Shown here piece by piece: positions 1-17,220 of a DNA stretch of 17,220 bases. The notes below the pieces were generated by a model, which saw nothing but the letters and a program-made list of their open reading frames with translations, was not told where the DNA came from and made no database searches. The stretch comes from Methanothermococcus sp. SCGC AD-155-E23 (GTDB lineage Archaea; AGJL01; Methanococci; Methanococcales; Methanococcaceae). The position numbers and the translations under genes were made by a program. The stretch's first letter is position 1, and every line of letters begins with the position of its first letter. Where the stretch lies: contig JAHEQA010000014.1 of NCBI GenBank assembly GCA_019561615.1, positions 1 through 17,220 of the forward strand, read 5' to 3'.

Positions 1-141
1 CTGTCTATAAGGGATCTTGAGGGAGAAAGGATAAGGCTGAAAAGTAAATTAGACAGGATAAAAAAAGAGATAAAGTCCCTGGATAAACAGAAAAGGCAGT
101 TATTCAAAGAGGGGATAGGTGCCGATACCCTGACAAAGAAG
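1..141 (+). pseudogene. N-terminal fragment (5'-partial) of a coiled-coil, ESCRT-III-like protein paralogous to 15739..16335, fused in frame to the ino1 fragment
   Basis: Frame 1 is open from base 1: LSIRDLEGERIRLKSKLDRIKKEIKSLDKQKRQLFKEGIGADTLTKK. The first 38 aa align without gaps to [38 protein letters not shown] (16284-16171, minus) with 9/38 identities and a matching hydrophobic heptad pattern. It does not resemble the Rossmann-fold segment expected here in Ino1. Confidence 0.65.
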
Positions 142-861
142 GAGTTGATAAAGGCTATAGAGAAGGACGAGAGAGAGAGGTTAACTGCAACACAGGTATA
201 CACCTACGCCGCCTCACTTTACGCCCAGGATGTAGGAGGAGCTGCATTTATAAATGCCATTCCAACCCTCATAGCTAATGACAGGGCATTCCTTGAACTT
301 GCAGAGGAGAGTAACCTAGTTATCTTTGGAGACGATGGTGCTACTGGTGCAACACCTTTAACTGCAGATATACTGGCCCATCTTGCCCAGAGGAACAGGT
401 ACGTTAGAAGTATAGTCCAGTTTAACATAGGTGGAAATACAGACTTCCTGGCGTTGACTCATAAGGAGAGAAATAGAAGTAAGGAGTATACAAAATCTAG
501 TGTTGTAAAGGATATCCTAGGTTACGAAGTTCCCCACTACATAAGACCAACAGGTTACCTTGAACCCCTTGGAGATAGGAAGTTTATATCCATGCATATT
601 GAGTATATCAGTTTTAACGGAGCCTTAGATGAACTTATCATAAATGGTAGGATAAACGACAGTCCTGCACTAGCTGGACTCCTTGTGGATCTAGTGAGAC
701 TAGGTAAGATAGCTGTTGATAGAGGAGAATGGGGAACAGTGTATGAGGTTAACGCCTTCTATATGAAGAACCCAGGACCAGTGGAGAAGGGTAACATACC
801 TAGAATTATCGCCTACGAGAAGATGCGTCTCTGGGCAGGGCTTAAAACCAAGTGGTGGTAA
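142..861 (+). pseudogene. ino1: myo-inositol-1-phosphate synthase, C-terminal ~240 aa only (N-terminal NAD-binding part replaced)
   Basis: Motifs FINAIPT, GDDGATGAT, QFNIGGNTDF, SKEYTKS, LGDRKF, INDSPALAG and FYMKNP match the archaeal (Thermococcales-like) IPS. The TTG at 145 is an internal codon of a longer open frame with no GxGxxG start. Product identity is confident; the truncation is inferred. Confidence 0.85.
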
Positions 862-867
862 TTCCTA

Positions 868-877
868 TTTTTTTTTT
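868..877 (+). terminator. oligo-T tract, putative archaeal intrinsic terminator
   Basis: Run of 10 T starting 7 nt after the ino1 stop, just before the GGTGA RBS (881-885) of tatD. Confidence 0.45.
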
Positions 878-891
878 ATTGGTGAGAGGTA

Positions 892-1644
892 ATGGATAGA
901 GGGTACATAGATGCCCACTGCCATCTAGAGGATAAGAGGTTTAACAGGGATAGGGAGGAAGTTATAAAGGCCTGTAGGGAAAGGGGGATAGAGGTTGTTA
1001 CAAGTGGTGTAGGTATTGGAGGTTGTAGAAGGGCCCTAGAGATTAAGAGGAAGTATAGGGATATTCATCTTACCCTAGGTTTTCACCCCCACAGTGTAAG
1101 GGCAGATGACAGGGTTGTAGAGGAGGTATGTAATATCATAAGGGAGAGTGAGAGGGATATAGTTGCAGTGGGGGAGGTGGGATTGGATATAAGGGATGAG
1201 AACCTTCCCCGCCAGAAGGCCATATTTCAGAGGTTTATATCCCTGGCTGAGGAATTAGATAAACCCCTGGTAATCCATGGAAGGGGATTGGAGAGGGAGT
1301 GTTACAACATGGTAAACAACAGGGTAATATCCATGTTCCACTGCTACAGTGGAGACGAGAGACTTGCCAGGGAGTTGATAGAGAATGGACACTATGTATC
1401 CATCTCTACACTGGTATGTATATCTCCCCATCACAGGGAACTTGTTAAAAATCTAGACCTTGAAAATATCCTGGTGGAGACGGATAGCCCCTACCTCTCC
1501 CCTGTGAGAGGTGAGAGGAATACACCCCTCAATGTAGTAAGGGTTGTGGAGGAGATATACAGGATAAAGAGGGAGGAGGGCTACACCTACAAGGAGGTTG
1601 TTAAATCCCTATACAACAATGCAAAGAGTTTCTTCAATATATAA
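892..1644 (+). CDS. tatD: TatD family metal-dependent DNase/hydrolase
   Basis: Motifs IDAHCH, GFHP, AVGEVGLD, PLVIH, FHCYSG and ETDSPY; GGTGAGAGG RBS. Confidence 0.93.
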   Translation: MDRGYIDAHCHLEDKRFNRDREEVIKACRERGIEVVTSGVGIGGCRRALEIKRKYRDIHLTLGFHPHSVRADDRVVEEVCNIIRESERDIVAVGEVGLDIRDENLPRQKAIFQRFISLAEELDKPLVIHGRGLERECYNMVNNRVISMFHCYSGDERLARELIENGHYVSISTLVCISPHHRELVKNLDLENILVETDSPYLSPVRGERNTPLNVVRVVEEIYRIKREEGYTYKEVVKSLYNNAKSFFNI

Positions 1645-1653
1645 GGTGGAGAT

Positions 1654-1956
1654 ATGGGTAACCATGAACATGTGGCAAGACTTATAACCATACTCTCTGT
1701 TGAGGAGGGACTGAAGACAGAGTTGGCCTACCCTATAAGGATTAGAGCTATGATAGAGGGGAGGCCTTTAAAAAAAGAGGATACTGTAGCTATACTACAT
1801 ATACTGGGGACTACAAGTTACCAGGTCTTCTTCCTAGAGGATAAAAGGAGTCTAGAGGTTATAAAGTCAGAGTTGGATAAGATGGGAGTCTCCCTTAACT
1901 ACGACTCAGAGAGGGTCTTAGAGAGATACTTAGAGAGGAAGAATAGACAGGGGTAA
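1654..1956 (+). CDS. DUF749 family protein (MTH1880-like)
   Basis: 100 aa with pattern DTVAILHILGTTSYQVFFL...IKSELDKMGVSLN, recalled from methanogen DUF749; AGGTGGAG RBS; sits next to a DUF2096 gene. Confidence 0.75.
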   Translation: MGNHEHVARLITILSVEEGLKTELAYPIRIRAMIEGRPLKKEDTVAILHILGTTSYQVFFLEDKRSLEVIKSELDKMGVSLNYDSERVLERYLERKNRQG

Positions 1957-1957
1957 A

Positions 1958-2512
1958 ATGGATGTAAAAAGAAGTGCCCATGGTATTGACAAACAGTGGG
2001 TTGTACTTAATGAATTAGCCTTCCTCCTCCTTAAACAGGGTAAAGAAGTGCCTGAGGAGGTTTTCTCCAGATTGAGAATTGCAAAGAGTATAATCTCCTA
2101 CTATCTACTAGATGGGCATGCCCCTTTTGATATCCTATTGAAGGCCAACAACGAGCTCTCAAAGGTACAGTCCCTACTCTTTCCACTTTGTGAGGAGGAT
2201 ATTGCAAGGGAGTACATGGAGAAACTTAGAAGGGCCATGATGGATAGTTTAGATGTGAAGTTCCCCCTAGATAGAAACCCCTTCAACCTGGAGGTGAAAA
2301 GGAGAGGTAATGTCCAATCTATAAGGGTTAGATTAGATGGGGAACTTCAGCCTGAGATCCTAAGTAACCTCAGTGAGTGGTACGGCGTAATTTTTGAGTA
2401 CAGTAAGGAGTTAGACAACTGTATAGTAATCGAGGGGGAGGAGGGCAGGGTGAAAGATGCACTGAGAGACTTCTCCACTATATGGAGGTTTTTAAAGGAG
2501 AACTCAGTGTAA
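1958..2512 (+). CDS. DUF2096 family protein
   Basis: N-terminal IDKQWVVLNEL motif and C-terminal IRVRL...LSEWYGVIFE...IEGEEGRVKDAL; starts 1 nt after the previous stop. Confidence 0.75.
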   Translation: MDVKRSAHGIDKQWVVLNELAFLLLKQGKEVPEEVFSRLRIAKSIISYYLLDGHAPFDILLKANNELSKVQSLLFPLCEEDIAREYMEKLRRAMMDSLDVKFPLDRNPFNLEVKRRGNVQSIRVRLDGELQPEILSNLSEWYGVIFEYSKELDNCIVIEGEEGRVKDALRDFSTIWRFLKENSV

Positions 2513-3100
2513 TCAATGTTTGAGCAAGTTGATTTTATTGATAAGGGATTCCTCAGATTCCTCCTTGGAACCCTCTTCCTCCTTTTCATTTATTTTTTTC
2601 TCCTTTTTTTTCGCTAACTTCTCCTTGTCAAAGGTAAAGTCATCCTCTATCTTTATTACATGGTCTGCAATATTCTGAATTGCCAAACTGAAGCCAGGCT
2701 CTGCACCTATTACTATGATCTTCTTACCATGTTCCTTGGCCTTCCTCATGGCAGGTAGAAAGTCGGCATCCCTGGTCATATAGGCGATAGTATCTATGTT
2801 CTTGTTGAATATTAACTCTGTACCCTCTACAGCCATCTCCACATCCACATCTCCAGCGGTGACCCGTGGTTCAAAACCTTGATTTGTAATGGCCTCAATT
2901 AACTTATCAGATGCATACTGATTTAGATATACCCTTCCTATTACAATCTTTCCAAACTTACTTAGAACCTCCCTTATCTTATCTAGGTCAATGTTGAACT
3001 CCTTCCTTAACATATTTGGCCCATCTATCAACAGCGCTATCCTATCCCTGCCCTCCTCCTCACCCTTTTTAATACAGATCCTCTTTAACTTTCCCCACAT
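2513..3100 (-). CDS. NYN domain protein (TIGR00288/LabA-like, PIN-fold)
   Basis: Acidic motifs [23 protein letters not shown] and IADHVI; K/E-rich low-complexity tail. Confidence 0.9.
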
Positions 3101-3109
3101 ACTACCACC

Positions 3110-3907
3110 CTATGGGGTATTTAATATCTTTTCGTATCTCCTTTTAAAGTCCTCGATATTCTTTATTGTGGTATCCAGGGTAAGAGGTGTCAGTGAGATG
3201 TGCCTCTTCTTCCTAAGGACGTAGACATCTGTACCCTCCTCTTCGTCCTCTACAGGTTCTCCCCCTATCCAGTAGTACTTCCTACCTCTAGGATCCTCCC
3301 TCTCCTCTATACAGGTGGTGTACATCCTCCTTCCCAACCTGGTGATCTCTATAGGAGTCTTCTCTGTGGCACCCTCTGGGATATTGAGGTTTATCACGTC
3401 ACAGGGGAAGTCCTGATCTAAATACTTTTTAACTACTTTGACCACGATCTTAGCTGGAGTTATAAAGTCTATTGGCATCTCCCCCTCCTTAAACTTCAGA
3501 TGATCCTTTGAAATCTGGAGGGAGCAGGCCAGTGCCTTTGCCCCATGATGAGCTCCTTCAAAGGCAGCCCCTAAGGTTCCAGAAGTTGTTATCTCTGTCC
3601 CTAAGTTCTCCCCTACATTTATACCTGAGATGACAATATCTGGCACCTTCTTAAGTATCTTGTAGATGCCTAGGATAACACAGTCTGTAGGGGTACCTGA
3701 TACTGCATACCCGTAGTCTCCATCAGCCAACCTGGTCTTAGTGATTCTCAGTGGAACAAAGAGACTTATAGCCCTACCTACTCCACTTTGTTGATTTGTA
3801 GGAGCTACTATAGTAACCTTTGCATCTAACTCCTCAGTTAATACAGACTTGAGAGCCAGTAATCCGTTAGAGTATATACCGTCATCGTTAACGAGAAGTA
3901 TCTCCAT
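3110..3907 (-). CDS. surE: 5'/3'-nucleotidase SurE
   Basis: Motifs ILLVNDDG, QQSGVG, SGTPTDCV, SGINVGEN, SGTLGAA, EDPRGRKYYW and ISLTPL. Start placed at ATG 3907 (GGTGAT RBS) rather than 3925. Confidence 0.95.
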   Translation of the reverse strand: MEILLVNDDGIYSNGLLALKSVLTEELDAKVTIVAPTNQQSGVGRAISLFVPLRITKTRLADGDYGYAVSGTPTDCVILGIYKILKKVPDIVISGINVGENLGTEITTSGTLGAAFEGAHHGAKALACSLQISKDHLKFKEGEMPIDFITPAKIVVKVVKKYLDQDFPCDVINLNIPEGATEKTPIEITRLGRRMYTTCIEEREDPRGRKYYWIGGEPVEDEEEGTDVYVLRKKRHISLTPLTLDTTIKNIEDFKRRYEKILNTP

Positions 3908-3959
3908 AAGATCACCGTTAATCATTTGTGAAGTGATAAAATCCTTAGATAAAAATAGT

Positions 3960-4000
3960 CAAATACTACAATAATAAAAGTATTATAAAAATTTTTACGG
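3960..4000. promoter_or_regulatory. AT-rich divergent promoter region between surE and the wHTH regulator, with candidate BRE/TATA
   Basis: AAAAG followed by TATTATAAAA at 3976-3990, about 40 nt upstream of ATG 4030; palindrome TAAAAATTTTTA at 3986-3997. Confidence 0.45.
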
Positions 4001-4029
4001 TTTTTGTTTCCTTTATCCCTGGTGATTTT

Positions 4030-4812
4030 ATGAAAAAAAGGAATATCACGGAGTTTCAGATACTCTCGGAGATAGTGAGGAAACAACCCCATATAAAACA
4101 GAGGGAGATTGCAGAGGCCTTGGGGATAACTGTCCAGGGGGTATCTGAGCATATAAGGAATTTACTTAGGAAAGGGTATATAACCTCCAGGGGTAGGGGG
4201 AAGTATGTCCTTACAGACAAGGGTATACGGGTCTTGAAAAACTGGATATCTCAATTTAGGGACTACCTGGAGGAGGTTAACAGGAACATATACAGGTACA
4301 AGGATATATGGCCTGCCATAGCCTATGAGGATATTGAAGATGGGGATAGGGTATACCTGTTTATGAAGAGGGGTTTACTCTACGCCTCAAAACATGTTAA
4401 AACCCCATCTACAGCAGAGGTTGTAGAGGGAGGTAGAAAGGGGGAGGACATAGCTATAACCAACATAGAGGGTATAATAGAGATGGAGAAGGGGAAGGTG
4501 ACAGTTATAAGGATACCTCCCAGGATAAATGGTGGTTCCAAAAATGTAAATTATCACCTTATTAGGGAGGTTTTAGATAGAAACAGGGATGCTGTAGTGG
4601 CTAGTATGGGGACTGTTCCCTATGTAGTCTCCCAGAAGTTAAAGGTAACACCTGAGATAAGGTTTGCAGTTCTAGAGGGTATTGTCAAGGCCTGTGAGAG
4701 AGGTTGTGATGTTGTATGCCTGGTAACTGGGAGGATGACAGAGAGGGTTGTCAAGGTGTTAGACAGTAACAAGATAAAGTATACTGTACTAGATGCTACA
4801 AGAAGTAGTTAA
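4030..4812 (+). CDS. archaeal winged helix-turn-helix transcriptional regulator (COG1497-like)
   Basis: N-terminal HTH QREIAEALGITVQGVSEHIRNL, wing GRGKYVLTDKG, and a C-terminal domain beginning WPAIA; GGTGAT RBS. Confidence 0.85.
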   Translation: MKKRNITEFQILSEIVRKQPHIKQREIAEALGITVQGVSEHIRNLLRKGYITSRGRGKYVLTDKGIRVLKNWISQFRDYLEEVNRNIYRYKDIWPAIAYEDIEDGDRVYLFMKRGLLYASKHVKTPSTAEVVEGGRKGEDIAITNIEGIIEMEKGKVTVIRIPPRINGGSKNVNYHLIREVLDRNRDAVVASMGTVPYVVSQKLKVTPEIRFAVLEGIVKACERGCDVVCLVTGRMTERVVKVLDSNKIKYTVLDATRSS

Positions 4813-5731
4813 GTACGTAGAGTAGATATACCCCAAAGAGTATTAGGCCATCTATCCTCTCTATTTTAAAACATCCCTTATTTAAGAGTTTCATCTTACT
4901 TATAATAATTACCATAAGTACTGTAAAGAGTAGGTGGATAAGGAGTTCAAATCTCGTTGGAGGTATATAGGTTATAATACTTGAGAGGGCTAAGGCACAG
5001 CCAACGTTTACCATGTTACTACCTATGACGTTTCCAAGGACTATATCTCCAAGTCTCCTCCTTATGGCAGAGAGGGACACTGCAATCTCAGGTAGGGAGG
5101 TACCAAATGCTACAAGGGTGAACCCTATCACCTTCTCAGGTACCCCCAGAAACAGGGCAATATCCCGGGCTCCATCTATGAATAACTTACTTCCTACAAA
5201 TATACTGAGAAGTCCAATAATGATTAAGATCACAGCCAAGACCATGGGGATATCCTTTTTACCCCTCTTCTCCTCACCTATAAACTCCCTCCTCTTTAAG
5301 GTATAGGCTACATAACATAGGAATAGTAGGAAGAGTACAACCCCATCTATGACGTTAAAACCGTCGTATCCCAGGATAAAGAGTAGGAGGGAGTAGAGGA
5401 GGTAGAGGTAGATGTTTCTTATTATGGATTCCTGCTTTATTACTATGGGATAGATAATGGCACATAGTCCAAGTACAAATCCAATATTTACAATACAACT
5501 TCCAAGGGCATTTCCCAGGGCTATCATAGGTAGGTTCCTGTATAGGGCATACAAGGTGGTGACTACCTCGGGAAGGGAGGTACCAAATGCAACTATCGTT
5601 GCCCCTATGACAAAGTTCGAAATTTTAAAATACCTGGCTATCCTGGTGTTTCCCAGTATAAACCAGTCACTTCCATAGTTCAACAGTCCCAACCCTATAA
5701 GAAGCATTAAAACACTTAGGAAGATCTCCAC
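4796..5731 (-). CDS. Ca2+/Na+ antiporter (CaCA family, YrbG/NCX_Mj-like)
   Basis: Two alpha-repeats, GTSLPE...GNALGS and GTSLPE...GNVIGSN; about 10 hydrophobic segments; GTG start with GGTGA RBS. Confidence 0.93.
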   Translation of the reverse strand: MEIFLSVLMLLIGLGLLNYGSDWFILGNTRIARYFKISNFVIGATIVAFGTSLPEVVTTLYALYRNLPMIALGNALGSCIVNIGFVLGLCAIIYPIVIKQESIIRNIYLYLLYSLLLFILGYDGFNVIDGVVLFLLFLCYVAYTLKRREFIGEEKRGKKDIPMVLAVILIIIGLLSIFVGSKLFIDGARDIALFLGVPEKVIGFTLVAFGTSLPEIAVSLSAIRRRLGDIVLGNVIGSNMVNVGCALALSSIITYIPPTRFELLIHLLFTVLMVIIISKMKLLNKGCFKIERIDGLILFGVYLLYVLNYFL

Positions 5732-5757
5732 ACTTTCACCAAAAACAGTGAAGGGAT

Positions 5758-6957
5758 TTACACCTCCTTCACCTTCTCCCTCTTAACCATTCTAAACTTC
5801 CTACCCCCACATTCACAGGTTAAATCCTCAATAACCACGCTCTTACCATCCACCCTGTAAATTTTACCACACTTTAAACATCTGTAGTACCTTATCGTAG
5901 GTCTTACCTCCCCTGTGTATAACTTGTCTAGATCTATCTCCTCCTTCTTAAATTTTTTTAAATCCTTACCTATCAACCTTGCCAGGAAGGTGGTGTTTCC
6001 TATTATCTCGGAACCCTCGTAGATGTTGAACCCTGGTATAAGTTCGTATATGGCAAAGTTCATGGTGTTTACAATCCTTTGGACCTCTAGATACTCCTCC
6101 ACAGGCTTATGGGAGAAGGCAAGATAGAGCACCCCTCTCCCTCCCTCTCCCAAACCTTCAACACCTCTAGAGAGGAAGAGCTTTAAACCATCTAGGGTAT
6201 AAGGGGGATCTGTAAATACAGTATCAAATTTTCCCCAGTATTTCCTATCTAACTCCTCCCTGAAGTCATGTTTAACTGTTTCGATATTTAGCCCCTCCCT
6301 CCTAGAAACCTCATCTATAAGTTTTAAAAGTCTCTCGTCTATGTCCATCACTACAACCTCCTCTGGAAACCCTGTCATTGCCGTAGGTAGGGAAGTTAAG
6401 TCGTCATCCCCAATAAACAGTACCCTCTTCCCCTCTAGATCACCCCTGTCAGCCATAAGGGCACCCCTGTATACTGCAGTCTCTGGGGTGGCATGGGACT
6501 GATCAATCCTTGTATTTACAGTGGGTCTAAGTCTTGCATACTCCCTATGTTTTTTAAGTATCTCCCTGAATCTCTCATCTAGGACAATCCCCCTTCCCCC
6601 ACAGGTTGGACACTTTAGATCTCTTTTCATCCTAAATCCTAGATTGTTCTCTACTAGTTTCCTCCCGTACTCTGTATACGTGGCCCCCCTCTCATCCCTT
6701 TTTAGTATCCTATGTCTCTCCAGGATACTCCTTACCTTACTTACAACAGGTAGTGGTAACTTGGTGTATTGTCCTATTCTCTTTGTAGAGATAGGTTCAT
6801 TCCTGTAGATACATCTAAGTATACCCTCTATGGCCTCAACACCCTCAGATACCTTTACCCTCTCTGCTACCCTTCTTAGAAAGGTCTTAAACCTCTCCCT
6901 CTCTGAGAGGTCCAGGTGACTCTCCACCCTATTTCCCATCTTCCCTATTATCTTCAT
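5758..6957 (-). CDS. BpsA-family (DUF43) aminopropyltransferase/methyltransferase-like paralogue with C-terminal zinc ribbon
   Basis: Motifs DQSHATPET, RGDLEGK, FIGDDDLTS, DIDERL and FDTVFTDPPY; internal CPTC; C-terminal CLKC...CEC. Confidence 0.85.
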   Translation of the reverse strand: MKIIGKMGNRVESHLDLSERERFKTFLRRVAERVKVSEGVEAIEGILRCIYRNEPISTKRIGQYTKLPLPVVSKVRSILERHRILKRDERGATYTEYGRKLVENNLGFRMKRDLKCPTCGGRGIVLDERFREILKKHREYARLRPTVNTRIDQSHATPETAVYRGALMADRGDLEGKRVLFIGDDDLTSLPTAMTGFPEEVVVMDIDERLLKLIDEVSRREGLNIETVKHDFREELDRKYWGKFDTVFTDPPYTLDGLKLFLSRGVEGLGEGGRGVLYLAFSHKPVEEYLEVQRIVNTMNFAIYELIPGFNIYEGSEIIGNTTFLARLIGKDLKKFKKEEIDLDKLYTGEVRPTIRYYRCLKCGKIYRVDGKSVVIEDLTCECGGRKFRMVKREKVKEV

Positions 6958-7346
6958 GGGGAATCCCTTCCTATCAACTCCTTAAAACTTAAGGCTATTG
7001 GGAAGACCTTGGAGTAATCAATGGGATAATCCCTATCCTCCAACTTTAAAAGGTAGGGATCTATAAATAGAATATTCCCCTTTATCTTTAGTGCAAGATA
7101 GGGTCTTGCTCCAAAGGTCTCGGAAAAGAGTAGAAGTTTCAAAACACTCTCCCTTGAGATATATATCTTCTCCTTGGATGTGGATTTACATTCAAAGGCG
7201 TAGATCTCCCCCCTCCTCCCTGCTATAAGGTCCACCCCATGACTCCCTGCACTTCTAACTACTGCAAAACCCTCCCTCTCAAGCATTCTCTTAAGTTCCC
7301 ACTCAAACTTTGCACCTCTCCTATACTTGGAATTACCCCTTCCCAA
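6954..7346 (-). CDS. hjc: archaeal Holliday junction resolvase
   Basis: Motifs YRRGAKFEWEL, GFAVVRSAGS, VDLIA and FECKST (PD-(D/E)xK); TTG start after AGGTG. Confidence 0.93.
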   Translation of the reverse strand: MGRGNSKYRRGAKFEWELKRMLEREGFAVVRSAGSHGVDLIAGRRGEIYAFECKSTSKEKIYISRESVLKLLLFSETFGARPYLALKIKGNILFIDPYLLKLEDRDYPIDYSKVFPIALSFKELIGRDSP

Positions 7347-7356
7347 AATACAACAC

Positions 7357-7821
7357 CTACAGTATCTTGGATAACTCCTCCTCTAATATCTCCTTAAATC
7401 TCTCAACATCTAACTTCTCATATCTACTTAGTATCTTTTTATATCTCCTCTCTATCTCTTCTTCATCTAAGTCACTCCTCTCCAACTCCTCCAACCCCTT
7501 AGATACCCACTCTAGGATCCTCTGCTCAGCCTCCAGCTGGTGGAATCCAAACCTAGGACCTCCTCCCCTGAAAGCCCTACATACCCTTTTATCCCATATA
7601 GGAAATCCCCTGTCCTTACAGAAGATCTTGTTCCTCTCCAAGTTTCTAACGATGTTGGCAACCTTGTCAACAACCTCCTCCTCTCCCTCTATATAGGCCC
7701 CAAAACATGTCTCCTTTACTTTAATATCGTAATCTAGGGAGTTGAGAAATCTGAAGAGTTTTGAGGGGGAGGTTCTCGCATCTTCAGAGAGAACTATAAC
7801 CTTTGTCTTCAAAAGTACCAC
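7357..7821 (-). CDS. methanogenesis marker protein 6 (DUF2102)
   Basis: Motifs VKETCFGAYIEG, KDRGFP, RVCRAFRGGG and GFHQLEAE. True start may be TTG at 7812 (GGGGTGG RBS). Confidence 0.85.
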   Translation of the reverse strand: MVLLKTKVIVLSEDARTSPSKLFRFLNSLDYDIKVKETCFGAYIEGEEEVVDKVANIVRNLERNKIFCKDRGFPIWDKRVCRAFRGGGPRFGFHQLEAEQRILEWVSKGLEELERSDLDEEEIERRYKKILSRYEKLDVERFKEILEEELSKIL

Positions 7822-7851
7822 CCCTATTTTTTAATAGTTTAAGGGCTTATT

Positions 7852-7861
7852 CTTTATAAAG
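7852..7861. promoter_or_regulatory. palindromic TATA-like element CTTTATAAAG in a 47-nt divergent intergenic region
   Basis: Perfect 10-bp palindrome containing TTTATAAA. Spacing best suits the minus-strand marker6-hjc-bpsA-like-antiporter unit. Confidence 0.4.
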
Positions 7862-7868
7862 GGATAGT

Positions 7869-8495
7869 ATGAGGGTTGCAGGCATTGTACTTTCAGGTGG
7901 TAGTGCAAAGAGGTTAGGTGGTGAGAAACCCTTTAGGAGGTTTGGAGAGGGTTACCTCATAGAGGCTCCCATTAAAGTACTTGTGGAGATGAGAATTCCC
8001 TTTGTAGTAGTATTTAAACATCTGAAGTATCTGGGGAGAGGGGACATCCAGAAGATAAGATATATACTAAGTAGGTATAGACAGGGTATAACCTGGGATG
8101 TGGTATACAACAGGGGGCCTGTAGTGGGGATACTCTCTGGCATGAGGGTAATAGATGGGGATTGGATACTTGTACTCCCCTGTGATACCCCCTTTATAAA
8201 TAGAGAGTCCCTGGAAAATCTACTAAGTTATATGGAGACTGCAGAATCTAACAACCACCTGTGTATAGTACCTAGACATGAGAATGGCCATATTGAACCT
8301 CTCTTCTCCCTCTACAGTAGATCCTCTTTAAAGGTGTTGGAGAGGCTCCTGAAGAAGAGAAGGGAATTCCCTCTAAGGGAGTTCATCGAGAGGTTAAATC
8401 CTCTATATATACCTGCTGAGAAGATAGATAGGAGTAAGAGGGTCTTTACAAATATAAATACCTTCCAGGATCTAAGGAGGGCTATTGAAAGGTGA
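7869..8495 (+). CDS. mobA: molybdenum cofactor guanylyltransferase
   Basis: Motifs IVLSGGSAKRLGGEK, GPVVGILSG, LPCDTPFI, IEPLFSLY and FTNINTFQDL. Confidence 0.92.
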   Translation: MRVAGIVLSGGSAKRLGGEKPFRRFGEGYLIEAPIKVLVEMRIPFVVVFKHLKYLGRGDIQKIRYILSRYRQGITWDVVYNRGPVVGILSGMRVIDGDWILVLPCDTPFINRESLENLLSYMETAESNNHLCIVPRHENGHIEPLFSLYSRSSLKVLERLLKKRREFPLREFIERLNPLYIPAEKIDRSKRVFTNINTFQDLRRAIER

Positions 8496-8499
8496 TGAG

Positions 8500-8922
8500 A
8501 TGGGATCCTATATAGGGTACTTCTTTATCCTACTTGGGCTCTTTATTATACTTCTTGAATCTATTTTACCTGGTCTCTACTTCCCAGCAGTGGGGATAGC
8601 CCTAACTATCTACGGTATAATGTTACTCTTTGCACCCTCCCTGGCACTACCCCTTGCCCTCCTTGCAGGGATAATTACAGTGGTTATACTACAGAGTATG
8701 GTTTACAAGGTGAAGGAGGATATAAAGATAGGACCTGAGAAGTTTATAGGAAGGGTTATAGTCTTACCTGTGGACCTAGATGAAAATGGACAGGCCCTTA
8801 TCACCATAGATAACGAGAAGTGGCATATTAAAAGTAGAGAGCCTTTAAAAAAAGGAGATCTTGTTAAGATCGTTGGGATTGAAGGGGTATTTCTCCTTGT
8901 AGAGAAGGTTGAAGACGCCTAA
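8500..8922 (+). CDS. short NfeD family membrane protein (C-terminal OB-fold)
   Basis: Hydrophobic N-terminus with [10 protein letters not shown], then IGRV...[12 protein letters not shown]...[17 protein letters not shown]. Start placed at ATG 8500 (GGTGA RBS). Confidence 0.88.
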
Positions 8923-10205
8923 TTTTCCTTCTTCTTCCACACCAGCCAAACTGTCAAGGCCACCCTAAGATTTGTTAAAACTGCCAGTAGGACAAAGAGT
9001 GCTTTTATCTGTCCTATTAAACAGAAGAGCATAGTTAAAAATATCCTCTCATCCCTCTTTCCAATAAGGTACCTCATCTCAGGAATGTCCTCGTATATAC
9101 TCCTCCCATATACAGCCCTGTAGCACTCTGTTGAGTAACTTACCATAACAGAACCAAAGATGGCAGCTCCCACTACAGCCCACCAGAGGGGCTCTTTAAT
9201 GGTAACGTAGGCCAAGGTAAGGAGGAATGTAAAGTCCACGTATCTATCTAGGATGGAATCCACATACCCCCCAAATCTACTGGTCCTCATACTGGCACGT
9301 GCAATCTCCCCATCAACCCCGTCAAGTATGGAACTTATCTGATACATAATCCCTGCCAGTGGGATACTGACAAAATTTAGTAGTGCTGAAAAGATACCAA
9401 GTAGGAAGGTTATCACAGTTAGCTGATTTGGAGATATACGATCAACGAGGAGGGCACTTATTCTTGTAGAGATCTTCCTATTGAGATACCTGGAGATGAA
9501 GCCATCTCCAACTCCCTTTACAGAGGTTTTTACAATAAGATCCCTGGCTTTCTTAATGTCCTCTGGTACATCTACATCTGTCCAGAAAAGTCCATCTACA
9601 AAGGTTACCCTAAGTTTAGCCCTTTTAACAACGTCACTTAACTCTATAACCTCCTTCTCCGAGAGGATCTCTTCTGCAATAGAGAATATCTCTGGTGTAA
9701 GTACAAAGAACCCAGTATCTACCCCGTGGAACTCCTTGAGATGCTTTCCAATATCCTCCACATGAGTATCCCTAACTTTAACCTTTGTCGCCTCCTCTAT
9801 ATCCACGTACCTTGGATCCCTATCCACTATAAGACCTTCCCCTTTCACAGCCTCCTGGAGAAATTCCCTTCCATAGATATGGTCACTCATGAAAAGTAGG
9901 AATCTATCTCTAACTTTATCTCTAGCTAGATAGAGGGAGTAGCCGTTACCTCTCTCAGGATGCTCATTTATTACTATCTGGGCCTTGAAGTTGTTCCTCT
10001 CCAAAAATTCCCTGAATCTCTCCTTGTACTTTTTATTTGTAATAATTATAAACTCCTTAACCCCTAGATCCTGGAGTATCCTCATACTCCTGTAGAGTAT
10101 CTCCCTCCCTGCAACTTTTAGAAGGCCCTTGGGTGTTTCCTCAGTTAATGTACCTAGCCTCGTTCCAAGACCTGCAGCGAGAATTACAGCCCTCTCTGGG
10201 ACCAT
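8919..10205 (-). CDS. bifunctional inositol-1-phosphate cytidylyltransferase / di-myo-inositol-phosphate-phosphate synthase (IPCT/DIPPS)
   Basis: N-terminal [10 protein letters not shown]...PKGL nucleotidyltransferase; C-terminal CDP-alcohol phosphotransferase signature DGVDGEIAR...GGYVDSILD; [13 protein letters not shown]. Start placed at ATG 10205 (GGTGA RBS). Confidence 0.93.
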
Positions 10206-10229
10206 TGAAATCACCAAAAAATAAAAGGT

Positions 10230-11279
10230 TTATGTGGTTGAGGCCTCTTCGTCGTTGTAGATGTCCTCCTCCCTTATCTCCTCCTCATAACCCCTTGAAC
10301 CCTCCAGGGTCTGTATCCTGAACATGTAACTCTTGTACCAGTTGTAGGTTGGTTTAACCTTTATAGGGATAAGTCTCCAGGCCCTGGTCTCCTCCTCGTA
10401 ACCCCAGTTCACATACTCGTTAAAGTTCCTCACTATGTCAGTTATTACAACCTGGAACTCGTTCAAAAGTAATTTTTGAATATCCCTCCACTTGTTTAAA
10501 GAGCTCTCCCTCCTTGTTATTCCAAAGTAGCCTGCACAACCTGGTCCCTTTAAGGTGGCTATCCCCCTGCCTACAAAGGCTCTAATGGCATCTACAGTCT
10601 CTGGAGGATCTGTAATGAAGGTGTCAAACTTTCTAAGTGCATACTCAGGTAGAGGTTTCCTTAGATCGAAGGTGAATATCTCTATGTTGTCGTAGCCAAT
10701 CTCTTCTGCAGTTTTCTCTATGAACTCTGTTAACCTATGGTCAATATCCAGGACAGCTATCCTCTTTGGCAACCCAGAGAGCATAAGGGCTATACTTGTT
10801 AAGTCGTCATCTCCAAGGACAAAAACCTCCCTGTTCTCCAGGTCACCCCTTGTATGCATGAAGATAACCCTTGCCACAGTGGTCTCTGGAGTTACATAGG
10901 CCTGATCAAACTCGTGTTTTGGTTCAGGTCTATTTTTGACAATCTCTTTAAACCTCTCAAGGAGGTCTTTAAAGGTTTCTATATCTACAGTTTTTCCCTT
11001 ACAGTAGGGGCAGGTGTAATCCTCCCTTCTACCTATTCCATACCTCTCGGCGAACCTCTTCCCCTCCTCTGTTAAAAATACCCCATCCCTGAACTGGATG
11101 TATCCAAGGTCTCTAAGTACCTCTAGTATTGCAACAACTAGGGGTAGAGGCTCCTCACTTAGATCTACGATCCTCCATATATCGCTACTGCCCTGAACTG
11201 CGCCTATGACGTTCTCTATACTTCTCTCGTAGACTGGGATATCTGTCTTCTCCCTAACCTTTGCTAAAACATCCTTCAC
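10230..11279 (-). CDS. bpsA: N4-bis(aminopropyl)spermidine synthase (branched-chain polyamine synthase)
   Basis: Motifs IPVYERSIEN, FDQAYVTPETTVAR, GDDDLTS, TDPPET, RNFNEYVNWGY, WYKSYMFRI and C-terminal EASTT, close to Thermococcus BpsA as recalled; GTG start with GGAGGTG RBS. Confidence 0.94.
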   Translation of the reverse strand: MKDVLAKVREKTDIPVYERSIENVIGAVQGSSDIWRIVDLSEEPLPLVVAILEVLRDLGYIQFRDGVFLTEEGKRFAERYGIGRREDYTCPYCKGKTVDIETFKDLLERFKEIVKNRPEPKHEFDQAYVTPETTVARVIFMHTRGDLENREVFVLGDDDLTSIALMLSGLPKRIAVLDIDHRLTEFIEKTAEEIGYDNIEIFTFDLRKPLPEYALRKFDTFITDPPETVDAIRAFVGRGIATLKGPGCAGYFGITRRESSLNKWRDIQKLLLNEFQVVITDIVRNFNEYVNWGYEEETRAWRLIPIKVKPTYNWYKSYMFRIQTLEGSRGYEEEIREEDIYNDEEASTT

Positions 11280-11348
11280 CTTAGCACCTCCTGGAACTCT
11301 AAGGGATAAAATTTTCCATCATTAAAATTTAAACTTAACTCTAATAAT

Positions 11349-11355
11349 AAAAAAA
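11349..11355 (-). terminator. T7 tract immediately after the PP2C stop, putative terminator of the ESCRT-like/kinase operon
   Basis: Minus strand reads TAA TTTTTTT ATTATT. Confidence 0.45.
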
Positions 11356-12108
11356 TTAAGAAGTCTCCCTGTATACCACAATACTAACGTTATCCTCTGT
11401 CTTCTCCAGGGCAGTATCTAACAGTTTTTCAGCAATCTCCTTTGGACTCTCGTAATTACTAACCACCTTTAGAATTTCCTCCCTCTCCACGTAGTCGTGA
11501 AGTCCATCGGAACTTAGAAGAATTATATCCCCCTCCTTTAGATCCCAGATGTAGGTATCTATCTGGGGTTCATCTAATCCCAAGGCCGAAGTAAGGATAT
11601 GCTTCATGGGATGGAAGATAGCCTCCTCCTCTGAGATCAGATCCATATCTATTAAGCTCTGGACAAAGGAGTGATCCTTAGTTCTCTGGACTATCCTTCC
11701 CCTCCTAATTAAGTATCCTCTACTGTCACCACAGTTTGCCACAACACATATATTTCCCTTTACCAGTGCACTTACCAGTGTTGTTCCCATCCCCTCCCTC
11801 TCCCCTATAGCGTTCTCTTTTATTCTCCTATGGGCCAACTTATAGGCCTCCTCTAGTAGATTCGCCACCTCCTGGATAGAGAGGTCCTCCCTGTACCTCT
11901 CTGTTACAAATTCCTCCAGGGTATCCACTGCCATCTTAGATGCAACCTCCCCTGCGTTATGTCCTCCTATACCATCTGCAACTGCCAGGAGGTAGGCATC
12001 CTTGATCTTCTTAACAAGTATATAGTCCTCGTTGTGGGATCTCCCACCTCTGTGGGATATGCCGTAGGCCTTATCCACCTCTAGGACCATATAATCACGG
12101 TTTTCCAT
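11356..12108 (-). CDS. PP2C/PPM family Ser/Thr protein phosphatase (Stp1-like)
   Basis: Motifs RSHNED, VADGIGGH, GEVAS, MGTT, NCGDSRGY, TKDHS, LSSDGL and DNVS. Alternative start at ATG 12090. Confidence 0.95.
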   Translation of the reverse strand: MENRDYMVLEVDKAYGISHRGGRSHNEDYILVKKIKDAYLLAVADGIGGHNAGEVASKMAVDTLEEFVTERYREDLSIQEVANLLEEAYKLAHRRIKENAIGEREGMGTTLVSALVKGNICVVANCGDSRGYLIRRGRIVQRTKDHSFVQSLIDMDLISEEEAIFHPMKHILTSALGLDEPQIDTYIWDLKEGDIILLSSDGLHDYVEREEILKVVSNYESPKEIAEKLLDTALEKTEDNVSIVVYRETS

Positions 12109-12120
12109 AGTCTCCTCTCC

Positions 12121-14526
12121 TTAATAGTATTCTCTTCTTATCCTGTTTAGCAACACCTCAAGTCTCTCAAGGGTATCTCTTCCAACAGGTATCCCCTCTT
12201 TAATAAGGTGTTCAATGTAGGATATAGCCCTTTCAAGCTCCTCCCTGTTCTCCTCAGATTTTACATACTCCCTTAACAACTCCAAGGTATCCAGGAGTCC
12301 TACCTTATCGTTTATCCTTGCACAGTTAAGTGCCAGTTTTACCGAGGCATCGATAAGCTCCCTAGTTAGCCTCTCAATCTCTCTCTTATCTCTTGAGACT
12401 TTTAATCTTTCAGTGGTTTTATTCAGTGTATCCTTAAACTTCTCCTTCTCCCTCACTATCTCCTCTATGGAGTTTAAGGCCTCCAGGAATTCATCGATAG
12501 ATTGATATCTATCCTCCTTCCTCTTTGCAAGGAGTTTCTCAAAGACGCCATCAAATATGGAGAGTTTTGGATCTATCTTCGAAGGTGGAATAGGTTTTAT
12601 ATTTGGGTTTGTTATTTTCAGAGAGATCTGGGCTGGAGTTATTCCCTCGTAGGGTAGCCTTCCAGTGAGTAACTCGTAGAATAGAACACCTAGTTGATAG
12701 ATATCTGTCCTCTTATCTGTCTTCCCATACTCCACTTCGTCTATCTGTTCAGGTGCCGAGTAGAGAAGTGTCAGTCCCTTAGTTACAGTTGTAGTGGTGG
12801 ACCTCATCCCTACCTTGGCCAGTCCCCAATCTGTTATCTTAGGTGTGAGATTCTCAGTTAACAGGATATTAGATGGCTTAATGTCCCTGTGGATTATATC
12901 CCTGTCATGGGCATGTTTAAGCCCCTCTCCAATCTCCTTCATCAATCTAATAGCCTCCTTGGGATCTACAGGTTTCCTATACCTCTCTAAATCCCTTATC
13001 ACCTCTCCATCTATCCTATACCCTTCAACATACTCCATCTCTATGTGGGGAATAGGTTCTATAAAGGCGTCGTAGAGTTTAACTATGTTTGGATGGTTGA
13101 GATTTCTCCATACCTCAATCTCCTTCATCAGATACTTTTTGGCACTCTCCTCCAACTTAGGCACCTTTACAGCGAGAGGTAGTGTACCACCTCTCCTCTT
13201 AACCTTGAACACCTTTCCAAAACCACCCTCTCCAAGTTTTTCAAGTGGGATATACTTTTCCAGAAGTTCCCCTGGAAAATCGGGAAGTGTACTTGCCTCT
13301 AACATCCCTTTAGAGGTAATCCCCCTTATAATTCTCTCTACCTCTCTCTTCAATCTCTTTATATCCCTGAAATCCCAGATAAATAGCTGTACATCGCTAA
13401 ACTTTCTATTACCCTCTAAGTCAAACCCTCGGAAAAATACCCTGTTTTCCCTCTTATAAGGCTCAAAGTGCATCTTCTGTACTCTCTCTTTTATCTCTTC
13501 AAAGTGGGGACTTTTTCTGGCCTCAATTAAGGAGAGGCCAAGGGTAGTGTATACCACTATCTTCCCCTCTCTATGTACAAGGATTGGCTTCCCATCTTTT
13601 GTAAACATCTCAAAGCCATCTAGATTCTCCAACTTTGAAAGTGTATCTATCTCCCTCTTTATCAACTCGTTTATTCCCTTATCTTTAATCACCTCCCCTT
13701 CTTTTACCCTGCTTAAAACCTTCTTCACATACTCCTTTAACTCAAGGTATTTCTTTGTCAGTATTTCCTCCAGTTTATCTCCAGGTGCTTCTTTGGGAGA
13801 GTCCGAAAGAACGTCTGTCTCCTCTGAAACCTTTACCTTATCCCCTACATCTTTAGGGATTTCAGCCTCTCCTGTCCAGGATGTGGATTTTTCAATCCCC
13901 TGTAAATAGGTCCTAGCGGAGAAGTGACCAAATACTACCGCGGAGTAGTAGAAAAATGCCCCAATTAACCAGATAGCTAGAAGATTAAGTAGTGGTATAA
14001 TCCCCACTATTATTGTCACCATTAGAAAAATCAGAAAGAGAATAAAGTAGAGGGTGTAAAAAACTGCTATGGTAAACCATGTTTTTTTAAGTACCCTCCA
14101 TATAGTGGAGAAATGGAAGATTGAAGTTATCTCCCTGGTATAGACATAGTGTGAAAGTGTCACCTGGGTCAGTACCATGGATATTAGAAAGGTAACAATT
14201 AAGACAATACCTTCAACTACATCATTACCATCCATATTGAAGATAACAAAGACTATAACAAACAACAATAAGAACAGCATATAAACAAAGATAAAGTAGA
14301 GGGAAAGGATAACAAATATCTTTAACCCCTTAATAAACTGGCTAAATATTCTAAACTCAGGTAATCCCCAGTCTCCCTGATATATGGACTCCATAACATC
14401 TGCCATATACCCTACTAACGAGATATTAACTAGAGGTATAATACCAATTATCCCTCCCTTAAGAAGCTTTTTTGCCCAATCCCTCTCCCTGAAAATACAG
14501 GTGAAAGACTCTAATATCACATCCAT
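12121..14526 (-). CDS. membrane-anchored Hanks-type Ser/Thr protein kinase with N-terminal DUF4013-like membrane domain and C-terminal helical domain
   Basis: Kinase motifs GEGGFG, AVK, HPNIVKL, HRDIKPSN, DWG, YSAPE and TDIYQLG at about 13255-12475. N-terminal ~205 aa is polytopic with W.KKLL.GG...IPLVN...GY...LPEF...FIKGLK, typical of DUF4013. Confidence 0.92.
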   Translation of the reverse strand: MDVILESFTCIFRERDWAKKLLKGGIIGIIPLVNISLVGYMADVMESIYQGDWGLPEFRIFSQFIKGLKIFVILSLYFIFVYMLFLLLFVIVFVIFNMDGNDVVEGIVLIVTFLISMVLTQVTLSHYVYTREITSIFHFSTIWRVLKKTWFTIAVFYTLYFILFLIFLMVTIIVGIIPLLNLLAIWLIGAFFYYSAVVFGHFSARTYLQGIEKSTSWTGEAEIPKDVGDKVKVSEETDVLSDSPKEAPGDKLEEILTKKYLELKEYVKKVLSRVKEGEVIKDKGINELIKREIDTLSKLENLDGFEMFTKDGKPILVHREGKIVVYTTLGLSLIEARKSPHFEEIKERVQKMHFEPYKRENRVFFRGFDLEGNRKFSDVQLFIWDFRDIKRLKREVERIIRGITSKGMLEASTLPDFPGELLEKYIPLEKLGEGGFGKVFKVKRRGGTLPLAVKVPKLEESAKKYLMKEIEVWRNLNHPNIVKLYDAFIEPIPHIEMEYVEGYRIDGEVIRDLERYRKPVDPKEAIRLMKEIGEGLKHAHDRDIIHRDIKPSNILLTENLTPKITDWGLAKVGMRSTTTTVTKGLTLLYSAPEQIDEVEYGKTDKRTDIYQLGVLFYELLTGRLPYEGITPAQISLKITNPNIKPIPPSKIDPKLSIFDGVFEKLLAKRKEDRYQSIDEFLEALNSIEEIVREKEKFKDTLNKTTERLKVSRDKREIERLTRELIDASVKLALNCARINDKVGLLDTLELLREYVKSEENREELERAISYIEHLIKEGIPVGRDTLERLEVLLNRIRREYY

Positions 14527-14550
14527 GTTTTTACCCTAAGAATTTTTAAA

Positions 14551-15720
14551 TTATCCTCCAAACTCCTCCCACCATCTCTCATACCTCTCAATATCTCTCT
14601 TAGTTAGGGGACTCTTTATCTTTTTAAACCCCTCCTCGAAATCCTCCTCAGTTAGAGGTCTTACCTTTAACTTTCTCTTTCTCAACTCCCTGTAGGGAAG
14701 GTTGGCCATCTTGTAGAGATCCCTATTTACATCCCTTATCATACTCCATATAGCCCCCTGACATAGGTTCTTTATATCCCTCCCTGAGTAGTACCTCTCT
14801 ACACACCTCTCGGCAATCTCATCTAGGTTAACATTCAACTTAAGACCCCTAGTATTTATCTTGATAATCTCCTTTGCAGCCTCTCTATCTGGTAGTGGGA
14901 TATATATCCTCCTTGGAAACCTGGAGAGTACAGCCTCATCTAGATCCCAGGGTGTGTTGGTTGCCGCCAGGGTAAGTACTAACCTGTCACTTCCCTTATC
15001 CTGGAAACCATCTAACTCAGTTAACAAGGTGGAGAGCATCCTCCTGGAAGCCTCACTGATTCCCTCCCCCCTCTTCATAGTTAAGGCATCTATCTCGTCA
15101 ATAAACACTATACTTGGATGAAGTTCCCTTGCAACTTCGTAGAGGGCACTTACAATCTTGGAGGACTCTCCAAAGTACTTACTTGTCACAGAGGAGGCCT
15201 TTACGTTAAAGAATGTAGCATCTAAACTTCCAGCACATGCAGAGGCTAGAAGTGTCTTTCCAGTACCTGGGGGTCCAAAGAGTAGTATACCTCTCCAGGG
15301 CTGAATAGAGGTAGGTCTCTGAAGTGCAGATATCACTATGGTTTCCATCATAAGTTGTTTTACCTCCTTCAACCCCCCTATGTCCTCCCACTTTATCTTA
15401 GATCTCTGTATCAGGTTGTTCCTTACAAAACTTTTAAACTTGTCAACCTCCTCCTGACTCTCTTTAGGTTTGGATGTAATAACCTTGGAGGGGTTGAGTA
15501 CCTCCCCTATGTTATCTGCCACTAACTCCCACTTTTCAGCCATCTCCAGATACATCCTCTCGTTGTATCTGTTGTACTTGGCCATCTCCCTCAAGAGCTT
15601 GGCACATTCCAACGCCTTCCTCCTTGCCACCATTTCTTTTTTCTCCCTCTTTGCCCTTTCGTACTCTTTTTTAGCCTTTTTAAACTGGTTCAGGAGGACT
15701 CCAGATAGGTCAACATCCAA
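14551..15720 (-). CDS. Vps4/CdvC-like (meiotic clade) single-domain AAA ATPase with helical, MIT-like N-terminus
   Basis: Motifs WEDIGGL, PWRGILLFGPPGTGKT, SKYFGES, FIDEID, SEASRR, ATNTPWDLD, RFPRRIYIPLPD and C-terminal helix YERWWEEFGG. TTG start after a G-rich RBS. Confidence 0.9.
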   Translation of the reverse strand: MDVDLSGVLLNQFKKAKKEYERAKREKKEMVARRKALECAKLLREMAKYNRYNERMYLEMAEKWELVADNIGEVLNPSKVITSKPKESQEEVDKFKSFVRNNLIQRSKIKWEDIGGLKEVKQLMMETIVISALQRPTSIQPWRGILLFGPPGTGKTLLASACAGSLDATFFNVKASSVTSKYFGESSKIVSALYEVARELHPSIVFIDEIDALTMKRGEGISEASRRMLSTLLTELDGFQDKGSDRLVLTLAATNTPWDLDEAVLSRFPRRIYIPLPDREAAKEIIKINTRGLKLNVNLDEIAERCVERYYSGRDIKNLCQGAIWSMIRDVNRDLYKMANLPYRELRKRKLKVRPLTEEDFEEGFKKIKSPLTKRDIERYERWWEEFGG

Positions 15721-15738
15721 TAGTATCCCCCCTGTATC

Positions 15739-16335
15739 TTACTCTCTCAACTTCTTTTCCTCCCTGGATATCAGTGTCTTGGCATCTTCAGCCTCTAACT
15801 CCCCCTCTTTAACAGCCTGGATAGTACTTAGTATATCCTCGATATCCCTGTCATACTCCTCTGATGCACCACTTAACATATCCTCTGTTATACCAAGGGC
15901 CATGTTCAAGGTCTCGATTATATTCTCACTGTCTATCTTCATCTCCACTAAGTACCTCTCCAACTCCTGAGGTGACATGGATCTCAAGGTGTTCCAGAGA
16001 GGGGTGGATTTTAAAATCTCCTCGTTCTCCTTTATTATCAGAAGGTTGTCTACAAACCTCATCTGTTTATTAAGGAGGGTGTGGGAGTGCTGGAGTTGTT
16101 TCTTCCTCTGACTGAGGGTTTTTATCTTCGTGGCTATTGTTAACTCCTCACTTTTACTCTCTACCTCTTTAGCCCTCTCAAATAACTTAGTAATACTTTT
16201 ATCTATCTCCCTCATCTCCTCCTCTAACTTTCTAATCTTAATGTCCAGCTTTACCCTGGACTCCCTTATCTTCTCTATAGGCATGTCTAGGGGATTTTTA
16301 CTCCTAAAGAACAGGCTTTTTAATTTACTGACCAT
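15739..16335 (-). CDS. coiled-coil protein, putative ESCRT-III/Snf7/CdvB-like
   Basis: 198 aa from ATG 16335 ([10 protein letters not shown]...). All-helical character with a long hairpin, basic N-terminal half and acidic C-terminal part; lies 18 nt upstream of the Vps4-like ATPase. The CDS is confident; the family call is inferred. Confidence 0.7.
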
Positions 16336-17220
16336 CCTCTCCAAGTAGATGTATCCCTGCAATATCCCCCTCACCTCCCTTTATGGACAACAAACCCCCT
16401 ATGGAACCTACGTTGATAACCTTTCCATGTATGTTACCCTCCCTAAGTATAATATCTACACCTATACAGTGGCTACCTACTATACTAAGTCCAAACTTTA
16501 TATCTCCAAAGAGGTGCACCTCAACAGGTTCATCCTCTAGTATCTCCTTCTCCTCCCCTATAACTACATACCCGTCACTGTAGGTCAGGGATGTGATGGC
16601 ACCACTACCCTTGAGAACAGGGTATACAGTATATCCCTCACTACCTCTCACTACAGACACTGGTAGGTACTCCACCCTACCCTTTGCAGAGAGGTATCTA
16701 AGTGGGAAGTGCCCCCTTATACTCCTCCCCTCTCCTCCAAAGAGTACGTTAAACACTGTTAAACAGGAAGTGGGATATCCTGGAAGGCCAAGGATTAACT
16801 TAGGTGTATTATCCTCCCCAGGTACACTACCTATTATCGTGGGCTTCCCAGGTTTTATCTTCAAACCATGGATATGGATCTTCCCTCCAAGTCTCTCTAT
16901 TACCTGGGCAGTTAGATCACCTCTTCCCGCAGAGGTACCACCACTTAGGATCACTATATCGTTGTTATCCTTCAACGCCCTCTTAACAGCCCTTAGGATA
17001 TCCTCCTCCCTATCCCTCACAATGCCGTAGAATTTAAAATCCCAGCCCCTCTCCCTTATAGAGGCAGCTAGGGTGTAGGTGTTGACGTCGTATATCTTGT
17101 AGCCTTCCAGGGGTTTCCCAGGATCTATCAACTCATCTCCCGTGGATATCAGTGCAACCCTCAACCTCCTCTTAACCTTTACCCTCCTTCTCCCTATGGC
17201 TGCCAGGGCCCCTATATCCC
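16325..17220 (-). pseudogene. moeA: molybdopterin molybdotransferase MoeA-PBP fusion, 5'-partial at the window edge and truncated early in the PBP domain
   Basis: Frame is open to the window end (DIGALAAIG...[45 protein letters not shown]). The PBP domain start IVGSHC...NVGSIGGL...DIAGIHLL is followed by a stop after only about 50 aa. Confidence 0.85.

What the first reader, a model, noticed from the sequence alone, without database searches (positions are those of the whole stretch)
11356..16335. Candidate phospho-regulated ESCRT-III/Vps4-like membrane-remodelling operon in a methanogen
Seen: four co-oriented genes with 12-24 nt gaps encode a 198-aa coiled-coil protein, a single-domain AAA ATPase, a membrane-anchored Ser/Thr kinase and a PP2C phosphatase, ending in a T-tract. 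A fragment of a second coiled-coil paralogue lies at 1-141. Established: the ATPase motifs (PWRGILLFGPPGTGKT, SEASRR, TNxPWxLD, RRIYIPLPD, terminal YExWxxEFG helix) mark the Vps4/katanin/spastin clade, Vps4/CdvC disassembles ESCRT-III polymers, and Methanococcales are FtsZ-type organisms. Inference: this is an ESCRT-like filament system not used for division (membrane repair, vesicle formation, or cell-contact or antiviral response), switched by its own membrane sensor kinase and phosphatase. Euryarchaeal Vps4/ESCRT-III-like loci have been noted in comparative genomics, so the components may not be wholly new; I know of no experimental characterisation of such a kinase-coupled module.
Basis: partly seen in the sequence, partly recalled or inferred. 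Interest (0 to 1): 0.88.

Follow-up and report, generated by a model that had tools for sequence, protein, structure and literature searches.

The report
Known kinase-linked archaeal ESCRT-like operon
This is a real four-gene cluster in a methanogen that belongs to an already described, but never experimentally tested, archaeal ESCRT-III/Vps4-like system coupled to a membrane protein kinase and a phosphatase.

Summary
The four minus-strand genes exist as described, with gaps of 18, 24 and 12 nt and a T-tract after the last stop. They encode a 198-aa helical protein, a 389-aa single-domain AAA ATPase with a Vps4_C tail, an 801-aa multi-pass membrane Hanks-type kinase, and a 250-aa PP2C.

The locus matches the "Main clade" euryarchaeal ESCRT system of Makarova et al. 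2024 (mBio, PMC10936438). That paper already reports membrane Ser/Thr kinases and phosphatases in these loci. The finding is therefore a new member of a known, experimentally uncharacterised kind.

Two corrections. Both ends of the contig are chimeric. Bases 16326-17220 copy a moeA gene that is intact elsewhere in the genome. Bases 1-141 are an inverted copy of the paralogue gene on contig C23. In relatives the unit is longer: a Cas2-like 177-aa gene, a 571-aa adaptor, ESCRT-III-like paralogue A, paralogue B (this gene), then the ATPase, kinase(s) and PP2C.

ESCRT-III and MIT assignments rest on weak evidence: a CdvB profile hit at E 0.0012, predicted folds and gene context. Pfam Snf7 and MIT did not match.

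Linkage is conserved. In 40 Methanococcales genomes, 13 have the helical protein, the same 13 have the ATPase next to it, and 10 have PP2C within 8 kb. Function is inferred.

The parts
15739..16335 (-). ESCRT-III-like helical protein, paralogue B ('CC', 198 aa). It has an N-terminal amphipathic helix, a long alpha1/alpha2 hairpin and short C-terminal helices. This lineage's form lacks the C-terminal FxxKLxxL tail seen in orthologues.
   Evidence: ORF. N-terminus conserved in homologues. AF2 pLDDT 82.9. The family profile's only PDB hit at E<=0.01 is CdvB 9s9j_A (E 0.0012). Homologous to the paralogue A family by hhalign, E 6e-40.
14551..15720 (-). Vps4-like single-domain AAA ATPase (389 aa). 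It has a predicted N-terminal three-helix bundle, a disordered linker, an AAA domain with intact Walker A/B, pore loop KYFGES and Arg fingers, and a Vps4_C C-terminal helix.
12121..14526 (-). Membrane Hanks-type Ser/Thr kinase (801 aa). Domains: DUF4013 multi-pass membrane module (about 5 hydrophobic segments within residues 20-200), an unassigned linker 215-425, the kinase domain 427-651 with catalytic motifs, and a conserved C-terminal helical domain at about 690-801.
   Evidence: Pfam Pkinase 1e-47 and DUF4013 1e-12. Hydropathy. Motifs read. C-terminal part conserved in locus kinases of other orders.
11356..12108 (-). PP2C-type Ser/Thr phosphatase (250 aa), Stp1-like.
   Evidence: Pfam PP2C 69.2 bits (cut-off 20.3). 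NCBIfam Stp1_PP2C 219.5 bits, just under its cut-off of 230.
11343..11355 (-). T-rich tract directly after the PP2C stop; likely archaeal oligo-T terminator.
   Evidence: Sequence. That oligo-T tracts terminate archaeal transcription is general knowledge and was not tested here.
1..141 (+). Inverted chimeric copy of residues about 19-66 of ESCRT-III-like paralogue A ('CC2'). The real gene is on contig C23.
   Evidence: 100% identity over 141 nt to C23:645-505. Translations.
16326..17220 (-). Not part of the system. This is a chimeric copy of an internal piece of the moeA-PBP gene that is intact on contig C4. It is joined to the first gene at a 10-nt microhomology (16326-16335).
   Evidence: 99.9% identity over 895 nt to C4:30153-31047. 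Intact 630-aa frame on C4. Synteny with relatives breaks at the ATG. No listed contig of 4 runs bridges the join, and loose ends there continue as native moeA.

Best explanation
The four genes are the downstream part of a 'Main-clade' euryarchaeal ESCRT-like system. Two paralogous ESCRT-III-like proteins take part: paralogue A on contig C23 and paralogue B in the window. They are proposed to bind the cytoplasmic face of the membrane through their N-terminal amphipathic helices and to co-polymerise through their alpha1/alpha2 hairpins. The adjacent Vps4-like hexameric AAA ATPase is proposed to engage their tails with its N-terminal three-helix domain, pull subunits through its pore, and so turn the polymer over. 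A 571-aa winged-helix adaptor and a 177-aa Cas2-like protein are encoded upstream in relatives and would act as targeting or nucleating factors. The multi-pass membrane kinase and the PP2C would form a reversible phospho-switch, or mark cargo, that couples an envelope or membrane signal to assembly. Shown here: gene content, domain identities, intact catalytic motifs, conserved gene order and co-occurrence. Inferred: polymerisation, membrane binding, ATPase-driven disassembly, the kinase's substrates and the physiological role. The role is most likely membrane remodelling or protein sorting, not core cytokinesis.
For: Domains and motifs.

Paralogue B family. It has 150 homologues, concentrated in Methanococcales and Thermococcales; two are named 'SNF7 family protein' by their sources. 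The HMM of 127 family members has exactly one PDB hit at E<=0.01, CdvB 9s9j_A (E 0.0012), aligned hairpin to hairpin. The paralogue A profile has the same top hit in the same register, at E 0.081. The AF2 model (pLDDT 82.9) shows alpha0, a 36+43-residue hairpin and 4-5 short helices. Of the first 23 ranked Foldseek hits, 6 are CdvB2 filament chains and 3 are CHMP3 entries, though none is significant.

ATPase. Vps4_C scores 28.4 bits against a cut-off of 21.3. Its top structural matches are katanin, spastin, FIGL1 and Vps4, with E 2.6e-22 to 1e-17. A three-helix N-terminal domain is predicted at pLDDT 83-91 (block means, residues 11-70). Over residues 88-251 it is 62% identical (206 bits) to an ATPase of another Methanococcales genome (G008), against 45% (132 bits) or less to its own Cdc48 and PAN. 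That G008 ATPase has a sub-threshold Pfam MIT match and sits behind two sub-threshold Snf7 genes and an adaptor homologue.

Linkage among 40 Methanococcales genomes. Paralogue B is in 13. The ATPase orthologue is in the same 13 and always adjacent. A kinase is on the same contig within 10 kb in 11 of the 13; in the other 2 it is split by contig ends. PP2C lies within 8 kb in 10 of 13, with 2 unresolved and 1 unlinked.

Linkage among 26 loci from five orders. Paralogue A is in 26 of 26, the adaptor in 23, the ATPase in 21, a kinase in 22 and PP2C in 5.

Literature. The same architecture, with membrane STK and STP, is described in PMC10936438.
Against: Pfam Snf7 does not match the window protein and matches only 2 of 127 family members at E<=0.01. 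That model also stays under its cut-off in the Sulfolobus control, so this is weak evidence against.

Foldseek gave no hit with E<=0.001 for the helical protein.

Pfam MIT matched 0 of 15 N-terminal domains at E<=1. Their profile found no MIT structure in the PDB. hhalign to the MIT-bearing G008 N-terminus gave probability 0.8%.

The CdvC equivalog model scores the genome's own Cdc48 D2 higher (232.6 bits) than this ATPase (209.9 bits). Both are far below the cut-off of 650.

The window's paralogue B lacks the C-terminal FxxKLxxL tail present in orthologues.

No Ser or Thr is invariant across the paralogue A alignment, so the polymer subunits need not be the kinase's conserved substrate.

A 2021 review reports, as unpublished work, that disrupting the Vps4 homologues of T. 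kodakarensis did not change vesicle production (PMC10117752, passage).
Confidence: 0.65

Rival explanations
1. Phosphoprotein-sorting machine, as Makarova et al. 2024 proposed. The kinase does not switch the polymer. It tags membrane or envelope cargo proteins, which the adaptors recognise and the ESCRT-III/Vps4 core sorts or extrudes.
For: [quoted passage not shown] No conserved Ser/Thr is found across paralogue A. Kinase sensor modules vary while the core is conserved.
Against: No phospho-binding domain such as FHA was found in the four window proteins or in the C23 adaptor by Pfam. No cargo gene is evident in the window.
Confidence: 0.2
2. A signalling, stress or antiviral module that does not remodel membranes. 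The AAA ATPase would be a generic unfoldase, and the helical proteins its coiled-coil adaptors or substrates, triggered by a receptor kinase.
For: ESCRT-III and MIT assignments are statistically weak here. The distribution is patchy, as for accessory genes. One Thermococcaceae locus carries a TIR-domain gene between two locus kinases. PADLOC models for kinase-based (mad6, PD-T4-6) and AAA-based (IetA) defence proteins hit the kinase and ATPase domains.
Against: The PADLOC hits cover only the generic catalytic domains. Paralogues A and B have no PADLOC hit, and the adaptor only a marginal LmuB hit (E 0.0005). The only PDB family found by both paralogue profiles is CdvB. The ATPase carries the Vps4_C helix, and its best structural matches are the Vps4/katanin/spastin group. 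The TIR gene was seen in the single Thermococcaceae locus whose extra genes were scanned (L016); a same-genus locus (L041) had none.
Confidence: 0.1
3. An accessory cytokinesis or abscission factor that works together with FtsZ.
For: ESCRT-III/Vps4 drives division in Sulfolobales and abscission in eukaryotes (general knowledge; reviews seen only as listings). The genome has FtsZ.
Against: The system is absent from 27 of 40 Methanococcales genomes, including 0 of 7 in one genus whose genomes are 97-99% complete. It therefore cannot be a core division factor of the order.
Confidence: 0.05

Closest known systems
'Main clade' euryarchaeal ESCRT system (Makarova et al. 2024, mBio, PMC10936438; earlier Makarova et al. 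2010, cited there and not read)
   Same: The taxa match: Methanococcales, Thermococcales, Methanomicrobiales and others. The gene set matches: a Vps4-family ATPase, ESCRT-III-like genes, a helical/coiled-coil/globular/winged-helix adaptor (the 571-aa protein on C23), a small Cas2-like protein (the 177-aa gene in relatives), plus a membrane-associated Ser/Thr kinase and a phosphatase.
   Different: The paper describes the kinases as having one N-terminal TM segment, Ig-like repeats and a C-terminal PCI-like helical domain. Here the N-terminal module is a multi-pass DUF4013 domain. A same-genus genome has six PEGA repeats instead. Pfam DUF3568, said to mark arCOG08177, was not found in this genome or in 5 near-complete relatives. 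arCOG assignments and the paper's supplementary tables could not be checked.
Crenarchaeal Cdv system (CdvB/ESCRT-III paralogues plus CdvC/Vps4)
   Same: Several ESCRT-III-like paralogues are encoded next to a single-domain AAA ATPase with an N-terminal helical domain and a C-terminal helix. CdvB is the top PDB match of both paralogue profiles.
   Different: No CdvA is known for this clade. The ATPase is far below the CdvC equivalog cut-off (209.9 against 650 bits). The organism divides with FtsZ. Kinase and PP2C are linked, which is not a feature of Cdv loci to my knowledge (recalled).
Eukaryotic ESCRT-III/Vps4 and the wider Vps4/katanin/spastin/fidgetin AAA group
   Same: The Vps4_C helix is present, and the best structural matches are katanin, spastin, FIGL1 and Vps4. 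The pore-loop and Arg-finger motifs are intact.
   Different: MIT is not recognisable by sequence. No clear Vps4 beta-domain appears in the model. On sequence and structure the ATPase is as close to katanin as to Vps4.
Bacterial Stk1/Stp1 (PknB-type kinase with a cognate PP2C) pairs
   Same: An adjacent Hanks-type membrane kinase and PP2C form a presumed reversible switch. The best NCBIfam hits are PknB_PASTA_kin and Stp1_PP2C.
   Different: Both scores are below the equivalog cut-offs. There are no PASTA domains. The sensor is DUF4013, and the pair is embedded in an ESCRT-like locus.

Membership tests
Main-clade euryarchaeal ESCRT system (Makarova 2024) | Vps4-family ATPase encoded next to ESCRT-III-like gene(s) | tested here: met
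   The ATPase starts 18 nt after paralogue B. The two are adjacent in 13 of 13 Methanococcales genomes that have either gene.
Main-clade euryarchaeal ESCRT system (Makarova 2024) | arCOG09748-type protein (N-helical, coiled coil, globular, C-terminal winged helix) | tested here: inconclusive
   A 571-aa homologue lies on C23 directly upstream of paralogue A. It is directly upstream of the pair in 23 of 26 related loci. The sequence shows a helical and coiled-coil N-terminal half.
Main-clade euryarchaeal ESCRT system (Makarova 2024) | arCOG08177-type protein (Cas2-like N-domain plus DUF3568/TBP domain) | tested here: inconclusive
   Pfam DUF3568 gave 0 matches in this genome (86% complete) and 0 of 5 relatives. 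A conserved 177-aa gene upstream of the adaptor was found in 24 of 28 loci searched, but not in this genome. In this genome the adaptor is preceded by a dispersed repeat at the contig end.
Main-clade euryarchaeal ESCRT system (Makarova 2024) | Membrane Ser/Thr kinase and phosphatase in the locus (present in many members, not all) | tested here: met
ESCRT-III superfamily (Snf7/CHMP/CdvB) | Sequence match to family models | tested here: inconclusive
   Pfam Snf7 gives no hit for the window protein and hits 2 of 127 family members at E<=0.01. It is 0 of 40 over cut-off in Methanococcales genomes and also under cut-off in the S. acidocaldarius control. The family profile against the PDB finds CdvB 9s9j_A at E 0.0012 as the only hit at E<=0.01.
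ESCRT-III superfamily (Snf7/CHMP/CdvB) | alpha1/alpha2 hairpin followed by short helices alpha3-alpha5(6) | tested here: inconclusive
   The AF2 model has this helix order at pLDDT 82.9. Foldseek finds no hit with E<=0.001. CdvB2 and CHMP3 chains are 9 of the first 23 ranks, at E 0.5-2.2.
ESCRT-III superfamily (Snf7/CHMP/CdvB) | C-terminal MIT-interacting motif | tested here: not met
   The window's 198-aa form ends before the acidic FxxKLxxL tail found in 208-216-aa orthologues. Paralogue A keeps an ELFKRLEKE-type tail. The MIM1 consensus used for comparison is recalled from memory.
ESCRT-III superfamily (Snf7/CHMP/CdvB) | Polymerises on and deforms membranes | not testable with these tools
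   Needs biochemistry or electron microscopy.
Vps4/CdvC ATPases | Single AAA domain with Walker A/B, aromatic pore loop and Arg fingers | tested here: met
   Pfam AAA scores 133.4 bits.
Vps4/CdvC ATPases | C-terminal helix (Vps4_C) of the Vps4/katanin/spastin group | tested here: met
   PF09336 scores 28.4 bits against a cut-off of 21.3, over residues 344-388. The C-terminal 119 aa align to the chain end of katanin (65.6 bits), FIGL1, CdvC 4lcb (29.8 bits) and spastin.
Vps4/CdvC ATPases | N-terminal MIT three-helix bundle | tested here: inconclusive
   By sequence the feature is not met: Pfam MIT hits 0 of 15, the PDB profile finds none, and hhalign to an MIT-bearing relative gives 0.8%. The AF2 model shows three helices, 6-25, 29-49 and 54-69, at pLDDT 83-91 (block means, residues 11-70). 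The nearest named Atlas clusters are MIT, but at 0.78 and 0.76, which is lead level only.
Vps4/CdvC ATPases | Equivalog-level match to CdvC, or placement in the Vps4 clade | tested here: not met
   NF041006 scores 209.9-210.8 bits against a cut-off of 650, lower than the genome's own Cdc48 D2 at 232.6. A reference phylogeny could not be built here. The published tree places the Methanococcales ATPases of such loci in Vps4 'Main' (PMC10936438; supplements not seen).
Hanks-type (eukaryotic-like) Ser/Thr kinases | Gly-rich loop, catalytic Lys, HRD loop, DFG-type Asp, APE | tested here: met
   Pkinase E 1e-47. The motif names are general knowledge.
PP2C (PPM) phosphatases | PP2C fold with metal-binding Asp motifs | tested here: met
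   PF00481 scores 69.2 bits against a cut-off of 20.3. Stp1_PP2C equivalog scores 219.5 against a cut-off of 230, just under.

The most novel reading that the evidence does not exclude
The locus could be an envelope-damage or virus-triggered membrane repair or shedding device. The locus kinases carry rapidly swapped sensor modules: a multi-pass DUF4013 domain here, six PEGA repeats in a same-genus genome, and beta-propellers in Thermococcaceae. These modules would detect an insult at the cell surface or within the bilayer. Phosphorylation of the adaptor, the Ser/Thr/Lys-rich ATPase linker or the ESCRT-III-like subunits would then trigger local polymerisation of the two paralogues. In this lineage only paralogue A keeps the ATPase-recruiting tail. 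The PP2C would reset the system. The patchy distribution and a TIR gene embedded in one Thermococcaceae locus would fit an accessory defence or repair role.
Probability: 0.15. Interest if true: 0.75.

Novelty: new member of a known kind. Interest (0 to 1): 0.35.

Why it matters
ESCRT-III/Vps4 is the only membrane-scission machinery shared by archaea and eukaryotes. What it does in FtsZ-dividing euryarchaea is unknown. As of the library dates, I found no experimental paper on this clade in four literature searches. The only data point is an unpublished negative result on vesicle production quoted in a review.

This locus adds nothing categorically new. It does document a compact form (ESCRT-III-like gene, ATPase, kinase, PP2C in about 5 kb) with tight kinase/PP2C linkage in Methanococcales. 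It also shows a kinase variant whose sensor is an intramembrane DUF4013 domain, and a paralogue that has lost its putative ATPase-binding tail. These are usable handles for biochemical reconstitution from thermophile proteins.

It is also a caution. Both contig ends are chimeric, so the apparent operon start and the "second paralogue fragment" are artefacts.

Tried and rejected
Complex prediction. I tested the ATPase N-terminal domain (alignment A5) against the C-terminal 48 residues of paralogue A (A6). The verdict was 'no answer' at score 0.01. It counts neither for nor against binding.

Bridging by profile comparison. hhalign of the paralogue family against the Snf7-like 189-aa protein of G008 gave probability 0.5%, so there is no bridge that way.

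Direct searches with the single protein. Paralogue B alone against the PDB gave only chance-level hits. Pfam on the kinase linker, the kinase C-terminal domain, the ATPase N-terminus, the adaptor and paralogue A found nothing meaningful.

ESM Atlas for paralogue B. The nearest clusters are unnamed. A cluster in which Snf7 is carried by 16% of members appears only at rank 24, so it is lead level only.

I repeated it with the narrower A2.

RNA evidence. No RNA holder was listed for the stretch, so nothing can be said about expression.

A reference phylogeny of the ATPase with Vps4, CdvC, katanin, Cdc48 and PAN could not be built, because no tool supplied eukaryotic or TACK reference sequences as usable records. 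I used HMM scores, PDB and Foldseek ranks and identity to an MIT-bearing relative instead.

I first guessed a wrong Pfam accession for DUF3568. It was corrected.

The idea that the moeA-like gene heads the operon was rejected on the evidence.

Full report
OBSERVATION

The window carries four co-oriented minus-strand ORFs:
- 16335..15739, 198 aa
- 15720..14551, 389 aa, TTG start
- 14526..12121, 801 aa
- 12108..11356, 250 aa

The gaps between them are 18, 24 and 12 nt. Purine-rich Shine-Dalgarno-like stretches precede the ATPase and PP2C starts, and a weaker one precedes the kinase. A T-rich tract at 11343-11355 follows the last stop. The starts of the first two genes agree with the conserved N-termini of homologues.

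The rest of the window encodes unrelated housekeeping and thermoadaptation genes: TatD, DUF749, DUF2096, NYN, SurE, a wHTH regulator, a Na/Ca exchanger, two BpsA-like polyamine synthases, a MobA-like transferase, an NTP-transferase/CDP-alcohol-phosphatidyltransferase fusion, and inositol-1-phosphate synthase.

ASSEMBLY CAVEATS

The window is contig C14 of a 1.04-Mb, 51-contig, 86%-complete genome. Both of its ends are chimeric.

Right end. Bases 16326-17220 are 99.9% identical over 895 nt to the inside of a moeA-PBP gene that is intact (630-aa frame) on contig C4. In the window this copy is cut off inside its PBP-like domain, exactly where the first gene begins. Similarity to the closest relative's locus starts at the ATG and not before it.

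I laid the public contigs of four runs from three studies on the region. This showed:
- In the two small runs, the contig on the paralogue B side ends at 16335 and at 16329.
- The moeA side there has a word depth of about 10^5 against 19.
- In all four runs, loose ends at 16326 continue with what reads as the native moeA frame.
- One metagenome contig continues beyond 16336 with a sequence resembling the paralogue A-B intergenic region of the relative.
- No listed contig bridges the join.

The join sits on a 10-nt stretch (16326-16335) shared by both sequences, so the ATG itself is probably genuine. The closest homologues begin ML-, not MV-.

Left end. Bases 1-141 are a 100% identical, inverted copy of C23:505-645, fused in frame to the inositol-1-phosphate synthase. 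The "second paralogue fragment" is therefore real sequence but an artefact of placement. The true paralogue A gene lies on C23 behind a 571-aa gene. Its 3' end there is disturbed by a 91-nt tandem duplication.

WHAT THE GENES ARE

(a) The 198-aa protein

Pfam, NCBIfam and a direct PDB search gave nothing. It has 150 homologues at E<=0.001 in the 90%-clustered collection. Those that carry names come from Methanococcales (65-82% identity) and Thermococcales (53-59%), and two are called "SNF7 family protein" by their source. In the 50%-clustered library it has 144 representatives.

A 127-member alignment gave an AF2 model with pLDDT 82.9 and pTM 0.74. The model has:
- a short N-terminal helix, residues 2-10;
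- a hairpin of two long helices, 20-55 and 61-103;
- several short helices;
- two C-terminal helices, 163-176 and 182-197.

The alignment's HMM has a single PDB hit at E<=0.01. It is CdvB (9s9j_A, E 0.0012), with profile positions 26-93 aligned to CdvB residues 23-93. The separate paralogue A profile has the same top hit in the same register at E 0.081. The two paralogue families are clearly homologous (hhalign E 6e-40).

Foldseek gave no significant hit (0 at E<=0.001). Even so, 6 CdvB2-filament chains and 3 CHMP3 entries are among the first 23 ranks. Pfam Snf7 matched only 2 of 127 members. That model also stays below its cut-off in all 40 Methanococcales genomes and in the Sulfolobus acidocaldarius control, so its silence says little.

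Orthologues of 208-216 aa end in an acidic stretch followed by FxxKLxxL(I/L)K. This resembles the MIM1 motif as I recall it. The window's form lacks this tail, as do its three closest relatives. Paralogue A keeps an acidic ELFKRLEKE-type tail.

(b) The ATPase

Pfam gives AAA (133 bits) and Vps4_C (28.4 bits, cut-off 21.3) at residues 344-388. NCBIfam scores do not discriminate: CDC48 216, CdvC 211, PAN 197, all far under their cut-offs. Within this genome the CdvC model scores the Cdc48 D2 domain higher (232.6) than this protein (209.9). It is therefore not a CdvC equivalog.

Against the PDB:
- The best single-domain sequence matches are katanin p60 (228 bits) and spastin (206 bits). The higher Cdc48/VAT scores are sums over two domains.
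- The last 119 residues match katanin best (65.6 bits), and reach the chain end in katanin, FIGL1, CdvC (29.8 bits) and spastin.
- The AF2 model (pLDDT 80.1) is closest to katanin (E 2.6e-22, TM 0.82 on the target), then spastin, FIGL1 and Vps4.

The N-terminal 75 residues are predicted as three helices (6-25, 29-49, 54-69; pLDDT 83-91 (block means, residues 11-70)), followed by a disordered linker. By sequence no MIT is detectable: Pfam 0 of 15 orthologues, no MIT chain in the PDB profile search, and hhalign 0.8% to an MIT-bearing relative. The nearest named Atlas clusters are MIT families, but only at lead-level scores of 0.78 and 0.76.

A useful bridge comes from another Methanococcales genome (G008). 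It carries, in the same order, an adaptor homologue, two genes with sub-threshold Snf7 matches (22.8 and 21.2 bits), and an ATPase with a sub-threshold MIT match (25.1 bits, E 1.9e-5). Over residues 88-251 the window ATPase is 62% identical (206 bits) to that protein. It is at most 45% identical (132 bits) to this genome's Cdc48 and PAN.

(c) The kinase

It has DUF4013 (E 1e-12) at residues 26-174, with about five hydrophobic segments between residues 20 and 200. The topology is not resolved. Residues 215-425 are unassigned. The Hanks kinase domain (E 1e-47) has the Gly-rich loop, catalytic Lys, HRD, DWG and APE motifs. A C-terminal helical region of about 110 aa is conserved in locus kinases of other orders.

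(d) The phosphatase

It is a PP2C with the metal-binding motifs. The Stp1 equivalog score is 219.5, just under the cut-off of 230.

CONSERVATION

Twenty-six loci were retrieved with the paralogue B alignment. They come from records labelled as Methanococcales, Thermococcales, Archaeoglobi and Methanomicrobiales, plus one probably mis-binned "Oscillospiraceae" MAG. Two pairs of these loci are near-duplicates. Counts:

| Gene | Loci with it (of 26) |
|---|---|
| Paralogue A | 26 |
| 571-aa adaptor | 23 |
| ATPase | 21 |
| At least one kinase | 22 |
| PP2C | 5 (four Methanococcales, one Thermococcus) |

Of the five loci without the ATPase, three end within 2 kb of paralogue B. The four loci without a kinase are all truncated.

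A 177-aa gene whose N-terminus looks Cas2-like to my eye precedes the adaptor in 24 of 28 loci searched. It was not found in this genome. Here the adaptor is preceded by a dispersed ~150-nt repeat at the contig end.

The closest relative has the order adaptor, paralogue A, paralogue B, ATPase, kinase, PP2C, BpsA. It is collinear with the window from paralogue B onward.

In a survey of all 40 Methanococcales-level genomes held, this one included:
- Paralogue B is in 13.
- The ATPase orthologue is in exactly the same 13 and always next to it: 12 within 170 nt, one 1.4 kb away.
- The kinase orthologue is on the same contig within 10 kb in 11. In the other two it is split across contig ends.
- PP2C is within 8 kb in 10, unresolved in 2 and unlinked in 1.
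- One genus has 0 of 7.

The kinase sensor part varies:
- fused DUF4013 in this genome, in G029 and in G034;
- DUF4013 apparently in a neighbouring frame in two other genomes;
- six PEGA repeats plus a separate beta-propeller gene in a same-genus complete genome;
- beta-propellers in a Thermococcaceae locus, which also holds a TIR-domain gene.

LITERATURE

Makarova et al. 2024 (PMC10936438; section 5 read in part, part 1 of 2, plus search passages) define a "Main" clade of euryarchaeal Vps4. It includes Thermococcales and Methanococcales. Its loci encode Vps4, ESCRT-III, arCOG09748 and arCOG08177, and in many genomes membrane-associated Ser/Thr kinases and phosphatases. The authors suggest sorting of phosphorylated proteins.

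The 2015 arCOG paper notes shared ESCRT-III-associated genes in Thermococci and class I methanogens (passages). A 2021 review still stated that euryarchaea lack ESCRT-III. It quoted unpublished work that disrupting the three Vps4 homologues of T. kodakarensis did not affect vesicle production (passages).

Searches for the arCOG numbers and for experimental work found only the 2024 paper and unrelated ESCRT studies. The supplements were closed, so I could not check whether these exact orthologues are listed.

MECHANISM AND RIVALS

The best-supported reading is a two-paralogue ESCRT-III-like polymer turned over by a Vps4-like ATPase. Adaptors would target it, and a membrane kinase/PP2C pair would couple it to a signal. 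Gene content, domains, catalytic motifs and linkage are shown. Polymerisation, membrane binding, tail recognition and substrates are inferred.

Three points argue for caution:
- The ESCRT-III and MIT statistics are weak.
- The window's paralogue B has lost its tail.
- There are no invariant Ser/Thr in paralogue A.

The patchy distribution and the presence of FtsZ argue against a core division role.

PADLOC gave only generic kinase and AAA domain hits, none for the helical proteins, and a marginal LmuB hit (E 0.0005) for the adaptor. A defence reading is therefore not supported, though not excluded.

VERDICT

This locus is a new member of a known, uncharacterised kind, with a DUF4013-fused kinase as a minor variant. 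Interest is moderate to low (0.35).

Noticed in passing
window 1-141 and 16326-17220; G000:C23:93-274: Both ends of contig C14 are chimeric copies of sequence found elsewhere in the genome. C23 has a 91-nt perfect tandem duplication inside the 3' end of the paralogue A gene. In two small public runs the moeA piece has a word depth of about 1e5 against 19 for the neighbouring gene, which is the pattern of strongly biased amplification. Other contig ends of this assembly may be unreliable too.
   Followed up: yes
G000:C23:2475-2623 (also C36, C47, C4, C45, C29, C17): A dispersed repeat of about 150 nt, 96-99% identical in at least seven places of the genome, lies directly upstream of the adaptor gene, where relatives have the 177-aa gene. 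It was not characterised; it could be a MITE-like element or a structured RNA.
   Followed up: no
L038/L040 (G008:C72): Another Methanococcales genome lacks paralogue B but has a second, more canonical-looking system in the same gene order: an adaptor homologue, two genes with sub-threshold Pfam Snf7 matches, and an ATPase with a sub-threshold Pfam MIT match.
   Followed up: partly
L016:10779-11489 and 15333-16568: A Thermococcaceae version of the locus contains a TIR-domain gene between two locus kinases, and a beta-propeller/PEGA protein after the ATPase. Its kinases carry beta-propeller N-terminal parts.
   Followed up: partly
L041 (G032:C1:79000-97000), 9917-13878: In a same-genus complete genome the locus kinase has six PEGA repeats instead of DUF4013, and a separate 417-aa beta-propeller gene sits between the ATPase and the kinase. 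The kinase sensor modules are swapped between close relatives.
   Followed up: partly
window 15739-15760 against orthologues P0005, P0008, P0012, P0013, P0021: The 198-aa form of paralogue B (window, P0003, P0004, L008) has lost about 10-15 C-terminal residues. In other Methanococcales these residues form an acidic FxxKLxxL tail.
   Followed up: partly
window 142-861, 5758-6957, 8919-10217, 10230-11279: Genes typical of hyperthermophile solute and polyamine metabolism flank the operon: inositol-1-phosphate synthase, an NTP-transferase/CDP-alcohol-phosphatidyltransferase fusion, and two BpsA-like branched-polyamine synthases. The PP2C-BpsA adjacency is conserved in the closest relative.
   Followed up: partly
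G000:C11:1446-2417 and C25:426-1397: Two FtsZ matches have identical scores and lengths on two contigs. This is probably redundant assembly of one gene and not a duplication.
   Followed up: no
L031 (record labelled Oscillospiraceae bacterium) and P0024 (labelled Candidatus Pacebacteria): Archaeal-type copies of the locus proteins sit in records labelled as bacteria. L031 matches the query proteins at nearly the same identities as the Methanomicrobiales loci, so mis-binning is likely.
   Followed up: no
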